A stretch of DNA of 64,000 nt, taken from contig CAJXLF010000010.1 in the NCBI GenBank assembly GCA_913055805.1, forward strand, positions 85,040-149,039, in the 5' to 3' direction. A program made the position numbers and the translations under genes. Positions 1 through 64,000 of the stretch are shown here, piece by piece (within the stretch, counting starts at the first letter, position 1; the number at the start of each line of letters is the position of its first letter). The DNA is from an uncultured Salinisphaerales bacterium. Its GTDB lineage: Bacteria; Pseudomonadota; Gammaproteobacteria; Nevskiales; CAJXLF01. A model generated the notes under the pieces. The model was not told the DNA's origin. It searched no databases and saw nothing but the letters and a program-made list of their open reading frames with translations.

Positions 1-120
1 AAAATCAGGACGCAGTGCCGCCTCGCCGCCAAGGGCGATGACAAAGCATCTGTCGCGGTGGGCATGGATATACGGTGCCGAACCGCGCAGGACATTCAGA
101 AAGCCTGCATCCGAAGACAT
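1..120 (-). CDS. argA: amino-acid N-acetyltransferase (N-acetylglutamate synthase), N-terminal fragment running off the window
   Basis: Reverse-strand ATG at 118-120. Translation MSSDAGFLNVLRGSAPYIHAHRDRCFVIALGGEAALRPDF resembles the ArgA N-terminus (..SAPYI..HR...FVI.LGGEA). It sits beside argE. Confidence 0.6.
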   Translation of the reverse strand, partial: MSSDAGFLNVLRGSAPYIHAHRDRCFVIALGGEAALRPDF

Positions 121-153
121 GGTGGATGTTCCGTTTTGTTTAATCTACTGAAA

Positions 154-1302
154 TTATAGACAAAATTCGGAGATCAGGCTTTGTAAACTGCGAATGGTCG
201 GCAGAATCATCCGGGTATCGAGAAATTCGTCCGGCTGATGTGCGCAATCAATGCTGCCCGGGCCCATGATCACGGTCTGCATACCGAGTTGATTCAGCAA
301 AGCGCCCTCGGTGGCAAAATCAACGGCCTGGGCACGATATCCGGTCAGCCGTTCACAGGCTGCGATGATAGGGCTGTCCAGAGGCGTTGAAAAGGCTGGC
401 AGGCCTTCGAACAGGGGTTCGAACTCTACACGATATTCAGTGCCGGCCAGCGCTGCGCTTATCTTCTGGCGCAGTTCGGCACGCAATTCGTTTTCGTCCT
501 GTCCTGGCAGAAAGCGCAGGTCGATATCCAGTTCGCAGGCTGCAGGTATGCGGTTGGCATTGTCACCGCCATGAATGCAGCCGGTATTGAGAGTGCCGTG
601 ACCGACCTTGAATTCAGGCAGTTGAGCGCGTTGCGCCAGACTTTGTCTGAACGCGTAAATGCTATTCAGTACCTGGTGCATGCCATCGATGGCGTTATGT
701 CCCAGGGCGGGGTTGCTGGAATGACCGGACTTGCCCAGAACCCGAATGCGGTCAGCGAAAATGCCCTTGTGAATATGTACCGGGTGCATGCCTGTAGGCT
801 CACCGATAACGGCATAGCGTGCCTTGGGTCTGCCTGCCTGCACCAGTGCCCGCGCGCCGTCCATACCACTTTCCTCATCAGCCGTGGCGAGGATGATCAG
901 TGGTTGTTGCAGAGGCTGATGCACGAAATCACGGGCGGCTTCGATGGCCAGGCCGAGAAAAGCCTTCATATCCGAGGTGCCCAGGCCGTGCCAGTAATGG
1001 CCGTTCTCGGTGAGGGTGAACGGATCGCTTTTCCAGCCGCCTTCGTCATAGGGCACGGTATCGGCATGACCGGCCATAACCAATCCCCCGGGGCCCGAGC
1101 CGAGTGTGGCAATCAGGTTTGCCTTGTCTGGTTTTCCAGGTAATTCCATGATTTCACAAGAAAATCCTATATCATCCAGCCATTCTGCAAGTTGCTCGAT
1201 GACATTGATATTGCCCATATCAATTGCGGGATCGCTGCAACTGATAGATGGCAGTTCGATAAGGCGCCGGGTAACATCCCGGATACGCGTTTCCTGTGAC
1301 AT
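154..1302 (-). CDS. argE: acetylornithine deacetylase (M20 family)
   Basis: ORF 154..1431. M20/ArgE motifs are present: GHADTVP, GTSDMKAF, ADEESG. The internal Met (MSQETRIRDV...) gives the expected ~382 aa, so the start is set at 1302. Confidence 0.8.
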   Translation of the reverse strand: MSQETRIRDVTRRLIELPSISCSDPAIDMGNINVIEQLAEWLDDIGFSCEIMELPGKPDKANLIATLGSGPGGLVMAGHADTVPYDEGGWKSDPFTLTENGHYWHGLGTSDMKAFLGLAIEAARDFVHQPLQQPLIILATADEESGMDGARALVQAGRPKARYAVIGEPTGMHPVHIHKGIFADRIRVLGKSGHSSNPALGHNAIDGMHQVLNSIYAFRQSLAQRAQLPEFKVGHGTLNTGCIHGGDNANRIPAACELDIDLRFLPGQDENELRAELRQKISAALAGTEYRVEFEPLFEGLPAFSTPLDSPIIAACERLTGYRAQAVDFATEGALLNQLGMQTVIMGPGSIDCAHQPDEFLDTRMILPTIRSLQSLISEFCL

Positions 1303-1473
1303 GGGCTTACAGTCTTGAATTCTCAGGCCAACAAGGCCATCTGTCTGACATTCCTTGAGGACATATTCTGACAGACTGTTGTCATGCCGGGATATAGGCT
1401 GGTCATTGCCAGATAATGGCAGGACGTACATTATTGCCCTTCAACCGGGCGAGAGAGTCACGGCAGTGACCGG

Positions 1474-2973
1474 ATGGAGAATCTGATGAATAAATTTTTA
1501 GCCGGCCTGATTGTCACAGCGCTGAGTTTTTTCGCACTCACGGCGCAGGCATTCACTTATCAGCCCATGCTGGATGAAGACCTGAGGGAGCAGGCGCCTG
1601 TCGTATTACGCGGACAGATCGTGGGTGCAGACAAGACATTGCCTGCTCATACCCTCTACCAGGTTGCCGTAGATCAGGTTTACAAGGGGTCGGTGCCGGT
1701 CAACGAAATTACTTTCCTGGTGCCGGGTAACGGTGCCTACGACGGACGCCGTATTCCCGGCATGCCGGCGTTTGATGCGGGCGATGAAGTCGTACTTTTT
1801 CTGGTCCAGGACGGGCAGGGCAGATATCGGCTGGTACAGTCGAGTCTGGGCGCTTTTGTTGCAGCACGCGATGCGACTGGCGGTCCGGTATTTGAACGTC
1901 AGTTAGGTGAGGCCCGGGTGTTACAGCTGCAGGCGCCAAGCCGCTCAGCGGTCAACGAAGTACCGCGCCAGGCCAGTCATTTCCTGCAATGGCTGGGTGA
2001 CCCGGCGCCGGAGCAGGCAAGTCAGACGCTCAGCAGCCCCAGCACGACGGGTGCGGCTGCCGGTACGACCCAGAAGGATGAATTCAGCACCCTGGGGTCG
2101 CCACCTTCCCGCTGGTGGATTTTCGATAGTGGGGGATCTGTAACGGTAAGGGCGCATAGTGCCGGTCAGTCGGGTATGCCGGGCGGCGGCTTTCCCGAGT
2201 TTCAGACAGGTATCACTGCCTGGAATAACGATAGCGGCAGCAAGATCAATTACGTCTACGGAGGCACCACCAGTGCCAGCGGCGGGCTCGATAATACCGA
2301 TGGCGTAACCTCCATTCTGTTCAATGATCCCAACAACGAGATTTCGGGCGCTTTCGACTGTCAGAATGGCGGCGTGCTGGCGATTGGCGGTTTTGCTACC
2401 AGTGGTACGAATCGTAGCTTCCAGAGCCGGACCTTCGGCGAGATTATCGAGGGTGATATCGTGACCAACGATGGGGCAGGCTGCTTCTTCCGGCTTAATA
2501 ATGGCACCAACGGCGAAGAGGTTTTCGCCCACGAACTGGGCCATACCCTGGGGCTGGGACATTCCTGCGAAAACGACGAGCCCCTGCTGGGTATTCCGCT
2601 TGACCCGGAAAACTGTCAGTTAGCGACCAATGCCGAGAACAATGCACTGATGCGCTCCACGCCGCATGCAGACGGGCGGGGCGCCGCCTTGAATTCCGAT
2701 GATCGCGCCGGCGCTGCCTTCCTGTATCCGGAGGATGGCAGCAGTAATCCCGATCCTGACCCCGAGCCAGAGCCCGACCCTGAGCCGGAACCGACCGAGC
2801 AGCCCGACATTAACAACAATGGCGGCGGAGGCGGCGGTGGCGGCGGTGGTGGCGGCTGCAGCCTGGTCACCGGGCAGAACCTGGACCCACTGCTGCCGTT
2901 ATTGCTGTTGTTATCGGCGGGTTATCTATACACCCAGCTGCGCCGGCGCAGGACGGTGCCCGTCGGCCGCTGA
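1474..2973 (+). CDS. secreted zinc metalloprotease (metzincin/matrixin-like) with C-terminal sorting-type tail
   Basis: N-terminal signal peptide (LIVTALSFFALTAQA). HELGHTLGLGH zinc motif. PEPEPDPEPEP and G12 spacers. Tail is GCSLVTGQNLDPLLPLLLLLSAGYLYTQLRRRR. Confidence 0.8.
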   Translation: MENLMNKFLAGLIVTALSFFALTAQAFTYQPMLDEDLREQAPVVLRGQIVGADKTLPAHTLYQVAVDQVYKGSVPVNEITFLVPGNGAYDGRRIPGMPAFDAGDEVVLFLVQDGQGRYRLVQSSLGAFVAARDATGGPVFERQLGEARVLQLQAPSRSAVNEVPRQASHFLQWLGDPAPEQASQTLSSPSTTGAAAGTTQKDEFSTLGSPPSRWWIFDSGGSVTVRAHSAGQSGMPGGGFPEFQTGITAWNNDSGSKINYVYGGTTSASGGLDNTDGVTSILFNDPNNEISGAFDCQNGGVLAIGGFATSGTNRSFQSRTFGEIIEGDIVTNDGAGCFFRLNNGTNGEEVFAHELGHTLGLGHSCENDEPLLGIPLDPENCQLATNAENNALMRSTPHADGRGAALNSDDRAGAAFLYPEDGSSNPDPDPEPEPDPEPEPTEQPDINNNGGGGGGGGGGGGCSLVTGQNLDPLLPLLLLLSAGYLYTQLRRRRTVPVGR

Positions 2974-3414
2974 ATGACCGGGCGTAAACTCAGCAAAGAC
3001 GTTTACTGGTGGGCCGCACTGCTGTGCGGCCCGCTTTTTTGGGCAGGCTTGTGGCTGGCAGGCGTCGATATCCAGAGTCCGGATAGATTCCTGCTTTACT
3101 GGGAGCGTTTTCTGCTGGTTATTCTGATCTACCCGCTACTGGAGGAGATTGTTTTCCGGGGCGCGCTGCAGGGCTGGCTGCTGGAGCGGGGGCTGACAGC
3201 TGCCTGGGGTGGAATAAGTACCGCCAATCTGTTGACCAGCCTGGTCTTTACCGCTTTGCATTTCATTTACCATCCGCCATTTTGGGCGGCGGCGGTTTTC
3301 CTGCCGTCGCTGGTTTTCGGATTCTTCCGGGACCGTTACCAGCGGCTTACCTCAGCTATCGCCTTGCATGTGTTCTACAACGCCGGATATGCCCTTTTGT
3401 ATATGCGGTTTTAG
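2974..3414 (+). CDS. CPBP-family (CAAX-type) glutamic intramembrane endopeptidase, minimal 146 aa
   Basis: All three CPBP motifs are present: LEEIVFRG (EExxxR), FTALH (FxxxH), HVFYN (HxxxN). The protein is multi-TM. Its ATG immediately follows the TGA of the upstream metalloprotease. Confidence 0.8.
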   Translation: MTGRKLSKDVYWWAALLCGPLFWAGLWLAGVDIQSPDRFLLYWERFLLVILIYPLLEEIVFRGALQGWLLERGLTAAWGGISTANLLTSLVFTALHFIYHPPFWAAAVFLPSLVFGFFRDRYQRLTSAIALHVFYNAGYALLYMRF

Positions 3415-3471
3415 CCCTGTGTATTGACGGCTCTGCTAAGCTTGTAGGCTTGATTCCAGGGATTTGATGCC

Positions 3472-4026
3472 ATGCTGGCGTACCACAATCTGCAGCAGTT
3501 GCTGCTTAAACTTGGCGTTTCGCAGGAAGCGTCTGAATACCATGGCGCATTGTGCGGCATGCTGTGTCACGGAGAACTGCGGCCACAGGCGCTGATCTTC
3601 GATGAAATGCAGCCGGATGAAGATGCCCGTGCGGCGTTGATGGGTTTTTCCCAGGACAGTCTGGAAGAGTTACAAGTGCCCGAATTCATGCCGATATTGC
3701 CGGACGATGACGAAAATCTCCTGACGCGGGTCGAATCCCTGGCCTCCTGGTGTGGCGGATTCCTCTATGGTCTGGGAATCGGTGAGGGCATGGATATCGG
3801 CAAACTGTCCGAAGAGGCGCAGGAACTGGTCCGCGACTTTACCGAAATCAGTCGTGCCGGCATGGAACAGGACGACGGTGATTCTGGCGAAGAAGAGGAG
3901 CGGGCCTATGCCGAACTGGTCGAGTATGTTCGCGTAGGAGCCCAGGTGATTTTTCTGGAACTTCACGTGCCCACCTCCACATCGAATGATGCCGGGCAGA
4001 TACAGGGTAACCACACGCTTCATTGA
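3472..4026 (+). CDS. ygfB: UPF0149 family protein YgfB
   Basis: Translation resembles YgfB (acidic C-terminus, EYHGALCGMLC). The classic ygfB-pepP-ubiH order is present. Confidence 0.7.
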   Translation: MLAYHNLQQLLLKLGVSQEASEYHGALCGMLCHGELRPQALIFDEMQPDEDARAALMGFSQDSLEELQVPEFMPILPDDDENLLTRVESLASWCGGFLYGLGIGEGMDIGKLSEEAQELVRDFTEISRAGMEQDDGDSGEEEERAYAELVEYVRVGAQVIFLELHVPTSTSNDAGQIQGNHTLH

Positions 4027-4027
4027 T

Positions 4028-5329
4028 ATGCCGGCAAACGAATATGCTCGCCGCCGCAGTGCGGTTCTCAAGAAGATCGGCAAGGAGTCGCTGGCTATCG
4101 TGGCGGCGGCACCCGAACGCCTGCGCAACCGCGATGTGCATTATCCCTACCGGCAGGACAGCGATTTTTTCTATCTGACCGGTTTCCCCGAGCCCGAGGC
4201 GATTGCCGTGCTGGCGCCCGGTGCACCGCAGGGGGATTATCTGTTGTTCTGCCGGCCGCGAGATCCGGAAAGAGAAACCTGGGATGGGCGCCGGGCTGGA
4301 CCTCAAGGCGCTGAAAAGCACTATGCCGCGGATACCGCCTATCCCATTAATGAACTGGACGAGCATCTGACTGAGCTGCTGGCCAATCGCCGTCGGGTCT
4401 ACCACACCCTGGGCGAGCGCCGGGCACTGGATCGGCGGCTGGTGAAATGGATACGCCAATTGCAGGCCCAGAACCGCAAGGGCATCGAAGCACCTACTGA
4501 ACTGTATTCCCTTGACCCGCTCTTGCATGAAATGCGGCTGATCAAATCCGCTACCGAGATCAAGCTTATGCGCCGGGCGGCAGAAGTATCCGCCGAGGCG
4601 CATTGCCGCGCCATGCAGGTTTGCCGGCCGGGCATGATGGAGTATCAGCTGGCGGCGGAACTGCATTATCAGTTCGAGCGCAACGGCATGAGTCAGGCCT
4701 ATGGTTCAATCGTGGGGGGCGGGGAAAACGGTTGCATCCTGCACTACGTGGAGAACGACGCCGAACTCGGGGACGGTGATCTGGTTCTGATTGACGCCGG
4801 TGCCGAAAACGCCGGTTACGCCGCTGATATCACGCGCACTTTTCCGGTGAACGGGCGTTTCAGCGATGCGCAGCGTGCGGTTTACAACGTGGTGCTGAAC
4901 GCCCAGCTCGCCGCTATCGAGCAGGTGCGCGCCGGACGTCACTGGAATCGGCCGCATGAGGCGGCGGTGAAAAAACTCACCGAAGGCCTGGTTGATCTGG
5001 GCTTGCTCAAGGGCAAGGTCGCTGATCTGATCGAGAACGAAGCCTATCGGCGTTTTTACATGCACAGCACTGGCCATTGGCTGGGCATGGATGTGCATGA
5101 TGTCGGTGCCTACAAGCGCAAGGGTAAATGGCGTGATCTGCAACCGGGCATGGTACTGACCGTGGAGCCGGGGCTGTACATCACGCCCGCCAAGGATGTG
5201 GACAAGGCCTTCTGGAATATCGGTATCCGCATCGAAGACGATGTGTTGGTTACCAAAGGTGATCCGGATGTGCTGACGGCGGGTGTGCCCAAGCATATCG
5301 AGGCCATCGAGAAACTCATGGCTGCCTGA
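4028..5329 (+). CDS. pepP: Xaa-Pro aminopeptidase
   Basis: M24B motifs are present: DLVLIDAG, HSTGHWLGMDVHD, VLTVEPG, IRIEDD. The start is set at MPANEYARRR, directly after the ygfB stop. Confidence 0.9.
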   Translation: MPANEYARRRSAVLKKIGKESLAIVAAAPERLRNRDVHYPYRQDSDFFYLTGFPEPEAIAVLAPGAPQGDYLLFCRPRDPERETWDGRRAGPQGAEKHYAADTAYPINELDEHLTELLANRRRVYHTLGERRALDRRLVKWIRQLQAQNRKGIEAPTELYSLDPLLHEMRLIKSATEIKLMRRAAEVSAEAHCRAMQVCRPGMMEYQLAAELHYQFERNGMSQAYGSIVGGGENGCILHYVENDAELGDGDLVLIDAGAENAGYAADITRTFPVNGRFSDAQRAVYNVVLNAQLAAIEQVRAGRHWNRPHEAAVKKLTEGLVDLGLLKGKVADLIENEAYRRFYMHSTGHWLGMDVHDVGAYKRKGKWRDLQPGMVLTVEPGLYITPAKDVDKAFWNIGIRIEDDVLVTKGDPDVLTAGVPKHIEAIEKLMAA

Positions 5330-6501
5330 TGGCAAACGAACAATTCGACGTCATTGTGGTTGGCGGCGGTATGGTAGGTGCCGCGCTGGCGGCGCGCCTG
5401 GCCCAGGTGGATATCAAGGTGGCCCTGGTAGAGGCGCGGCAACCGGCGCCCTTTGATCCGGCCGCGGATTATGATTTGCGCGTATCGGCCTTGTCCGGCG
5501 CATCACAGCAGTTTCTGCAGGAAACCGGAGCCTGGGAATACATTGAGGCTCGGCGTCTGTGTCGCTACACCGACATGCGTGTATGGGAAGATGACGCCTC
5601 CCCCGAATTGCATTTCTCGGCGCTGGAAATGGGGCGTGTCAGCCTCGGGCATATCATTGAGAACACCCTGATTATTGATGCCTTGTGGCAGCACCTGGAA
5701 TCGGTGCGGTGTTATTGCCCGGCGGCCATTGCCGGGCTGGATGTCGCTGAGGCGCAGGCAACGGTGACACTGGAAGATGGTACATCCCTGCAGACAGCGT
5801 TGGTCGTGGCGGCAGATGGCGGGCGTTCAGCCACGCGGGCGCTGGCCGGCATCGAGACCTTCGGCTGGTCCTATAAGCAGCAGGGTATTGTCGCCGTCGT
5901 CAAGACCGCTACGTCGCATGAGTCCACCGCCTGGCAGCGTTTTCTGCATACCGGTCCCCTGGCTTTTCTGCCGCTTGATGACGGGCGTTGCTCCATCGTC
6001 TGGTCGGCAACCGAGTCATTGGCCGGGGAACTGCTTGAATTGGGTGATCGGGCCTTCTGCGCGCGTCTTACCGAGGCATCCCAAGGCCGGCTTGGCGAGG
6101 TGCTGTCCTGTGGACCGCGCGCCGCATTTCCACTGCAACTCAGTCAGGCGGAGCGCTATGTGCAGCCGAGACTGGTGCTGGTTGGTGATGCCGCGCACGT
6201 CATTCATCCCCTGGCCGGTCAGGGCGTGAACCTGGGTTTCGGTGACGCCGCCTGTCTGGCCGAATTACTGACGGAAGCGAAAAAGGCGCGCCGGGATTTA
6301 GGCGGCTTCAAGCTGCTGCGCCGTTACGAACGGGCCCGCAAGGCCGAGGACGCCCTGATGGCGCGTACCACCGATGCGTTGAACCGCCTCTATGCCAGCG
6401 ATGATCGCCTGCTCAAACTGGGTCGGCGTCAGGGTGTGCGTGCGGTGAATGTCTTGCAGCCGCTAAAGACAGCGCTGATGCGCCATGCCATCGGCCAATA
6501 G
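5329..6501 (+). CDS. ubiH: FAD-dependent ubiquinone-biosynthesis hydroxylase (UbiH/UbiF/VisC family)
   Basis: VVGGGMVGAALA dinucleotide fold and LVGDAAHVIHPLAGQGVNLG motif. Position after pepP. The UbiH versus VisC/UbiI assignment was not resolved. Confidence 0.75.
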   Translation: MANEQFDVIVVGGGMVGAALAARLAQVDIKVALVEARQPAPFDPAADYDLRVSALSGASQQFLQETGAWEYIEARRLCRYTDMRVWEDDASPELHFSALEMGRVSLGHIIENTLIIDALWQHLESVRCYCPAAIAGLDVAEAQATVTLEDGTSLQTALVVAADGGRSATRALAGIETFGWSYKQQGIVAVVKTATSHESTAWQRFLHTGPLAFLPLDDGRCSIVWSATESLAGELLELGDRAFCARLTEASQGRLGEVLSCGPRAAFPLQLSQAERYVQPRLVLVGDAAHVIHPLAGQGVNLGFGDAACLAELLTEAKKARRDLGGFKLLRRYERARKAEDALMARTTDALNRLYASDDRLLKLGRRQGVRAVNVLQPLKTALMRHAIGQ

Positions 6502-6507
6502 GACTGT

Positions 6508-7065
6508 TTACTCGAACCAGCCTTTCAAGCTGCGCCACCAGCGTTTCCAGAATGGCGACCCCTCCGCTTCTTCCTTGCTCAGACCTAGCACCCGCGGTGC
6601 GTCGGCGGCGCTGAAGGTGGCGGTGGAATAGGTCTCACAATATTCGTAGAGATGCTTCTTGTGACTGGGGTTGCCCGGGAACCGGAAATAGTAACGGTAG
6701 CTCCGGGTCTGGCCCGGTGCCACGTGAATATCGCTGCGCGGTGGTTTGGCCATGCTGCCCAGGCCCATACGGGCTGTCGAGCGTGCCGTGCAGGCGCGTT
6801 CAATAAACTCCTTTGATGGTCGCGGATCCTTGATTTTGCAATCCAGGTATTTGGCGTCTACACGAAACCCGTAAATGTGCAGGTGTTTACTGCGATTCCT
6901 GACTTCGACGCTGAGTACGCGACGACCGGGCTTGTCGGGGTCGGCACTGACATTGCAGTCATAGCGCGCCTGCGGATAGGCGTCGATACCCGCAAAAACA
7001 CTCGGACTACCAACCAGCAAGGAGATAAATAGGCCTTTGCCAATCCAGGTGTACGGTTTTTTCAT
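6508..7065 (-). CDS. hypothetical secreted protein
   Basis: ORF 6508..7104. The internal start MKKPYTWIGKGLFISLLVGSPSVFAG looks like a signal peptide. No family was recognised. Confidence 0.5.
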   Translation of the reverse strand: MKKPYTWIGKGLFISLLVGSPSVFAGIDAYPQARYDCNVSADPDKPGRRVLSVEVRNRSKHLHIYGFRVDAKYLDCKIKDPRPSKEFIERACTARSTARMGLGSMAKPPRSDIHVAPGQTRSYRYYFRFPGNPSHKKHLYEYCETYSTATFSAADAPRVLGLSKEEAEGSPFWKRWWRSLKGWFE

Positions 7066-7189
7066 GTCGAGCAGTCGTATTCTGGATGTCCGACGAGTAT
7101 ACAAACATACCTGCGCTGCGATGTCAGTTGGCAGCTGCTTGGCCTGTCAGCGAGGAGCGGTTATAGTGCGTCATCCAACGTTAAGCATT

Positions 7190-7378
7190 GCGGGAGAGCA
7201 CAGGCAGTTTCGGCCTGTCACCGAAGGCGCAACCCACCCGGAAACGCTCAGGTAAAAGGACCGCGATATCAGTCCCTTGGGGCTGCGTTGGCTCTGGAGA
7301 GTGTGGTTCGATCGAGCCACCACCGACGGGGCAGGGGTGGCGCAGCCATCCTGATCTCTCAGGTTCAGGGACAGAGGG
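7190..7378 (+). promoter_or_regulatory. tandem glycine riboswitch (two aptamers) leading the gcv operon
   Basis: Aptamer 1 contains GGGAGAG...CACCGAAGGCGCAA...CTCAGGTAAAAGGAC. Aptamer 2 contains CTCTGGAGAG...CACCGACGGGGCA...CTCAGGTTCAGGGACAG. It lies immediately upstream of gcvT. Confidence 0.85.
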
Positions 7379-7426
7379 GTGGAGCGCGAAATGCGCACCC
7401 GAACCTGAATCAAGCCGAGAGATTGC

Positions 7427-8509
7427 ATGGCCCAACGCACCGCCCTTTACGATTTGCATGTTGCCGCTGGCGCCAAGCTGGTTGATTTCGCCGGCTGGGA
7501 CATGCCGGTGCAATACAGTTCCCTGATCGAAGAGCACGAAGCGGTGCGCAACAGCGCCGGCATCTTCGACGTCTCGCACATGACCGCGGTGGACATCCAT
7601 GGTCCGCAAACCCGCGATTACCTGCGTTATCTGTTGGCCAATGATGTGGCGCGCCTGCAGCGCGGCAAGGCCATGTATTCCTGCATGCTGGCCGAGGACG
7701 CCGGCGTGATCGACGATCTCATTACCTATTTTCTCAGCGACGAGTGGTTCCGCACGGTGGTCAATGCCGGCACCACGGACAAGGACCTGGCCTGGATGCA
7801 GCAGCAGGCCGCTGACTTCGATGTGCAGATCAAACCACGTCGCGACCTGTGCATTCTGGCCGTGCAGGGTCCGCAGGCGCGCAACAAGGTGGCCGACCTG
7901 CTGCCGGGCGACGACGCCCAGGCGGTGCTCGATCTGGCGCCCTTCAGTGCCGTGCAGCTCGTCGAATGGTTCGTGGCGCGCACCGGCTACACCGGTGAAG
8001 ACGGCTTCGAAATCATTCTCTCCGCCGAAGATGCCAAGGGCCTGTGGCAGCATCTGCTGAATAACGGCGTGGCGCCTTGCGGCCTGGGCGCGCGTGACAC
8101 GCTGCGCCTGGAAGCGGGCATGAATCTCTACGGTCAGGACATGGACGAAAGCACCCATCCGCTGGAATCCGGTCTGGGCTGGACTGTGGCCTGGGAACCG
8201 GAGGAGCGCCGGTTTATCGGCCGCACCGCACTGGAAGCACAACGCGGTAGTTATGCACGTAAGCTGGTCGGTCTGGTGCTGGAAGATCGCGGCGTGCTGC
8301 GCGCGCATCAGAAAGTTTTTACCGCGCAGGGCGAAGGCGAGGTGACCAGTGGTACCTTTTCCCCCAGCCTGCGGCATTCCATCGGCCTGGCCCGCATTCC
8401 CCGCGAAGCCGGTGATCAGGTGGAAGTGGATATTCGCGGCAAGCGCTTGCCGGCCCGGGTGGTGAAATACCCCTTCGTGCGGCACGGCAAGGCACAGATT
8501 GAAATCTAG
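7427..8509 (+). CDS. gcvT: glycine cleavage system aminomethyltransferase (T protein)
   Basis: [30 protein letters not shown]... is the typical GcvT N-terminus. Operon context supports the call. Confidence 0.95.
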
Positions 8510-8541
8510 ACAGGCCCTAAGGGCGTAATGGGAGATAAACG

Positions 8542-8928
8542 ATGAGCAATATTCCCTCGGATCTGAAATATGCCAGCAGCCATGAATGGTCACGGCTGGA
8601 AGACGACGGCACCGTCACGGTGGGCATTACCGATCATGCCCAGGATGCACTGGGAGATCTGGTGTTCGTGGAAGTGCCGGAAGCCGGCCAGACCGTGGCG
8701 GCGGAAGACGCCTGTGCCGTGGTGGAATCGGTGAAGGCCGCCTCCGATGTCTACGCCCCGATCAGTGGCGAGATTATCGAAGGCAATGCCGATCTGGCCG
8801 ACCGTCCGGAGCTGGTCAATGACGATCCCTATGGCGAAGGCTGGCTGTTCAAACTGCGTCCGGACAACGCCGACGATCTGGACAATCTGCTGGACGCCGA
8901 CGACTACGAAGCCTCACTGGAAGACTAG
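8542..8928 (+). CDS. gcvH: glycine cleavage system H protein
   Basis: Lipoyl-lysine motif VESVKAASD. 128 aa. Confidence 0.95.
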
Positions 8929-8938
8929 ATGTAGGGAC

Positions 8939-9385
8939 CACGCAAAGGCGCAAAGGCGCTAAGAAGGAAAATAATGAATGAAAACGATTTGTCTCGTTTG
9001 GTTGTGGGTACTGCCATAGACATTCACAAAAAGTTGGGGCCTGGATTGTTGGAGTCAGTATACGAAGTTGTGCTGGCCCATGAACTTAAGGCAAAAAAGC
9101 TGCAGATTGAACGGCAGGTAAGGATGCCGGTGAATTATCAGGGTTTGCAGTTTGATGAAGGTTTTCGTGCGGATCTGATTGTTGAACGCAAGGTGATTGT
9201 TGAATTGAAATCAATGGAGAGCCTTTCGCGTGTACATAAAAAGCAACTGCTGACGTATTTGCGTCTGGCAGATATGAGATTGGGGTTGCTGATCAATTTT
9301 GGAGCTGAAGTTTTAAGAGATGGATTGGTAAGAGTGGTTAATGGTTTACATGAATAGAAACTTTGCGCCTTTGCGCCTTTGCGTG
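8939..9385. repeat. inverted-repeat-bounded cassette (IR arms 8939-8959 and 9365-9385) enclosing the GxxExxY gene
   Basis: The left arm is CACGCAAAGGCGCAAAGGCGC. The right arm GCGCCTTTGCGCCTTTGCGTG is its exact reverse complement. Confidence 0.7.
8974..9357 (+). CDS. GxxExxY protein (PD-(D/E)XK-like small protein family)
   Basis: GPGLLESVY (GxxExxY) motif, then FRADLIVERKVIVELK (D..ExK-like). 127 aa. GC looks lower than in the flanking gcv genes. Confidence 0.75.
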   Translation: MNENDLSRLVVGTAIDIHKKLGPGLLESVYEVVLAHELKAKKLQIERQVRMPVNYQGLQFDEGFRADLIVERKVIVELKSMESLSRVHKKQLLTYLRLADMRLGLLINFGAEVLRDGLVRVVNGLHE

Positions 9386-9395
9386 AGCAAGTAGA

Positions 9396-10754
9396 ATGCC
9401 TTTCATACCGCATACCCAGGACGATATTCGTGACATGCTGACGGCCATCGGCGCCGACAGCATCGATACGCTGTTCGATGAAATTCCCGCCGGGCTGCGC
9501 TGTAGCGGCCTGCCGGCTATTCCCGAAGGTCTCTCGGAAATGGCCGTCAACCGGCTCATGCAGCAACGCGCCGCGCAGGACGGACAGCCGCTCTGCTTTA
9601 TCGGTGCCGGTGCCTATGAGCACCATATTCCGGCAGCGGTGTGGGAAATCACCACCCGCGGCGAGTTCTACAGCGCCTATACGCCGTATCAGGCAGAGGC
9701 CAGCCAGGGCACGCTGCAGCTGATATACGAATACCAGACCATGATGTGTGGTTTAACCGGCATGGAAGTCTCCAATGCCTCGCTCTACGACGGCGCCTCG
9801 GCGCTGGCCGAAGCGGTGCTCATGGCGGTGCGCGCTAATCGCAAGTCGAAATCGGCGCGTATCCTGGTGCCGGCCGCGGTGCATCCCTATTACCGCCAGG
9901 TGGCGCACAACATCGTCAAGGGGCAGGGTATTGCGCTGGAGACCGTGCCGTTCTGCACCGAGGCAGGCACGACGCTGGTAGAGAGCCTGCAGAAGTACGA
10001 AGGCGAGGACATCACCGCCCTGGTGATTCCGCAGCCCAACTTCTTCGGTTGCCTCGAAGCGGTAGATGCGCTGACCGACTGGGCATATGCCCAGGGTGCG
10101 TTGGCTATCGCCGTGGTCAACCCGCTGGCGCTGGCGCTGCTCAAGCCACCGGGCGAGTGGGGTGCCGAGGGTGTCGACATCTGCGTGGGTGACGGCCAGC
10201 CGCTGGGTTCGCCGCTGTCCTCCGGCGGGCCGTATTTCGGCATCATGTGCTGCAAGCAGGCGCATGTGCGCCAGATGCCGGGCCGTATTGTTGGCCGCAC
10301 CGTGGACCTGGAAGACAGGCCCGGCTTTGCGCTCACTCTGCAACCGCGCGAGCAGCATATCCGCCGCTCCAAGGCGACTTCGAATATCTGCACCAATCAG
10401 GGTCTGCTGGTGACGGCAGCGACCATTCACATGGCGTTGCTGGGCCCGGAAGGGTTGCAGCGTGCGGCGGCGGCGAGCCACGGCAACACAGCAGCGTTGG
10501 TGAATGCGGTCAGCGGCATTGAGGGCGTAGAGGTCATGTTCAGTACCCCGGCTTTTCACGAAGTGGTGCTGCGCCTGCCGAAGAAAGCCGGTGAAGTGCT
10601 GGCCGCGATGGCGAAGAACAACGTACTCGGAGGTTACGATCTGTCTCGCGAGTATCCCGAGATGGGTGAGGCCATTCTGGTTTGCGCCACCGAGACCAAG
10701 ACCCCCGAGGACATTGAACACTATGCCGCCAGCCTGCGGGAGGCGCTGTCATGA
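9396..10754 (+). CDS. gcvPA: glycine dehydrogenase (decarboxylating) subunit 1
   Basis: Split P-protein N-terminal subunit (MPFIPHT...YTPYQAE.SQG). 4-nt overlap with gcvPB. Confidence 0.95.
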
Positions 10755-12280
10755 ACCTGAAGCCGGAAAAACCCAACCAGTTGATCTTTGAGCACAGCCG
10801 CGCCGGTCGGCGTGCCTATGCCCAGGCACCGCTGCAGGCCCCTGAGGCGAGCGGCATTCCCGCCGAGCTGCGCCGCAGTTCCCCGGTCGGTTTGCCGGAA
10901 GCCTCGGAGATGGACGTGGTGCGGCATTACACCCGTCTGTCGCAGAAGAATTTCTCTATCGACACGCATTTCTACCCGCTGGGTTCCTGCACCATGAAGT
11001 ACAACCCACGGGCCTGTAACACCCTGGCCATGCTGCCGGGTTTTCTTGGTCGTCACCCGTTGGCACCAGAGACTCACAGCCAGGGTTTCATGGCTTGCAT
11101 GTTTGAGTTGCAGGAAATTCTCAAGGAAGTGACCGGCATGGCCGGTGTGTCGCTGACCCCAATGGCGGGTGCCCAGGGTGAGTTTGCCGGTGTGGCCATG
11201 ATTCAGGCCTATCACGCTGCGCGGGGTGATACCCAGCGCACCGAGATACTGGTGCCGGATGCGGCGCATGGCACCAACCCGGCCACCGCCACCCAGTGCG
11301 GCTGCAAGACGGTGGAAATTCCCACCAACGACCAGGGCGACGTAGACGTGGAAGCGCTGCGTCAGGCGGTCGGACCGCAGACCGCGGGCATCATGCTCAC
11401 CAACCCGTCCACCCTGGGCGTGTTCGAACGCCAGATCGGCGAAATCCAGAAAATCGTGCATGAAGCCGGTGGCCTGTCCTACTACGACGGCGCCAACCTC
11501 AATGCCATTCTGGGTAAGGTGCGCCCTGGCGACATGGGCTTTGATGTGATTCACATGAACCTGCACAAGACCTTTTCCACACCGCATGGCGGCGGCGGGC
11601 CGGGTTCGGGTGCGGTAGGTGTGAGCAAACGCCTGTTGCCATTCATGCCTATACCTGTCGTCGGCCTTACCGATGACAGGGGGGGGGCGGAAGCTACATC
11701 TCACATCTCACATCTCACATCTCACGGAATTTACCGCTGGCTGGACGAGCAAGATCTGCCGCAGACCATTGGCCGCCTGTCGGCTTTTGCCGGCAATGCC
11801 GGCGTGCTGCTGCGCGCCTATATCTACGCCCGTCTACTGGGCCGTGAGGGCATGCACCGCGTGGCCGAGTTCGCCACCCTGAACGCCAATTACCTGATGG
11901 TGGAACTGCAGAAGCGCGGCTTCGACGTGGCCTACAAGGGTCGTCGCGCCAGCCACGAATTCATCATTACGCTCAAGCGCCAGAAGCAGGCACTGGAACT
12001 CACCGCTACCGACGTCGCCAAGCGACTGCTCGATTACGGTTTCCACGCGCCGACCATCTACTTCCCGCTGCTGGTGCCCGAGTGTCTGCTGATCGAACCG
12101 ACAGAGACCGAAAGCCGGGAAACACTGGATGCCTTTGTGGACGCGATGGTGACGATATGGGACGAGGCAAAGGCCGATATCGAGCAGGTGAAGGCTGCGC
12201 CTTACACCATGCCGGTACGCCGCCTCGACGATGTGCGCGCCGCGCGTGAACTGGACCTGCGCTGGCAGGGAAATGAGTAG
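10751..12280 (+). CDS. gcvPB: glycine dehydrogenase (decarboxylating) subunit 2
   Basis: PLP-lysine region [16 protein letters not shown]. 509 aa. It contains an unusual repeat-bearing segment at 11679-11725. Confidence 0.95.
11679..11725 (+). repeat. G9 homopolymer (11679-11687) plus heptanucleotide tandem repeat ACATCTC x4 (+AC) (11696-11725) inside gcvPB
   Basis: Read directly: gacaGGGGGGGGGcggaagct ACATCTC ACATCTC ACATCTC ACATCTC ACgg. It encodes ..[18 protein letters not shown].. Confidence 0.9.
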
Positions 12281-12284
12281 GTCT

Positions 12285-12396
12285 CACGCAAAGGCGCCAA
12301 GGCGCAAAGAGCGTGTATGAGAAAGTACTTCGTCATTCCGGAAACCACAAAGTGGTTTCCGGTGAAGAATTCCTGGCGCCTTTGCGCCTTTGCGTG
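12285..12396. repeat. miniature cargo-less copy of the CGCAAAGGCG inverted-repeat element with central hairpin
   Basis: The left arm is CACGCAAAGGCGCCAAGGCGCAAAG (12285-12309). The right arm is GGCGCCTTTGCGCCTTTGCGTG (12375-12396). The core hairpin is CCGGAAACCAC-AAA-GTGGTTTCCGG (12338-12362). Confidence 0.7.
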
Positions 12397-12410
12397 AGGA
12401 AATGATTTAA

Positions 12411-13343
12411 ATGTCTGCTTTGATTTGTGGTTCCCTGGCGTACGACACCATCATGGTGTTCGATGGCCAGTTCAAGAACGAAATCCTGCCCGACCAGGTA
12501 CATATCCTGAATGTGTCCTTCCTGGTGCCGGACCTGCGCCGCGAGTTTGGCGGCTGTGCTGGCAACATTGCCTATAACCTGAATCTGCTGGGTGGCGAGG
12601 GTGCGCCCATGGGTACGGTGGGGCGTGATTTTACCCCCTATGCCGACTGGATGAAGGAGCAGGGTATCAGGCGTGATTACCTCGAAGTGATCGACAACAG
12701 TTATACCGCGCAGGCCTATATCACCACCGACAAGGATGACAACCAGATCACGGCTTTCCATCCGGGCGCCATGAATCACGCGCATGTGCAGAGGGTGCCC
12801 GTCGATGACGGCATCACCCTGGGTATGGTATCGCCGGACGGCCGTCAGGCCATGCTGGATCATGCGGAGCAATTCGCGGCTGCCGGCATTCCCTTTATTT
12901 TCGATCCAGGCCAGGGATTACCCATGTTCGGTGGCGAGGAACTGAGTCGTTTCATCGAACTGGCCACCTATGTCACGGTCAACGACTACGAGTGCAAGAT
13001 GCTCATGGACCGCACACAACTGGACGAAGAGACCATCGCTTCCCGGGTCGAGGCGCTCATAATCACGCGTGGCGGTCAGGGCAGCAGCATTTACGCAGAC
13101 GGCCAACGCGTGGATATTCCCTGTGCCCCGGTTTCCCGTGTGACCGATCCTACAGGCTGTGGTGATGCTTACCGCGCCGGCCTCATCTATGGCCTGCAGC
13201 AGAACCTGGGCTGGGAAACTACAGGCCGTATTGCCTCGCTGATCGGCGCCATCAAGATCGAGCAGCCCGGCACCCAGAATCACAGCTTCAGCATGGACGA
13301 CTTCAGGGCGCGTTATCAGGATAGCTTCGGCAGCAGCCTGTAA
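12411..13343 (+). CDS. PfkB-family carbohydrate/nucleoside kinase
   Basis: PfkB N-terminal pattern (GSLAYDTIM...GGCAGNIAYNL) and C-terminal DPTGCGDAYRAG motif. Confidence 0.8.
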   Translation: MSALICGSLAYDTIMVFDGQFKNEILPDQVHILNVSFLVPDLRREFGGCAGNIAYNLNLLGGEGAPMGTVGRDFTPYADWMKEQGIRRDYLEVIDNSYTAQAYITTDKDDNQITAFHPGAMNHAHVQRVPVDDGITLGMVSPDGRQAMLDHAEQFAAAGIPFIFDPGQGLPMFGGEELSRFIELATYVTVNDYECKMLMDRTQLDEETIASRVEALIITRGGQGSSIYADGQRVDIPCAPVSRVTDPTGCGDAYRAGLIYGLQQNLGWETTGRIASLIGAIKIEQPGTQNHSFSMDDFRARYQDSFGSSL

Positions 13344-13407
13344 GAACAATGGCAGCTCAGCGGTCTTAAGCTATATTCACTAGCCTGAGGCCATCGCGAG
13401 TCTGAGT

Positions 13408-13995
13408 ATGAACAAGGAAATACTGCTGCATCCCATCCGTTGGCTGGACCAGTCCCGTGTGGCCGATTTCATTGCGCCGCTGCTACTGCGTATCTACCTT
13501 GTGCCGGTGTTCTGGATGGCCGGAATGAGCAAAATCGATCACTTCGACAGTACGGTCCAGTGGTTCGGTAATCCCGACTGGGGGCTGGGTCTGCCATTTC
13601 CGACGCTGATGGCAGGTTTGGCGACGGGCACCGAGCTGGTCGGTGCGGTCTGCCTCGCTTTTGGCTTGCTGACTAGACTCATGTGCATACCCATGATGGT
13701 CACCATGCTGGTGGCAGCCTTCGCCGTGCATTGGGAAAACGGCTGGCTGGCGATAGCCGAGAGCGGTTCCCCGGCCTCCATGAACCTGAAAACCACGCTG
13801 AATCAGTTACAGGACAGTAATCCCGAGCTATACGGGCAACTGGTGGCCTACGGCAAACCCGTAGTACTGAACAACGGCATTGAATTCGCCGCGACTTATT
13901 TTCTCATGTTGCTGGTGTTGTTCTTCACCGGAGCCGGCCGCTGGGTGAGTCTGGACTACTGGATTCACCGCCGCTTTCGTCCGGAAATGGTGTAG
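13408..13995 (+). CDS. DoxX-family membrane protein
   Basis: Four hydrophobic segments. DoxX-like N-terminus (LLLRIYLVPVFWMAGMSK). Confidence 0.6.
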   Translation: MNKEILLHPIRWLDQSRVADFIAPLLLRIYLVPVFWMAGMSKIDHFDSTVQWFGNPDWGLGLPFPTLMAGLATGTELVGAVCLAFGLLTRLMCIPMMVTMLVAAFAVHWENGWLAIAESGSPASMNLKTTLNQLQDSNPELYGQLVAYGKPVVLNNGIEFAATYFLMLLVLFFTGAGRWVSLDYWIHRRFRPEMV

Positions 13996-14078
13996 AAAGC
14001 TTTTTCTGATCCGGTTGGGTTCGGGGGCGCGCGCTATACTCTCTGACAGCCCTTCCAACAAGCTGCAGCACAGCACAT

Positions 14079-16256
14079 TTGACCGCTGGCAGACGGGTTA
14101 TAGGGGGATCGATCAAGAACAGGAAGAGTGAATCCGCTATACCGCCCCAGCGCGTGCTGCTGGCTGCCGCCATGGCCGGACTCGCAGTCTGGGCGGTTCT
14201 GGTTTATGTCAATCTGCAAGTCCCCTGGTTGGGTTTGAAACTGCTGCCCTCTGAAAACGCCGTGCGCGTAGAGGCTGTGGCGGAGCATCACCCCAACAGT
14301 GCGCGCATAGCGCCGGGTGATGTTCTGCTGACTATCGGCCCGCAGACGGCGGAACCGATACAGCTGCAAGCCGATGACTTGCTCAAGGAACCCGACGTAC
14401 TCATCGACAAGGGAGCCTATTCAGGCTTCATGGCTCGGCAGCAGCGAATTTACTCAGCCTATTCAGGCGGCCGGATGAACGTAGTCCTGTCCGATGGACA
14501 GCGTATCGAACTGCTGGCAGAGGCACGGCCCCTGGGCGCGATTTCCTGGCTGTTTTGGCTGGAGTGCGCCTGGACGCTGACTTGCCTTCTGCTGGGTGCT
14601 GCGATCTGGGCTTTTCGCCGTGACGAAGCCAGTGCTTATCTGCTGGGGACCGGCATCGCCTACTTCGTATTTGTTGCGGGCGACGCCATGTACGGCACGC
14701 GCGAACTGGCGCTGCCATCTGACCTGTTCTATCTGTTTTCCTTTGCCAACAGCGCGGGCGCCATGTTCTATCCTGCCAGCCTGGTGGCGTTGTTGTGGAA
14801 TTATCCCTGCCGTGTCGGTGGCCGATGGTTGCCGCCGGTGATTTTTGTTCTGGCCATCATGGCCTTGCTGGGCAGCCGCCTGCAGTTGCCGGGTACGGGG
14901 CTTTATCTGCTTCCCGCCTTCATTCTTCTGTGCTGTGTTATCGGGCTGGGTCTGGCAGTCATGCAATGGCGCAGGAGTCGCCCGGACCCGGTGGCGCATG
15001 CCATTGCGCGCTGGATCATCGCCATTCTGTTTCTTTCTGTGTGGTTGTCTGCCGTGTTGATGACGGTGCCGGTCTTGCTGGGCATGCGCCAGCTGGCGCC
15101 GCAGAGCCTGTTGTTCGGCGTCTTTCTGATTTTCTATCTGGGCCTGGCGGTAGGTGTGGGCCGCTATCGGGTGTTTGACCTGGATCGCTGGTGGTTCCGG
15201 GCCTGGGGCTGGTTTCTCGGCGGCCTTGTAGTGTTGTTACTCGATGCCTTGCTGCTGTCGTTGTTCCACATGGGCAAGCTGCTGTCTCTCAGCCTGTCGC
15301 TGGCAGTCGTTGGCTGGCTCTATTTTCCGGTGCGGCAGTGGTTGTGGACAGGGTTTTTCCAGCGTACGCAATCGCCGCTGGAGCAGGCCTTGCCACAGGT
15401 AATCGATGTTCTTTTTGCCGTGGATAGCGAGCGCGCTATCCGCGAACGCTGGCCGGAGTTGCTGCAAAAGACGTTTTCGGCGCTTAACGTGGAGTCCGGA
15501 AGGCAAGGGCTGATGCGTATCGAAAGATCCAATGACGGTACACGTTTGTGTATGCCGGCACTAGAAGCTGATGGTGATGTGTTTGAAGTGGTTTATCCGG
15601 CAGGGGGCTCGCGGCTCTTTACCGGCGAGGACATACAGCTGGCGGAAGTACTGCTGGCCTTGATGCGGCGTGCCGTGCAGGCAGTGCGTGCGCGCGAGCA
15701 AGGTGCGGATACAGAGCGTGCACGTATTCGCCGTGACTTGCACGACGACCTCGGAGCGCAGCTTGTGGACATGACCCAGCGTCTTCCGGATAAATCCAGC
15801 CGCGACCAGGCGCGTGAAGCCGTCAGCCGGCTGCGGGCGGTTCTGACGGCCATGGGCGAAGACAGCACCTCACTGTCTGACGCTCTAGGGGAATGGCAGG
15901 CAGAAGCTGATGCCAGGCTGTCAGAAGCCGGTATCAGCTGCGAGTGGCGGGCTGATATTCAGGAAGACCTCAGGTTGACGGCTCGCCAGCGCGCCAACCT
16001 GGTGCATATCCTGCGCGAGGCTATAACCAATATTATCCGTCATTCCGGGGCAGCGAAATCGACATTCAGTTTTTCGGGTGGCCGGGGTGCACTGGAGGTT
16101 GTTATCGCAGACGACGGTCATGGCCGGAATCCTGAGTCCGGCGCCGGTCTTGGGCTGGCAGGTATGCAGCAAAGAATGGAAGAGCTGGGTGGCAGCCTGC
16201 GTCTGGGTCAGTCAGTCCGGGGTGGGTTGCAGCTGGACATCCGGTTGCCTCTATAA
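14079..16256 (+). CDS. sensor histidine kinase (periplasmic PDZ-like segment, ~8-10 TM, HisKA_3 + HATPase_c; NarL/LuxR-partner type)
   Basis: RIRRDLHDDLGAQL (HisKA_3 His box). ILREAITNIIRH (N box). DDGHG...GLGLAGMQQR (G boxes). The start codon is uncertain. Confidence 0.8.
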   Translation: MTAGRRVIGGSIKNRKSESAIPPQRVLLAAAMAGLAVWAVLVYVNLQVPWLGLKLLPSENAVRVEAVAEHHPNSARIAPGDVLLTIGPQTAEPIQLQADDLLKEPDVLIDKGAYSGFMARQQRIYSAYSGGRMNVVLSDGQRIELLAEARPLGAISWLFWLECAWTLTCLLLGAAIWAFRRDEASAYLLGTGIAYFVFVAGDAMYGTRELALPSDLFYLFSFANSAGAMFYPASLVALLWNYPCRVGGRWLPPVIFVLAIMALLGSRLQLPGTGLYLLPAFILLCCVIGLGLAVMQWRRSRPDPVAHAIARWIIAILFLSVWLSAVLMTVPVLLGMRQLAPQSLLFGVFLIFYLGLAVGVGRYRVFDLDRWWFRAWGWFLGGLVVLLLDALLLSLFHMGKLLSLSLSLAVVGWLYFPVRQWLWTGFFQRTQSPLEQALPQVIDVLFAVDSERAIRERWPELLQKTFSALNVESGRQGLMRIERSNDGTRLCMPALEADGDVFEVVYPAGGSRLFTGEDIQLAEVLLALMRRAVQAVRAREQGADTERARIRRDLHDDLGAQLVDMTQRLPDKSSRDQAREAVSRLRAVLTAMGEDSTSLSDALGEWQAEADARLSEAGISCEWRADIQEDLRLTARQRANLVHILREAITNIIRHSGAAKSTFSFSGGRGALEVVIADDGHGRNPESGAGLGLAGMQQRMEELGGSLRLGQSVRGGLQLDIRLPL

Positions 16257-16931
16257 ATGCGGATTCGTTAATCCAAGGCGCGTGGCCTCCATCGCCGCCT
16301 CGGCGCGGGAGGTAACCTGCAGCTTTCGGTAAATGTTCTTGACGTGGTAGGCGATCGTATTACGGCTGACCTCAAGCGCCTGGGCTGCTTCGCTGAGCTT
16401 GTAACCCTTGGTGATCAGCACCAGGATTTCCCGTTCCCTCTGGGTCAAAGGCTCCTCGATCTCGGCGGGCTTGCCGCCAAAAGTGTCCAGCAGGCGTCTG
16501 GCGATCGCCGGTGACAGTGGAGGCTTGCCGTCAATAATGCCGGCCAGACTATCTGCAATCTCCTGCTGCTCCCCTTCCTTGAGCAGGTAGCCCTGGGCCC
16601 CGGCACGCAAGGCAGAAAACAGGTGTTCATCATCGTCGAAGATGGTTATGACCACCGACATGCAATCCGGGTGTTTGGTGCTCAGTTCGGCAATTAATTC
16701 CACCCCCGAACCGTCCGGCAGCCCCAGATCGATCAAGGCCAGATCGGGCGCTCTTTTCAGAAGGCTGCGTCCGCCTTTGACATCTTCGGCCGTGGACACT
16801 TGTGCGTTCGGAAAAGCCAGGTCCAGCGCCCCCGTCAGCCACTCGAGGCTGGCAGGCCGGTCCTCGACCACGATGATTCGGTGGATTGTCTTGGCGGACA
16901 ACGGTTCTCTCCGGTCTGCATGCTGATTCAC
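16251..16931 (-). CDS. LuxR/NarL-family response regulator (REC + HTH)
   Basis: The receiver domain has IIVVEDRP...DLALIDLGLPDGSG. The C-terminus has LTQREREILVLITKGYKLSEAAQALEVSRNTIAYHVKNIYRKL. There is a convergent 6-bp overlap with the kinase gene. Confidence 0.9.
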   Translation of the reverse strand: MNQHADRREPLSAKTIHRIIVVEDRPASLEWLTGALDLAFPNAQVSTAEDVKGGRSLLKRAPDLALIDLGLPDGSGVELIAELSTKHPDCMSVVITIFDDDEHLFSALRAGAQGYLLKEGEQQEIADSLAGIIDGKPPLSPAIARRLLDTFGGKPAEIEEPLTQREREILVLITKGYKLSEAAQALEVSRNTIAYHVKNIYRKLQVTSRAEAAMEATRLGLTNPHL

Positions 16932-17102
16932 TTCTGATTGTAGGCCACCGCCTACCCAAACATGTAGGACGGGCCGGATTTTGTTCGCCCAGACTGATGG
17001 CTAAGAAGCGAACGGCGGGGATCGGTCATGATTATTGGTATCGATAAAAGCATCCGGGCGACGCATCGTGTGAAAGCAGGGTGGTTTGTTGTGATGACCT
17101 GC

Positions 17103-17270
17103 ATGGCAGATCAGTCACAGGCAGCCATGCCGGCATTGGGCGATAAAAACGATCCCGGTGCTGCTGCCTCGGTCCCCGTTCTTCTACTGCTGTTTTTGCT
17201 GGCTGTGGGCTGGCTGGCGGTGGGTTGGTTCGCCAGCCGGCATGCAAGGAGATCCGGGCCATGGAAATGA
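17103..17270 (+). CDS. possible small membrane protein (55 aa) overlapping the start of the downstream surface protein
   Basis: MADQSQAAMPALGDKNDPGAAASVPVLLLLFLLAVGWLAVGWFASRHARRSGPWK has one TM segment plus a basic cluster. Its TGA overlaps ATG 17261/17267. No clear Shine-Dalgarno sequence was seen, so it may be spurious. Confidence 0.2.
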   Translation: MADQSQAAMPALGDKNDPGAAASVPVLLLLFLLAVGWLAVGWFASRHARRSGPWK

Positions 17271-19483
17271 AAAAACTGAGTTTGGTCGTATCGTTAAGCC
17301 TCCTGCTCAGTTATCAGGTTCAGGCCGCCACGATTACCGTAACTGAAATGATCGACGACGACCCTGCCGTCGATAACGGCGAGTGCAGTCTGCGCGAGGC
17401 GGTGATTACCGCCAATACGGATATGCAGGTTGATAGCTGTGTGCGGGATGGGGTATCGGTGGTGGACCTTATTCAGTTCGATCCGGCAACTGATGTGGAT
17501 CTGGACATTGGCAGTGATGCCTCCTTTGCCATGACACTGAATGTGCCGGGCGAGGATGCGGCGATGAGCGGCGATCTGGATGTGCTGGATAACCTGCGTA
17601 TCCAGGGTAACTTCATTCCCAATTCAGGCAGTGATAAGGGTACGGTGATCGCTGCCGATGGTAATGACCGGGTGTTCCATGTTCTCAACAACGCCTTTTT
17701 ACAACTTGAGAACGCTGTAGTGATTGCTGGCGGTGGAGTGCCCAACGGAGCCGGTATCGCTGTCAACGCAGGCTCTGAGTTGACCCTGCGTCAGGCATTC
17801 CTGTTTGGTAATAATGCCGAATCCTCGAATGTGATAGGTGCGGGGGGCGGTATTTACTCGCTGGGCAATGTGACCATTGAAGAGAGTGGTCTCGTCGGCA
17901 ACCGGGTGAGGTCAGTCGGTACGGCCAATCTCGCAGGTGGCGGCATCGCGGTACAGGGTGATCTGACGATGATCGGCAGCGCCATGATCACTAATGAACT
18001 GATTGCGGCTGCGAATGCCGGCGCTACAGGCGGCTCGATTTTTGTCAGCGGCAATCTCAGCGTCAGCGATACGGTTATCGATAACAGTAACATCGAAGCC
18101 GAAGATGGCGATGCGCACGGAGGTCATATTTACTTCGCTGGTCCGGGCGCCGGCATGTTCAACCTGCAGAACAGTTTTCTGCGTAGCGCAGATATCGAGT
18201 TCACTGGGACAGGTAGTGCGCGTGGTGCGGGTATTTATCATGGGGAAGGCCAGGCCACCATCGAACGCACGACCATCTTCGACAGTGATGTGCAGACACC
18301 ACAGATGAGTTCGCCTGGTGTGGCGTTGGGTGGCGGCATCTTTGCCCTTGATCCGCTCAGCCTGACCAATGCCACGATCATGGGTAACGAAGCTGTCAGT
18401 GCAAGTACTGCCGAAGGTGGGGCCATCTACCTTGGCGAGATGGATGCCAGTCTAGTGCTGAACAACGTGACCATCTTCGGTAATCAGGCTGTTCAGACTG
18501 GCGGTGGAGGTCTTGCTGGCGGAATCAGTAATGTATTTGGCGCCGTGGTGACAGTTGGCAACAGCATCATTGCTGGTAACGCCACTAACGGTAGTGCGCC
18601 GGATTGCCGCGGTGACTTCACATCCGCGGGCTACAATCTGATCGGCGACGAAAGTGGCTGCAGTTTTTCAGCCATGGTCGGAGCGGATATTGTCGGCACT
18701 GCCGCCACACCCATCGACCCGCTGCTGGTACCCGTGCTGGGTGAGGAGCAGTTTGGACCCTTCGAGATATCCGGCTTGCTGCTTTTGCCGCTTGACGAAA
18801 GTCCGGCCATCGATTCTGCTGACTTGGCCATGGCGATGGGTGGCAGTTGCGAGGATATAGACCAGCGCGGCGAATCAAGACCGAAGGATGGCGACGGTGA
18901 TGGAACAGCCATATGTGACATGGGCGCCTACGAAGGCACGATTGATACGCCGGTGGTCAGTTTTAACGATGCTCTCGGTAACCCCGAGATTGAGGAAGAC
19001 GCAGGCAGCATTACTTTCGCGGACGCAGTGGTCCTCTCTCATCCAGTTTCCTTTCAGGTCAGTGTACAGATCGTTTTCGATGCGGGGGTGTCGGATGCCA
19101 TGTTGCCCGCCGATTTCGACTTCTTGCCGGCAATAGTCACGTTTGCTCCGGGCGAGACTACTGCCGACTTGGTGATCACTCCCGTTGATGATGCTGTGGA
19201 TGAGCCGGACGAAGTGATTGTTTTCAAACTGGGCAATGTGATGAGCGCGACGCTGGGTATGCCCGATAGCTTTATGGCGACATTGAAGGACCCGATACCG
19301 CCGCAGCCGGACGACGACGATGATGATGACGATGGCTGCTCTGGCTGGGAATATCTGATCTTCTGTGCCGGTGATGGTTGCAGCATGGGGAGTGGTTCGG
19401 AACGGTTCGATCCGCTGTTGATTCTTATGCTGCTGCTGTCGGGTGGCTACGTTCTGCGGCGGTCTTATATCAAACACGGCTGA
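17261..19483 (+). CDS. large secreted parallel-beta-helix repeat protein (CSLREA N-terminal motif, Pmp-like GGxI repeats, Calx-beta domain) with the same C-terminal sorting-type tail as ORF 1474-2973
   Basis: AAGGAG lies 9 nt upstream of ATG 17261. Signal peptide LSLVVSLSLLLSYQVQA. ECSLREAVITAN motif. Many GGGI/GGAI repeats. The Calx-beta-like stretch is ...ADFDFLPAIVTFAPGETTADLVITPVDDAVDEPDE. A D8 spacer precedes the tail GCSMGSGSERFDPLLILMLLLSGGYVLRR. Confidence 0.8.
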   Translation: MEMKKLSLVVSLSLLLSYQVQAATITVTEMIDDDPAVDNGECSLREAVITANTDMQVDSCVRDGVSVVDLIQFDPATDVDLDIGSDASFAMTLNVPGEDAAMSGDLDVLDNLRIQGNFIPNSGSDKGTVIAADGNDRVFHVLNNAFLQLENAVVIAGGGVPNGAGIAVNAGSELTLRQAFLFGNNAESSNVIGAGGGIYSLGNVTIEESGLVGNRVRSVGTANLAGGGIAVQGDLTMIGSAMITNELIAAANAGATGGSIFVSGNLSVSDTVIDNSNIEAEDGDAHGGHIYFAGPGAGMFNLQNSFLRSADIEFTGTGSARGAGIYHGEGQATIERTTIFDSDVQTPQMSSPGVALGGGIFALDPLSLTNATIMGNEAVSASTAEGGAIYLGEMDASLVLNNVTIFGNQAVQTGGGGLAGGISNVFGAVVTVGNSIIAGNATNGSAPDCRGDFTSAGYNLIGDESGCSFSAMVGADIVGTAATPIDPLLVPVLGEEQFGPFEISGLLLLPLDESPAIDSADLAMAMGGSCEDIDQRGESRPKDGDGDGTAICDMGAYEGTIDTPVVSFNDALGNPEIEEDAGSITFADAVVLSHPVSFQVSVQIVFDAGVSDAMLPADFDFLPAIVTFAPGETTADLVITPVDDAVDEPDEVIVFKLGNVMSATLGMPDSFMATLKDPIPPQPDDDDDDDDGCSGWEYLIFCAGDGCSMGSGSERFDPLLILMLLLSGGYVLRRSYIKHG

Positions 19484-19545
19484 ATCCCGGCTGTGGCTTT
19501 GTCAGCCTGGCTCTGTAGAATACCGGGCCAGGAAACGGAGCCATT

Positions 19546-20349
19546 ATGCTGACCCATCCCAACTTTGATCCTGTCGCTATTTCTCTTGGTCCGGTAGCAA
19601 TTCACTGGTATGGCCTGACCTACCTGATCGGCTTCGCCGGGGCCTGGTGGCTGGGCACGCGGCGCTGCAATGCGGCCTATGGCTGGAGCCGGCAGGAAGC
19701 GACCGATTTTGTGTTCTATGGCGCCTTGGGTGCCATCCTGGGGGGGCGCATCGGCTATATGTTCATCTATGGCTGGTCGCGCTGGCTGGAAGACCCGCTG
19801 CTGATTCTGCGTATCTGGGAAGGTGGCATGTCGTTCCACGGTGGTCTGATCGGCGTGATGCTCGCCTTCTGGCTGTTTGCCCGCAATACCCAACGCAGCT
19901 GGCTGGCGGTGGGTGATTTCGTGGCGCCTATGGTCTGCGTGCCGGTATTCACCGTGCGTATCGGTAATTTCATCAACGGCGAACTCTGGGGCCGGGTCAC
20001 CGATGTGCCCTGGGGCATGGTGTTCCGCGGCGCCGGGCCTGACGCGCGACATCCTTCGCAGCTTTACGAGGCCGGACTGGAAGGCCTGCTGCTGGGGTTA
20101 TTCCTGTGGTGGTATTCCTCCAGTCCCCGGCCACGCGGCAGTGTTATGGCGCTGTTCGGGCTGGGTTACGCCACGGCCCGTTTCATTGTGGAATTTTTCC
20201 GCCAGCCGGATGCGCACATGGGCTATGTGGCTTTGAACTGGATGACCACCGGGCAGGTGCTGAGTATTCTCATGGCCGCCGCCTCGCTGGCAGTGTATGT
20301 CTGGGCCGTCCGCCGGCCGAATCCGCCGCTATCAAAACAGGAGAGCTGA
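19546..20349 (+). CDS. lgt: prolipoprotein diacylglyceryl transferase
   Basis: HWYGLTYLIGF and GGRIGY motifs. The lgt-thyA order is present. Confidence 0.95.
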   Translation: MLTHPNFDPVAISLGPVAIHWYGLTYLIGFAGAWWLGTRRCNAAYGWSRQEATDFVFYGALGAILGGRIGYMFIYGWSRWLEDPLLILRIWEGGMSFHGGLIGVMLAFWLFARNTQRSWLAVGDFVAPMVCVPVFTVRIGNFINGELWGRVTDVPWGMVFRGAGPDARHPSQLYEAGLEGLLLGLFLWWYSSSPRPRGSVMALFGLGYATARFIVEFFRQPDAHMGYVALNWMTTGQVLSILMAAASLAVYVWAVRRPNPPLSKQES

Positions 20350-21183
20350 GTGCGTACCTATCTGGACATGATGCAGCATATTCTCGACCACGGGACCGAG
20401 AAGGGCGACCGCACCGGTACCGGTACGGTGAGCGTGTTTGGCTACCAGATGCGCTTCAATCTGTCCGAAGGTTTCCCGGTCATCACCACCAAGAAGCTGC
20501 ACCTCAAGTCCATCATCTATGAGTTGCTGTGGTTCCTGCAGGGCGATACCAACGTCAAAGCCTTGCAGGAAAACGGCGTGTCCATATGGGACGAATGGGC
20601 CACGGAAGACGGCGACCTGGGCCCTGTATACGGTAAACAATGGCGCGCCTGGCCGTTGCCTGGCGGCGGTCATATCGACCAGATCAGCCAGCTCATCGAG
20701 CAGATTCGCAGCAAGCCCAATTCCCGCCGCCTGATTGTATCGGCCTGGAACGTGGCGGATCTGCCGGACGAGTCGGTTTCACCACAGGGCAATGCCGCTG
20801 CCGGCCGCATGGCCCTGGCACCCTGTCATGCACTTTTCCAGTTCTATGTGGCGGACGGCAAGCTGTCCTGCCAGCTTTACCAGCGATCCTGCGATGTGTT
20901 CCTGGGTGTGCCATTCAATATCGCCAGCTATGCGTTACTCACGCATATGATTGCCCAGCAATGCGATCTGGATGTGGGTGATTTCGTGTGGACGGGCGGT
21001 GATGTGCATCTTTATAGCAACCACCTGGAGCAGGCCCGCGAGCAGCTCAGTCGCGAACCCTATCCCTTGCCCAGGCTGGCCATTCACCGCAAGCCGGACA
21101 GCATATTCGACTACCGATTCGAGGATTTCGAACTGGAAGGCTACCAGTCCCACCCGCACATCAAGGCACCGATCGCGATCTAG
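20350..21183 (+). CDS. thyA: thymidylate synthase
   Basis: [23 protein letters not shown] and the active-site region [12 protein letters not shown]. Confidence 0.95.
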
Positions 21184-21220
21184 TCGTCCTTGCCTTGGCA
21201 GCATTGCTTTGCTTACGCAT

Positions 21221-21235
21221 TACTACGTTGTAGTA
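21221..21235. promoter_or_regulatory. candidate antitoxin operator palindrome TACTAC-GTT-GTAGTA
   Basis: Perfect 6-bp inverted repeat about 40 nt upstream of the RHH antitoxin start. Confidence 0.3.
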
Positions 21236-21273
21236 TTTCGTAATACAAGCAGCTCATCTTCGAGGTAAGTGTC

Positions 21274-21513
21274 ATGGGTGTGACCAGTATTCGTCTGGAC
21301 AAAGAAGTTGAACAACCGCTGGCATTACTGGCCAGCAAGCTCGACAGGAGTAGAAACTATCTTATAAATCAGGCAATTAAGGAATATATTGCCCGGCAGT
21401 CCATGGAGGAGAAGAGGTGGCAGGATACTCTGGCCGCTCTGGAGTCAGTTGAGTCGGGCGATGTCGTGAGCGAATCCGAGGTGGCGACAAAGCTGAAATC
21501 CTGGGGACGCTGA
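21274..21513 (+). CDS. ribbon-helix-helix (CopG/ParD-type) antitoxin
   Basis: TSIRLDKEVEQPLALLASKLDRSRNYLINQAIKEYI is an RHH fold pattern. 79 aa. A ParE-like reading frame follows. Confidence 0.75.
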   Translation: MGVTSIRLDKEVEQPLALLASKLDRSRNYLINQAIKEYIARQSMEEKRWQDTLAALESVESGDVVSESEVATKLKSWGR

Positions 21514-21542
21514 AACCCTGCAGTCTGCTGTATAGCTGAAGA

Positions 21543-21838
21543 ATGAAAATAAAGTACACAAGAGAAGCGGTGAATGATTTTGATCGTCTCGAACGATTTA
21601 TTTTCGAGCACGATCCGGGGGCGGCCAGAAAGGTTGCCCATGATCTTCTGGACGGCATAGAACGACTTAAAGCATTTCCGCGTCTGGGCTGCCGGTGATG
21701 CGTGCGCCTGATCCTGATGCCATCCGGGATCTGTATGTTGGTGCTTACACGATTCGCTACCTGATTATTACTGAAGTCATATATGTGCTGCGCCTGTGGC
21801 GCGACAAGGAACAGGAAAAAGATTCAGCTCAGTTCTAG
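21543..21838 (+). pseudogene. RelE/ParE-family toxin interrupted by a frameshift (apparent 1-nt deletion near 21693-21697)
   Basis: Frame 1 reads MKIKYTREAVNDFDRLERFIFEHDPGAARKVAHDLLDGIERLKAFPRLGCR* (stop at 21696-21698). The -1 frame continues VMRAPDPDAIRDLYVGAYTIRYLIITEVIYVLRLWRDKEQEKDSAQF* (stop at 21836-21838). Joined, the two pieces match the ParE layout. Confidence 0.7.
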
Positions 21839-21892
21839 GCCGCAGGTGGTGACCTAAGTGATTTCGTCATTACCGTGAACGCCGGAGTCTGG

Positions 21893-22990
21893 CTAATCCT
21901 GCACCGGCGATTCAAAGTAGCGATGAAACGCCGCCGGTAAAGTCTTGTAATCCAGACCGTCGACGCGGCTGGCGACATCGCGTGAATTGCCGGTATTCCA
22001 GAACAGCACGGTTTTGTCCTGGAGCTTGCCGGCCCGGGCATCGGCAATCAGTGCCGCCATGGCCTTGGCGGCGTAAGTACCGTCCAGCTTCAGTCCTTCC
22101 AGGTCTCCCGCCAGACTGGCCGCTGTCCGGCCTTCCGGGGTGAATTCGCCATAAGCCTGGCCGAAGAAGCCTTCCCGTACCTCGCACAGCGTGTCGTCTG
22201 CAGACAGGACGGGGAAGTCCGGTTCCCGGCGGCGCAGATAGGTAACCGTACGTTCAATCAACTTCTGTAATCCGGCTTCACTGCCAAACTGTGTCGGCAC
22301 GACGCGCACGGCGACAATGCGGGTTTGCAGGCCCAGTACACGCAGGCCGATGTCCAGGCCGGCGGCGCTGCCCATGCTGCCCAGCGGCAGGTAGATCACA
22401 TCCGGCACAGGCAGCGTGCCGGCATCGATCTGGGCCTTGAGTTCATAGGCGGCATTGACGAAGCCCAGCACACCCAGTGGGTGTGAGCCGCCGGCCGGTA
22501 TCCAGTAGGGCCGGCGCCCCTGCATCAGTGTGTGGCGGGCGTATTGCCATAGCGTTTTGGCCCCCAGCAGCCAGGTGTTGGGCGCCGTATGCAATTCAGC
22601 GCCGGCGTAATCGCCCAGCAGCAGGTTCTGACGCACATAGGTGGCGTTATGCTGCGGCAAGAGCATCGATATGCAGCGCATGCCCAGTTGCTGCGCATAC
22701 AGCGCCGTGGCCAGGGCGAAGTTGGAGCCGGCATAGCCGAAGGTGAGGACTTCCCGGCTCTTGCTGCGCTTTGCTTCACCCAGCAGGAATTCCAGCTTGC
22801 GGGTCTTGTTGCCACCATAGGTCAGCGCGCTGCGGTCGTCGCGTTTCACCCACAGTGCTGCAATGTGCAGACGCCCGGCCATGTCTTGCAGGGGCTGCAC
22901 TGCAGTGGGCAGGTCGCACAATGGTTCCAGGGCAATAAACTGGCGCAAATGCGTCCATTTTTCCAGGAGAGGGCGGGGTGATGTCTTCAT
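21893..22990 (-). CDS. PLP-dependent ACC deaminase / D-cysteine desulfhydrase family protein
   Basis: GGNKTRKLEFLLGEAK motif (lysine PLP site). 365 aa. Confidence 0.8.
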   Translation of the reverse strand: MKTSPRPLLEKWTHLRQFIALEPLCDLPTAVQPLQDMAGRLHIAALWVKRDDRSALTYGGNKTRKLEFLLGEAKRSKSREVLTFGYAGSNFALATALYAQQLGMRCISMLLPQHNATYVRQNLLLGDYAGAELHTAPNTWLLGAKTLWQYARHTLMQGRRPYWIPAGGSHPLGVLGFVNAAYELKAQIDAGTLPVPDVIYLPLGSMGSAAGLDIGLRVLGLQTRIVAVRVVPTQFGSEAGLQKLIERTVTYLRRREPDFPVLSADDTLCEVREGFFGQAYGEFTPEGRTAASLAGDLEGLKLDGTYAAKAMAALIADARAGKLQDKTVLFWNTGNSRDVASRVDGLDYKTLPAAFHRYFESPVQD

Positions 22991-23070
22991 GGGCGGCGAC
23001 TATGCAGAATCCGTCGGCTGCGGGCAAGTTGTGTTAACGTTGCCGCCAGATTTTTCAGCCCGAGCCACAT

Positions 23071-23559
23071 ATGCTCAGCCTCATTGTTGCCATGGACGAA
23101 AATCGCCTGATAGGCCGGGACAATGGCCTGCCGTGGCGTCTACCCAGCGATATGGCTTTCTTCAAGCGTACGACAATGGGCAAGCCTGTCGTGATGGGGC
23201 GCAAGACCTATGAGTCCATCGGTAAGCCCCTGCCCGGGCGTGACAACGTTGTGATCACTCGCCAAGTGGATTTTTGCGCTCCGGGTTGTACGGTGGTGCC
23301 CGGTCTGGCTGAGGCGATCGAGCACTATGCCGATGCAGCCGAGATCATGATCATGGGGGGTGTACAGATATACCGCCTGGCGCTGGACAACGTTGATCGT
23401 TTGTATGTGACACGCGTGCACGGCAGTTTTGACGGCGACGCCTGGTTCCCGGAGGTGGACTGGAGCCAATGGCGAAAAGTTACTGCGGAGGACGTTGAAG
23501 CCGACGAGCGTAATGCCCACGCGCATACTTTCGAGATATGGGAGCGCATCAGTAAATGA
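23071..23559 (+). CDS. folA: dihydrofolate reductase
   Basis: MLSLIVAMDENRLIGRDNGLPWRLPSDMAFFKRTTMGKPVVMGRKTYESIG is a canonical FolA sequence. Confidence 0.95.
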   Translation: MLSLIVAMDENRLIGRDNGLPWRLPSDMAFFKRTTMGKPVVMGRKTYESIGKPLPGRDNVVITRQVDFCAPGCTVVPGLAEAIEHYADAAEIMIMGGVQIYRLALDNVDRLYVTRVHGSFDGDAWFPEVDWSQWRKVTAEDVEADERNAHAHTFEIWERISK

Positions 23560-23634
23560 ACTTGGTTGCTGTTTCCCGGCGTGGCATGATTTGTCCCTGA
23601 ACCCAAAATTCAAGTCATACAACAAGGAGTCACC

Positions 23635-23895
23635 ATGTCGGATTTAAAAGCTGCCTTCGATAAGGCCCAGGCCGATGTCAAAACCCTGACCAGCCGTCCC
23701 AGCAATGAAGCTCTGCTGTTTCTCTATGCCCATTTCAAGCAGGCGGACGCCGGCGATGTGCAGGGTAAACGTCCGGGCATGATGGATATGGTCGGTCGTG
23801 CGAAATACGATGCCTGGGCCAAGCTGGAAGGCATGTCGTCAGACGACGCCATGCAGGCCTATATCGACAAGGTGAATGAGCTACTGGGTAGCTAA
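23635..23895 (+). CDS. acyl-CoA-binding protein (ACBP)
   Basis: 86 aa. LLFLYAHFKQA...GKRPG....GRAKYDAW is the ACBP signature pattern. Confidence 0.8.
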   Translation: MSDLKAAFDKAQADVKTLTSRPSNEALLFLYAHFKQADAGDVQGKRPGMMDMVGRAKYDAWAKLEGMSSDDAMQAYIDKVNELLGS

Positions 23896-23934
23896 CCCTC
23901 TAAGTATCTACAATCACGAGAGAAGGGGAAGATC

Positions 23935-25005
23935 ATGTACAAGAATATTCTCAGGACAGTTTTGCTGATTCTGTCGGGTGCGGCTGCCGTGTTTCCGGCG
24001 CTTGCCGAGGAAGGTCCGAGTATTTCCTTGCAGGAGTACTACTACGAGCCGGACAGCGAGCGTCCCACACAGGGTCGTGGATTCGGTACCGATCTGGCTA
24101 TAGCCTGGCCGTTGCAGAACCGCTGGGTGCTGGAAACCCGTCTGTTCGGGACCTGGATTGACGACAAAGGCAATTATCGCCGTGATGCCTACCGTTTTGG
24201 CGGGGCACTCGACTTTCGTTACGACCTGGGTAATCCCAACGCGCTGCATCCCTATCTGATCGGTGGTATCGGCATTGTGCGCAACAATCTGATTCCCGAG
24301 GAAGACGAAAGTGGCGCTACCGCCAATCTGGGTGTGGGCTGGATGAGCGGTCCGTTGAATGACTACGGCGTGCGTTTACGCGGCGACCTGCGGGCTGTCT
24401 ACGACGACTTCGATGATGGTGTTGTCGACTGGCGCGCCGGTGCGGGCATCATGTTCCCGCTGCGCAGGCCCCAGGAGCGCATCGTGGAAGTCGAGAAAGT
24501 CGTGTACAAGGAAGTGCCGGTCAAGGCGCCGGTGGACAGCGACGGAGACGGCGTCACAGATAACATCGACAAATGTCCCAACACTCCGCGGGGAGCGTTG
24601 GTGGACGCCGTGGGTTGCGAGCAGTACCTGAAACGCGACATCAAGGAAACCCTGTATGTCGAGTTTGATCTGGACAAGTCTGAAGTCCGTCCCAGCTCCT
24701 ATTCGAAGCTGGAGGGTCTGGCCAGCATGATGCGCAAGTATCCGTCGGCAAAAATGATTCTTGAAGGCCATACCGACAGCACCGGCACCGATGCCTATAA
24801 CCAGAAGCTCTCCGAGCGTCGGGCGGAGGCCGTAAAACGTGTATTTGTTACCCGCTATGGCGTGGATGCGGCACGTATTTCCACCGTGGGGTATGGCGAG
24901 GGTCGTCCCAAGGCCAGCAACAGTACGCGCGAAGGCCGTGCTGTGAATCGCCGCGTGGAAGGCATCATGAAAGCAACCATCAAGCAGTTGCAGACGAAGC
25001 AATAA
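23935..25005 (+). CDS. OmpA-family outer membrane protein (beta-barrel + TSP3-type Asp repeats + OmpA_C)
   Basis: Signal peptide. DSDGDGVTDNIDKCPNTP repeat. The C-terminus has GHTDSTGTDAYNQKLSERRAEAV...NRRVE. Confidence 0.9.
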   Translation: MYKNILRTVLLILSGAAAVFPALAEEGPSISLQEYYYEPDSERPTQGRGFGTDLAIAWPLQNRWVLETRLFGTWIDDKGNYRRDAYRFGGALDFRYDLGNPNALHPYLIGGIGIVRNNLIPEEDESGATANLGVGWMSGPLNDYGVRLRGDLRAVYDDFDDGVVDWRAGAGIMFPLRRPQERIVEVEKVVYKEVPVKAPVDSDGDGVTDNIDKCPNTPRGALVDAVGCEQYLKRDIKETLYVEFDLDKSEVRPSSYSKLEGLASMMRKYPSAKMILEGHTDSTGTDAYNQKLSERRAEAVKRVFVTRYGVDAARISTVGYGEGRPKASNSTREGRAVNRRVEGIMKATIKQLQTKQ

Positions 25006-25022
25006 CTGCATTTGATTCAGTA

Positions 25023-25049
25023 AAGGGGGCTTCGGCCCCCTTTTTGTTT
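25023..25049. terminator. rho-independent terminator between convergent genes
   Basis: The hairpin is AAGGGGGC-TTCG-GCCCCCTT, followed by a T-run (TTTTTGTTTG). Confidence 0.7.
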
Positions 25050-25085
25050 GCAGTCTTTTCCTGGGGCTCCAGACGGGCTTCAGGT

Positions 25086-25946
25086 TCAGATGCTTTGGCG
25101 GCCGACCCAGTCGCGGGCGAACTGCCAGGCTACGCGCCCGCTGCGTGAACCCCGTGTCAGCGCCCAACGCAGAGCCTCTGCGCGGGCCTGGTCGTCGAAA
25201 ATACCGGCGCCCAGGTTTTTCACATACTGTTCGGCAATCGCCAGGTACTGATCCTGGGAAAAGGGATGAAAGGCCAGCCACAGGCCGAAGCGTTCGGACA
25301 GCGATATCTTTTCCTCAACTGCCTCGCCATGATGAATCTCACCATCGATCAACTGTGTATCCTGGTTTTCCCGCTGATATTCCGGTAGCAGGTGGCGGCG
25401 ATTGCTGGTGGCGTAGATGAGTACGTTTTCCGGCGGTGCGGACAGCGAGCCTTCGATGGTGGCTTTCAGGGCCTTGTAACTGGGATCGTCCGCCTCAAAG
25501 GACAAATCATCGGAAAAAATCACATAGCGCTCATCGCGTGCATAGAGAGGAGCAACGATTTCCGGCAGATCGCAAAGGTCGCTGCGGTCGACTTCAATCA
25601 CACGCAATCCCGCGTCGGCATAACGCGTGAGCAAACCCTTGATCAGGGAGGACTTGCCGGTGCCGCGCGAGCCCCAGAGCAGGGCGTTATTGGCGGGCAG
25701 GCCGGCGAGAAATTGCCGGGTGTTGCGCTCCAGCTCGGTTTTCTGCCGCTCTATGCCAAGCAGGTCGTCCAGGGTGATGTTATGCGGGTGCGCAATGGCT
25801 TCCAGGAAGCCACGGCCCTGACCCGGCCGCCGCCAGCGATAGGCGACGGCTTCCCAATTGATGGCTGGCCGGGATACTGGCAGCCAGCTATCGACACGCT
25901 CGGCCAGTTGTTCCAGCCTTGCAACAAGGCGCTCCAGGTCACTCAT
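25086..25946 (-). CDS. DUF815-type AAA-like ATP-binding protein
   Basis: Walker A sequence GSRGTGKSSL. 286 aa. The overall pattern resembles the DUF815 family. Confidence 0.65.
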   Translation of the reverse strand: MSDLERLVARLEQLAERVDSWLPVSRPAINWEAVAYRWRRPGQGRGFLEAIAHPHNITLDDLLGIERQKTELERNTRQFLAGLPANNALLWGSRGTGKSSLIKGLLTRYADAGLRVIEVDRSDLCDLPEIVAPLYARDERYVIFSDDLSFEADDPSYKALKATIEGSLSAPPENVLIYATSNRRHLLPEYQRENQDTQLIDGEIHHGEAVEEKISLSERFGLWLAFHPFSQDQYLAIAEQYVKNLGAGIFDDQARAEALRWALTRGSRSGRVAWQFARDWVGRQSI

Positions 25947-25955
25947 GCCGCAGGT

Positions 25956-26909
25956 CTAGTGTGTTCGGGAAGGATATTGCGAAAGCGTTTCGAAGGCGCG
26001 TCGGTCATGCGCGGGCAGCATTTCCAGATCCGGAAACCGCTTGTGCAACTGATGCAGGTGACCAATGGCTTCGCGTACTGCCGCCTCGTCGTGATCAACC
26101 ATGTCGCGCGCCAGAAGGGGGCGTTCTGCAGGCAATTCAATGCCTTCGCGGGCCCAGACAATGTCTCCTACCATCATCAGCCGCTTGCCTGAGGGCAAGT
26201 TGAGGAAAACACCCACCGAGCCGGGCGTGTGCCCCCCGATGGGAACGAGTACCAGACTACCATCGCGGTAGACATCCAGGCTTTCCGGATAGCCCATGTA
26301 AGGGCCATCGTCGAAGGCGTAGATCAGATATTCCACATTTTCAAAGCTGTTTATCAGCACCGTTTCCTCATGCGCTTCGCGAATGAAGTCCAGCTCGTCC
26401 TGGTTGATCCAGATGGGGACTTCAGGAAAATCGGGAATACCGCTTACATGGTCCCAGTGGGCATGCGTCAGAATGATGCCGGCCAGGTTGTCCGTGCTGT
26501 ACTCATGAATTTCCAGCTGGTTGGCTGCATTTTCCGTGAATTCGTAATCCGCCAGGCTGCGCATCAGAAACGGGGTGGTTTGGACATGGTCGTGAATGTT
26601 TGCGCCGAAACCCGTGTCGATCAGGAAGTCTCCTTTCGGGTGCTGGACGAGCAGGGCGTCCATGGCGGAGATGTATTCAACGCCGAATTTGCCGCCACGA
26701 AAGGTGAAGGCTTGTCTGGAGTACATCTGGCCGGTGCTGATCACTGAAACCGCCATTTCGGCGGGCGGCGCTGCAAAGGGCAATGCATCCGGCAGTTCCA
26801 CCGTGCTGTACTCGAGTTCTGCCGGCTGAAAGGTCTGGTAAAGGCAGTACCCACCGTAAGCGGCTGCTGCCAGCGTAAGGAGCAGCAACAGGATGATGAA
26901 CTTGCGCAT
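25956..26909 (-). CDS. MBL-fold metallo-hydrolase, membrane-anchored or secreted
   Basis: ILTHAHWDHVSG motif. N-terminal hydrophobic segment. Confidence 0.8.
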   Translation of the reverse strand: MRKFIILLLLLTLAAAAYGGYCLYQTFQPAELEYSTVELPDALPFAAPPAEMAVSVISTGQMYSRQAFTFRGGKFGVEYISAMDALLVQHPKGDFLIDTGFGANIHDHVQTTPFLMRSLADYEFTENAANQLEIHEYSTDNLAGIILTHAHWDHVSGIPDFPEVPIWINQDELDFIREAHEETVLINSFENVEYLIYAFDDGPYMGYPESLDVYRDGSLVLVPIGGHTPGSVGVFLNLPSGKRLMMVGDIVWAREGIELPAERPLLARDMVDHDEAAVREAIGHLHQLHKRFPDLEMLPAHDRRAFETLSQYPSRTH

Positions 26910-26969
26910 TGTGAGAACTCCCAGCCGGTTATGACCTTGTTATAGCTTCACCGTGCCGTAGCAACCGGG

Positions 26970-28634
26970 TTATTGCAAGCGTTTGTATTTTAGCCGGTGT
27001 GGTTGTTCGGCGTCCTTCCCCTTGCGCCGTTTCAGATCGGCTTCATAGTCCTGGTAGTTGCCTTCCATGTAGGTGATTTCACCGTCGTCTTCGAAAGCCA
27101 GGATATGCGTGGCCACACGATCCAGGAACCAGCGGTCATGTGAGATCACCATGACGCTGCCGGGGAAGTCCAGTACGGCTTCTTCCAGGGCGCGCAGCGT
27201 TTCGGTATCGAGATCGTTGGTAGGTTCGTCCAGCAGCAGAACATTGCCGCCGCTTTTCAGCAGCTTGGCCAGATGCAGACGGTTACGTTCACCGCCCGAC
27301 AGTTCGCCTACCCGCTTCTGCTGGTCCGAGCCCTTGAAATTGAAGCGGCCCAGATAAGCCCGGGAGGGGATTTCATAACCACCGACCTGGATAATGTCCT
27401 GGCCGTTGGAGACTTCTTCCCAGGCGGTTTTTTTGGCATCCAGCGCATCACGTGACTGATCGACATAGGCCAGTTGTACGGTGTCTCCGACTCGTAGTTC
27501 TCCACTTTCAGGCTTTTCCTGTCCGGCCAGCATTCTGAACAGGGTGGTCTTGCCGACACCATTGGGCCCGAGGATGCCGACGATGGCGCCACGCGGCACC
27601 TTGAAACTGAGGTTGTCGTAAAGCACGCGGTCTCCGTAGGACTTGCTGACCTTGTCCAGTTCGAACACCAGGTCGCCAAGTCGTGGTCCGGGCGGAATAT
27701 AGATTTCCTTGGTTTCCGAGCGCTTCTGGTAATCGGAAGAGGAAAGTTCCTCGAACTGTTTCAGGCGGGCCTTGCTCTTGGCCTGCCGACCCTTGGGATT
27801 GGCGCGCACCCACTCCAGTTCAGCCTGCATGGCCTTGCGGCGCGCTGCTTCGGTTTTTTCTTCCTGCTCCAGGCGTTTTTCCTTCTGCTCCAGCCAGGAG
27901 GAATAGTTGCCCTGCCAGGGGATGCCATGGCCGCGATCCAGTTCCAGAATCCAGCCAGCGACGTTGTCCAGGAAGTAGCGGTCATGGGTAACGGCGATCA
28001 CGGTGCCGGGAAATTCGGCCAGGAAACGTTCCAGCCAGGCCACGGATTCGGCGTCCAGATGGTTGGTGGGTTCGTCCAGCAGCAGCATGTCGGGCTTGGA
28101 CAGCAGCAGGCGGCACAGCGCCACGCGGCGGCGTTCACCGCCGGACAGTTTGGTTACATCCGCATCCCAGGGCGGCAGACGCAAGGCGTCGGCGGCGCGT
28201 TCCAGGGTGTTCTCGATGTTGTGCCCGTCGCCGGCCTGCACAATGGCTTCCAGGCGCGCCTGCTCGGCGGCCAGTTTTTCGAAATCGGCATCCGGATCGG
28301 AATAGGCGGCGTAAACCTTGTTCAGCGCTTCCTGCGCTTCTTTTATCTCGCCCAGGCCTTCCTCCACGTTGCCGCGCACGTCCTTGTTCGGGTCCAGCTG
28401 CGGTTCCTGTGGCAGATAGCCGATATTGATGCCGGGCATGGGCCGTGCTTCACCGCTGTATTCCTTTTCGACGCCAGCCATGATTTTCAGCAGCGTGGAC
28501 TTGCCCGCGCCGTTGTAACCCAGAACGCCGATCTTGGCGCCCGGGAAAAAGGACAGGGAAATGTCCCGCAGGATTTCGCGCTTGGGCGGCACAACCTTGC
28601 CCACCCGGTTCATGGTGTAGATGTATTGGCTCAT
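26970..28634 (-). CDS. ettA: energy-dependent translational throttle protein (ABC-F)
   Basis: [49 protein letters not shown] is a canonical EttA sequence. Two ABC cassettes are present. Confidence 0.95.
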
Positions 28635-28716
28635 GGAGTCGAGGATTCCGACTGTTGAAATGATGGGCGCGTATTATGCCACTGACAGATGCGTCATTTC
28701 TGCCAATGCTGGATAT

Positions 28717-28812
28717 GTCATTCCCGCGCCTGCGGAAAACCACAAGCATGGAAAGAGCGGAATCTGACTGGCATGGGATTCCGCATAACCGCTTTGCGGT
28801 TTCCGGAATGAG
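28717..28812. repeat. REP-like palindromic units of the GTCATTCC(C/G)G family
   Basis: GTCATTCCCGCGCCTGCGGAA (28717-28737) and GGGATTCCGCATAACCGCTTTGCGGTTTCCGGAATGAG (28775-12). Related cores occur at 12331, 54583 and 61535-61570. Confidence 0.5.
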
Positions 28813-28820
28813 CCAGGGGT

Positions 28821-30413
28821 TTACAGAATCGGGCTGTCTATTTCCAGGGCCTTTTCCGGGGCATCCAGTTCGCGGCGCACGGCTTCCGGATCGTCCACGC
28901 CTTCGGGCACCGGCAGGTCTTCTTCAGAGGTCATCCAGCGCAGAATGTCGTAATAGCTGCGGATATTGCCAACGTATTTGACCGCTTCACGGCCGCGTGC
29001 ATAACCGTACTTGGTGCGGCTGTACCAGCGCGATTGCATCAATAGAGGCAGATTTTCCCGGATATCCGGCCAGTGATTCGGGCTGCCGCCGCGTTGCAGG
29101 GTGATCTTGCGGATGTCGATAAGGTGGCCGTAGCCCAGGTTGTAGGTGGCCAGCGCCATCCAGGTGCGGTCGGGTTCCTCGATTTCCGGTGGCAGGCGGT
29201 CGATCAGTTCGCGCAGGTAGCGTGCGCCGCCCTCAATGCTTTGTACCGGGTCGAGCCGGTCGGGAATATTCAGGTAATTCGCGGTGGCGTTGGTGAGCAT
29301 CATCAGGCCGCGCACGCCCGTCGGGCTGGTCGCATAGGGATTCCAGTGCGATTCCTGATACCCCACCGCGGCGAGCAGGCGCCAATCCAGCCTGTTTTCC
29401 TCGGCATAACGCTTGAAGTGTTTCTGGTATAGCCCCAGCTTGTTGCGTACATCACGGGCCAGGGTAATGGCATCTACATAACCGAGATTGTCGACATGGC
29501 CGAAATGCCGGTCATAGATACGCGAATATTCCTCCGTGCTCTTGAAGGACAGCAGGAACTCGTCTGCCAGTGACTTCAGCCGCGGTTCGGTTTCCTGGGT
29601 ATAAGCCCAGGCCACCCATTGAGGTTCGCCAACGTCGAAAGCCACCTTCAGGTTCGGGTGATAGCGCTGGGTTATGCGAACCAGGCGGGCATCCGCCAGG
29701 GTGTAGTCGATTTCGCCGGTGGCAACGCGATGCAGCAGTTCCTCGTCATTGGCGAACTGGTTTTCCACCCAATTCAGATCAGGGTTGTCGCCGCTGGCCT
29801 GCGTCAGCAGTTCGGCGTAGCTGCTGTCCGGATTTACCTCAAGCAGATCGCGCGACAGGTCAGAAAGGGAATCGGGACGCGAGCCGCCCTGGCGATAGAC
29901 CAGCTGCGCGCTGGTCTTGACGATCGGCACGCTGAAAGTCAGTTGTTCGCCGCGCCTGGGTGTGATGATCACGCCCGCAGCGATCTGGCCTTCCCCCGCC
30001 TTGAGTTTCTTCAGGGCTTCGCCCGAGTTTTCAGCTAGGACGACCTCGATTTCCAGGCCATGCCGGTCCGCGAATATCTTGGCGAGGTCATACTGGAAGC
30101 CGGTAGGGCCTTCCGGACCCAGATAATAGGTAAGAGGGCCGTTCACCGTGATGATATGCAGGGTGTTGTCACGCTCGATCCGTTCCCACGGCGACATCGA
30201 GGGCGAGCAGGTGCCCACGATCAGCACCAGTCCAAGCACATACAGGGAGGTGGGCGCATAACTGCGCTCCCACAACAGCTTCAGCGCGCCGGCCACGCGT
30301 GGCCGGGCATAGGCATAGACCTGCCGGGAGCGCTGTATTACATCGCCAAACAGGCGTTTAGCCTCCGTGATCCATTTTTTTATCGAAGTTTTACTGGGAC
30401 TTTGTGTGCCCAT
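28821..30413 (-). CDS. mltF: membrane-bound lytic murein transglycosylase F
   Basis: N-terminal periplasmic-binding-protein-like domain plus a C-terminal SLT domain (AVGYQESHWNP...GVRGLMMLT). Confidence 0.85.
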   Translation of the reverse strand: MGTQSPSKTSIKKWITEAKRLFGDVIQRSRQVYAYARPRVAGALKLLWERSYAPTSLYVLGLVLIVGTCSPSMSPWERIERDNTLHIITVNGPLTYYLGPEGPTGFQYDLAKIFADRHGLEIEVVLAENSGEALKKLKAGEGQIAAGVIITPRRGEQLTFSVPIVKTSAQLVYRQGGSRPDSLSDLSRDLLEVNPDSSYAELLTQASGDNPDLNWVENQFANDEELLHRVATGEIDYTLADARLVRITQRYHPNLKVAFDVGEPQWVAWAYTQETEPRLKSLADEFLLSFKSTEEYSRIYDRHFGHVDNLGYVDAITLARDVRNKLGLYQKHFKRYAEENRLDWRLLAAVGYQESHWNPYATSPTGVRGLMMLTNATANYLNIPDRLDPVQSIEGGARYLRELIDRLPPEIEEPDRTWMALATYNLGYGHLIDIRKITLQRGGSPNHWPDIRENLPLLMQSRWYSRTKYGYARGREAVKYVGNIRSYYDILRWMTSEEDLPVPEGVDDPEAVRRELDAPEKALEIDSPIL

Positions 30414-30473
30414 CCTTTAAAATTCCCCGCTTCGCATGGCCGGACTATCGCATAGATAGACGTTCATTCGTAA

Positions 30474-30563
30474 GGAGAGGTGCCGGAGTGGTCGAACGGG
30501 GCGCACTCGAAATGCGTTGTACGTGCGAACGTACCGGGGGTTCGAATCCCTCCCTCTCCGCCA
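30474..30563 (+). tRNA. tRNA-Ser (anticodon CGA)
   Basis: Acceptor stem GGAGAGG/CCTCTCC, then G-CCA. Anticodon arm GCGCA-CTCGAAA-TGCGT. Long variable arm. T-loop GGTTCGAATCC. Confidence 0.9.
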
Positions 30564-30616
30564 TAATATTCTGTTCAGTATTGTAGTACGTGGATCATAG
30601 AGGACACGGCTCCCTC

Positions 30617-30952
30617 ATGGCTTCCAAAAAACGCATGTATCGCGTCAGCTTTATCCAGATGGGCAAGGTGTACGAGGTTTACGCCACCGGCGTCAGTCAG
30701 GGCGACCTCTACGGCTTTGTCATGATTGAAGGGCTCAAGTTCGGGGAAAACACCACCGTAGTGGTGGACCCGAGCGAAGAAAAACTCAAGGATGAATTCG
30801 CCAACGTGGAGCGTTTTCATGTGCCCATGCATGCAGTGCTGCGCATCGATGAAGTCAGCAAGCAGGGCGTGGCGAAAGTCTCCGAAGCCGGCGATTCCGG
30901 TTCTTCCAAGGTGACGCCCTTTCCCATTTATACGCCGGGTGACAGATCCTGA
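30617..30952 (+). CDS. DUF1820 family protein
   Basis: MYRVSFIQMGKVYEVYA...FHVPMHAVLRIDEV resembles DUF1820. The start is set at the internal Met. Confidence 0.6.
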   Translation: MASKKRMYRVSFIQMGKVYEVYATGVSQGDLYGFVMIEGLKFGENTTVVVDPSEEKLKDEFANVERFHVPMHAVLRIDEVSKQGVAKVSEAGDSGSSKVTPFPIYTPGDRS

Positions 30953-31005
30953 GTGGTCTGCGCTTCGCCTACCTGGGCAGCGGCAGCCGTGGTAATGCGG
31001 CGCTG

Positions 31006-31719
31006 GTGTCTGCGGGCGACGAGGTATTGATGATTGACTGCGGCTTTTCGGCTGCAGAAACCACGAAAAGGTTGTCCCGGCTGAATGTGGAGCCCGAGCG
31101 CATCACGGCCATCCTGGTGACCCATGAGCATGGCGATCATCTCAACGGTGTGGCGCGCCTGGCGCGACGTTACAAACTGCCAGTGTGGATGACACGCGGT
31201 ACCTACAGGGTCTGGAAGGACACGAACGTGCCCGAGGTGGAGTTTTTCCATGCCCATGAATCTTTCGAGATTGCCGGCATTCGCGTCAGCCCCTACCCGG
31301 TGCCGCATGATGCCTGCGAACCCTGCCAGTTTGTTTTTGAATATAACGGGCGTCGCATCGGGGTGTTGTCGGATGTGGGCACTGTGACGCCGCATATCTG
31401 TGAGCAGCTGAACCAATGTCATGCACTGCTGCTGGAATGCAATCATGATCCCGAGATGTTGCGTACCGGTCCTTATGCGCCGGCCCTGAAGGCCAGGGTG
31501 GCAGGTCCGCTGGGACATCTGAGTAATCAGCAGTCCGCAGAATTGATCGGTAACATTGACACCTCTTTGCTGCAGCACCTGGTGATTGCGCATGTCAGTG
31601 AAACCAACAACACTGCCGAGCTGGCGCGCCGGGCAGTGGTGGAAGCGCTGGGACATGATCCCGAATGGCTGCGGGTTGCACCGCAGGACGAAGTGATGGA
31701 CTGGAAGGAGATTCTCTGA
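31006..31719 (+). CDS. MBL-fold metallo-hydrolase; true N-terminus probably upstream at a non-canonical start
   Basis: [11 protein letters not shown] motif. The same frame upstream of 31006 reads [21 protein letters not shown], the conserved family N-terminus. That stretch contains no ATG/GTG/TTG after the stop at 30940-30942. Confidence 0.75.
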
Positions 31720-31720
31720 G

Positions 31721-34700
31721 ATGTCGCGCAGTGAATTTGTCACCACGCTCTATGGCGGCGAAGCCATGTCCCGTTTCCGGCTGGTCTGTCTGTACGGGGA
31801 TCTGGTGGATCACTGCCCGGAACTCAGTGAGCTCAAGGGGCAGCATTTTTATCTGGCCAGCTGGCGCAAGGCGCCCAGTCAGCTCGACCTGGAACGTCTG
31901 GAAAGCCTGCTCGGCGATGTGCGTGAAATCGATACTGGTGGGGAAGAGTCAGCGGCCATCTACGTCGTGCCCCGGCTGGGTACATTGTCGCCCTGGTCAA
32001 GCAAGGCCACCGATATCGCCCGCGTCTGCGAACTGGACAATCTGATTCGCGTCGAGCGCGGCACGCTGTTTACCCTGCTCGGCATCAGCAGCCTAGGCGA
32101 TGAACAGAAAGCCGTCATGCTGCCGCTACTGTACGACCCCATGACGCAAACCGTGTTGTTCAGTGAAGCCGAGACCCGCACAGTCTTTGATAGTCCGGAA
32201 GCCCGCGGTCTGCGTCATGTCGATGTGCTGGCTCACGGACGTGATGCACTGATCAAGGCCAACATGGATTGGGGCCTGGCGCTGTCCGATCAGGAAATCG
32301 ATTACCTGGTGGAGAATTATCAGAAGCTGGGGCGCAACCCCAGCGATGCCGAGCTGATGATGTTCGCGCAGATCAATTCCGAGCACTGCCGGCACAAGAT
32401 TTTTAACGCTTCCTGGACCATTGATGGCGAGGCCAAACCGCATTCGCTGTTCGAAATGATCCGCATGACGCATGCCGCAAGCCCCGAGGGTGTGCTGTCC
32501 GCCTACAAGGACAATGCTTCGGTCATCGAGGGGGCGGCCACGGATGCATCACCCGGCACACGTTTCTTCACCAATGCTCACAAGGTGTACGAGCCGGTCA
32601 GGGAAGCCGTACCCATTCTGATGAAGGTGGAAACCCATAACCACCCGACGGCGATTGAGCCCTATTCGGGAGCGGCCACAGGGGCAGGTGGTGAAATCCG
32701 TGATGAAGCAGCTACCGGCCGTGGCGGCAAGCCCAAGGCCGGGCTGTGCGGGTTCTCGGTTTCCAACCTCAAGTTACCGGACTACATCCAGCCCTGGGAA
32801 AAGGACTTTGGCAAGCCGTCACACATTGCCAGTGCACTGGACATCATGATCGATGGCCCGATAGGTGCGGCTGCCTTCAATAATGAATTCGGCAGACCGA
32901 ATCTGGCGGGCTATTTCCGCAGCCTGGAAATCGCCATGCCCGGTCCTGACGGCGAGGAAGAATTACGCGGCTACCACAAGCCCATCATGATCGCGGGCGG
33001 TATGGGTAATGTCCGTCCCGGGCATGTGCAGAAACAGGAAGTGGCCGCGCATACCTCTCTGGTAGTGCTGGGTGGGCCGGCCATGCTGATCGGCCTGGGA
33101 GGCGGCGCCGCTTCTTCCATGTCGGCCGGCGCCAGCAGTGAAGATCTGGACTTTGCCTCCGTGCAGCGTGCCAACGCCGAAATGGAGCGCCGCTGTCAGG
33201 AAGTCATCGACTGCTGCTGGGCGCTGGGCGAGGAAAATCCCATTCTTTCGGTACATGATGTGGGCGCCGGCGGTCTGTCCAATGCATTGCCTGAAATCAT
33301 TGACGCCGATGACCGGGGCGGGCGCATACGGCTGCGTGATATTCATGTGGCAGATGCCAGTCTGTCCCCCATGGAAATCTGGTGTAACGAATCGCAGGAA
33401 CGCTATGTGCTGGCGATTGCGCCGGACGAAATGGAAGCCTTCGAGGCGGCATGCAAACGCGAACGCTGTCCTTATGCAATCGTGGGCGAGGCCACGGCGC
33501 AGCGGCAGCTCATCGTCGAGGACGAAAACAATGCGGTTGTTGATATGCCCATGCAGGTGCTACTGGGCAAGACGCCAGCCATGCACCGGGATGTCAAACA
33601 TGCGCAGCGTCCCGCCACGGCCTTCAGGACAGATACTGTTGATATTGTTGATGCTGCGCGCCGGGTGATCAGCCTGCCCTCCGTGGCCAACAAGAATTTC
33701 CTCATCACGATCGGCGACCGCTCGGTGGGCGGGCAGGTATGCCGCGATCAGATGGTCGGCCCCTGGCAGGTGCCGGTCAGTGATGTGGCGGTGACTTCCA
33801 GCGGTTTCACCGGCATCACCGGCGAAGCCATGGCCATGGGCGAACGCACGCCTGTGGCGCTGCTGGATGCTCCGGCATCCGGCCGCATGGCCGTGGGCGA
33901 GGCGATCACCAATATTGCCGCGGCGGCAGTTGGCAAGCTGTCGGATATCCGTATGTCGGCCAACTGGATGGCGGCAGCCGGTCACGCTGGTGAGGACGCG
34001 GCGCTGTACGACACCGTGGAAGCCGTAGGCAAGGAACTCTGCCCCGAGCTGGGTATTGCCATTCCGGTAGGCAAGGATTCCCTGTCCATGAAAACCGTCT
34101 GGCAGCAGGGCAATCAGGAGCGGGCCATGACGTCGCCCCTGTCCCTGATCATTTCCGCCTTCGCGCCGGTCAACGATGTGCGCGATACTCTGACGCCACA
34201 GCTGCGAACGGCGTTCGGACAGACCGACCTTATCTTCATAGACCTGGGTAACGGCAAGAATCGCCTGGGCGGATCGGCCCTGTGTCAGGTTTATAACCAG
34301 ATGGGTGATGTGCCGCCCGACCTGGATGATCCGGCCCAGATCAAGCGCTTCTTTGACGCTATTCAGGCGCTAAACAAGGATGGCCTGATCAGCGCCTACC
34401 ACGACCGTTCCGACGGTGGTCTTTTCGCTACGTTGTGCGAAATGGCTTTTGCCGGCCGCTGCGGTTTCGATGTGCGGCTGGATGCTCTGGGCGATGACCC
34501 GGTTGCCGCGCTGTTCAACGAAGAGCTGGGCGCAGTGATCCAGGTGCGCAGCGAGGACACGGATCAGGTGCTGGAGTATCTGTCCGGTGTGAACCTGAGC
34601 GCCAATGTCATTGGTCAGCCCAACAGCGATCAGCGCCTCAGCTTCTGGCGTGGTGGCACGGTAATCTTTGCCGATAACCGCGCCAACCTGCAGCGTGAAT

Positions 34701-35632
34701 GGTCGCAGGTGAGTTATCGCATCCAGAAACTGCGCGATGAACCGGGTTGCGCCCGCCAGGAGTTCGACAGCATCGTCGATGCCAACGACCCGGGTATCAA
34801 CGTCAATCTCACTTTCGACCACAACGAAGATATCAGTGCGCCATTCCTGAATCTGGCTCGCCCGCGGGTCGCCATCCTGCGCGAGCAGGGTGTCAACGGG
34901 CACGTGGAAATGGCCTGGGCATTTCATCGCAACGGTTTCGAAGCGGTAGATGTGCACATGAGCGACCTGCTTAACGGCCACGTGACACTGGACGATTTCC
35001 GCGGTCTGGTCGCCTGTGGTGGCTTCTCTTACGGTGACGTGCTCGGCGCCGGCCGTGGCTGGGCCAATTCCGTGCTGCTGCACAGCGAAGCGCGTGATCA
35101 GTTCGCCCGTTTCTTTGCCAATGAAGAGCGCTTTGCACTGGGTGTCTGTAATGGTTGTCAGATGCTGTCCGCCTTGCGCGAGATTATTCCCGGCACTGAA
35201 GACTGGCCCGATTTCCGCCGTAACCGCTCCGAACAGTTCGAGGCGCGCTTCAGTCTGGTGGAAGTGCAGGACAGCCCCTCCATCCTCCTCAAGGGCATGA
35301 CCGGCTCGCGCCTGCCGATTGCCGTGGCACACGGCGAGGGCAGGGCGGTATTCGGCACGGACGACGAACAACGCAATCTGGAATCCAGCCGGCGCGTGGC
35401 GCTGCGTTATGTGGACAATTACGGCGCAGTGACCATGCACTACCCCAACAACCCGAATGGTTCACCAGGCGGCATTACCGGCATTTGTAACAAGGATGGT
35501 CGCGTTACGGCCATGATGCCGCACCCTGAACGCGTGATCCGCTCGGTGACCAACTCCTGGAAGCCGGATGACTGGGGCGAGGACGCGCCCTGGCTGCGCC
35601 TGTTCGGCAACGCCCGTAAATGGGTGGGCTAG
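31721..35632 (+). CDS. purL: phosphoribosylformylglycinamidine synthase (large single-chain form)
   Basis: 1303 aa. Motifs [25 protein letters not shown] and the glutaminase-domain GVCNGCQM. Confidence 0.95.
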
Positions 35633-35709
35633 CCCCTTCAGACGATTCTTAATCTAGATGGGATGCTAAACTAGCTGGCCGTTCAGGGGATCAGGACTCG
35701 ATCAGACAG

Positions 35710-36366
35710 ATGCTCAAGCTCTACACCTATTACCAAAGTGTTGCCGCGCACCGCGTGCGCATTGCTCTCAATTACAAGGGTGCGCCTTATCAGTCGATTT
35801 TTATCGACATGGATCATAGTGAGCACCTGGGCGAGCAGTATCTGCATCTCAACCCCGAGGGCCTGGTTCCGGCCCTGATCGTCAACGACGATCTGGTTAT
35901 TACCCAGTCCTCCGCCATTCTCGAATACATCGAGGAGCGTTACCCCGAGCGTCCGTTGTTGCCGCAGGATCGCGAATTGCGCGGCCGCATCCGTTCCCTG
36001 GCCCAGCTTTTCATCGCCGACATGCAGCCCATGAACGTCATGCGCGTGTACAAGTACATGCAGGACGAAATGGGCGTGGACTACGACAAGCGCCGCGCCT
36101 GGTACGAGCACTGGATGAGCTTCGGTTTCAAGGCGGTTGAATCCCTGCTGGCCAACAAGGACGATACCGGCGCTTTCTGTTTTGGCGACAAGCCGACCCT
36201 GGCGGACGTTTGCCTGGTACCGCAGGTGTGGAATGCCAGCAAGTACGGCATTGATCTCTCCGCGTACCCGACCGTGCGGCGCATCTACCGTACGTGCCAG
36301 ACACTCAGTGCTTTCCAGGCTGGTGCGCCGGAAACCCAGGCCGACCTGCTCGCTCAGTCCAGTTAA
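35710..36366 (+). CDS. maiA: maleylacetoacetate isomerase (zeta-class GST)
   Basis: MLKLYTYYQSVAAHRVRIALNYKG...NPEGLVPAL is the zeta GST pattern. Confidence 0.8.
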   Translation: MLKLYTYYQSVAAHRVRIALNYKGAPYQSIFIDMDHSEHLGEQYLHLNPEGLVPALIVNDDLVITQSSAILEYIEERYPERPLLPQDRELRGRIRSLAQLFIADMQPMNVMRVYKYMQDEMGVDYDKRRAWYEHWMSFGFKAVESLLANKDDTGAFCFGDKPTLADVCLVPQVWNASKYGIDLSAYPTVRRIYRTCQTLSAFQAGAPETQADLLAQSS

Positions 36367-36510
36367 ACCCTGCTGACGCCAATACGTCACATTCCCTGCC
36401 GATACTTTGCTGCCGCGGCTTGCCCGCAGGCGGCATTGTCGTATGCTGTGTATCAGGAGACGAATACAAAGCCAACGAGGGTCTTTTGACGGGCCCTAAA
36501 GAGGGGGCGC

Positions 36511-39500
36511 ATGCCGGCGGACCTGGAAGAGCAAAAACAGTACTCAAGGCTCATTACCGCATTGCTCAGGCGGGCGAAGGCGCTCAAGGCGGTGCCGGAC
36601 TCAAAGGCCTTTCGCGAATTTCTGGGTCTTTACTACGCCACTGCAACTTTCGATGATCTGAAGTCGTTCAGCGAAGACGAGCTTGTTCTGATGGCCAGCC
36701 GGCATTGGAAGCTGGCAGTGCAGCGCAAACGTGGCGAGCATCGGGTTGAGGTCTTCCGGCCAGACAGCAATCAGGACGGCTGGAGTGGCCCGCGCAGCGT
36801 CATTATTACCGCCACCGATGATATGCCGTTTCTGGTCGATTCCATTTCCCAGGCTGTGCATGAATTCTCCGCGGGTATCGATTTCCTGATTCATCCGGTG
36901 CTCGACGTCCGCAGAGACAAGCAGCACCGCGCCATGAATGTCGGCAAGCATGGTGAACTGGGCGGGGATTACGCGGAATCACTGATCCACATGCAGGTCG
37001 ACAGTCTGTCCGACGCCCAGACCAGGGAGCTGCAGGAAAGGTTGGAAGCGCTGTTCGTCGACCTGGATGCCGTGGTCGATGACTGGCGGCAGATGAGCCA
37101 GAAGGCGCGTTCCATCATTGATGAACTCGAGGGTCTGCCTTTCAGCGTGGATCGCGTTCAGATCACCGAAGCCCAGGCTTTTATGCAGTGGCTGGTGGAT
37201 CATCGCTTTACCTTCCTCGGCTATTGCCAGCGTACCCTGCGCAAACGCGGCGGGCGGGAAAGTTATGTCACGGACAAGGACACGGGGCTGGGCTTGTTGC
37301 GTGATGCATTACCCAAGCGTGACCCTGAAGGCTATGTGGCGCCGGCTGCGGAGCTCGACAAGTACGCACGGTCGTCGCGCATCCTGGTGATTTCGCGTGG
37401 CAACACCCGCTCCTGGATTCATCATCCGGAATACATGGATGTGATTTCCGTGAAGCGTTTCGATGCGGATGGCAGGGTCTGCGGGCTGCACCGTTTCATC
37501 GGCCTGTTTGCCATGGAAGCCTATGCCGCCAGTCCGCGCATGATTCCGGTTCTGCGGCGCAAGATCGGCGCGGTCATGGACATGGCGCAACTGCGCCCGA
37601 ACAGTCACGCCGCCAAGAACTTCAGCCAGACGCTGGAAACCCTGCCGCGCGATGAGCTGTTCCAGAGTTCCGAGGAAGAATTGCTCGAAGCCGTTACCGG
37701 CATTCTGGGTATGCGCGACAACCAGCGCCTCAAACTTTTCATCCGTCCTGATCGTTACCGGCGCTACTACGCCTGTCTGGTCTACATGTCGCGCGAAAAC
37801 TATTCGCGTGAAGCCCGGCAGCGCATCAGCGAACAATTGTGTGAGTCACTGGACGGCGAATCTCCGGAAACCAGTACCGAATTCCTGCGCCGGGGTATGG
37901 CGCGCATTTACTACATTATTCACGCCAAGCCGAACAAGCGCGCCGAAGAGATTCCCGATGAAAAGGAAATCGAGCAGCGGCTGCTGGAAGTCACCCGTAC
38001 CTGGCGTGATGAATATTTCGATGAACTGTTCGCCCTGCAGGAAGAGTCGGTGGCGATTCGCGCCTGGAACGAGCTGCGCGACCGCCTGCCCAACGCCTAC
38101 ACCACCACGGTAACGCCGGCCACGGCGGCTTTCGATGCCGGCATACTGATGGGGCTGGATCACGACAATGACATCGCCTTGCATCTGGTTCCCGAAGGCG
38201 AGCGCTTGTTCATGCTGCGGGTCTACACCTTCGCCTACACCATCGCCTTGTCTGACCTGCTGCCCACACTGGAAAACTTCGGCCTGAGGGTGCTCAACCA
38301 GCAGCCCTACATGCTGCAAACCTGCAATGGTTTTTACGAGTTGCAGGAACTGGAACTTGAGTGGCTGGGTTACAGCGAGCAGGACGAGGATGCCCTGTGC
38401 AATCGCTTCGAAAAAGCTTTCCTCAAAACCTGGGCCGGCGAGGTGGAAAACGATGGGTTCAACCGGCTGGTGCTGTCAGCCGGGCTGGACTGGCGCCAGA
38501 CCGCCATGTTGCGCGCCGTATGCAAGTACCTGCTGCAAACCGGCCTGCCGTTCAGTCAGGCCTACATGGAACAGTTGCTGGCAGATCACGCTGACATTAC
38601 CCGTCAACTCTTCAGTCTGTTCCAGACCCGCTTTGCCCTGGATGACAGCAGCAAGCCGGCGGCGCGCGAAAAGGCCGTTGAAAAACAGGTGCAGGCGTTG
38701 CAGTCAGCCCTGGATTCCGTCGCCAGTCTGGACGCAGACCGCGTATTGCGTGCCTTCCTGGGTGTCGTGCAGGCCACCGTGCGCACCAACTACTACCAGC
38801 ATCTGGAGGACGGCCCCAAGCCCTGGATCAGCCTGAAAATAGCTTCGGCACAGGTGCCGGAACTGCCCGAACCACGGCCGCTGTATGAAACCTTCGTGTA
38901 TTCGCCGGATGTGGAAGGTATACACCTGCGTGGTGGCATGGTGGCGCGTGGCGGTCTGCGCTGGTCGGATCGGCGTGAGGACTTCCGTACCGAAGTACTG
39001 GGCCTGATGAAAGCCCAGATGGTGAAAAACACCGTTATCGTGCCAGTCGGGGCTAAAGGCGGTTTCGTGGTCAAACGCGGGCCGGCGCCCTCCGACCGGC
39101 AGGCCTGGATGGCCAACGGCATCGAGTGCTACAAGACCTTTATCCGGGGGTTGCTGGACATCACCGACAATATCAGTGGCGGCGAAATCATCCCGCCACG
39201 CGATGTGCTGCGCCATGATGGCGATGATCCTTACCTGGTGGTGGCAGCGGACAAGGGCACAGCCAGCTTTTCGGATATCGCCAACAGTGTGTCAGAAGAA
39301 TACGGCCACTGGCTGGGTGATGCTTTCGCCTCTGGCGGCTCGGCCGGTTATGACCACAAGAAGATGGGCATTACTGCGCGGGGCGCCTGGGAATGTGTGA
39401 AGCGCCACTTTCGCGAAGTCGGAAAAGACATCCAGAAAGAAGACTTTACCGTTGTCGGTATCGGCGACATGGCGGGCGATGTGTTTGGCAACGGTATGCT

Positions 39501-41343
39501 GTTGTCAACGCATATCCGGCTGGTCGCGGCCTTCAATCACATGCATATCTTTCTGGACCCGAACCCGGACACCGAGGCCAGCTTCAAGGAGCGTCAGCGC
39601 CTGTTCCGCCTGCCACGCTCCTCCTGGGCAGACTACGACAGCAAGTTGATCTCCCGCGGCGGCGGCGTGTTCGAGCGCAGCGCCAAGAGCATCAAGCTGA
39701 GCAAGCCGGTGAAGGACATGCTGGGTATCGAGGCCGACAGCCTGCGGCCCAACGAATTGATCAGCGCCATACTCAAGGCGCCGGTAGAGCTGCTATGGAA
39801 CGGTGGTATCGGCACCTACGTGAAAGCCAGTGGCGAGTCCAATGCCGAGGTCGGTGACCGCAGCAATGACAGCCTGCGTGTGAATGGCCGCGATCTGCAA
39901 TGCCAGGTCGTAGGCGAGGGCGGTAATCTCGGCTTCACCCAGGCGGGTCGCATTGAATACGCCCGATTCGGGGGGCGCATCAATACCGACGCCATCGACA
40001 ACTCGGCAGGCGTGGACAGTTCAGATCGGGAAGTGAATATCAAGATTCCGCTGAACGTACTGATGAAGGAAGGGGGGCTGCAGCGCGGGGTGCGCGACAA
40101 GTTGCTGTCTTCCATGACCAGGGATGTGGCCAGCCACGTGTTGCGCACCAACTATCTGCAAAGCCAGGCCATCAGTCTGATGGAACGGACTGCGGCGGCA
40201 CGTCTGGATGAGCACGCCAATCTGATCCGCACTCTTGAACGTAATGGGCTGCTCAAACGCCGTCTGGAAGGCTTGCCGGACGATGATGAACTGACCGAGC
40301 GACGTAATCGTGGCCAGGGTCTGTACCGTCCCGAGCTGGCGGTATTGCTGTCCTACAGCAAGCTGGCGCTGTATCCGGAGGTGGTGGCTTCACCCGTGCC
40401 GGATGAAGAATGGCTCAAGCGGGAGCTGCAGGATTACTTCCCGCAAGCCCTGCAGAAGAAATACGGCAAGGCGCTGGATGCCCATCGTCTGGGCCGGGAA
40501 ATCATTGCTACCGTGCTGACCAATCAGGTGGCGAACCACATGGGCGCGCCGTTTTGCCATCGCCTGGCCGAAGAGCAGGGCATGGGCATATCCCGTGTGG
40601 TGCGGGCCTTCTACGAGGCCAGCCGTATTTTCGATGCACAGAGCCTGTGGGACGAAGTCGAGGCGCTGGATAACAAGGTGTCGGCAGAAGTACAGATGCG
40701 CATGCATGAACGCATCATCGGATTGCTGAAACATGCGGTTAACTGGCTGCTGTACGATCGCAGTGGCAGCATTCGCGAAACCATCGAGCGTTATGCCGAT
40801 GGCGTGGCCAGTCTGGAGGCATCCCTCAAGCGCAGCATGACAGCGGTTTACCGCGAAGAGTGGGACCGCAGTGTCTCGGATATGGAGGCGCAGGGACTGC
40901 CGCGCCGCGCCGCCGAGCGTATGGCCAACACCAAGGTGTTGGGTTCGGCGCTGGATATTGTTCGTCTGACCCAGGAAGTCGGTAAACCCCTGGACGAAGT
41001 GGCGACTGTTTACTTCGGCGTGGGTGAGCGTTTCAGTGTGCCCTGGCTGCTGGGCGCCATCGTGGCGCTCAAGGTCGACAGCCGCTGGCAGGCGCTGGCC
41101 CGGGCCACGCTGCGCGACGACGTTTACCGCCTGCACAGCATTCTCACGGCCCGGGTGCTGGGCTTCAACGGCAGCAAGGCCAACGCCAGGCTGGATGCCT
41201 GGGAGAAACATTTCCCGCATCAGGTAAACTTTGCGCTCAACCGGATCCAGGAACTCAAGCACTCCAACGTGACGGATTTCATGGGGCTGGCGGTGGCGGT
41301 GCGCGAGTTGCGCAAGCTGCGAATACTGAAAAAACAGAACTGA
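36511..41343 (+). CDS. gdhB: NAD-specific glutamate dehydrogenase (large ~180 kDa class)
   Basis: 1610 aa. The core reads [38 protein letters not shown] and [9 protein letters not shown].FSD.AN. Confidence 0.9.
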   Translation: [1610 protein letters not shown]

Positions 41344-41380
41344 TCGGGCCTGTTAACGGGCCCTGGAGCGGGAGAAGCCT

Positions 41381-42988
41381 ATGCGGCGATGGAATGGTTG
41401 GGGCGATGACAGCGTCGACATGCCCCTCAATGAGGCAGCCAGAACCTGGATTGCCAACAAGCTGGGGCCGGGCAAACCGCCCAGCGATATTTCACGCGAA
41501 GACGCCACCCGGCGTGTGCCGGAATCAAGACTGGCGGACTTCCCCGCTGCGTCTACAGACCCGTTGGCCCGCATCCGTCACGCGCACGGAGAAAGCTTTC
41601 CCGACTGGTGGGCGCTGAAAACCGGTCGCCTCGGCCCGTTCCCGGATGCCATTGTGTATCCGGAGACGCATGACGAAGTCGTCAGCGTACTCAAGTCGGC
41701 GGGCGAGCGCGGTTGTATGGTCATCCCCTATGGCGGCGGCACCAGTGTTGTAGGTCATCTCACAGTGCCTGAGACCGACCAGCCGGTGCTGAGCGTGGAT
41801 CTCAGTCGTCTCAACAAGCTGCTGGATCTGGACGAGCAGGATCGTCTGGCCACTTTCGGCGCCGGTGTGGCCGGGCCGGATGTCGAAGCACAGCTGCGAG
41901 CGCATGGTTACATGCTGGGCCATCTGCCGCAGTCCTTTGAATATTCCACGCTCGGCGGTTGGGTGGTCACGCGTTCCAGCGGCCAGCAGTCGCTGCGTTA
42001 TGGCCGCATCGAGCAACTGTTTGCCGGCGGTCGCATGGTGACGCCAAAGGGCGTACTGGAAATGCCGACCATCCCGGCCATCGGCGCCGGGCCGGACATC
42101 AAGGATTTCATCATGGGCTCGGAAGGGCGCATGGGCATTCTCAGTGAGGCGAAGGTGCGGGTCACGCCGGTGCCGGAGCAGGAAGACTTCCATGTCGTGT
42201 TCTTCCCCAGCTGGGAAGCGGGCCGCGAAGGCGTGCGCGCCATCAAGCAGGCCGGTACACCGCTGTCCATGTTGCGTTTGTCCAATCCCATCGAGACCTT
42301 CACCCAGCTGATGTTGGCAGGGCATCCGGGGCAGATCGCCGCACTGGAGAAATACCTGGCGCTGCGCGGCTGTGGCCCACTGGAAAACAACGACGGCAAG
42401 TGCATGCTGGTAATGGGCGTGACGGGTACGCATGCACAGTGCCGTTTCATGCGGCGTCAGGCCTTGAGCATTGCGCGCCAGCACAAGGGCGTACACACCG
42501 GCCGCATGATCGGCAAGGCCTGGGCCAAGAACCGCTTTATGGGACCCTATCTGCGGAACACGTTATGGGACGCAGGTTATGGTGCCGATACTGCCGAAAC
42601 TTCGGTGGACTGGCACAAGGTCACGGATTGCATGCGTGATATCGAACAGGCGGCGCATGACGCCTTTGCCGAGTTCGGCGAGAAGGTGCATGCCTTCACC
42701 CATTTGTCGCATGTCTACAACCAGGGCTCGAGCATCTACAGCACCTTCATTTTCCGCATCGCCGACGACCCGGATGAAACCTGGACGCGCTGGCGGCGTC
42801 TCAAGAACGGTATCAGCGAAGTCATGGTGAAGTATGGCGGTACGATCAGTCATCAGCACGGCGTGGGTATCGACCACAAACCCTACCTGCCTGCCGAGAA
42901 GAGGGAACTGGGTATTGGCGCCATCCAGGCGCTGGCCCGGCATTTCGATCCGGACGGCATGATGAACCCAGGCAAGCTGGTTGATTGA
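41381..42988 (+). CDS. FAD-linked oxidase, alkyl-DHAP-synthase (AGPS)-like
   Basis: N-terminal RWNGWG motif, as in the AGPS family. FAD_binding_4 region (VIPYGGGTSVVG). C-terminus ISHQHGVG. Confidence 0.7.
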   Translation: MRRWNGWGDDSVDMPLNEAARTWIANKLGPGKPPSDISREDATRRVPESRLADFPAASTDPLARIRHAHGESFPDWWALKTGRLGPFPDAIVYPETHDEVVSVLKSAGERGCMVIPYGGGTSVVGHLTVPETDQPVLSVDLSRLNKLLDLDEQDRLATFGAGVAGPDVEAQLRAHGYMLGHLPQSFEYSTLGGWVVTRSSGQQSLRYGRIEQLFAGGRMVTPKGVLEMPTIPAIGAGPDIKDFIMGSEGRMGILSEAKVRVTPVPEQEDFHVVFFPSWEAGREGVRAIKQAGTPLSMLRLSNPIETFTQLMLAGHPGQIAALEKYLALRGCGPLENNDGKCMLVMGVTGTHAQCRFMRRQALSIARQHKGVHTGRMIGKAWAKNRFMGPYLRNTLWDAGYGADTAETSVDWHKVTDCMRDIEQAAHDAFAEFGEKVHAFTHLSHVYNQGSSIYSTFIFRIADDPDETWTRWRRLKNGISEVMVKYGGTISHQHGVGIDHKPYLPAEKRELGIGAIQALARHFDPDGMMNPGKLVD

Positions 42989-43006
42989 GGATGGTGATTT
43001 TCAGAT

Positions 43007-43083
43007 TGAGGAGATTGCTTCGCTACGCTCGCAATGACTTGCCTCTTGTCATCGCGAGGAGCGTAAGCGACGCGGCGATCTCC
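43007..43083. repeat. REP-like long palindrome
   Basis: GAGGAGATTGCTTCGCTACGCTCGCAATGAC (43007-43037) pairs imperfectly with GTCATCGCGAGGAGCGTAAGCGACGCGGCGATCTCCTG (43047-43083). Confidence 0.6.
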
Positions 43084-43091
43084 TGCATGGT

Positions 43092-44693
43092 TTGACTATG
43101 TGGCAAAAGGACTGGCGTGAACGCCTGTGGGCCTCGGCAAAGGATCAGCAATGGGACATCATCATCGTCGGTGGCGGCATTACCGGCGCCGGCATCCTGC
43201 GTGAAGCGGCGCGCATCGGTCTGAAAGTGCTGTTGGTGGAGCAGGGCGACTTCGCCTCCGGCACCTCCAGCCGTTCTTCCAAGCTGGTGCATGGGGGGCT
43301 GCGTTATCTCAAGACCGGTCAGTGGAGGCTCACTTTGGAATCGGTGCGTGAGCGTGAACGTCTCATGCGCGAGTCCGGTGGACTGGTTACCCTGCAGGGC
43401 TTTGTCACCGCCGTTTTCAAGGGCCGCAAGCCCGGTTACTGGATGATGAGGTTCGGGCTGTTTCTGTATGACCTGATGGCCCGCAAACGCCGCTTTCGCA
43501 GTCTCGGCCCCGCTGAGGTCGAGATGCTGGCGCCACGTATCCGCCAGGACAGTCTGCGCGGCGGCTTCTGGTATCCCGACGCGCAGACCGATGATGCCCG
43601 TCTGACCCTGCGCGTGATTCAGGAAGCGCAACGCGATGGCGCCGCTGCCGCCAACTACGTGCGCGCCACCGAGCTGATGTTTGATGAGGGCCAGGTCGCC
43701 GGGGTAAGGGTCAAGGATATGCTCAGCGGTGAAGATCATCCGCTGTATGCCCGTCTGGTAATCAATGCCGCCGGCGCCTGGTGTGACCGGCTGCGCCTGC
43801 AGGTGGGCGGCCAGGTTTCCATCCGGCCCCTGCGCGGCAGTCACCTGGTCTTCGACTATGCCGATCTGCCCTGTGCCCAGGCGGTGAGCTTCTTTCATGC
43901 CGAGGACGGGCGGCCGGTGTTCGCCGTGCCCTGGGATGGTCGTGTGATTCTGGGTACCACCGATCTGGATCATGATGGTGATCTGGATGCCGAACCACGC
44001 TGCAGTCTCGAGGAAGCCGAATACCTGCTGCGTGCCATTAATGACATGTTTCCCCGAAATCCGCTTAGCCTGGAACAGGCCATTGCCAGTTATGCAGGCG
44101 TGCGTCCGGTGATTGCCTCGGGCAAGGCGCTCAATCCGTCCGAGGAATCGCGTGAACACGCCCTGTGGCAGGAGAAAGGGTTGTTGTCCATTACCGGCGG
44201 CAAGCTCACCACCTACCGCACCACCGCCCTGGAAGTACTGCAGGCAGCGGCCGAACAGATTCCCGAGGCAGACAAGCTCGATGCCGAGGCGCCCATCCTG
44301 GCAAGTACCCGGCCGGTCCGGCATGCCTCGCTGGGCGCATTGTCTGCCCGACGCCTGCTCGGCCGTTACGGGGCAGCCGTGCACGACATGCTGGCCCAGG
44401 CCGATGAGGCCGATCTGCAACCCATTCGCGATACGCAGTATCTGTGGATTGAACTGCGCTGGGCTGCCCAGCATGAGGCGGTGATGCATCTGCAGGACTT
44501 GATGCTGAGGCGTACCCGCCTGGGTCTGGTGCTCAGCGATGGTGGCGTAGGTCTGCTGCCGCGCGTTCGTGAACTGTGCCAGGCGGCTCTCGGCTGGGAT
44601 GATCAGCGTTGGGAACTGGAGGCCGGCGAATATCAGCGTCAGTGGCAGGCCAATTACGCGCCACCTGATCGGCAGGAGGGCAGCTATGCCTGA
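43092..44693 (+). CDS. FAD-dependent glycerol-3-phosphate dehydrogenase/oxidase-like protein
   Basis: [19 protein letters not shown] dinucleotide fold. [15 protein letters not shown] is a GlpD-type motif. Confidence 0.8.
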
Positions 44694-46248
44694 ACATGGC
44701 GACGTGCGACTGCTGGCCATTGACGTGGGCACCCAGAGTGCCCGCGCCATCGTGTTTGATCTGGAGGGCAACATCCAGGCCAAGGCCCAGGTGCCCATCG
44801 AGCCCTATTTTTCTGAACAACCCAACTGGGCCGAGCAGGACCCCGATCTGTACTGGCGCTCGGTGTGCGAGGCCTGCCAGGCACTGTGGGAGCAGGGACA
44901 GGACCCCGGTCACATCACCGGACTGTCGTTGACCACGCAACGCTCCACAACCGTGAATGTGGACGTTAACGGCAAGCCACTGCGTCCGGCCATCGTGTGG
45001 ATGGACCAGCGACGTACTGAAGGTTTGCCACCCGTGGGCGGCCTGTGGGGGCTGGCCTTCAAGCTGGCCGGCGTCAGCGACACGGTGGCGGATTTCCAGT
45101 CCAAGGCGCAGGCCAACTGGATCAGCAAACATCAGCCTGATATCTGGGCGCGCACCCACAAACAGCTGCTGCTTTCCGGCTATCTCAGCTTCAAGCTGAC
45201 AGGCGAGTTCGTGGATTCCTCCGGCTGCCAGGTGGGCTACGTGCCCTTCGACTTCAAGAAACTGGAATGGGCCGGCAAAAAGGACTGGAAGTGGCAGGCG
45301 GTCAGTATACGGTCTGAGCACCTGCCGACGCTGAAGCATCCCGGCGAGCAGTTGGGAGTGCTTTCCGAGGCTGCTGCTGTCGAGCTGGGGCTGTCTGCCG
45401 GCCTGCCGATCATTGCGGCCGCCGCCGACAAGGCCTGCGAAGTGCTGGGCGCGGGCTGTCTGGAGCCGCATCAGGCCTGCTTGAGTTTCGGTACCACTGC
45501 CACGCTCAACACCACGCGCGGCAAGTATCTGGAAGTGATTCCCTATATCCCGCCGTACCCGGCTGCATTGCCCGATGCCTATAACAACGAAATCCAGATT
45601 TACCGGGGTTTCTGGATGGTGTCCTGGTTCAAGGACGAGTTCGCGCATCGTGAAAAGAAGATGGCGGAACAGAAGGGCGTCAGCACCGAAGAACTCTTTG
45701 ACGACATGATCCGCAACGTGCCGCCTGGTTCCATGGGCCTCATGCTGCAGCCGTACTGGTCACCGGGTGTGCGTGAACCGGGGCCGGAAGCCAAGGGTGC
45801 GGTCATAGGTTTTGGCGACGTACACGGTCGCGCGCACTTCTACCGTTCCATTCTGGAAGGTCTGATATACGCACTCAGGGAAGCCAGGGAAAAGACCGAG
45901 AAGAAGGGCAAGGTGGTAATTACCGACCTGCGCATTGCCGGCGGTGGCTCGCAAAGCGATATCGCCATGCAGATTTCGGCCGACATCTTCGGCATGCCCG
46001 CCATGCGCCCGCATATCTACGAAACCTCGGCGCTCGGGGCCGCGATCAGTGCCGCCGTGGGACTGGGTTACTATGCGGATTATTCCCAGGCCCTGTCCGC
46101 CATGACCCGGCCGGGCGATACCTTCCAGCCCGACCCGGATGCCACCAGGCTATACAATGACCTCTACACCCGCGTGTACAAGAAGATGTATCCGCAGTTG
46201 AAGGATCTGTACAAGGAAATCCGGGAAATAACGGGTTATCCGCCTTAG
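44686..46248 (+). CDS. FGGY-family carbohydrate kinase
   Basis: The start is set at [25 protein letters not shown] (FGGY N-terminal motif). It overlaps the upstream stop by 8 nt. Confidence 0.85.
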
Positions 46249-46288
46249 TGCCGTCTTGAAACGGACATTCTCATCACAAGGAAGTGAA

Positions 46289-46504
46289 ATGAAACCGACG
46301 AATTATCCATCTGTACTGGCCTGCACTGCCGGGCTGTTGCTAAGTGCCTGTAGTGCTCAAAGCGTTTATGAAGGAAGCCACCAGTACCGCGCTGACCAGT
46401 GCGCCAAGCTGCCAGAGCCCGAATATGGTCAATGTCTGGCCGAGGCGAGGAAACCCTACGGCGAACACAGGAAAGAATACGATGACCAGGTCGAGGACAA
46501 ATAA
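46289..46504 (+). CDS. small lipoprotein, unknown function
   Basis: Lipobox LLLSAC follows a short signal peptide. 71 aa. Confidence 0.5.
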   Translation: MKPTNYPSVLACTAGLLLSACSAQSVYEGSHQYRADQCAKLPEPEYGQCLAEARKPYGEHRKEYDDQVEDK

Positions 46505-46531
46505 CTCTTCGACTACCGGCTTATTCTGACG

Positions 46532-46912
46532 TCAGTGCCGGGCCTGACGCGAAATCAGGCATTCGGCAGGAATGCCGAAATCGTTATACAGGCCTTCAAT
46601 CATTCTCAAGGTCAGAGGTCGGCTTCCTTTGAGCACCTCATAAACGCGGTTCTTTCGTCCGATAACAGGGACGAGGTCATCTACTGTGAGTCCCTGCTGT
46701 TCCATACGGAATTTTATGGCTTCAATCGGACTGGGCAAATCCAGGGGAAAGTGAGTGCGTTCGTAAGCTTCTACCAGCGTGACCAGAATATCGAGGCGGT
46801 CACCTTCAGGCGTGTTGGCTTCAGCCTCCATGAGGCTCTCGATCTCTGCGAGCGTTGCCTTATGGTCCGCGTCAGTTTTGATTGGGCGAATATCCATTAC
46901 ATCACCTTTCAT
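46532..46912 (-). CDS. higA: HigA-family antitoxin (C-terminal HTH)
   Basis: IRPIKTDADHKATLAEIESLMEAEANTPEGDRLDILVTLVEAYE is a typical N-terminus for this HigA subfamily. 4-nt overlap with the upstream toxin gene. Confidence 0.8.
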   Translation of the reverse strand: MKGDVMDIRPIKTDADHKATLAEIESLMEAEANTPEGDRLDILVTLVEAYERTHFPLDLPSPIEAIKFRMEQQGLTVDDLVPVIGRKNRVYEVLKGSRPLTLRMIEGLYNDFGIPAECLISRQARH

Positions 46913-47211
46913 ATTGTTTGCACATCGATCGCATCGTATTGCTTATGCGTGCCGATAAAGCGAACGTATACAACCCGGTACGGGTAATTGATCCAGGCCA
47001 CAATCCTGTACTTGTTGCCACCGATGTTAAAAACCACACGCCCATCCTTGAGAATGCTGGCGTTCTTGAACTGGGCTTTTAACTCGTTCGGATTGGCCCA
47101 GTCTGCCTTCAGCACTTCCCGATACCACGCCAGGGTGGGTGCCCGAGCATCCTGGTGTGCTTGAGAGTCTGTCCAAAAGGCTTTAAGCGTGGACAGGGCG
47201 ATGACTCTCAT
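46909..47211 (-). CDS. higB: HigB-family type II toxin (RelE fold)
   Basis: MRVIALSTLKAFW...NASILKDGRVVFNIGGNKYRIVAWINY...VYVRFIGTHKQYD is a canonical HigB pattern. Confidence 0.85.
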   Translation of the reverse strand: MRVIALSTLKAFWTDSQAHQDARAPTLAWYREVLKADWANPNELKAQFKNASILKDGRVVFNIGGNKYRIVAWINYPYRVVYVRFIGTHKQYDAIDVQTI

Positions 47212-47223
47212 GAGAAATATTTT

Positions 47224-47240
47224 AGTCCCATTTTGGGACT
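47224..47240. promoter_or_regulatory. candidate HigA operator: AGTCCCA-TTT-TGGGACT
   Basis: Perfect 7-bp inverted repeat 13 nt upstream of the higB start codon. Confidence 0.45.
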
Positions 47241-47310
47241 TAAGTAAAGGTGGGATGCCAGGACGTACTTCATGTGTTTTTGTTTGGTCTGATGAAGTTA
47301 GTATGTTGAA

Positions 47311-47330
47311 TACTGTAAATTAATACAGTA
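47311..47330. promoter_or_regulatory. LexA (SOS) box-like site TACTGTAAATTAATACAGTA
   Basis: Exact match to the gammaproteobacterial TACTG-N10-CAGTA / CTGT-N8-ACAG consensus. It lies in the divergent intergenic region between higB and the ICL/PEP-mutase family gene. Confidence 0.55.
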
Positions 47331-47362
47331 TAAAGTTATTGGCAAATTTTTTTCGTGAGTTG

Positions 47363-48220
47363 ATGATGAATGAAGCACACAAAGCGAAGGCCAATATGTT
47401 CCTGAAGATGCATGAGGCTGACGGTTGCTTCCTGATGCCGAATGCCTGGGATGCAGGCAGTGCGAAGATGCTGGTGCATTCAGGTTTCGGGGCCATCGGC
47501 ACCACCAGCGCCGGAGTGGCCTTTGCGCTGGGTCGTCCCGACAATGTCTATTGTTCACCAGAGGCAAGGGTGAGCAGGCAAGCCATGCTCGCAGAAATCC
47601 AGTCTGTTACGCAGTCTGTCTCGGTGCCGGTAAATGCTGATCTTGAGGGCGGCTACGGCGACTCGCCCGAGGATGTGGCGGATTGCATCAAGCTGGCGAT
47701 TGAAGCCGGTGCCATGGGTGGCAACATTGAGGACTACACCGGCATCGAAGCGGCACCACTTTATGACCTGTCCCTGGCCGTAGAACGGATCAGGGCAGCC
47801 CGCGAGGCTATAGATGCCAGTGGTGTGCCGTTTGTGCTGGTGGCACGAACTGACAGACTTCTTGCCGCCGCGCCAGATGGCTTTGCCGAGGCGGTGGAAC
47901 GGGCCAATCGGTATCGAGAAGCCGGGGCTGATTGCCTGTTTGCACCCGGTGCGAGCGACCTGCCGACAGTGAGCAGCCTGGTGCGAGAAATCAACGGACC
48001 CATTAACGTGGTGATGGGCCTGAGTGGTAGTGATGTTTCCGTGGCACAGCTCAGAGACGTCGGAGTGCGGCGTATCAGTATTGGCGGAAGCCTGGCCCGT
48101 GCTCTTTATTTCCGCATACAGGAGGCCGCACGGGAAATGCTCGAGGAAGGCACTTTCGCATTTGCGCAAAATCAGGTCGCGCAGTCCGAACTGAACAAGA
48201 TTTTTGAATCTACGCTCTGA
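47363..48220 (+). CDS. isocitrate lyase / PEP mutase superfamily protein
   Basis: FLMPNAWDAGSAKML...GTTSAG and GGNIEDY motifs. The start is set at the first ATG; the track start is a TTG. Confidence 0.75.
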   Translation: MMNEAHKAKANMFLKMHEADGCFLMPNAWDAGSAKMLVHSGFGAIGTTSAGVAFALGRPDNVYCSPEARVSRQAMLAEIQSVTQSVSVPVNADLEGGYGDSPEDVADCIKLAIEAGAMGGNIEDYTGIEAAPLYDLSLAVERIRAAREAIDASGVPFVLVARTDRLLAAAPDGFAEAVERANRYREAGADCLFAPGASDLPTVSSLVREINGPINVVMGLSGSDVSVAQLRDVGVRRISIGGSLARALYFRIQEAAREMLEEGTFAFAQNQVAQSELNKIFESTL

Positions 48221-48229
48221 GAACTGTGG

Positions 48230-48613
48230 TTACCACCGAATCCTGACTTTCTTCACGCCCCAGCGCCGGGCGCGCTGCACGTCGGTACCCATGTAGATAT
48301 CGATCTTGTGGTACCAGTCGTCGGGCATCTTATCCAGCACGGTGTACTCGCCTTCCAGGCCGTCTATGCGGACCTTGGTGCCACGCCGTATGCCGTGCTC
48401 CTCGATCAGGTCGGGGGAGACGGCAATCGCCTTCATGCCGGGCGCAAGCTTGTCGCCCCAGGCGCCGCGGGTGGGATCACCTTCGGTCTGGTCGGGCAGG
48501 GAGTTATAGGCGCTGGCCTTGACCCACATGCTGCGTTCTTCGGCATGGGCGGGCATGCAGGCAAGCGAGATCAGCAGGAAAACGAGGCCGTGTAGAAAAT
48601 AATTGAGTGGCAT
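48230..48613 (-). CDS. 3D-domain (MltA/RlpA-like fold) secreted protein
   Basis: Signal peptide MPLNYFLHGLVFLLISLACMPAHA. ASAYNSLPDQTEGDPTRGAWGDKL...IDIYM is the 3D-domain pattern. Confidence 0.7.
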   Translation of the reverse strand: MPLNYFLHGLVFLLISLACMPAHAEERSMWVKASAYNSLPDQTEGDPTRGAWGDKLAPGMKAIAVSPDLIEEHGIRRGTKVRIDGLEGEYTVLDKMPDDWYHKIDIYMGTDVQRARRWGVKKVRIRW

Positions 48614-48671
48614 AGAAGTTACGATCTGGAAATGATCGTGCATAGACCTCGGCTCAGTCCCGGAAGTTCTT

Positions 48672-50377
48672 AGATTCAAGGCATAATACTCTTGACATAA
48701 AGTTCTTGAAACTGAGGGGGCTATAGTTACACTCATTGATAACATCGCAGTAAATGCATCTGAGTGATATCCATACAATTATGTTCTCAGCAAAGAGCTA
48801 AGAATTAACTGCTATATAGCTAAATAACTAGGAAGATAAATAGAGAGGAGGTAGGACATGTTTTATTGGACGCATGTTCGAAAAGCGTTTTGGCGTACTT
48901 CTGCGAAGCTTCATGTCCCCCAATGCTTATTTCTTTTGTGCTTGGCTGTTTTCTCTTCTGGCTTAGGGGCGTGGGAAGAAGATTATGAGATTCTGAGAGA
49001 TGACGATTATGTATGTGATCAGGATTCGAATATTTTAGAAAGCAAGAAAAGGAGAGGGCTTGCTTCTTTGATCCAGGCTGTTGAGTCCAAAAAAGTAATA
49101 TTAGTGGTTAATAAAGGTACTTTCTCTCTTAATAAATTTAAAAACTCAAGAACTCGGAGAATCAGTTATTCGAAGAACAACTGGATCCCCAATGGAAGTG
49201 TGGTGGTATTTGCCAATGATTTAGAGCCTGGAATATGTATTCCGATTAGATCAGCCGACGAATCAATTTATTATTTTAATGTGATTAGCGATGAGGGTGT
49301 CTCAGGATATGTGGAAAGACAGTATTTATCTACACTGCCTTACCCTGAAGGTGACGAGAAATACTATTTTCCCAGAAGCGAAATAAAAATTTACAAAAAC
49401 AAAGAACATTCTGAAATTAAATCATCCGCAAATCCAATACAAGGTGTGTATTTTAGATACTTGGCAAGTAAACCAGGTGTGAAGCAAGTCAGTTATTTCC
49501 ATCTACTTGGAAATGAAGATCGATTTGATGTTTGGAGAGGGGAATCTATTGATGCACAAATAGAAAAAGAGGTCGGTTGGATTAAATCAGAGGAATTAAG
49601 TGCTGGACGAATTAAAGAGGTATCTAAGAAAAATCTAAGTTTATTGAGGCAGATCAAAATTCAAAAGCAGCGAGGAAACGAGAGTGATAAGGATGCTTTT
49701 ATAACTACTCTAAGTAAATTAAGAGATCAGGAAAAAATCAGGCAAGTGGTTAAGAAGCTAAAATCTGAGTTACCCTCTAATTTTTCTTGTAATTCTGAAG
49801 TGGATGTGGAATTAGCTGCGGGTATTGAGGCGAAAACGCCGCCGTTTTTTGTCGCCCTAAAGGGTAATGTGGGCGGAAATGTTAAATGGGTGATAAAAGA
49901 GAAGAATACGAAACTTCTTTATGAAAACTACAAAATTTATTCAAGTTCCTTAGGGCAAAATTTAGCTGTGGTTCGAAGGGCAAAGTGTAAAGATGATGAT
50001 GTGTTGGATGAGCTTGAATTTGTGAAGTTCAGTCTGCCTCAATTAGGTACGGAAACGCCATTGGTTTTTGGCATGAAAGAAAACGGAGAAAAGTTAAAGG
50101 ACCACATAGCCAAAACATACTTTGGCAAAATAAGTGATCCGAAGATGTATCAGATATCAGGCCATGAAAGCTGGTTGACGGTCTATCAATATGTAGAAAA
50201 TAGCTTGGTAAATAAATCCCCTGCCCAATGGAGTGACATCACAACCGCAAGTAATACAGACGGCACGAGTCAGGAGTATGCACTAAGACAGGCTTTGCGG
50301 GCATTCATTATTCAGAGAATTGCACACTTTAAAAATTAGTTGCTATAGCTATTGCTTATTTCGTTAAATCAGCTATA
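48672..50377. mobile_element. AT-rich ~1.7 kb islet bounded by 20-bp direct repeats (48652-48671 / 50378-50397) that duplicate the yajQ 3' end
   Basis: The left repeat is GCTCAGTCCCGGAAGTTCT and the right is GCTCAGTCCCGAAAGTTCT (19/20 identical). Both encode NFRD-stop on the minus strand. The composition between them is visibly AT-rich compared with the flanks. No recombinase is present. Confidence 0.55.
48858..50339 (+). CDS. hypothetical 493-aa protein (ORFan), N-terminal signal/anchor
   Basis: Strong GGAGG Shine-Dalgarno sequence 7 nt upstream. It is the only long ORF in the AT-rich islet. No family was recognised. There are two possible SH3b-like segments and a Lys/Glu-rich central stretch. 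Confidence 0.6.
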   Translation: MFYWTHVRKAFWRTSAKLHVPQCLFLLCLAVFSSGLGAWEEDYEILRDDDYVCDQDSNILESKKRRGLASLIQAVESKKVILVVNKGTFSLNKFKNSRTRRISYSKNNWIPNGSVVVFANDLEPGICIPIRSADESIYYFNVISDEGVSGYVERQYLSTLPYPEGDEKYYFPRSEIKIYKNKEHSEIKSSANPIQGVYFRYLASKPGVKQVSYFHLLGNEDRFDVWRGESIDAQIEKEVGWIKSEELSAGRIKEVSKKNLSLLRQIKIQKQRGNESDKDAFITTLSKLRDQEKIRQVVKKLKSELPSNFSCNSEVDVELAAGIEAKTPPFFVALKGNVGGNVKWVIKEKNTKLLYENYKIYSSSLGQNLAVVRRAKCKDDDVLDELEFVKFSLPQLGTETPLVFGMKENGEKLKDHIAKTYFGKISDPKMYQISGHESWLTVYQYVENSLVNKSPAQWSDITTASNTDGTSQEYALRQALRAFIIQRIAHFKN

Positions 50378-50379
50378 GC

Positions 50380-50862
50380 TCAGTCCCGAAAGTTCTCGTA
50401 CTGAAGTGGTTGCTCCAGATCGGCCTGCTTCAGCAGGGCGATAGCGGCCTGCAGATCATCACGCTTTTTGCCCGTGACACGTACTTTGTCGCCATTGATC
50501 TGGGCGCTGACTTTCAGCTTCGCGTCCTTCAGGGTAGCCGTGATTTTCTTGGCCAGCGGCTGTTCAATACCCTGTTTGACCGTAATTACCTGCTTGGCCT
50601 GGGCCAGGTTGGTGTCCGGTTCGCCTTCGTCCAGGCTGCCCAGGTTGATGCCGCGGCTCACCAGCTTCTTGTGCAGTATGTCGAGCATCTGCTGCAGCTG
50701 GAAATCGCTCGGCGCGGTCTGCGTAATAACGAATTCCTGCAACTCGTAAGTGGCATCTACCCCTCTGAAATCAAAGCGGTTTTCCAGTTCGCGTTTGGCC
50801 TGGTCCACGGCGTTCATGAGTTCGTGGCGGTCAACTTCGGAAACGATATCGAATGAGGGCAT
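50380..50862 (-). CDS. yajQ: YajQ-family nucleotide/c-di-GMP-binding protein (UPF0234)
   Basis: MPSFDIVSEVDRHELMNAVDQAKRELENRFDFRG is a canonical YajQ sequence. Confidence 0.9.
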   Translation of the reverse strand: MPSFDIVSEVDRHELMNAVDQAKRELENRFDFRGVDATYELQEFVITQTAPSDFQLQQMLDILHKKLVSRGINLGSLDEGEPDTNLAQAKQVITVKQGIEQPLAKKITATLKDAKLKVSAQINGDKVRVTGKKRDDLQAAIALLKQADLEQPLQYENFRD

Positions 50863-50871
50863 GATTGTTCC

Positions 50872-51144
50872 TTAACTGTTCTCGCTTAGTCGGCCTTCTA
50901 CATACTTGTGCAGAATGCTGGCCGCCAGTGTCTGGTAGGGGATGCCTTCTGCAAGTGCGCGTTTCTGCAGGCTTCTCAGATCCTTGGAGGGCAAGCGGAT
51001 GTTGATCCGGGCATCCTTACGCAGCATGGCTTCTGCATATTCCTTATGCCGTTTTTGCGTTGCAGGCGCATCTTTGGATTTTCTGGTCTTGCCTGACTCA
51101 TAGGCTTCCAGAATTTCCTGTTCTTCTTTATTCAGCTTACTCAT
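50872..51144 (-). CDS. brnA: BrnA-type (CopG-like) antitoxin
   Basis: RINIRLPSKDLRSLQKRALAEGIPYQTLAASILHKYVEGRL is the BrnA C-terminal pattern. It overlaps the upstream toxin gene by 8 nt. Confidence 0.65.
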   Translation of the reverse strand: MSKLNKEEQEILEAYESGKTRKSKDAPATQKRHKEYAEAMLRKDARINIRLPSKDLRSLQKRALAEGIPYQTLAASILHKYVEGRLSENS

Positions 51145-51418
51145 CTTCAGTGCCTCGATAAATTTTCGTAGCCTTGCGGCTAGGGATGACGGTTTTCAGA
51201 AAAACCTCATCTTCAGATTCCACGAATGGCACCAGGTACACGTAGTCTTCCATGGCGATGACGTGAATCTGCTGTCCTGGATAACGCTCCTGATTCGGAT
51301 GGTCGATAGTTTCAATGATGTCACCGGCCAAAATATGGAACAGTACATCTTCAAAACACACAGCTCTCTGAGCCTTCAGTCGCTCATTCTTCTCAGGATT
51401 CCATGTGATTATTTTCAT
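51137..51418 (-). CDS. brnT: BrnT-like (DUF497) toxin
   Basis: ITWNPEKNERLKAQRAVCFEDV resembles the BrnT N-terminus. 93 aa. It is paired with a BrnA-like gene. Confidence 0.6.
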   Translation of the reverse strand: MKIITWNPEKNERLKAQRAVCFEDVLFHILAGDIIETIDHPNQERYPGQQIHVIAMEDYVYLVPFVESEDEVFLKTVIPSRKATKIYRGTEDE

Positions 51419-51443
51419 GCACTTAGGTTAGCACAATGTGTGC

Positions 51444-52580
51444 CTATTGTGACGACTCCCAGCTCATATGCGGCCTGGCCAGGTATTCCTGTGACTGCAT
51501 TTCCTGCAGGCGGCTGACGGTGCGCTCGAACTCAAAGGTCAGCTTCTTGCCGGAATAGAGCGTTTCCAGCGGTTCGGCGGCGGAGATGATGAGTTTTACG
51601 TTGTGGTCGTAGAACTCATCGACCAAGGTAATGAAGCGACGGGCCTCGTTTTCCATTTCCCAGGTCAGACCGGGGACTTTCGACAGCAGTACGGTCTGGT
51701 AGCAGCGGGCAATTTCCGTGTAGTCGGCAGCGCCACGCGGGCCGCTGCACAGGGCATTGAAGTCGAACCAGGCCACGCCGTCCGCCAGGCGGCGGGTGGT
51801 TATGCGGCGGCCATGCAGTTCCAGGTCGGCATCGCTCTGGCCCAGGTTGGGCGCGATGTCGCGGAAATAGTTCTGCAGGTTATCCTCGGCCTGGTCATCC
51901 AATGGGTGGTGATAGATCTCGGCCTGCTGCAGTACGCGCAGGCGGTAATCGGTACCGCCATCCACTTCCAGAATATGGCAATGCTGCTGGATGCGCTCGA
52001 TGGCGGGCAGGAAGCGTTCACGCTGCAGGCCGTTCTTGTAAAGCTCATTCGGCGGGATGTTGGAGGTCGTGACCAGAGTAATGCCATGGCTGAACAGGCA
52101 TTCTGTGAGCCGGCCCAGGATCATGGCGTCGGCAATGTCGGAAACGAAGAATTCGTCAAAGCATAGTACGCGGGTTTCAGCAGCAATCTCGGCCGCAACC
52201 TTCACCAGTGGATCCTGCTCGTTCTGGTAATGTTTGCGGCGCTCGTGCACGTCCTGCATGAAGCGGTGGAAGTGGGTACGCCGTTTCTTGCTGAAGGGCA
52301 GGGCGTCGTAGAAGGTGTCCATCAGGTAGGTCTTGCCACGACCCACGCCGCCCCACATGTACAACCCCTTCACCGGCGGCCACTGCATGCTGTTGCGTGC
52401 GCGTAGTCCCAGGCGCCGGGTTGGCTTGCGGCTGATAAGCTGCTCGTAGACCTCATGCAGGCGGGCCACGGCCCGCGCCTGGGCGGCATCACGCTGATAC
52501 TCGCCCCCCTTCAGGTCCGCCTCGTAACGGGCCTGGGGCGAAAGCTGAATGTCAGCGTTCCTGGGAGACATAGAATTCAA
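51444..52580 (-). CDS. zapE: cell division protein ZapE (AFG1-like ATPase)
   Basis: GLYMWGGVGRGKTYLMD (Walker A) and VLCFDEFFVSDIADAMIL (Walker B). Confidence 0.9.
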   Translation of the reverse strand: MNSMSPRNADIQLSPQARYEADLKGGEYQRDAAQARAVARLHEVYEQLISRKPTRRLGLRARNSMQWPPVKGLYMWGGVGRGKTYLMDTFYDALPFSKKRRTHFHRFMQDVHERRKHYQNEQDPLVKVAAEIAAETRVLCFDEFFVSDIADAMILGRLTECLFSHGITLVTTSNIPPNELYKNGLQRERFLPAIERIQQHCHILEVDGGTDYRLRVLQQAEIYHHPLDDQAEDNLQNYFRDIAPNLGQSDADLELHGRRITTRRLADGVAWFDFNALCSGPRGAADYTEIARCYQTVLLSKVPGLTWEMENEARRFITLVDEFYDHNVKLIISAAEPLETLYSGKKLTFEFERTVSRLQEMQSQEYLARPHMSWESSQ

Positions 52581-52683
52581 CGGGATGCATAGGGCTCGGT
52601 ATTATACGTGCTCGCCCCGGTCACAAGGGGCGGTGCAGGGAAACATTACGCAGACTGGCATCAGTACGAGGACCAGGGCAAAC

Positions 52684-53613
52684 ATGGGCAGGCAGGCACG
52701 CCAATCCATCCAGGCAAACATACCCGAAGCGGCGCAGGCGCTGATCGAGCGTTTTGCCGACGCCGTGTGGGCGGAGCGCGGCCTGTCGGACCGCACCCTG
52801 GAAGCCTACCGGCGAGACCTGGCGCATTGGGCCGCCTGGCTGCGGCAGAAAGGCAAGGGTTTGCTGGACGCCTCCCAGATCGAGATGCTGGACTATGCCG
52901 CCAACCAGCAAACGCAGGTTACTGCTCGAACCGCTGCTCGCCGCCTCTCCAGCCTGCGCAGTTTCTACCGGCATGCCGTGCGCACCGGGCAGATCAAGGT
53001 TGATCCTACCCAGGATATCGTTTCCCCCAAGTTGCCTCGACCTTTGCCCAAAAGCCTCTCCGAGGCGCAGGTGGAAGCACTGCTGGAAGCGCCGGATACC
53101 GAAACGGCCCTGGGCATGCGCGACCGTGCCATGCTGGAAACTCTGTATGCCACCGGCCTGCGCGTATCCGAACTGGTTGGCCTGCAACTGCATCAGGTCA
53201 ATCTGGTGCAGGGCGTGGTGCAGGTAGTCGGCAAGGGCGGCAAGGAACGCCTCGTACCCCTGGGCGAGGCGGCACAGGAATGGCTGCAAGCCTACTATGA
53301 AGAAGCGCGCGGCCAGCTGATGAAAGGCCGCATGTCCGACTACCTGTTCCCCAGCCGGCGGGCGGACTATATGACACGCCAGAACTTCTGGCATATCATC
53401 CGGCGCTATGCCGAATCCGCCGGCATCAAGACCGAATTGTCCCCGCACGGGCTGCGCCATGCCTTTGCGACCCACCTGCTGAATCACGGTGCGGATTTGC
53501 GTGTGGTGCAGATGCTGCTGGGGCATGCGGATCTTTCGACAACACAGATTTACACCCATGTGGCCCGGGCCCGCTTGAAGTCACTGCATCGGACGCACCA
53601 TCCCCGTGGATGA
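52684..53613 (+). CDS. xerD: site-specific tyrosine recombinase XerD
   Basis: LIERFADAVWAERGLSDRTLEAYRRDL... and the C-terminal HGLRHAFATHLLNHGADLRVVQMLLGHADLSTTQIYTHV. The xerD-dsbC order is present. The start is set at an internal ATG. Confidence 0.9.
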   Translation: MGRQARQSIQANIPEAAQALIERFADAVWAERGLSDRTLEAYRRDLAHWAAWLRQKGKGLLDASQIEMLDYAANQQTQVTARTAARRLSSLRSFYRHAVRTGQIKVDPTQDIVSPKLPRPLPKSLSEAQVEALLEAPDTETALGMRDRAMLETLYATGLRVSELVGLQLHQVNLVQGVVQVVGKGGKERLVPLGEAAQEWLQAYYEEARGQLMKGRMSDYLFPSRRADYMTRQNFWHIIRRYAESAGIKTELSPHGLRHAFATHLLNHGADLRVVQMLLGHADLSTTQIYTHVARARLKSLHRTHHPRG

Positions 53614-53697
53614 GCGCGCTGTGAAAGATGAACCAAAGAAGCACGGTCCGGTCTCATGAACAGGAGAGGGCGTAAAGCCCAATAACGAGGTTTAATT

Positions 53698-54573
53698 GTG
53701 AAAAAGTTTTTCTTGCTGCTGTTTGTGCTGGCCGCTGTCGGCGTGGCCACCATTCTTTACCTGAAGCCTTCGGATGAAAGTATCGCCACCACCACCGGAG
53801 ATGAAGGCGAAACGGCGCGTATGATCAGTACAGCGCCCGAGGCCGACGAGCCCGCCGCCGAGGCAGAAGCCCCGGCAGAACCGGCCGAGGAAACCGCAGA
53901 GGCTGAAGGCGACAGCGATGCCGCTACCGCCCTGCAGGCCAAGTTGCTCAAGGCTCTGGGTGAAATGCCCGACAGCGCCATCAAGCCCGCACCGGTCGAG
54001 GGCTGGTACGAAGTGGCTCGCGGCAGCGCCATCGGCTATATCAGTGAAGACGCCCGCTACCTGTTTGACGGTGATCTCATCGATCTGCAGAACAAGGTCA
54101 ACCTCACCGAGAAACGCCGCAACGACTGGCGCAAGACCAAGATCGCCAGCATCGACGAAGATCAGATGATCATCTTCGAACCCAAGAAAGCCACCCACAC
54201 CGTGACCGTGTTCACCGACGTGGACTGCGGTTACTGCCGCAAGCTGCACTCGCAGATTGACGAATACCTGGCCGAAGGCATCCGCGTACGTTATGTGTTC
54301 TACCCGCTGCGTGGTGAAAAGGCGCCGTCCTATCACACGGCCGAGAACGTCTGGTGTGCCGACGACCGTCAGCAAGCCCTGACCCTGGCCAAGCAGGGCA
54401 AGAAGGTCGAAGAAAAGCAGTGCGAAACCCCGGTCGCGCAGCATTTGCAGACCGGCATCGAGCTGGGTATCCGCGGTACGCCGGGCATCATCTCCGAAGA
54501 TGGCCGCCTGCTGCCGGGTTACATGCCGCCCAAGACCCTGCTCAGTGAACTGGACAAGGGTTCGCAAGGCTAA
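53698..54573 (+). CDS. dsbC: thiol:disulfide interchange protein DsbC with acidic low-complexity N-terminal insertion
   Basis: FTDVDCGYCRKLH active site. GIRGTPG cis-Pro loop. GTG start. Confidence 0.85.
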   Translation: MKKFFLLLFVLAAVGVATILYLKPSDESIATTTGDEGETARMISTAPEADEPAAEAEAPAEPAEETAEAEGDSDAATALQAKLLKALGEMPDSAIKPAPVEGWYEVARGSAIGYISEDARYLFDGDLIDLQNKVNLTEKRRNDWRKTKIASIDEDQMIIFEPKKATHTVTVFTDVDCGYCRKLHSQIDEYLAEGIRVRYVFYPLRGEKAPSYHTAENVWCADDRQQALTLAKQGKKVEEKQCETPVAQHLQTGIELGIRGTPGIISEDGRLLPGYMPPKTLLSELDKGSQG

Positions 54574-54596
54574 GCCTCATGTCGTCATTCCGGAAA

Positions 54597-54623
54597 AGCC
54601 CCTCAACCGAGGGGCTTTTTTTG
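54597..54623. terminator. rho-independent terminator after dsbC
   Basis: The hairpin is AGCCCCTC-AACC-GAGGGGCT, followed by TTTTTTT. Confidence 0.75.
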
Positions 54624-54634
54624 GATTCGTCGTC

Positions 54635-54886
54635 TTAGGAGTTAATGGCCTTGATCACATTGACCGGATCATTTTTTATTGCCCGTAGCAGGGAAAGTGC
54701 GGCTCCCTCGGGTTGCCGTCTGCCTTGCTCCCATCCCCTCAGCGTGCCTACGGGTACGTTCACTATTCGGGCAAATTTTTCCTGTGACAGGTGAGTAGTG
54801 GCGCGAATCTGCTTAACGTCGATAGTCATATCCGCTTTCATCCACTGAACGCTTTCCAGTAGTGCTTCGAAATCCTTATCGTCCAT
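54635..54886 (-). CDS. XRE-type HTH antitoxin (partner of RelE/HigB2-like toxin)
   Basis: LSQEKFARIVNVPVGTLRGWEQGRRQPEGAALSLLRAIKNDP is a typical sequence for this family. It is adjacent to the toxin gene with a 1-nt overlap. Confidence 0.8.
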   Translation of the reverse strand: MDDKDFEALLESVQWMKADMTIDVKQIRATTHLSQEKFARIVNVPVGTLRGWEQGRRQPEGAALSLLRAIKNDPVNVIKAINS

Positions 54887-55197
54887 TAATCCGACTCCAT
54901 CATGTGCCTGAGTATTTTCTTTTGAGTAGTGGATAAATCAGCTTGCTGATTCTTCGAAAATCCAAGCAATAAATAAATTACGTCCAGAGATACGTATCGG
55001 TAGTAAATGACTCTTCCGGCACTGCGCTTGCCCTTGCCGCCATAGGCAACGCGGGCTTTCCTCAGTCCGCCAGTGCCTTGAATCACATCGCCCAGATCCG
55101 GATTAGCTAACAGCTGATTCTGGAAATGCCGTAATTCAGTATCCGTCAGTACTTCTTTAGCCCACTTGGTAAACAAGGGGCTTTCTTTGAACACCAT
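54886..55197 (-). CDS. RelE/ParE-superfamily toxin (HigB2-like)
   Basis: GGLRKARVAYGGKGKRSAGRVIYYRYVSLDVIYLLLGFSKNQQADL is the family pattern. Confidence 0.8.
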   Translation of the reverse strand: MVFKESPLFTKWAKEVLTDTELRHFQNQLLANPDLGDVIQGTGGLRKARVAYGGKGKRSAGRVIYYRYVSLDVIYLLLGFSKNQQADLSTTQKKILRHMMESD

Positions 55198-55446
55198 AAA
55201 TATAAGTCAGTGACGTATATGCGTCAATGACGTATTCGCATGGTGATGAGTGATGTGTTCCGGTTTCATTGGCAACCTTTGGATTTATTAGTGTTTGCAC
55301 AGGCTAGCAGAAAGACCGGTTGTCTGAACAAGGTACGTTGGTGGCTGGCTGCCTTTTCAAATTCTCTCGGGCACTGTCGATTCCACAGCCTCCCATTCGA
55401 TTAGCTCATAAGACGAAGCAATCCTGCTGTCTGCCAATCGAAGGAG

Positions 55447-56097
55447 TTGGACATGCTCAAGCTATACGGAAACCCTCCGACCCGCGCCCTGCGTGTGATC
55501 TGGTTGCTGAACGAACTCGGCCTGGAATACGAGACGCATACGATAAACCTGTTGCAGGGCGAGGCCCGCAAAGACGACTTTCTGGCCATCAATCCCGCCG
55601 CCAAGGTGCCGGTGCTGGTCGATGGCGATCAGGTCATCACCGAGTCAGTCGCCATCCAGCTCTACCTGGCGGAAAAATATCCCCATGGCGGACTCATTCC
55701 GGAATCACTGGAAGACAGGGCCCAGATGCACCGCTGGAATTTCTTTCTGGTGACCGAAATCGAGCAACCCCTGTGGCGTATCGCGCTTCACACGTTCCTG
55801 TATCCCGAGGAGCAACGCCTGCAGCAGGACCCCGATATCGCAAGGCAGGAGTGTCTGAACATGCTGGCCGTGCTGGAGCAGCACATGCAAGGGCGCAGGT
55901 TCGTGGCGGGCGACCGGCTCAGCGTGGCCGACTTCAACGCCGCCTATACCCTGGACTGGGCCAACGAGGAAGACATGCTTGGCAATACACCGGCATTAAG
56001 GCAATACCTGCAGTGGATGTATGCCCGGCCCACGGCGCCGCCCACCATTGCAGAAGCCTTCGCGGCACTGCAAGGCCCGGCCGCCGTCAACAACTGA
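55447..56097 (+). CDS. glutathione S-transferase
   Basis: N-terminal thioredoxin-like GST fold (INPAAKVPVLVDGDQVITESVAI). 216 aa. Confidence 0.85.
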   Translation: MDMLKLYGNPPTRALRVIWLLNELGLEYETHTINLLQGEARKDDFLAINPAAKVPVLVDGDQVITESVAIQLYLAEKYPHGGLIPESLEDRAQMHRWNFFLVTEIEQPLWRIALHTFLYPEEQRLQQDPDIARQECLNMLAVLEQHMQGRRFVAGDRLSVADFNAAYTLDWANEEDMLGNTPALRQYLQWMYARPTAPPTIAEAFAALQGPAAVNN

Positions 56098-56183
56098 CAG
56101 CCCATGCCCGCCTCAAACTACACGCCCAAACAGCAAGGGAGTAAGCTCTGGTCAGACTGACACACCACTAAACGAATAACCCG

Positions 56184-56807
56184 ATGGCACTGACGACAGT
56201 TTTTCTCCCCGCCGTGGCATTCAGGCGCAGTGCGCAGGCCGTATTGGCAGACCGCCTGTCGGCGGTGCAGGCCAGCCGCATCTGGAGACAGACGCAAGAG
56301 CGTCAGGCAGAACTCAGCCGCTCACGCCCTCGCCATTCCATGAGTGTGAATCTGCTCATCAAGTACATGGAATGGGACGCCGCCCTGTACCAGGCCGCCC
56401 TGGCCGAAGGGCTGTCCAGCGAAGAAGCCGGGCAACTCATCGAAGCCACCAACTGGCGAAGCTTCGAATCCATGAGTGCACTGGCGTTCAAGGTGTCACG
56501 CCTGCGAAGCGCGCGGTTGCTGATCCGTGTGGAATGGCTGCTGGATCTGATGTTCAAACTGGTCTTCGCCGCGCCATTCAAACGCAACAAGATTCCGGCA
56601 AATAATCAGGTCGCCTTCGACGTCACCCGGTGCCCGCTGGCCGAGTATTTTCGTGACCTGGGCATACCTGAGCTGACGAAGTACGCTGCCTGCAGCCTGG
56701 ACCACTACATGGCGGCTCAGTGGGGTATGACCTTGAAGCGGACGCAAACCATTGCCGAAGAAGCACCGCTATGTGATTTCCGTTTTCGTATGAAAGAGGC
56801 AGAGTAG
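56184..56807 (+). CDS. L-2-amino-thiazoline-4-carboxylic acid hydrolase-like protein
   Basis: The C-terminal FDVTRCPLAEYFRDLGIPELTKYAACSLDHYMA...CDFRF matches the ATC-hydrolase family pattern as remembered. Confidence 0.55.
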   Translation: MALTTVFLPAVAFRRSAQAVLADRLSAVQASRIWRQTQERQAELSRSRPRHSMSVNLLIKYMEWDAALYQAALAEGLSSEEAGQLIEATNWRSFESMSALAFKVSRLRSARLLIRVEWLLDLMFKLVFAAPFKRNKIPANNQVAFDVTRCPLAEYFRDLGIPELTKYAACSLDHYMAAQWGMTLKRTQTIAEEAPLCDFRFRMKEAE

Positions 56808-56845
56808 AGCGTGAGCTCCATCGTTAATGTCATCAGGAGTCAGAT

Positions 56846-57082
56846 ATGAAAACAATGAATTGCAAACAGCTGGGTGGCGCATGCGACAAGCAGTTTCATG
56901 CCAGCAGCTTTGAAGAGATCGCCGAAATGAGCAAACAACACGGCATGGAAATGTTCCAGCAGGGCGACGAAGCGCATCTGGCCGCCATGAATGAGATGCG
57001 TGCACGTATGCAGGAACCGGATGCCATGCAGGCATGGTTTGAAAGCAAGCGAAAAGAGTTCGACCTGTTGCCTGAGGATTAA
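56846..57082 (+). CDS. DUF1059 domain protein
   Basis: MKTMNCKQLGGACDKQFHASSFEEI is the DUF1059 N-terminal pattern. Confidence 0.65.
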   Translation: MKTMNCKQLGGACDKQFHASSFEEIAEMSKQHGMEMFQQGDEAHLAAMNEMRARMQEPDAMQAWFESKRKEFDLLPED

Positions 57083-57098
57083 ACGGCAAAATAGAAGC

Positions 57099-57147
57099 AT
57101 TCCCCCCTCTCCCCTGGTGGGAGAGGGTCGGGGAGAGGGGGAGAAAC
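57099..57147. repeat. REP-like C/G-rich palindrome (CCCTCTCCCCTGGTGGGAGAGGG type)
   Basis: ATTCCCCCCTCTCCCCTGGTGGGAGAGGGTCGGGGAGAGGGGGAG. A near-copy lies at 61576-61620. Confidence 0.7.
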
Positions 57148-57313
57148 TACCGCTCATCCTGAGCCCGTCGAAGTGCAAACCCAGCGTTCATACCTTCAAC
57201 AAGCCAGGAACCTGCCCCGGACCCACTCCGGGGACGTGCTGAGCAGAAACAAACTAGCCCTCTCCCCAAATAAGTATTAGTCTCAAACCAACAGAATCAA
57301 ATAAGGGAGCAAC

Positions 57314-57712
57314 ATGCAGATATCCATCACCCTGCTCTACGGCGGCGCACTCGCGCTGGTCTTCCTGGTGCTCAGCATCCGCGTCATTCAGGGCCGGGGG
57401 GGCAAGGACGGGCCCAGCCTGGGAGACGGCGGCAACCCCATGATGCTGCGACGCATCCGTGCCCACGGAAACTTCGCAGAATACGTGCCCATCATCCTGG
57501 TACTCATGGGGCTGCTCGAAGCCAGTGGCACGTCACCATGGATCGTCCACGCGCTGGGTGCTTCGCTGCTGGTCGGGCGCCTGTTTCACGGCTACACCTT
57601 CGCCTTTTCCGAGTATTTCGCTTTCGGCAGAATCGCCGGCATCCTGCTCACGCTGTTAGCACTACTGGCGGCTGGTGGACTGGCATTGTGGACGGGAGTG
57701 AATGCGCTGTAG
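57314..57712 (+). CDS. MAPEG-family membrane protein
   Basis: 132 aa with 4 TM segments. RAHGNFAEYVPI motif. Confidence 0.75.
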   Translation: MQISITLLYGGALALVFLVLSIRVIQGRGGKDGPSLGDGGNPMMLRRIRAHGNFAEYVPIILVLMGLLEASGTSPWIVHALGASLLVGRLFHGYTFAFSEYFAFGRIAGILLTLLALLAAGGLALWTGVNAL

Positions 57713-57729
57713 GGATATACCTGAAGACC

Positions 57730-58044
57730 ATGCATTTTCTCTACTCGATCATCTTTATTGGTTTTCTGCTGTGTTCGGCTACCAGCATTGCCGGCTCGCC
57801 CTGGGATGCTGACCTCAAGGAAAAATACGAGGACCAGTGTGAAATTGCCGTACGTAACAATCCCATGGTTCAAGACCACAAGTACTACTGCTCATGTTAC
57901 ACAGATGGCCTTGAAGAAGAGTATGGGAAAGAGGGTTATTATCGGGTCATCAAAACCACACCCGATGAAAACGGGAATGCCATGGCGCAGTTTATGGCTG
58001 CATTGGTTATGGCATGTGCCATCGGATCTGCTGGTCAGAACTAG
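57730..58044 (+). CDS. hypothetical small secreted Cys-containing protein
   Basis: The internal ATG gives MHFLYSIIFIGFLLCSATSIAG (signal-like). GC looks lower than in neighbouring genes. No family was recognised. Confidence 0.45.
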   Translation: MHFLYSIIFIGFLLCSATSIAGSPWDADLKEKYEDQCEIAVRNNPMVQDHKYYCSCYTDGLEEEYGKEGYYRVIKTTPDENGNAMAQFMAALVMACAIGSAGQN

Positions 58045-58257
58045 GCCAATCCCTTTTAAAGGACTAAGGTGAAAATGCCGGGAGCCATCACCTTCTTCAT
58101 GCTTGCAAAGGCAGCCTGATTTAACCTGGAAATAATGCCCAACAATTTGTCCAAGTCGCTAAACGAGGAAAAAGGGGTCGGGAAAAGGGGTCGGAGTTAA
58201 TTTCGGTACGTTCGGGAGGGCTTTGGTCACCATCCCATAGACTTATTTATCCCTACA

Positions 58258-58464
58258 TCAATAATGCGTTTGTCCATGCGACACACTGGTGCCGGAAAAA
58301 TAGTCAGGCCCAATTAACTGTGCCAAGGACTGGGCCTCGTAACCCATCATGACGCAGATCGAGAGCAACAGCATAGAGCCGGTGAGGAAGCCTGCGGCCA
58401 GCACAGTAAATGTGTTGCCGGTGGTTTCACGCGGTGAGGCATTGTGTTCTGGCTTCGTATTCAT
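58258..58464 (-). CDS. possible small membrane protein
   Basis: 68-aa ORF with one hydrophobic segment (FTVLAAGFLTGSMLLLSICVMMG). It is divergent from the MarR gene. Confidence 0.3.
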   Translation of the reverse strand: MNTKPEHNASPRETTGNTFTVLAAGFLTGSMLLLSICVMMGYEAQSLAQLIGPDYFSGTSVSHGQTHY

Positions 58465-58671
58465 GGGCGCTATCTCCTGGCTGGATATCTAAACGAAATG
58501 AAAGAGGGGGTGGCCGACAACCGGCTGTTGGTATGCCCGGCATGCAGACGCGAACTGGGAACTTTCATATACTGCCAACCCATGGTCTGCATGAAATCTC
58601 GCTAATGCCGTTCGGACTGAATGGGCCTGCAGCCTGTGAGGAAACGGGTGAGAGGGACACGGCACACTCCT

Positions 58672-58711
58672 ATATAGTCAGTCTTAACTGATTACATAGT
58701 CAATCAGAACT
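58672..58711. promoter_or_regulatory. imperfect long palindrome, candidate MarR operator
   Basis: ATAGTCAGTCTTAACTGATTACATAGTCAATCAGAACTGACTTAT has outer arms ATAGTCAGT / ACTGACTTAT. It lies about 35 nt upstream of the MarR start. Confidence 0.35.
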
Positions 58712-58744
58712 GACTTATATTGTCAACTTTGGTTTACTAAATAG

Positions 58745-59227
58745 ATGAAAAAAGACGAGCTTGTATATCGCCGTATTGAATCCCTGGTGCTTTCAGTGGT
58801 GTGGCTGGGCCAGTTGGCGAACAAGAAGATGCTGAAGGAGTTCGGCGAGAAGCGCGGCATGCCCAACTTCAAGGAAGTGCACTTTGAGCTGTTTGGCTAC
58901 ATTGATCCCGACGGCACCACCATTACCGAGATTGCCAGGCGCAAGGGCGTGACCAAGCAATCCATCAGCAAGACGGTGATGGAGCTGATTGATATGGGTT
59001 TTCTGGAAGCCCGTGAGAATCCGCAGGACTCCCGTTCCAAACTGATTTCCTTCAACCTGCGGCCAGGTGGCGGCATGTTGAAGGGCTTCGAGGTGCTGGC
59101 GGAGATTGACGAGTCCATTGCCGCCGATCTTGGCGCTAGCACCTATAAGACGGTGCTGAGTTCCATGCAGAAAATCATTCAAAAGTTGGAAACCGAAAAT
59201 CCGGGCTTTTCCATTCACGACCTGTAG
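58745..59227 (+). CDS. MarR-family transcriptional regulator
   Basis: Winged-HTH segment ITEIARRKGVTKQSISKTVMELIDMGFLEARENPQDSRSKLI. Confidence 0.8.
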   Translation: MKKDELVYRRIESLVLSVVWLGQLANKKMLKEFGEKRGMPNFKEVHFELFGYIDPDGTTITEIARRKGVTKQSISKTVMELIDMGFLEARENPQDSRSKLISFNLRPGGGMLKGFEVLAEIDESIAADLGASTYKTVLSSMQKIIQKLETENPGFSIHDL

Positions 59228-59285
59228 TCCCACGACCAGCCGTCCTAAGAACAGAAGAAGAGTCCGGGCCGAGATATTGGCTGGC

Positions 59286-61409
59286 TTACCAGCCGTGTTT
59301 CGCTAACTCCATCTTCACCATCAACACAATAAAGTTCCAGATCGCCTTGATGTCATCCCAGACCGAAGGCTCATGCCGTGCCTGCTGGCGGATGTAATGC
59401 CGCAGGGCTTCCTGATCTTCTGACGTAAATTCCGGAAACACCGGCATGCCACGCGATAGCAGTCCGCCGTCATGCACGACGGCGGCAAAGGCGGTTTCAG
59501 ATAACGGAATGCTGGAGGCCCGCAGGTCCGGCGCATAGCCGCCGGCGACCACGCCGGAGCCGTGGCAGATGCTGCATTCCCTGAAGTAAATCTTTTTGCC
59601 TTTTTCAGCTTTGGCTGTGTCCACGATGAAGTCGGGGTCATCGACAATTTCGACCGGTGTTGATGGCGCAGGGGATGCGGGCAGTTCGGCCTCGCCATCC
59701 AGTGTGTACACCACCAGTCGGCGTGGATGTTGTCGGCCCACCCAGCCGAACTGGGCGGACAGGGTGCCCATGAGCATCTGACTGCCGCCCCACCCAGCGA
59801 GTGTGGCGACGTATTGTTTGCCATCCACGCTGAAGGTCATGGGCGGCGCCTGGGTGCCGACGCCCATGTCTTTTGCCCAGAGTTCTTCGCCGGTATCGGC
59901 ATCCTGGGCCACGAAGCGGCCATCGGCGCGGCCCTGGAAGACCAGGCCGCCTTTTGTCGTAATGACGCCGCCGTTACTCAGGCCCGGTGTAGGGACTTCC
60001 CATGCCTTTTGCTGGGTGACCGGGTTCCAGGCCAGCAGGGCGCTTTTGCCGGCGGTGGTGGGGATGTCGTCGAAGAAACCCTCAAGGCCCATCGGGTCCT
60101 TGTAGCTCATTTTCCAGTGGCGGGGGTCACGGCCGCCGTCGTTGTAATAGCCGGCCATCTCGCGGGTGGGGATGTACATGAGGCCGGTATCGGGCGAAAA
60201 GGCCATCGGGTGCCAGTTATGCATGCCGCCGGAGCCGGGCCAGATCATGGCTTCGCCGTTCTCATACCTTGCGCCCGGCACTTCCACCGGGCGGCCGGTT
60301 TCCAGATCCACCTTTTCCGCCCAGGTGACCTTGCCCAGTTTTTCGGCGGAGATGAGTTTGCCGGTTTCTCGGTCGATGACGTAGAAGAATCCGTTCTTGG
60401 GGGCGTGCATCAGCACCTTGCGGTCCTGGCCGTCGATGCTGAGGTTAGCCAGCACCATGTCCATGGTGGAGTTGAAGTCCCAGCTTTCGCCCGGCGTGGT
60501 CTGGTAGTGCCAGACGTATTCGCCGGTGTCGGCATCCAGCGCCACCACCGAGCACAGGAACAGGTTGTCGCCGCCGTCCGGGGAACGCAGTTTGTGATTC
60601 CAGGGCGAGCCATTGCCGGTGCCGATATAGATGCGGTTGTATTCCGGATCGTAGGTCATGGCGTTCCACACCGTGCCGCCGCCACCGAATTTCCACCACT
60701 CGCCGGTCCAGGTTTTGGCTGCCATTTCCATGGCTTCATTCTCGAAGCCGTCGGCCGGATTGCCGGGCACCACGTGCCAGCGCCAGCGCTGTTCGCCGGT
60801 TTCGGTGTCATAGGCGGTGACATAGCCGCGTACATAGCCGAAATCCGCACCGCCATGACCGATGATGACGGTGTCGTTGAACACGCGGGGTGCGCCGGTG
60901 ATGTAGCGGTTGTCGCCCGGTTCGGTGGTGAGCACCGACCAGACTTCCTTGCCGGTCTGGGCATCCAGCGCGATCAGCCGGCCGTCCTGCACGCCCACGT
61001 AGACACGGCCTTTCCAGAAGGCCAGGCCACGGATGCCCCAGGCCATGCGCATTTTCAGGGGATCGACTTGCGGGTTGTAGTGCCACAGCTTCTCGCCGGT
61101 GGCGGCGTCAATGGCATGCACTTCACTGAAACCGACTGCTATGTAGATGACGCCGTCCACCGCCAGCGGCTGGGACGAGACGCTCCACACGTTGTCGAGT
61201 TCGTAGCTCCAGGCCAGGCCCAGGCGGCCGATGTTGTCGCGGTTGATCTGGTCCAGCGGGCTGTAGCGCTGCTCGTCGAAAGTGCGACCCCAGGCGGCCC
61301 AGTTGTGGCCGTCTGTGGTGTTGTTCAGGGCGGCGTTGTCGATGGCGGCTTGCACTGCAGTACAGATGAGCAAGGCGGACCAGAGCAGCGGTTTGAAGTA
61401 TGGATTCAT
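59286..61409 (-). CDS. PQQ-dependent quinohaemoprotein alcohol dehydrogenase (methanol/ethanol family, C-terminal cytochrome c domain)
   Basis: Signal peptide. Eight-bladed propeller W-motifs. The adjacent Cys pair is not certain. The haem-binding site is CSICHG. Confidence 0.85.
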   Translation of the reverse strand: MNPYFKPLLWSALLICTAVQAAIDNAALNNTTDGHNWAAWGRTFDEQRYSPLDQINRDNIGRLGLAWSYELDNVWSVSSQPLAVDGVIYIAVGFSEVHAIDAATGEKLWHYNPQVDPLKMRMAWGIRGLAFWKGRVYVGVQDGRLIALDAQTGKEVWSVLTTEPGDNRYITGAPRVFNDTVIIGHGGADFGYVRGYVTAYDTETGEQRWRWHVVPGNPADGFENEAMEMAAKTWTGEWWKFGGGGTVWNAMTYDPEYNRIYIGTGNGSPWNHKLRSPDGGDNLFLCSVVALDADTGEYVWHYQTTPGESWDFNSTMDMVLANLSIDGQDRKVLMHAPKNGFFYVIDRETGKLISAEKLGKVTWAEKVDLETGRPVEVPGARYENGEAMIWPGSGGMHNWHPMAFSPDTGLMYIPTREMAGYYNDGGRDPRHWKMSYKDPMGLEGFFDDIPTTAGKSALLAWNPVTQQKAWEVPTPGLSNGGVITTKGGLVFQGRADGRFVAQDADTGEELWAKDMGVGTQAPPMTFSVDGKQYVATLAGWGGSQMLMGTLSAQFGWVGRQHPRRLVVYTLDGEAELPASPAPSTPVEIVDDPDFIVDTAKAEKGKKIYFRECSICHGSGVVAGGYAPDLRASSIPLSETAFAAVVHDGGLLSRGMPVFPEFTSEDQEALRHYIRQQARHEPSVWDDIKAIWNFIVLMVKMELAKHGW

Positions 61410-61575
61410 GAGGATCTACCTGTGTGTACAGGCATGTTATAGCCCGGGCGAGATGTCGGCACCACTCATCCGGACTATGAGCGTTCAGGATTGTTCTGTG
61501 GTGTGGGTGATCTGGCTGAAGGGCCACAAAATGTCATCATGCCCGCGAAGGTGGGTACGGGAATGACGGTTTTTT

Positions 61576-61686
61576 TATCCCCTCTCCCCTGGTGGGAGAG
61601 GGTTAGGGTGAGGGGGATACAAAGATAAAAGACTTCGCCTTTCACCCCCTCCCCAACCCTCCCCCCTCAAGGGGGAGGGGGATATC
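61576..61686. repeat. two REP-like C/G-rich palindromes
   Basis: TATCCCCTCTCCCCTGGTGGGAGAGGGTTAGGGTGAGGGGGATAC (61576-61620) and CCCTCCCCAACCCTCCCCCCTCAAGGGGGAGGGGGAT (61644-61686). Confidence 0.7.
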
Positions 61687-61725
61687 TTTCATGCTTATCT
61701 GCGAAGAACCTTTTTCCGAGGTGCC

Positions 61726-63201
61726 CTACGTGCCGCAGAAGGTTTGCGTGACGCGCTCCTGTGGCGTGGGTGGTGATTGCAGGTCTGCATCTTCCGGTGC
61801 GATTTCATAAGGATTGAGCAGGGCGGCACAGAGGCGCTGAAAAGGGGCGAAGTCATCCTGTTGTTCAGCTGCAGCAATGGCTTCTTCCACGCGGTGGTTG
61901 CGGGCGATGATGGCCGGGTTGCTGTGGCGCATGGTTTTGATGACCTCGGTGTCATCGGATTTGATGTCGCTCCATTGTTTGAACCAGGCTTCGGCTTTGG
62001 CCGGGTTATTGAACATGGCCAGCAGGGGTGCTGCGTCCGCACCGGCGGCAACACGGGTTAGCCGGTCAAAGAACAGTGTGTAATCAATACTGCTTTCGGT
62101 CAGTGCGCCCAGGGTGGTTTCGGACAGGCTGACGATATCCCCTTCGCTTACGTCGGTATCCAGGCCCAGCTTTTTCGCCATGCCGGTGTTGAAGGCGGCA
62201 TGGAAAGCCGGGGCAAAGGCATCGAGCTGCTGGCGGGCAATGGCCTCGGCTTTTTCGGCATCGGCATCCATCAGCGGCAGCAGCATGCTCGCCAGCTGCG
62301 TCAGGTTCCACACGGCGATATTGGGCTGCTGCCCCCAGGCATAACGCCCGTGCCGGTCGATGGAACTGAATACCTTGTTGGGATGGAACTCGTCCATGAA
62401 GGCGCAGGGACCGTAATCGATGGTCTCGCCCACCACCGACATGTTGTCGGTGTTCATCACGCCGTGGATAAAGCCGACCAACATCCATTGGGCAATGAGC
62501 GATGCCTGGGCTTCGGCCACAGTGCGTAGTAGATCGGCGTATTTATCCGGGCTTTCTGCCAGTGCGGGGAAATAGTGAGCGATGACGAAGTCGGCCAGCG
62601 CCTTCACGCCTTCTTCGCCCTGCGAGGCAGCGGCGTACTGGAAGCTGCCCACACGGATATGGCTCCTGGCCGTGCGTGCCACGATGCCGCCCGGTTGCAC
62701 GCCCTCGCGCATGATTTTCTCGCCGGTGCTGATCACGGCCAGCGAACGCGTGCTGGGAATGTCCAGGCCGTGCATGGCTTCGCTGACAATGTATTCACGC
62801 AGCATCGAACCCAGTGTGGCCTTGCCGTCGCCGCCACGGGAGAACTGCGTACGCCCCGAGCCCTTGAGCTGCACGTCGATGGGCTCGCCATCGGCATTAT
62901 GCATCTGCCCCAGCATGTGGGCACGGCCGTCACCGAGCAGCGGCACCCAGTGCCCGAACTGATGACCGGAATAGGCCATGGCGATAGGTGTGTTTTCGTA
63001 ATCGGCATTGCCAGACAGCAACGCCAGGCCTGCCTCGCTTTCAAACCAGTCCGCTGCGATGCCTTCGGCTTCGAGCAGTCGCTTGTTGAGTGCGATCAGC
63101 TTTGGCGCAGGCACGGCCATAGGCTGCGTTTCTTCGTAAAACGCGTCCGGCAGCTCACGGTAGTGCTGGTAGCGGATGGGGTTGAGTGGCAAGTCGTTCA
63201 C
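61726..63201 (-). CDS. selO: protein adenylyltransferase SelO (YdiU)
   Basis: AMAYSGHQFGHWVPLLGDGRA...GSGRTQFSRGGDGKA...HGVMNTDNMS are canonical SelO motifs. Confidence 0.9.
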   Translation of the reverse strand: MNDLPLNPIRYQHYRELPDAFYEETQPMAVPAPKLIALNKRLLEAEGIAADWFESEAGLALLSGNADYENTPIAMAYSGHQFGHWVPLLGDGRAHMLGQMHNADGEPIDVQLKGSGRTQFSRGGDGKATLGSMLREYIVSEAMHGLDIPSTRSLAVISTGEKIMREGVQPGGIVARTARSHIRVGSFQYAAASQGEEGVKALADFVIAHYFPALAESPDKYADLLRTVAEAQASLIAQWMLVGFIHGVMNTDNMSVVGETIDYGPCAFMDEFHPNKVFSSIDRHGRYAWGQQPNIAVWNLTQLASMLLPLMDADAEKAEAIARQQLDAFAPAFHAAFNTGMAKKLGLDTDVSEGDIVSLSETTLGALTESSIDYTLFFDRLTRVAAGADAAPLLAMFNNPAKAEAWFKQWSDIKSDDTEVIKTMRHSNPAIIARNHRVEEAIAAAEQQDDFAPFQRLCAALLNPYEIAPEDADLQSPPTPQERVTQTFCGT

Positions 63202-63372
63202 GCGAATAGTCCAGAACCTGATCTCATTCTACATGTTCGCAACTGGAGGAATTCGCATACGTTTAGGGGCGGTTGCCAGTGGGTTCCTGGTTGAGCAGGA
63301 ATGTTTCTGGTGGCAGCCGAATGAAGAAATAGCTAAGGTTTCTACGACTCATAACTACTGAGGTAAAATAAA

Positions 63373-63594
63373 ATGATGCACAGTCTTACAGAGATCGAGA
63401 ATGAAATTTTAAGCCTGTCTCCCGAAGAAAGGGAGCACGTGGCTTTAACTGCATGGGCCAGCCTTGATAACGGCCCCTCACTGGATCCCGAAGGGATAGA
63501 TATAGCGCTTCGTCGTGATAGTGACATCGAATCCGGCAATGCAGAAACTATTAGTCATGCCGAATTCGTAAAGCTCACTAACGACGAAAAATGA
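63373..63594 (+). CDS. addiction-module antitoxin (putative addiction module component family)
   Basis: ILSLSPEEREHVALTAWASL... is the family pattern. 4-nt overlap with the downstream toxin gene. Confidence 0.7.
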   Translation: MMHSLTEIENEILSLSPEEREHVALTAWASLDNGPSLDPEGIDIALRRDSDIESGNAETISHAEFVKLTNDEK

Positions 63595-63881
63595 AGCTTG
63601 AATTTCATCCTTCAACTACAACTGATCTGAACGAAGCAATCAAATACTACAACGAACTGCGGCCTGTTCTTGGTAAGCGCTTCCGTTCAGAGGTTTACGA
63701 TGCAATTGCGCGTATTCAAAACAACCCATTGGCCTATTCGGAAATCAAGGGTGTGCGGCGGGCAATGTTAAGCCGGTTTCCCTACTCAATTATTTACCGG
63801 CTCGTCGATAATCAAACCATTCGCATACTCTTGATCAGGCATCATCGCCGCCACCCAGGCCATGAGTCGCGTCGAAATTAA
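63591..63881 (+). CDS. RelE/ParE-family toxin
   Basis: KLEFHPSTTTDLNEAIKYYNE...RFPYSIIYRLVDNQTIRILLIRHHRRHP is a ParE-like layout. Confidence 0.75.
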   Translation: MKLEFHPSTTTDLNEAIKYYNELRPVLGKRFRSEVYDAIARIQNNPLAYSEIKGVRRAMLSRFPYSIIYRLVDNQTIRILLIRHHRRHPGHESRRN

Positions 63882-64000
63882 GTTCTTCCAATAAGGCTAT
63901 CCTACTGTCTGAGGCGCGTTTGGACCCCGGTCGTCACGGGCCGAGTCCGGTATGGCTGGGAAATATCTATCCGTCATCCTGTCGAAATCAAGGATCATTA

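Follow-up and report, generated by a model that had tools for sequence, protein, structure and literature searches.

The locus studied here compares most closely with the two-gene JDVT-CTERM/MrtJ system, which was described in silico by Haft in 2023 and in which MrtJ was linked to JDVT-CTERM through phylogenetic profiling and adjacency in 16/17 (10.1101/2023.06.07.544157). MrtJ is known in silico and experimental work concerns only the sister enzyme MrtX, which cleaves MYXO-CTERM in a Cys-dependent manner in M. xanthus; co-expression with MrtX leads to MYXO-CTERM cleavage in E. coli too (PMC11980579). The MYXO-CTERM/MrtX system (Guo, Haft & Wall 2025, PMC11980579) has in common with the present pair a CPBP core and a three-part tail whose Cys is invariant; the differences are that MrtX serves dozens of unlinked clients and has an extra N-terminal domain, and that MYXO-CTERM often carries GCGC and its helix is without a DP. 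Rce1, which acts on prenylated CAAX proteins (MmRce1, PDB 4CAD), has the same EExxxR, FxxxH and HxxxN motifs, belongs to the same Pfam family (PF02517) and cuts immediately past a lipid-modified Cys near the C terminus. However, Rce1 removes three residues from a cytosolic protein, whereas here a transmembrane tail of about 37 residues is predicted to be removed from an exported one, and MrtJ is about half the size of Rce1. GlyGly-CTERM/rhombosortase and PEP-CTERM/exosortase likewise place a tripartite arrangement of signature, helix and basic cluster on secreted hydrolases and reuse passenger families with different anchors (that is, ‘choice-of-anchor’ domains), but their enzymes are a rhomboid serine protease and an exosortase Cys transpeptidase, their signatures lack an invariant Cys and their models find no match here.

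Within the 64-kb window (that is, the whole stretch of DNA that was analysed), a secreted metzincin is followed by a minimal CPBP protein (Table 1), and we consider this pair to be very probably an instance of the known JDVT-CTERM/MrtJ sorting system. The original prediction had proposed that a substrate is paired here with a dedicated CPBP sorting enzyme, and had named JDVT-CTERM as one option for the tail; both open reading frames lie on the forward strand where it placed them, the TGA of the first directly abuts the ATG of the second, and the cutoffs of NF033191 and NF033192 are both passed, so that the pairing is supported and the tail is identified by curated NCBIfam models. The model searches that it proposed were run: JDVT-CTERM and MrtJ pass, MYXO-CTERM gives no match and MrtC stays below its cutoff. 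Its readings of the signal peptide, the HELGHTLGLGH zinc site, the Pro/Glu linker with a G12 spacer and the three CPBP motifs also hold, and sortase, exosortase and rhombosortase are indeed absent among the annotated ORFs of the window (a subset of all ORFs). It was right about the order of signature, helix and Arg cluster in the tail, but not in ending the protein at RRRR, as six more residues (TVPVGR) follow. The pair is genuine yet unremarkable, since it belongs to a published and curated kind of system: both proteins are named by NCBI annotation models, and one more example adds little. What is new is the slot argE / metzincin / ygfB, a second client, a survey of 80 loci and an N-terminal TIMP/NtA-like OB domain, and the small enzyme together with an easily assayed protease client makes a compact test case for enzyme experiments.

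Table 1. Features of the metzincin–mrtJ pair and of the second client (nucleotide positions in the window)
Feature	Residues	Nucleotides	Strand	Basis
JDVT-CTERM client, secreted MMP-like metzincin	499 aa	1474–2973	+	ORF, Pfam, Foldseek
Predicted Sec signal peptide, AQA/FTY	1–26	1474–1551	+	Read by eye
N-terminal OB-fold domain, TIMP/agrin-NtA-like (predicted)	~27–145	1552–1908	+	AF2, Foldseek
Zinc motif HELGHTLGLGH, then Ser364	353–363	2530–2562	+	Sequence
Met-turn ALM	391–393	2644–2652	+	Sequence
Disordered Pro/Asp/Glu linker and Gly12 spacer	423–461	2740–2856	+	Sequence, pLDDT <50
JDVT-CTERM sorting domain	457–492	2842–2949	+	NF033191, local tail HMM
Cys462, sole Cys of the signature	462	2857–2859	+	Sequence
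D471-P472	471–472	2884–2889	+	Sequence
Arg cluster RRRR, ending just past the HMM match	490–493	2941–2952	+	
mrtJ, minimal CPBP glutamic-type intramembrane protease	146 aa	2974–3414	+	NF033192, PF02517
CPBP catalytic motif EEIVFR	from 57	3142–3159	+	
CPBP catalytic motif FTALH	from 92	3247–3261	+	
CPBP catalytic motif HVFYN	from 132	3367–3381	+	
Second JDVT-CTERM client, CSLREA / choice-of-anchor-Q beta-helix	740 aa	17261–19483	+	NF033191
Second-client tail GCSMGSGSERFDPLLILMLLLSGGYVLRR		19376–19462	+	NF033191, local tail HMM

The metzincin tail scores 39.0 bits against NF033191 (cutoff 27; E = 5.5e-10), and a search of 5,627 ORF tails with a local tail HMM returns it at E = 3.8e-13, with junk matches only at E > 0.01; given these values, and given that both proteins of the pair lie above their NCBIfam cutoffs, the match is more than chance. 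Because the tail passes NF033191, it is a JDVT-CTERM and not a separate undescribed tag. Its tripartite layout consists of C462, D471-P472, the Leu-rich helix LLPLLLLLSAGYLY and R490–R493, and the DP lies nine residues past the single Cys, in agreement with the published definition of JDVT-CTERM (10.1101/2023.06.07.544157). The MYXO-CTERM model (TIGR03901) matched neither protein of the pair at E ≤ 1. The locus further resembles the described system in its gammaproteobacterial host, its tight client–mrtJ unit and its client being a secreted hydrolase.

MrtJ reaches 120.5 bits against the MrtJ equivalog model NF033192 (cutoff 75) and 58.4 bits against PF02517, whereas all sister models stay below their cutoffs (given in brackets): Mrt_core 58 (100), MrtP 54.5 (250), MrtC 49.4 (195), MrtS 42.7 (130) and MrtX 27.1 (180). 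Among the MYXO-CTERM and myxosortase models TIGR03901, NF040593, NF040594 and NF040674, none reached its cutoff. The catalytic motifs are intact: 31 homologues show no variation at E57, E58, R62, H96, H132 or N136, and EExxxR, FxxxH and HxxxN are invariant across the three alignments (A1, A2 and A3). The AF2 model of MrtJ is all-helical (pLDDT 95), and its Foldseek match to MmRce1 (4cad_F) is weak and non-significant (TMq 0.50, E 4.8). The 64-kb window contains no further CPBP genes. An intragenic hairpin in mrtJ was considered as a conserved attenuator and rejected, its homologous-codon stem being found in 4/6 sequences, a U-tract after it in only 2 and the z-scores being modest; it is probably a by-product, as the codons for W-A-A...G-P tend by their nature to pair with one another when coding sequence is GC-rich.

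The passenger of the tail is a matrixin-like metzincin (MEROPS M10 / clan MA(M)), as judged from its HExxHxxGxxH site, its Met-turn and an MMP-type fold in the predicted structure. Peptidase_M10 (PF00413) scores 25.0 (GA 24) and Reprolysin_5 28.7 (GA 27), profile matches in the PDB point to serralysins and MMPs (E ~3e-4), and Foldseek aligns the model with the catalytic domains of MMP-3, MMP-12, MMP-13 and karilysin at TM 0.6–0.7. The zinc-site segment HELGHTLGLGHS and ALM are invariant among the aligned orthologues, as are H353, E354, H357, H363 and M393 individually (alignment A4). The N terminus reads by eye as Sec-type (MENLMNKFLAGLIVTALSFFALTAQA/FTY), and among 38 orthologues in alignment A4 A26 is invariant and the mature N terminus [FL]-[TS]-[YF] is kept; a public annotation of this DNA (L081) starts the gene at Met5 (nt 1486) and gives 495 aa. 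N-terminal signal peptides are read from the sequence in both clients of the window (MENLMNKFLAGLIVTALSFFALTAQA/F in the metzincin and MEMKKLSLVVSLSLLLSYQVQA/A in the second client). The linker PDPDPEPEPDPEPEP leads into exactly 12 Gly (residues 450–461), and a poly-Gly run just ahead of the Cys is kept in metzincin orthologues.

Linkage of the two genes is tight in relatives of the window. In the window and in five relatives the pair occupies one syntenic slot (argA-argE / metzincin-mrtJ / ygfB-pepP-ubiH), the client and mrtJ genes abut or overlap, and the MrtJ proteins of the five relatives are ~50–58% identical where measured. All six metzincin orthologues with Cys-signature tails in this slot, the window counted, have an adjoining mrtJ, so that the adjacency expected by the original prediction is conserved, and, as it also supposed, gene and tail go together: slot orthologues have either both mrtJ and the Cys signature or neither. 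Those slot orthologues that have no mrtJ (L087/L088, L089 and L174) are missing exactly a segment of ‘C plus about 7 residues’, and their tails retain poly-Gly, D(P), helix and an Arg-rich terminus; one further Cys-less, mrtJ-less orthologue (L173) lies at a different locus. Counted with and without mrtJ, the Cys-positive orthologues number 6 and 1 and the Cys-less ones, L173 included, 0 and 4 (one-sided Fisher p = 0.015), in a table that is small and whose entries are not phylogenetically independent. Locus L040 was excluded from this table, because its passenger is unrelated by BLASTP even though it has the same argE / client-mrtJ / ygfB slot. Among the matches listed in a metagenome scan there were only distant metzincin homologues (≤41% identity), with FN3 or other C termini and no mrtJ.

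As the D(P)-helix is still present in orthologues without the Cys, the helix motif cannot alone serve MrtJ recognition, and comparing syntenic orthologues that have the Cys signature and mrtJ with those that lack both indicates what MrtJ probably recognises. We tentatively propose, as a possibility that we hold to be rather doubtful, that the Cys signature (that is, the Cys and about seven residues) and mrtJ behave as a single evolutionary module, acquired or lost jointly while the protease is otherwise unchanged and its slot stays the same, and that the remaining Cys-less ‘poly-Gly-x-D(P)-helix-RxRR’ tails of Nevskiales-like relatives may represent a distinct anchor or sorting signal beyond the curated models; the curated sorting-signal models gave no match to these tails at E ≤ 0.05.

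In a wider sample of 80 species-representative MrtJ loci, in which clients were searched for within 6 kb, every homologue (80/80) reached the MrtJ score level, and a JDVT-like client was found at 30, in 20 cases immediately upstream of mrtJ on the same strand. No tail-bearing ORF lay within 6 kb at 36 of the 66 adequately flanked loci, and adjacency of MrtJ and client is thus far from universal at species level, which departs from the published description and counts against the JDVT-CTERM/MrtJ reading. The described system also typically has one client per proteome, whereas here there are at least two within 64 kb; two clients also occur at loci L039, L062, L064 and L079. Given that the passenger domains of the clients differ (M10-like, M4, S8 and unknown), the tail is the element common to them.

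By analogy with MrtX on MYXO-CTERM and with Rce1 on CAAX proteins, the following sequence of events can be envisioned. The N-terminal signal peptide would direct the metzincin into the Sec pathway, the JDVT-CTERM helix would keep the exported protein anchored in the inner membrane, with the Arg cluster on the cytoplasmic side, and Cys462, at the periplasmic face, would probably be lipid-modified by a separate enzyme. MrtJ, made from the abutting gene, would then act on the tail as an Rce1-like glutamic intramembrane endopeptidase, and the mature protease would be held, probably by a lipid anchor, on the cell envelope or surface. A variant of this scenario, in which MrtJ cuts the tail yet the Cys stays unlipidated (serving as a recognition residue or in a disulfide) and the protease is released to the medium or periplasm, seems to us unlikely. 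According to Guo et al., lipidation in the four Cys-containing CTERM classes is a hypothesis, demonstrated in none of them (PMC11980579), which leaves room for such a variant; against it, Rce1 and MmRce1 cleave only past a lipidated Cys, MYXO-CTERM proteins remain surface-bound, TraA being released once its tag is removed (PMC11980579), and a Cys located at the membrane face is well placed for acylation.

We regard as very unlikely a second alternative, in which the tail is an uncleaved C-terminal membrane anchor and the CPBP protein is otherwise employed, for example in immunity or self-protection against the adjacent protease. Such a role would accord with the link between CPBP/Abi proteins and bacteriocin immunity (background in 10.1101/2023.06.07.544157), with the many MrtJ genes that have no client nearby and with the Cys-less orthologues, which appear functional with poly-Gly, helix and Arg and without an adjacent mrtJ. 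However, mrtJ follows the Cys signature and not the protease domain, as Cys-less copies of the protease go without it and unrelated tail-bearing passengers (S8, M4 and unknown) have it; in addition, the catalytic residues of MrtJ are all invariant, and MrtX, its closest characterised relative, cleaves such tails. That the Gly12-helix-Arg tail is of GlyGly-CTERM type and is cut by a different sorting enzyme, such as a rhombosortase whose gene lies elsewhere, with MrtJ accessory or irrelevant, is highly improbable, for despite the similar look of a long Gly run right before a hydrophobic helix and basic cluster, the Cys-less Gly-rich tails on homologues of both passengers and a second-client N terminus weakly like rhombotarget A, the GlyGly-CTERM model finds no match on the metzincin tail at E ≤ 1, whereas the JDVT-CTERM cutoff is passed, no rhombosortase occurs among the annotated ORFs of the window, and such processing would not account for the close and conserved linkage with mrtJ.

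Under the JDVT-CTERM/MrtJ reading, MrtJ probably also processes the second client, which lies ~14 kb from mrtJ (public gene call P0241). This protein carries a Calx-beta-like domain and an Asp8 spacer, and scores 30.4 bits against NF033191 (cutoff 27; residues 718–746 of 752), 35.4 against choice_anch_Q (cutoff 25) and E = 1.1e-9 with the local tail HMM; in its tail the D lies 10 residues past the Cys. Its gene immediately precedes lgt in the same orientation, no terminator-like site separating the two, and Lgt is the candidate most favoured in the literature for lipidating the invariant Cys. This adjacency could reflect functional coupling to Lgt and is a weaker lead: no MrtJ-centred locus contains an lgt or thyA homologue, and neither lgt nor mrtJ adjoins the closest full-length JDVT-tailed homologue of the second client (L175). 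Because lgt-thyA is a common housekeeping pair, the adjacency may also be coincidence, and the placement beside lgt bears weakly on which enzyme modifies the Cys.

The N-terminal domain of the metzincin is modelled with pLDDT mostly >90 and is matched by no Pfam or NCBIfam model. Foldseek relates it to NtA (1jb3 and 1pxu) and to TIMP-1 and TIMP-2 (3ma2_C, 1uea_B and 1br9) at E ~1e-4 and TM 0.4–0.56, and in its predicted structure it thus resembles a TIMP/NtA module. A bacterial metzincin is also associated with a TIMP-fold OB domain in the Listeria gene pair of a metzincin and a TIMP-like lipoprotein (PMC8235301); there, however, the two are separate proteins, whereas here the TIMP/NtA-like fold, as predicted, is the protease’s own N-terminal domain.

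On the basis of curated sequence models, the metzincin and the protease gene behind it are assigned to an already described sorting system, JDVT-CTERM with MrtJ, and not to a new tag. Metzincin residues 457-492 score 39.0 bits against the NCBIfam JDVT-CTERM model NF033191 (cutoff 27), and the CPBP protein scores 120.5 bits against the equivalog NF033192, 'JDVT-CTERM system glutamic-type intramembrane protease MrtJ' (cutoff 75), staying well under every cutoff of the Mrt_core, MrtP, MrtC, MrtS and MrtX models; the NCBIfam search gave no match to MYXO-CTERM or GlyGly-CTERM. Published work (10.1101/2023.06.07.544157) defines JDVT-CTERM by a single Cys, a near-invariant DP nine residues on within a Leu-rich helix, and an Arg cluster after the helix; the metzincin tail (Cys462, D471-P472, Leu-rich helix, R490-R493) agrees with this definition residue for residue. 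These matches and this fit answer the question, left undecided in the original prediction, of whether the tail was JDVT-CTERM or something new; the reading of the two genes as sorting enzyme and substrate was correct, both partners matching their curated models. As the system is already described and built into NCBI annotation models, the novelty is low.

The mrtJ start codon (ATG 2974) directly follows the metzincin stop codon (TGA 2971-2973). Ahead of its tail, the metzincin has an N-terminus judged by eye to be of Sec type (…TAQA/FTY), the zinc motif HELGHTLGLGH (residues 353-363) and a Pro/Asp/Glu linker followed by exactly 12 Gly (residues 450-461); its Pfam matches, Peptidase_M10 and Reprolysin_5, are both barely over threshold. 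MrtJ carries EEIVFR at residue 57, FTALH at 92 and HVFYN at 132, matches the Rce1-like Pfam family PF02517 at 58 bits, and has E57, E58, R62, H96, H132 and N136 invariant among 31 homologues (44-58% identity) and in two more sets of 30 and 50 sequences. The predicted ORFs, zinc motif, Gly12 spacer, abutting stop and start and three CPBP motifs are all present; the tail layout of signature, helix and Arg cluster also stands, except that the protein does not end at the Arg cluster, as had been claimed, six further residues (TVPVGR) having been omitted. A strong terminator-like hairpin (12-bp stem with 9 GC pairs, then six T) begins 35 nt into mrtJ. A stem occurs at the homologous codons (W-A-A...G-P) in four of six sequences, with a U-tract after it in only two; the hairpin may act as an attenuator, or it may simply result from GC-rich codons.

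Features of the window discussed in the text
Feature	Position	Strand	Remarks
Metzincin (JDVT-CTERM client)	1474-2973	+	499 aa
OB-fold domain of metzincin	1552-1908	+	residues ~27-145
mrtJ	2974-3414	+	146 aa
Terminator-like hairpin	3008-3035	+	within mrtJ
Tandem glycine riboswitch	7181-7384	+	two RF00504 aptamers, 66.7 and 50.6 bits
gcvT	7427-8509		downstream of riboswitch; gcvP afterwards
Sensor histidine kinase	14079-16256	+	large polytopic N-terminal region
NarL/LuxR-type response regulator	16251-16931	-	overlaps kinase gene tail to tail
Second JDVT-CTERM client	17261-19483	+	740 aa; found by tail HMM
lgt	19546-20349	+	62 nt after second client
thyA	20350-21183	+	after lgt
Long ORF	43026-44798	-	591 aa; no Pfam match at E <= 1e-5
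Long ORF	48858-50336	+	493 aa; no Pfam match at E <= 1e-5

Comparison of the same slot in relatives speaks for a link of MrtJ to the Cys signature in particular. In the window and in L084, L085, L086, L170 and L171, the metzincin orthologue bears a Gly-run-Cys tail and mrtJ comes next, abutting or overlapping it, the two genes lying between argA-argE on the minus strand and ygfB-pepP-ubiH on the plus strand. In L087/L088, L089 and L174, the slot between argE and ygfB holds an orthologous metzincin (two tandem paralogues in L174) without mrtJ, and the ygfB start overlaps the metzincin stop or sits a few bases from it; in the alignment, these tails are without exactly 'C plus about 7 residues' and retain the Gly run, D(P), helix and basic end. 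At different loci, a Cys-less orthologue (L173) is also without mrtJ, and a Cys-bearing paralogue (L172, from the same sample as L086) has no adjacent mrtJ; among the loci compared, no Cys-less metzincin was found beside mrtJ. The counts with and without mrtJ are 6/1 for Cys-positive and 0/4 for Cys-less entries (one-sided Fisher p = 0.015, the entries being few and not phylogenetically independent), so that the co-occurrence test proposed earlier comes out in favour of the link, and the syntenic natural experiment is a by-product of some value. The Cys-less tails in this slot (L087/L088, L089, L174 and proteins P0132-P0164) have the form 'GGGGGG-x-x-D(P)-LLLL...RxRR'; none of the NCBIfam sorting-signal models recognises them, and they may represent a kind of anchor or sorting signal that is not yet curated.

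According to the Haft preprint, a JDVT-CTERM protein adjoins the CPBP protease in 16 of 17 cases, and partial phylogenetic profiling recovered that protease by a very large margin (10.1101/2023.06.07.544157). Among 80 MrtJ-homologue loci from GTDB species representatives (all at NF033192 score level), whose flanks we scanned with a local tail HMM built from 27 tails, 30 carry an ORF with a JDVT-like tail no more than 6 kb away: in 20 of these the client directly precedes mrtJ on the same strand, in six it is adjacent in another orientation and in four one gene separates it from mrtJ. Four loci hold two clients, and 14 of the 80 had flanks too short for judging. Adjacency is common and not universal, since 36 loci have no nearby ORF with any tripartite tail; clients encoded away from mrtJ are plausible in such genomes, given that the window itself has one. 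The passengers adjoining MrtJ include M4 thermolysin, S8 subtilases and several proteins without a Pfam match. In L040 (Salinisphaeraceae MAG OZ244134.1, 4727-6405), client and mrtJ occupy the argE-ygfB slot as in the window, and the JDVT-tailed passenger (421 aa, no Pfam match) is unrelated to the metzincin; the cassette position is therefore fixed and its passenger has been exchanged. The metzincin family elsewhere has FN3 and other C-termini, and the JDVT-CTERM tail is a portable module. In Granulosicoccaceae-type loci (L004, L011, L015, L017, L036, L041, L063), an OmpA-C-like protein gene lies directly upstream of mrtJ, and in L022 and L053 the gene of a very large JDVT-tailed protein precedes such an OmpA-like gene, an arrangement that points to a three-gene version of the system.

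MYXO-CTERM proteins need MrtX to be cut at the C-terminus and anchored at the surface, the cleavage depends on conserved Cys residues, and co-expression of MrtX in E. coli likewise leads to cleavage of the motif (Guo, Haft & Wall 2025, PMC11980579). In their model, a separate enzyme (Lgt being the leading candidate) first lipidates the Cys, the CPBP enzyme cuts distal to it and the T2SS carries the protein to the surface; these experiments concern MrtX, a sister enzyme of MrtJ. From MrtX and Rce1 we infer cleavage, cleavage site, lipidation and final location here: in the best-supported mechanism, the metzincin would be exported by Sec and tethered to the inner membrane by its tail helix, a separate enzyme would modify Cys462, and MrtJ would cut just after the Cys, after which the MMP-like protease would remain envelope- or surface-anchored. 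Cleavage by MrtJ without lipidation of the Cys seems to us unlikely. A plain C-terminal anchor beside a CPBP protein acting in immunity is disfavoured because mrtJ goes with the Cys signature and not with the protease. Rhombosortase processing of the tail as a GlyGly-CTERM signal is disfavoured by the lack of any GlyGly-CTERM match in the curated models.

In an AF2 model of the metzincin built on 38 orthologues, two domains are confident. Residues ~205-420 superpose on the catalytic domains of MMP-3, MMP-12, MMP-13 and karilysin (TM 0.6-0.7), and the HExxHxxGxxHS motif and ALM Met-turn are invariant among orthologues. The N-terminal domain is modelled as an OB fold, for which the PDB matches are the agrin NtA domain and the TIMP-1 and TIMP-2 N-domains (E about 1e-4, TM 0.4-0.56), with the top match, one RNA-exosome subunit, as the sole exception; among orthologues, conservation is strong at the predicted start of the mature protein, [FL]-[TS]-[YF]-x-[PQ]-M. 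This suggests that a bacterial MMP-like protease may carry its own, intramolecular TIMP-like latency domain; the TIMP-like N-domain is a by-product of some value. In Listeria, the known metzincin and TIMP-like protein are encoded by separate, paired genes (PMC8235301), whereas the TIMP-like fold predicted here is a domain within the metzincin.

The second client has a signal peptide, a CSLREA-like N-terminus, a choice-of-anchor-Q beta-helix and a Calx-beta-like domain, and its C-terminal end is an Asp8 spacer followed by the tail GCSMGSGSERFDPLLILMLLLSGGYVLRR, which scores 30.4 bits against NF033191 (cutoff 27). It lies 14 kb from mrtJ, the only CPBP gene in the 64-kb window, and MrtJ therefore probably serves both clients, whereas the published description typically has one client per proteome. 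Its placement before lgt is worth recording as a by-product of some value, as Lgt is the published lipidation candidate (PMC11980579). No terminator-like site lies between the two genes. Adjacency of lgt to a client did not recur in two checks of the loci examined and the lgt-thyA pair is a common housekeeping arrangement, so the placement is probably coincidental. The second client and the response regulator gene are transcribed divergently, and the kinase and regulator pair may regulate this client.

Beyond the pair and the second client, the window is housekeeping. Other long ORFs overlap the minus-strand one listed above, which may be spurious. Other genes include the two-component system, lgt-thyA, MltF, purL, NAD-glutamate dehydrogenase, PQQ dehydrogenase, SelO and one tRNA-Ser, and the glycine riboswitch before gcvT is an ordinary arrangement.

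Follow-up and report, generated by a model that had tools for sequence, protein, structure and literature searches.

A metzincin and a rhombotarget-A-like protein encoded 14 kb apart end in a common JDVT-CTERM-type tail, probably read by a single MrtJ

A protease gene pair and a distant secreted protein

The stretch of DNA analysed here (the window, 64,000 nucleotides) encodes two secreted proteins with similar C-terminal ends and a small intramembrane protease. The proteins are referred to below as clients of this protease, on the reading that we favour.

1474 to 2973, + strand: client 1, a secreted zinc protease of the metzincin type (499 aa) with the motif HELGHTLGLGH; it also has a PEPEPD linker and, ahead of its JDVT-CTERM tail, a G12 spacer
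2842 to 2949, + strand: JDVT-CTERM domain of the metzincin (residues 457-492, NF033191 alignment), with C462, D471-P472, a Leu-rich helix and R490-R493
2974 to 3414, + strand: mrtJ, the gene of a 146-aa intramembrane protease, glutamic-type and CPBP/Rce1-like (NF033192, Pfam)
17261 to 19483, + strand: client 2 (ORF 17261), a 740-aa secreted protein (open reading frame and translation; same JGI gene call, P0001 at 100%), laid out as signal peptide, CSLREA motif, beta-helix, choice-of-anchor Q domain, Calx-beta-like sandwich, acidic spacer and JDVT-CTERM tail
17261 to 17326, + strand: predicted Sec signal peptide MEMKKLSLVVSLSLLLSYQVQA of client 2 (by inspection; cleavage expected after VQA)

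The mrtJ gene starts at the base directly after the metzincin stop codon. ORF 17261 lies on the same contig, with its start 14.3 kb downstream of the metzincin stop and 13.8 kb downstream of mrtJ, so that only the metzincin gene is adjacent to mrtJ. The metzincin passed the Pfam cutoffs for Reprolysin_5, Peptidase_M10 and Reprolysin_4, and inspection pointed to a signal peptide, MENLMNKFLAGLIVTALSFFALTAQA/FT. The nearest homologous metzincin-mrtJ pairs were found in two Nevskiales MAGs, at loci L061 (58% identity) and L020 (45%).

Body and fold of the second client

The predicted signal peptide of ORF 17261 has a KK n-region, a hydrophobic core and an AxA-type site (MEMKKLSLVVSLSLLLSYQVQA/AT, by inspection). 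A TTG codon at 17225 could serve as an alternative start, while the JGI call corresponds to the 740-aa form. The AlphaFold2 model of this product (mean pLDDT 83.5) shows a helix at residues 2-15, within the predicted signal peptide, and then, in order, a long beta-helix, a beta-sandwich (residues 565-676), a disordered spacer and a helix at residues 718-734. Rhombotarget A (9cdu) was the best Foldseek match (E 3.5e-7), with Calx-beta domains next, and the sandwich itself matched Calx-beta/CBD1 structures. The Pfam Calx-beta model scored 26.1, just below its cutoff of 27. The first-pass annotation had called this a beta-helix/Calx-beta protein, in agreement with the model.

A literal CSLREA motif was located at C42-S-L-R-E-A47 (TIGR04214, 21.9 bits; cutoff 25), and the choice-of-anchor Q model NF041518 was passed with 35.5 bits (cutoff 25). 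Among homologues of ORF 17261 the C-terminus was of at least six kinds. JDVT-CTERM was found on body homologues P0015 (36.9 bits) and P0032 (30.0 bits) and CFI-box-CTERM on P0027 (104 bits); Gly-run tails were seen on P0003 to P0006, which are close homologues of the body, and further types on other homologues. The annotation's remark that choice-of-anchor passengers pair with varied C-terminal tags agrees with these results, and the comparison shows that tags of different sorting systems are exchanged at the C-terminus of this rhombotarget-A-like family of passengers. ORF 17261 appears to be a dispersed client, a rhombotarget-A-like passenger with a JDVT tag where relatives have other tags.

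Both proteins carry the same C-terminal tail

We compared the tails of the two proteins with each other and with the rest of the window. The metzincin ends in CSLVTGQNLDPLLPLLLLLSAGYLYTQLRRRR, preceded by the G12 run. The pattern G-C-S-[LM]-x-[ST]-G-x(3,4)-D-P-L-L-x-L-x-L-L-L-S-x-G-Y followed by basic residues, proposed from the two tails, fits both of them. Their local alignment scored 71, against a maximum of 34 with the C-termini of the 214 other ORFs of the window and of 44 in 5000 composition-preserving shuffles. A scan of all six frames (reading frames ending in a stop codon, with a minimum of 40-50 codons) found exactly two such tails in the 64 kb. Outside the tails the best BLASTP segment reached 23.9 bits (E 0.018 for a single comparison), and the two bodies are unrelated, as the annotation had stated.

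The curated JDVT-CTERM model NF033191 (cutoff 27) was passed by both proteins, with 39.0 bits for the metzincin and 30.4 bits for full-length ORF 17261; its 57-aa tail alone scored 36.5 bits. With our own tail HMM, which includes this tail among its 16 seeds, the ORF 17261 tail scored 55.6 bits. The tail of ORF 17261 is built as follows.

19310 to 19333, + strand: D8 homopolymeric spacer (residues 684-691, read from the sequence)
19334 to 19375, + strand: additional stretch GCSGWEYLIFCAGD that contributes two further cysteines, C693 and C702, upstream of the region matched by NF033191
19376 to 19462, + strand: JDVT-CTERM domain proper (residues 706-734, NF033191 alignment)
19379 to 19381, + strand: codon of Cys707, the invariant cysteine of the family (alignment of 18 tails)
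19409 to 19414, + strand: Asp717-Pro718, the near-invariant DP at the start of the helix, with D at Cys+10

A homopolymeric spacer had been noted ahead of each tail, and both are present. The D8 spacer falls in a part of the AlphaFold2 model with low pLDDT (mean 56 over residues 681-690, and below 50 from residue 691). The domain itself comprises G706-C707, D717-P718, the helix PLLILMLLLSGGYVL and R733-R734, and is followed by the six residues SYIKHG. The protein thus ends in PLLILMLLLSGGYVL and then RRSYIKHG-stop, just as the annotation had given it, with a basic cluster (RR..K.H) weaker than the usual RRRR. The spacing from Cys to D is 10 residues in ORF 17261, 9 in the metzincin and 8-11 across the 18 aligned tails; in that alignment no columns other than those of G, C, D and P are invariant.

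The G-C-S triplet occurs twice in ORF 17261, at 19334-19342 and 19376-19384, as the annotation had observed. We looked for a repeat or duplication in the DNA behind the second triplet and found none, and such an origin was dropped. Only one cysteine lies within the modelled region 706-734; C693 and C702 sit 14 and 5 residues upstream of it. The GCSGWEYLIFCAGD segment is missing from P0067, a probable paralogue (...DDDDDSWYGCVMG...), and a second cysteine is also present in tails at other mrtJ loci, for example L017 and L032.

The adjacent protease belongs to the MrtJ family

The 146-aa CPBP protein scored 120.5 bits with NF033192 (cutoff 75), the best among the myxosortase models. The runner-up, Mrt_core, gave 58.1 bits, below its cutoff of 100, and the MrtX model 27.1 (cutoff 180). 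The Pfam Rce1-like model (PF02517) scored 58.4 bits. The motifs E57-E58-x3-R62, F92-x3-H96 and H132-x3-N136 (EExxxR/FxxxH/HxxxN) were invariant across 26 MrtJ homologues, and the homologues listed are mostly 134-168 aa long. The best full-length match in species-representative genomes, a set that does not include the source genome, was at 55%. The AlphaFold2 model is all-helical (pLDDT 95.3). When this model was compared with the PDB by Foldseek no match was obtained, MmRce1 included (best E 2.9), nor did a profile search of PDB sequences give one, so the link between MrtJ and Rce1 is that drawn by the Pfam and NCBIfam models alone.

The tail recurs beside mrtJ in other genomes

In a species-representative genome collection, MrtJ relatives gave 304 matches, which were kept as 80 distinct loci. 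The tail HMM was built from 16 seed tails (14 from mrtJ loci, the ORF 17261 tail included among the 16). A JDVT tail of at least 28 bits by this HMM was found at 18 of the 80 fetched loci, 14 seed tails among them, and weaker G-G-C tails were seen at two more. Fourteen tails immediately preceded mrtJ and shared its strand.

We also searched metagenomes with the tail peptide alone, using a three-tail alignment. Two TARA loci were found; the source samples were not among the matches. Each locus encodes a 1373-aa unrelated passenger ending in ...GGGGCAINTNAEFDPLLILMLLFTGG..., whose gene overlaps an MrtJ gene of 102.7 bits. A search of 5.8 billion proteins with the 18-tail alignment gave only 2 short matches, a word index and database-size E-values being enough to defeat a 35-aa profile. 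The annotation would have given up its motif if it did not recur beyond these two proteins, or if it were equally common in genomes lacking the CPBP protein. The tail is found beside mrtJ in many genomes, and the search that used only the tail led to loci that carry mrtJ.

Bona fide MrtJ genes (101-108 bits) without a client within 10 kb were present in many genomes, and dispersed clients are therefore likely to be normal for MrtJ. The reverse arrangement was seen at the P0032 locus (10 kb), which has a JDVT client and no mrtJ on the contig.

Comparison with known sorting systems

Taken together, the results support the view that the shared tail is a real sorting signal, namely the described JDVT-CTERM tag. 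In the defining description, JDVT-CTERM has a Cys that never varies, followed about 9 residues later by a DP, then by a Leu-rich helix and a cluster of Arg. The link with MrtJ was drawn from the adjacency of the genes, seen in 16 of 17 cases, and from phylogenetic profiling, where MrtJ scored 94.6 and the next candidate 41.9 (Haft 2023, bioRxiv 10.1101/2023.06.07.544157). The annotation had proposed, from the letters of the DNA, a sorting signal rather than a chance transmembrane anchor and had tied it to the 146-aa CPBP protein; passing NF033191 and NF033192 leads to the same link as that published. The present case is thus a rediscovery of a published, HMM-modelled tag-enzyme pair, not a new system, and carries little weight as a discovery. 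It matches the JDVT-CTERM/MrtJ description in having a tripartite tail common to unrelated passengers, a CPBP gene of about 146 aa directly after the client and a gammaproteobacterium-like host.

In contrast to the published description, where there is typically one client per proteome, located beside mrtJ, and where the domain 'always has just one Cys' (bioRxiv 10.1101/2023.06.07.544157), a second client is found here 14 kb away and a probable third on another contig. The ORF 17261 tail also differs by its two extra upstream cysteines, the D at Cys+10 and the weaker basic cluster. These departures (at least two clients and probably three, the 14-kb distance from mrtJ and the rhombotarget-A-like body) are small.

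MYXO-CTERM/MrtX is the sole experimentally studied member of this group: cleavage of MYXO-CTERM by MrtX was demonstrated both in M. xanthus and in E. coli, the Cys is required for it, and the proteins are anchored at the surface (Guo, Haft and Wall, mBio 2025, PMC11980579). The enzyme superfamily and the logic of the tail are the same, and the mechanism considered below is borrowed from MrtX. However, MYXO-CTERM lacks the DP, often has G-C-G-C and occurs on dozens of clients per genome, and MrtX is larger, with an extra N-terminal domain. Membership of MYXO-CTERM was rejected, the 57-aa ORF 17261 tail scoring 15 bits with TIGR03901 (cutoff 20).

Rhombotarget A (RbtA, TIGR04212; PDB 9cdu/9cdv) resembles ORF 17261 in its CSLREA N-terminus, Sec export and C-terminal tripartite tag, and is its closest solved fold. 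RbtA has a GlyGly-CTERM handled by the rhomboid serine protease rhombosortase, whereas the ORF 17261 tag is of the Cys/DP type and its cognate enzyme would be a glutamic CPBP protease. ORF 17261 was rejected as an RbtA equivalog, with 21 bits for TIGR04212 from the N-terminus only (cutoff 295) and a tail of the JDVT type. PEP-CTERM/exosortase shares the tripartite layout, with a Pro-containing motif at the helix start and then an Arg cluster, but has no invariant Cys and uses another enzyme family. GlyGly-CTERM and PEP-CTERM were both rejected, neither being listed for either tail at E up to 1, a range in which HMMER filters may hide very weak matches.

Eukaryotic and archaeal Rce1 (the type II CAAX protease) cleaves just after a lipid-modified Cys near the C-terminus (bioRxiv 10.1101/2023.06.07.544157, PMC11980579). 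MrtJ falls in the same Pfam family, PF02517, and has the same EExxxR/FxxxH/HxxxN motifs. The substrates of Rce1 are CAAX ends in the cytoplasm, with only 3 residues left to the terminus. The Cys considered here would instead precede the transmembrane helix, outside the membrane, with about 33 residues still to follow.

Proposed route and alternative explanations

We conclude that residues 706-740 of ORF 17261 are very probably a JDVT-CTERM sorting signal, the same as that at the metzincin end, and read by MrtJ. We infer a route of five steps, in which modification, cleavage and surface display are taken by analogy with MYXO-CTERM/MrtX and Rce1. Judging by the N-terminal signal peptide, the protein would be exported by Sec. 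Transfer would be stopped by the C-terminal Leu-rich helix, which would keep the protein anchored in the inner membrane and leave the Arg/Lys cluster on the cytoplasmic side. The invariant Cys707, presumed to be the site of modification, would be enzymatically modified, probably lipidated. MrtJ would read the G-C...D-P helix in the membrane and cut just distal to Cys707, and the helix would be removed. The folded passenger, held by its modified Cys, would then reach the surface of the cell, with a type II secretion system as the probable carrier; a search of the 64-kb window for genes of such a system found none.

Several points speak against this reading for ORF 17261: it stands apart from mrtJ, its basic cluster is weak, it has two extra cysteines and it is only 3.4 bits above the NF033191 cutoff. 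A gene 14 kb from mrtJ and outside the mrtJ operon, a thin margin (30.4 against 27) and the weak basic cluster could also be expected of a permanent inner-membrane anchor, facing the periplasm and never cut by MrtJ, whose likeness to the metzincin tail stems from the needs of stop-transfer, and JDVT processing is known by analogy only. We regard such an anchor as unlikely, given that a generic helix needs neither G-C nor D-P, the sole invariant columns in 18 tails from unrelated passengers, and that the alignment score of the tails is far above that of composition-matched shuffles. Moreover, cleavable sorting tags usually have a disordered spacer in front of them, and the cell surface is where one would expect a large passenger of this kind, which combines a beta-helix with Calx-beta and is of the rhombotarget A type. 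That the likeness arose by chance between low-complexity Leu-rich C-termini is effectively refuted. Both tails are indeed short, compositionally biased and placed after homopolymer runs, but 0 of 5000 shuffles and 0 of 214 other ORF tails reached the observed score, each tail independently passed a curated HMM, and the tail recurs beside mrtJ in other genomes.

The tail might instead be read by another enzyme (a rhombosortase or a second CPBP paralogue encoded elsewhere), with MrtJ serving only the adjacent metzincin. The published picture of one adjacent client per MrtJ would fit this, as would the resemblance of the N-terminus and fold of ORF 17261 to RbtA, a rhombosortase client, and the Gly-run tails of its close body homologues. 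On the other hand, the tail has the Cys and DP signature, passes the JDVT model without a GlyGly-CTERM match at E up to 1, and agrees with the metzincin tail at every residue of G-C-S...D-P-L-L...L-L-L-S-x-G-Y; the many bona fide MrtJ genes with no client nearby also argue for reading at a distance. We consider a different enzyme very unlikely, and MrtJ remains our preferred reader for both tails.

Directly downstream of ORF 17261, after 62 bp and with no terminator between, lies lgt. It was absent from all other fetched loci, and the idea of a conserved client-lgt or mrtJ-lgt adjacency was dropped accordingly. We treat its position here as a coincidence with the housekeeping lgt-thyA pair. 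A broader scheme, in which MrtJ serves a small general pathway with at least three dispersed clients and Lgt lipidates the tail Cys before MrtJ cuts, seems to us decidedly improbable.

A probable third client

P0067 was found on contigs other than that of the window, in the same JGI samples and in Logan run SRR6201700; mrtJ is present in that run as well. Its tetranucleotide correlation with the window was 0.965, compared with 0.971 between the two halves of the window, and NF033191 gave 21.1 bits, below the cutoff of 27. P0067 is probably a third client of the same organism, co-occurrence and composition being the only basis for assigning it to this genome. It would seem that MrtJ has no fewer than two clients in this organism, and probably three, so that the published rule that a genome has one client, adjacent to mrtJ, becomes less strict. 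With one MrtJ, one adjacent protease client and one or two dispersed adhesin-like clients, the locus makes a convenient natural test set, whose client tails vary in spacing, extra cysteines and basic cluster.

The ORF 17261-19483 tail is a JDVT-CTERM sorting tag

Two client genes and one protease gene of the window are compared here.
1474-2973, +, metzincin (499 aa) with HELGHTLGLGH and a PEPEPD linker
2974-3414, +, 146-aa CPBP protein gene (mrtJ), starting at the base following the metzincin stop
17261-19483, +, 740-aa surface-type passenger, ATG start
19310-19333, D8 run of the passenger
19334-19342 and 19376-19384, its two G-C-S triplets

Reading and translating ORF 17261-19483 confirmed the first-pass annotation of a real gene with a D8 run and two G-C-S triplets. 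The JGI gene call is identical (homologue P0001, 100%) and uses the ATG, a TTG at 17225 being an alternative start. The protein ends ...PQPDDDDDDDDGCSGWEYLIFCAGDGCSMGSGSERFDPLLILMLLLSGGYVLRRSYIKHG and the metzincin ends ...G12-CSLVTGQNLDPLLPLLLLLSAGYLYTQLRRRRTVPVGR. Both tails match the shared pattern proposed from sequence alone, G-C-S-[LM]-x-[ST]-G-x3-4-D-P-L-L-x-L-x-L-L-L-S-x-G-Y followed by basic residues, while the bodies, as had been claimed, are not akin (best BLASTP segment E 0.018 in a single comparison of the two proteins). Local alignment of tail with tail scored 71, against a maximum of 34 for the C-termini of 214 other window ORFs and of 44 for shuffled controls (n=5000), which excludes a chance origin of the similarity. 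Six-frame scans found no further JDVT tails in the 64-kb window.

We found that both proteins pass the NCBIfam model for the JDVT-CTERM domain (NF033191, cutoff 27) with 30.4 bits for ORF 17261-19483 and 39.0 bits for the metzincin; the isolated 57-aa tails gave 36.5 and 37.0 bits, respectively. The CPBP protein scored 120.5 bits on NF033192 (JDVT-CTERM system glutamic-type intramembrane protease MrtJ; cutoff 75). These results support the earlier interpretation of the tail as a sorting signal. Since both tails and the protease pass curated models made for it, the system is the already known JDVT-CTERM/MrtJ pair. MYXO-CTERM identity was rejected (15 bits, cutoff 20), and no GlyGly-CTERM or PEP-CTERM model matched the tails. 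The catalytic residues of MrtJ (E57-E58-x3-R62, F92-x3-H96 and H132-x3-N136) did not vary across 26 aligned MrtJ homologues, and its AlphaFold2 model is all-helical and compact (pLDDT 95.3).

JDVT-CTERM was described from Janthinobacterium, Duganella, Vibrio and Thioalkalivibrio as a tripartite tail with just one Cys, which is invariant, an almost invariant DP about 9 residues further on, a Leu-rich helix and then an Arg cluster. The tail typically occurs once per proteome, the CPBP gene adjoins in 16/17 cases, and phylogenetic profiling singles out that gene by a wide margin (Haft, bioRxiv 10.1101/2023.06.07.544157).

Tail and protease are linked in other genomes

Scanning one genome per species gave 304 matches, kept as 80 distinct loci with a gene for an MrtJ relative, mostly from uncultured Gammaproteobacteria. 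A tail HMM was built on 16 tails, both window tails among them. Tails scoring at least 28 bits were present in 18 of the 80 loci (14 of the 18 being HMM seeds), and two more carried weaker G-G-C tails. In 14 cases mrtJ directly followed the tail in the same orientation; four loci have one intervening gene, which is OmpA-like in three of them. Full-length homologues of the metzincin in two Nevskiales MAGs (58% and 45% identity) both have the tail, with mrtJ just downstream.

In the reverse approach, a metagenome scan with the tail peptide [FLV]DPLL[IPG]L[LM][LI]L alone returned two TARA loci, each with an unrelated 1373-aa protein that ends ...GGGGCAINTNAEFDPLLILMLLFTGGQLIRRR and overlaps a MrtJ gene (102.7 bits). 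The motif therefore recurs beyond the two window proteins and is tied to the CPBP homologue, as predicted. Because enzyme-led and tail-led searches both recover tail and mrtJ together, neither outcome named beforehand as counting against the idea, a motif confined to two proteins or one equally frequent where the CPBP homologue is lacking, was found.

The order JDVT client, OmpA-like peptidoglycan-binding protein, mrtJ was observed in three MAGs (L029 5665-10444, L035 and L077). In assemblies L088 and L089, independent contigs end 44-59 nt upstream of mrtJ, inside the metzincin 3' end; the (GGN)12 and PEPEPDPEPEP coding repeats (window about 2760-2860) are the likely cause of these breaks.

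Departures from the published description

The window holds two clients instead of the typical one, and the protein P0067 (L003 582-3236; also L004, L005 and L006) is a probable third client of the same organism. This 884-aa protein has a CSLPEA motif, a D5 spacer and three domain types, choice-of-anchor Q (67 bits), GEVED and Calx-beta, and its tail reads YGCVMGDAGGPVDPLLGLLILAAVVQLVRGRL; over the Calx-beta region it shares 49% identity with ORF 17261-19483. The tail scored 21.1 bits on NF033191, under the cutoff of 27, and 25 bits on the tail HMM. The two JGI samples that contain the window genes also contain P0067, on different contigs, and so does Logan run SRR6201700, in which the window's mrtJ occurs as well. 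Its composition is compatible with the window (tetranucleotide r 0.965, versus 0.971 between the window halves).

Unlike most published clients, ORF 17261-19483 does not adjoin mrtJ. This is not exceptional, since about 22 of the 80 loci carry an SseB-domain gene immediately before mrtJ in place of a client (L008 9510-9971, L024 9448-9912 and about 20 others). Its conserved product of ~150 aa (PF07179, 49-55 bits) ends ...INPDWPVGMDMEPEMVQQLKSN. The mrtJ products of the three such loci scored, L008, L024 and L044, gave 101-108 bits on NF033192, and no JDVT tail was detected within 10 kb of these genes.

Whereas the published tail has a single Cys, ORF 17261-19483 has C693 and C702 upstream of C707; no DNA repeat underlying the additional two was found. 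Its D lies at Cys+10, within the 8-11 range of 18 tails (published DP, about 9), and its basic cluster is weaker than the published Arg cluster.

The passenger family carries varied C-termini

The AlphaFold2 model of ORF 17261-19483 (pLDDT 83.5) runs from a signal helix through a long beta-helix (roughly 100-470), a choice-of-anchor Q region, a beta-sandwich (565-676) and a disordered segment (691-717) to a terminal helix (718-734). In Foldseek the best solved match was rhombotarget A (RbtA; 9cdu, E 3.5e-7), with Calx-beta/CBD1 domains next, yet the protein falls far under the RbtA equivalog model (21 vs 295 bits). It passes NF041518 (choice-of-anchor Q; 35.5 bits, cutoff 25) and stays just under TIGR04214 (CSLREA; 21.9 bits, cutoff 25), with a literal CSLREA motif present.

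C-termini among 120 homologues of the ORF 17261-19483 body
JDVT-like: 4/120 (P0015, 36.9 bits, and P0032, 30.0 bits, pass the model)
CFI-box-CTERM: P0027, 104 bits
Gly run and helix: 6/120
Cys and helix without DP: 3/120 (GSGC-helix-RRK)
PFDPL-type without Cys: 4/120 (PFDPLxILxLxRRxRxRR)
LFxDGFE ends: 7/120
Short [FY]LP[LIV][LIV]x(0-4)-COOH ends: at least 25/120 (e.g. IYLPLVSR, FLPLVTR)

Such widely differing ends show that tags really are swapped within one passenger family, as the first-pass annotation had supposed for this type of passenger. The [FY]LP[LIV][LIV]-ending homologues are Chloroflexi-type MAG proteins, judging from few source labels, and no NCBIfam tag model matched P0021 (FLPLVTR end). 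Variant C-termini among P0011-P0119 may be unnamed tags. To the known pair this locus adds an example with multiple, dispersed clients and an RbtA-like passenger bearing a JDVT-CTERM tag.

Proposed route and neighbouring genes

In the related MrtX/MYXO-CTERM pair, the enzyme and cysteines are required for cleavage, which also functions in E. coli; Cys lipidation (leading candidate Lgt), cleavage and T2SS export have been proposed (Guo, Haft and Wall, PMC11980579). The present analysis directly establishes that the motif exists, that tails and protease belong to their families by the curated cutoffs, that the catalytic motifs are intact and that tail and mrtJ are linked repeatedly across genomes. 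The clients would be exported by Sec via predicted signal peptides (MEMKKLSLVVSLSLLLSYQVQA/AT and ...FALTAQA/FT), and the terminal helix would act as a stop-transfer anchor with its basic residues in the cytoplasm. By analogy, Cys707 would then be modified, MrtJ would cut within the membrane distal to it, and surface export would follow, probably by T2SS. No T2SS genes are encoded in the 64-kb window, where the remaining genes are housekeeping (pepP, ubiH, gcvTHP, lgt, thyA, folA, purL, gdh, glpD and glpK).

Features around ORF 17261-19483 are as follows.
14079-16256, +, polytopic histidine kinase
16251-16931, -, LuxR-type response regulator
17028-17270, 80-aa ORF, JGI-called, overlapping the start of ORF 17261-19483
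19546-20349, lgt (prolipoprotein diacylglyceryl transferase; TIGR00544, 245 bits)
20350-21183, thyA

The adjacent lgt draws attention, since Lgt has been put forward as the enzyme that lipidates the tail Cys of myxosortase substrates (PMC11980579). The gap from the client stop to lgt is 62 bp and contains no terminator-like site. However, none of the other mrtJ or client loci fetched contains lgt, and here thyA follows it directly; lgt-thyA is a common housekeeping pair. We therefore treat the adjacency as coincidence, and a functional link keeps a small residual probability.

The kinase and regulator genes are convergent with a 6-nt overlap. Since the regulator gene is divergent from ORF 17261-19483 across a 330-bp gap, it may control this client. 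The 80-aa ORF ends in a helix and basic tail (...DKNDPGAAASVPVLLLLFLLAVGWLAVGWFASRHARRSGPWK) but reached only 10.6 bits on the tail HMM, and its sole Cys lies 17 residues before DP, outside the tag spacing of 8-11; it may encode a small membrane protein or be spurious. A LuxR/GerE-type regulator gene adjoins both P0067 and ORF 17261-19483.

Between the PEP mutase and DUF520 genes lies a low-GC islet (48230-50339; GC 0.44 vs 0.58 for the window). Its 493-aa ORF has no Pfam or NCBIfam match, and a 182-aa ORF (-) has a weakly EntA-like cell-wall-binding C-terminus. The islet was probably horizontally acquired.

Follow-up and report, generated by a model that had tools for sequence, protein, structure and literature searches.

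A single-gene, AT-rich islet inserted at the 3′-end of yajQ in a gammaproteobacterium and bounded by a 19-bp direct repeat

An AT-rich islet with one gene and no recombinase lies inserted at the 3′-end of yajQ in the 64-kb stretch of DNA analysed here (hereafter the window), between two copies of a 19-bp sequence that encodes the end of that gene. On balance, it is probably an integrase-less integrative islet, CIME-like or pseudo-SCC-like, made by site-specific recombination. If this reading is true, the locus would show very cleanly, and on an unusually small scale, how a bacterial chromosome takes in an orphan gene: one that encodes an exported protein would have arrived at the 3′-end of a conserved gene and left the latter undamaged, with the two junctions still in place and the empty site open to reconstruction. 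Current concepts are left unchanged, att-bounded islets without an integrase being already well described and fairly ordinary. The islet would also supply an exact attB/attP pair with which the responsible recombinase may be hunted.

The insertion at yajQ and its boundaries

The target gene, yajQ (50380–50862, minus strand), encodes a 160-aa protein of the DUF520/YajQ family (PF04461, E = 1e-61). In three relatives that have no islet (L167, L173 and L178), the yajQ stop codon is followed by a spacer of 39–41 bp and then by the 3D-domain gene, and the yajQ end is present as a single copy, the arrangement that the original prediction had proposed to look for. The spacer of these relatives is homologous to positions 48614–48651 of the window, which represent the native yajQ–3D intergenic spacer (minus strand). 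The 3D-domain gene beyond it (48230–48613, minus strand; 127 aa, with a signal peptide) is the original downstream neighbour of yajQ, now split off by the islet. The islet body (48671–50377; 1707 bp) is missing at the homologous position in all three relatives, which are fairly distant (YajQ identity 79–84%); since their empty sites carry a single yajQ-end copy, the islet is an insertion at the 3′-end of yajQ.

Within the islet the GC content is 37.6%, whereas the two flanks have 58.0% and 55.9% and the remainder of the window 58.3%; no other low-GC stretch in the window is as deep or as long. At the left edge the GC content changes from 30% inside to 42.5% outside, and at the right edge from 29% inside to 57.5% outside, both steps coinciding with the inner edges of the repeat. 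Together with the empty sites, this sharp discontinuity, on which the original prediction depended, bears out an AT-rich islet of 1.7 kb inserted at this gene end. The structure is not an assembly artefact, since contigs from six independent samples are 99.96–100% identical across the whole of it; these six contigs of the same organism are clonal and contain no population variation showing excision.

The direct repeat consists of GCTCAGTCCCGGAAGTTCT at 48652–48670 and GCTCAGTCCCGAAAGTTCT at 50378–50396, identical at 18 of 19 positions. It had been described as 20 bp long with one difference; the single mismatch was confirmed but the length was not, as the copies already disagree at the 20th base (t versus c) and are also unlike just before the repeat, which gives it sharp edges. 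No further match to the 19-mer occurs in the window, even with three mismatches allowed; two matches were obtained in none of 100 shuffled sequences, and the chance expectation for pairs identical at 18/19 positions in 2.7 kb is ∼8e-4.

The right (proximal) copy, whose minus-strand sequence is ...GAG AAC TTT CGG GAC TGA GC, provides the functional last five codons of yajQ, its stop codon and two further nucleotides, and thereby preserves the reading frame, which ends ...YENFRD-stop. The left (distal) copy reads AAC TTC CGG GAC TGA GC on the same strand (N-F-R-D-stop plus GC) and abuts the native yajQ–3D spacer; on direct reading, no yajQ-like sequence lies ahead of it. The right copy is, as first supposed, the true end of yajQ, and the left one a duplicate detached from any gene. 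The mismatch between them is a synonymous Phe codon (TTT in the right copy, TTC in the left).

The 12 closest relatives match the repeat core at 12–17 of its 19 positions, several of them with a different stop codon; since the core is therefore specific to the lineage, both copies could be host sequence that was duplicated upon insertion. The islet would then have arrived independently of a recombinase, by ligation into a staggered break with nicks 19 bp apart, or through some transposition- or integrase-like activity, fill-in producing two host copies of which one later acquired a point mutation. Such an origin would agree with the TGA stop plus GC and the CGG Arg codon, which are common to both copies and unshared by the closest relatives, and with the host-like GC of the repeat inside an otherwise AT-rich element. 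It would also agree with the islet being a one-off, with the failure to find a recombinase and with the lack of recurrent use of the site in relatives. However, terminal inverted repeats and a transposase are both absent, the break must by chance have preserved the yajQ frame and stop exactly, and clean junctions on both sides are rare in random end-joining insertions. No bacterial transposition system is known to duplicate 19 bp of its target in the absence of such repeats and of a transposase. A duplication of the target by these means is unlikely.

A synonymous change as the sole difference between the copies is also what would be expected if one of them derived from the functional yajQ of another strain. 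The insertion might have arisen over this short homology with no dedicated integrase, either by a single crossover (RecA-dependent or -independent) between the resident yajQ end and DNA of a related strain, circular or linear, in which ORF493 (the islet gene) already lay beside a yajQ end, or by homology-facilitated illegitimate recombination anchored in yajQ; the variability of the yajQ-to-FGGY-kinase interval in the clade would suit such an exchange. Against this, the homology ends abruptly after 19 bp on both sides, where the sequence is AT-rich at once and no imported yajQ-like tract lies beyond. The threshold for efficient homologous recombination usually lies at 19 bp or higher. The origin of the repeat would, moreover, merely be shifted to the donor. 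This route is judged improbable.

Gene content between yajQ and the FGGY-kinase gene differs in almost every relative, and in this clade of gammaproteobacteria the interval appears to act as a minor hotspot for the acquisition of genes. No sign of serial accretion, in the form of a further degenerate copy of the core, was found in the variable stretch 46249–48651 (three mismatches allowed), and the neighbouring toxin–antitoxin modules have no boundary repeats.

ORF493 and the non-coding arms

The only gene in the islet, ORF493 (48858–50339, plus strand), has a strong Shine–Dalgarno sequence and encodes 493 aa with a signal-peptide-like N-terminus, from which its product may be an exported protein. 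Family searches with ORF493 (Pfam, including matches with E up to 10, NCBIfam, PHROGs and PADLOC) returned nothing usable, a word-indexed search returned no protein besides ORF493 itself, and no match was obtained in plasmids and phages (tblastn) or in IMG/VR (pattern scan and tblastn). An exhaustive HMMER search recovered one remote homologue among 1.8 billion representatives (P0002; 24% identity over 371 aligned positions), which has a canonical signal peptide and is surrounded by DNA of 34–46% GC. The context of this homologue (L174 and L175) contains no comparable repeats, and no GCTATAGC motifs (see below) beside the gene. A PDB sequence search with a two-sequence ORF493 profile gave only noise, and the AlphaFold2 models of the protein are of low confidence (pLDDT 38 from the single sequence and 32 from the two-sequence alignment).

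A foreign origin is supported by the low GC content of the islet, by the GC3 of ORF493 (0.35, versus 0.6–0.79 in neighbouring genes), by its confinement to this organism and by the AT-rich context of its homologue. Part of this evidence also weighs against the possibility that the islet is ancestral and was lost from the relatives by deletion between the repeats. Direct repeats would permit such a deletion to be precise, and the empty sites number just three, all in relatives as distant as noted above; but ORF493 has a GC3 unlike that of host genes and is missing from all other sequences searched, the same precise loss would be needed in three separate lineages, and an insertion-type origin of the duplication would still be required. 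Ancestry of the islet is accordingly very improbable.

The non-coding share of the islet amounts to only 225 bp, and pseudogene debris is absent. The left arm (48671–48857, plus strand; 187 bp, 35% GC) holds GCTATAG (48721–48727), the palindrome GCTATATAGC (48811–48820) and the Shine–Dalgarno sequence GAGGAGG just before the ORF493 ATG. The possibility that this arm is the remnant of an ORF493 paralogue, raised by both ending in K-N-stop plus TGCTATA, was rejected, the frame being riddled with stops and blastx remaining at noise level. A promoter consensus scan gave a single weak sigma-70-like match (48706–48733), fewer than in shuffled sequences; scans of the region revealed no canonical terminator and nothing in Rfam or among tRNAs.

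GCTATAG-type motifs are enriched in both non-coding arms (P ∼0.005). Core words repeated in the arms, as candidate recombinase sites, did not reach significance (P ∼0.1). Palindromes of the GCTATAGC type had been reported near both ends of the islet: the right-hand pair is exact (50342–50349 and 50372–50379), while the one at 48811–48820 proved to be a 10-bp variant. Three copies of GCTATAGC occur in the window, against 0.49 expected. ORF493 and yajQ converge here, and the right-hand pair would form a hairpin (50342–50379, with arms at 50342–50353 and 50367–50379) lying precisely between their stop codons; on the yajQ strand the hairpin is followed by AACUAAUUUUU, in a terminator-like arrangement. 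Since the two palindromes may be read more simply as a hairpin formed between converging genes, they are not necessarily recombinase sites.

Origin of the islet

The repeat covers the last codons of yajQ, the stop and two nucleotides and leaves the gene intact, a disposition that is classic for integrase-mediated insertion at a gene 3′-end. On the reading preferred here, the islet would be a horizontally acquired single-gene element (48671–50377) that entered by conservative, Campbell-type recombination between the core of a circular element and the identical yajQ 3′-end. After the crossover, one copy of the core would have remained on yajQ, retaining the conserved ...ENFRD C-terminus and the stop, and the other would have been displaced by 1.7 kb to its present place beside the old yajQ–3D spacer. 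The predicted junction of the circular form is ...CAGCTATA-GCTCAGTCCCGRAAGTTCT-TAGATTCAAGG... (in a longer form, ...TTCGTTAAATCAGCTATA-GCTCAGTCCCGRAAGTTCT-TAGATTCAAGGCATAATAC...), and the predicted repaired empty site is ...CAGTACGAGAACTTYCGGGACTGAGC-CGAGGTCTATGCACG.... The right-end hairpin probably serves at present as a terminator or stabiliser for the two transcripts that converge on it, from yajQ and ORF493.

Against an integrative origin speaks the lack of a recombinase in the islet, adjoining it, or in the window except for XerD (52549–53613), a conserved housekeeping protein and the only tyrosine recombinase detectable there. The original prediction had likewise reported no integrase or transposase; none is present in or next to the islet, whose sole ORF has no family match. 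A survey of yajQ loci in ∼170 relatives, covering flanks of 5–6 kb (longer islands would escape it), revealed none in which the yajQ end recurred within ∼6 kb or a recombinase was encoded nearby, and on these grounds the yajQ end is not a demonstrably recurrent att site. Neither the islet nor its core has a copy in plasmids or phages, and the core 19-mer has no match in IMG/VR; together with the searches for the ORF493 protein, these results yield no sign of mobility. Of the interpretation first put forward, insertion at a gene 3′-end is borne out and the repeats are putative att sites; a recombinase candidate, a second element with the same core and a copy of the islet elsewhere were not found.

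As it now has no recombinase, the element would be what a deletion left of a larger integrative element, or else a non-autonomous passenger dependent on a recombinase from elsewhere, and the present data appear to fit a decayed element and one mobilised in trans equally. Either form would be named a CIME in work on ICEs and IMEs and a pseudo-SCC in work on staphylococci. Decay would need a very clean deletion, given the lack of pseudogene debris and the small non-coding share. The islet might instead be a minimal, active non-autonomous cassette, comprising one cargo gene, two arms with GCTATAGC-type sites and the 19-bp core, with the recombinase supplied in trans from elsewhere in the genome. 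It would then be the MITE-like analogue of an integrative element, carrying orphan genes one at a time into the yajQ end; this is quite unlikely.

Comparison with known systems

Three kinds of element were considered and rejected. The ends of the islet, TAGATTCAAGG... and ...AATCAGCTATA, are not inverted repeats, and the element has no transposase, occurs once in the window and is flanked by a 19-bp duplication, all of which excludes an ordinary IS, transposon or MITE. Target-site duplications made by transposons are typically of 2–14 bp, and 19 bp exceeds the ordinary ones. An element dependent on XerCD (IMEX or dif module) was set aside because the 19-bp core is unlike dif; the right arm (ending TTCGTTAAAT) agrees with the E. 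coli dif sequence at just 17 positions out of 28 and its XerC arm is poor, and the organism's own dif does not lie in the window. The islet resembles an integron cassette in being a single-ORF unit of ∼1.7 kb that has a palindromic sequence on its 3′ side, but an attC organisation, an integron integrase and attI are all missing. It is bounded by 19 bp duplicated from the end of a host gene, and not by G/TTRRRY junctions, and it has a long 5′ arm of its own (187 bp). The right arm does contain the word GTTAAAT, yet no paired inverse core was seen on direct reading.

Genomic islands and prophages inserted by tyrosine integrases at tRNA, tmRNA or protein-gene 3′-ends share with the islet a duplicated 3′-end, an AT-rich composition relative to the host and the restoration of the gene by the element-borne copy, here evident in an intact yajQ of 160 aa and a detached copy reading NFRD-stop. 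The islet differs from them in having no integrase gene beside a putative att site or elsewhere inside the element, in its size of 1.7 kb, far below the usual 5–100 kb, and in an arm-type repeat pattern that is statistically unsupported.

Elements that lack an integrase and keep attL and attR are a described class (PMC5704250, PMC6323972). Among them, the pseudo-SCC elements that staphylococci carry at the orfX/rlmH 3′-end (PMC6243372) differ from the islet in target gene and in host, and SCC ends have characteristic inverted repeats and known Ccr serine recombinases, neither of which the islet shows. The likeness lies in a cassette without recombinase genes of its own, bounded by short direct repeats (15–20 bp class) that result from insertion into the 3′-end of a housekeeping gene, itself conserved and with its frame kept.

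CIMEs, cis-mobilizable elements defined for streptococcal ICE/IME systems (PMC5704250; ICEberg 2.0, PMC6323972), differ in host, that of the islet being no firmicute but a gammaproteobacterium with Nevskiales among its relatives. No parent ICE or IME bearing the islet's core, from which it might derive or with which it might share att sites, was found in the ∼170 yajQ loci, in plasmids and phages, or in IMG/VR (core 19-mer and ORF493). The islet sequence is unrelated to any ICE, IME, plasmid or phage, and has one gene only and no tandem accretion. With CIMEs it shares direct repeats that resemble attL and attR and take in the last part (3′) of a protein-coding target gene, and a small body with cargo alone and no genes for its own integration, excision or transfer, its single ORF matching nothing in Pfam, NCBIfam, PHROGs or PADLOC.

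Insertion of an AT-rich islet at the 3′-end of yajQ

The AT-rich islet at the 3′-end of yajQ lies between two direct copies of a 19-bp repeat, GCTCAGTCCCGGAAGTTCT (left, positions 48652–48670) and GCTCAGTCCCGAAAGTTCT (right, 50378–50396). These had originally been described as 20-bp repeats; the pair was confirmed, but its length is 19 bp, since the bases beyond both edges differ between the copies, which gives the repeats sharp limits. No further copy was found in the 64-kb window when up to three mismatches were allowed, two matches were present in 0 of the shuffled sequences, and the chance expectation for such pairs in 2.7 kb is about 8 × 10–4. In minus-strand orientation, the right copy forms the end of yajQ (GAG AAC TTT CGG GAC TGA GC), which specifies a protein of 160 aa matching PF04461 (E = 1e-61), and the left copy reads AAC TTC CGG GAC TGA GC; the sole mismatch falls in a synonymous Phe codon. 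Direct reading revealed no likeness to YajQ in frame upstream of the left copy, in agreement with the view that the right copy is the true yajQ end and the left one a detached NFRD-stop. The 1707 bp between the copies (48671–50377) contain 37.6% GC, compared with 56–58% in the flanks and 58.3% in the remaining window, and constitute the longest and deepest low-GC stretch of the window. The steps in GC coincide with the inner repeat edges, a sharp discontinuity whose absence would have refuted the original reading.

The islet is an insertion. The organism is present in six independent assemblies with a locus identity of 99.96–100%, which excludes misassembly and leaves no usable variation among them. 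More distant relatives were retrieved via YajQ and the protein specified by the 3D-domain gene (48230–48613, minus strand). In L167 (YajQ 82% identical), L173 (3D protein 84% identical) and L178 (YajQ 79% identical), a single yajQ end is followed, after its stop codon, by a 39–41 bp spacer and the start of the 3D gene. With positions 48671–50396 taken out, the window is collinear with L167 and L173 from the yajQ end across the spacer to the ATG; the L178 spacer, compared by eye, is similar to that of the window. The empty sites that had been proposed as a check thus exist and, together with the GC steps at the repeat edges, make an insertion at this point solid. An ancestral islet lost in the relatives is very unlikely in view of its foreign composition and orphan status. 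The gene order of the relatives identifies the left flank (48614–48651) as the native yajQ-3D spacer, and the two genes probably formed a transcription unit that the islet split. The 3D-gene frame is open upstream, across the left repeat and into the islet (48614–48778, minus strand), so that gene callers differ in the start between assemblies (127, 137 or 168 aa); the relatives favour the start at 48613 (127 aa).

ORF493 and the islet arms

The islet contains a single gene, ORF493 (48858–50339, plus strand; 493 aa), without family matches in Pfam, NCBIfam, PHROGs or PADLOC, and, as originally stated, no integrase or transposase. Its GC3 is 0.35 versus 0.6–0.79 in neighbouring genes, and a Shine-Dalgarno sequence (GAGGAGG) precedes its ATG. 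A word search of 5.8 billion proteins returned no relatives, a search of PDB sequences nothing informative, and structure prediction no usable model (pLDDT 38 and 32). One remote relative, P0002 (E = 1e-4), emerged when 1.8 billion representatives were scanned exhaustively with HMMER; it is collinear with ORF493 and 24% identical over 371 aligned positions. ORF493 is a real gene, judging by its 1.5 kb of open frame within AT-rich DNA, its ribosome-binding site and the existence of a homologue. Its N-terminus, a basic stretch followed by CLFLLCLAVFSSGLGA, looks like a signal peptide; P0002 begins with a canonical one, and the ORF493 product is probably exported. The P0002 gene adjoins an S8 peptidase gene in DNA of 34–46% GC; the family may be carried along with secreted hydrolases. 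Upstream of the P0002 gene, a long non-coding stretch (2154–2999 of locus L174) holds an apparent C-terminal fragment of a papain-like peptidase (…GDGGYGWLPYDYVLRGMARDWW…), adjoining the intact S8 peptidase gene.

The non-coding arms measure 187 bp (left) and 38 bp (right), leaving no space for a decayed integrase gene. The palindromes reported near both islet ends are present: the window has three occurrences of GCTATAGC (0.49 expected), two of these in the 38-bp right arm, and variants lie in the left arm at 48721–48727 and 48811–48820, the enrichment in the arms being modest (P about 0.005). The two right-arm copies pair to form a hairpin (50342–50379) with a 12-bp stem (z-scores of –2.6 and –3.6 for the plus and minus strands, respectively), placed exactly between the converging stop codons and followed on the yajQ strand by AACUAAUUUUU. 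A transcript-end hairpin is a sufficient explanation for the palindromes; that they bind a recombinase or a regulator is conceivable but unsupported.

Repetition of core words in the arms was not significant relative to shuffles (P about 0.1). One left-arm stretch, AAGTTCTTGAAACTGAG (48700–48717), includes two core words, the one from the 3′ side (AAGTTCT) and, in reverse complement, the 5′ one (CTCAGT); GGGGGCTATAG comes next. The imperfect direct repeats TAAGAATTAACTGCTATA (48799–48822) and TAAAAATTAGTTGCTATA (50330–50352) closely flank ORF493, one 40 bp ahead of its start codon, the other overlapping its stop codon; each encodes Lys-Asn-stop in the same register and is followed by a GCTATA(TA)GC palindrome. 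The former could be taken for the tail of a lost upstream ORF493 paralogue with its hairpin, a candidate that was rejected as its frame is crowded with stops and blastx matches did not rise above noise.

Variability around yajQ

The entire stretch from yajQ to the FGGY-kinase gene that converges on it varies in this clade. The two genes directly adjoin each other in L007, L087 and L168–L172; L177, whose converging gene is cut off and carries no annotation, probably has the same arrangement. In L176, yajQ is followed by DUF1326 and then by a converging gene that is likewise cut off and unannotated. L173 has the 3D gene and a chromate transporter, and in L179 the 3D gene lies directly next to the kinase gene. 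The window bears the 3D gene, a PEP-mutase-like gene (47339–48220), HigB/HigA (46532–47211), a small lipoprotein-like ORF (46256–46504) and the islet, with boundary repeats only at the latter. The segment from the kinase gene to the 3D gene (46249–48229) is missing in all close relatives examined; in these, either yajQ or the 3D gene faces the kinase gene, with or without other genes intervening. It is a small gene-gain hotspot; no boundary repeats were found around it.

Between zapE and yajQ, L178 contains an ABC transporter ATPase and an ABC-2 permease, in L167 the ABC-2 permease gene directly precedes yajQ, and the corresponding interval of L007 (1.8 kb) is uncharacterised; the window has a BrnT/BrnA-like toxin-antitoxin pair there (50872–51418, 45–50% GC), apparently having lost the transporter genes or had them replaced. 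The otherwise housekeeping region is dotted with several tiny accessory modules. A RelE/HTH toxin-antitoxin pair of small low-GC genes is found at 54635–55197, a 127-aa gene of 42% GC is wedged between glycine-cleavage-type genes (8974–9357), and a 96-aa ORF of 47% GC lies at 63591–63881.

Origin of the islet and comparison with known systems

Such a layout is the textbook outcome of Campbell-type integration in the 3′-end of a gene. Since the repeat carries the last codons and stop of yajQ, the frame is kept, the GC edges are sharp and empty sites exist, site-specific integration of this type, which would have created the islet at the yajQ 3′-end, is considered its most likely origin, with moderate confidence. 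Neither the islet nor its flanks contain a recombinase gene; XerD (52549–53613), the sole tyrosine recombinase that could be detected across the window, is conserved beside zapE in L007 and hence a housekeeping enzyme. In none of about 170 yajQ loci did the local yajQ end recur within 5–6 kb, nor was there an integrase near yajQ. Neither the 19-mer nor ORF493 occurs in IMG/VR, and islet DNA and ORF493 had no match in plasmid and phage collections. The att-site reading first proposed is supported in part: the att-like duplication without a recombinase is solid, and a site-specific recombinase would best explain it.

The core is lineage-specific: the nearest relatives match 12–17 of its 19 nt, several with other stop codons, although the protein tail ENFRD is conserved. 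A core borne by the element would therefore need to have adapted to this lineage, or else both copies are host DNA that was duplicated when the islet inserted. Two rival origins, both unlikely, are thereby kept alive: sequence-independent insertion with a 19-bp target duplication, and recombination with a related strain's DNA through short homology or in a homology-facilitated way. Under Campbell-type integration, the islet may be either a decayed element or one mobilised in trans.

An IS, transposon or MITE was ruled out (no inverted ends, no transposase, a duplication of 19 bp), as was an integron cassette (no attC, no intI, the wrong type of boundary); a Xer/dif element was discarded because the core is unlike dif. 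In the way it works, the islet is like two kinds of integrative element that lack an integrase, and it is best placed alongside them, although it falls outside strict membership of these classes, no parent or helper element with the same att core being known. One kind is the CIMEs of ICE/IME systems (PMC5704250, PMC6323972). The other, pseudo-SCC cassettes, are without ccr genes, yet lie between direct repeats at the orfX 3′-end (PMC6243372); the islet, too, has no recombinase of its own and is bracketed by a duplicated gene end. Integrase-less integrative elements are already known as a class, to which the islet adds another example.
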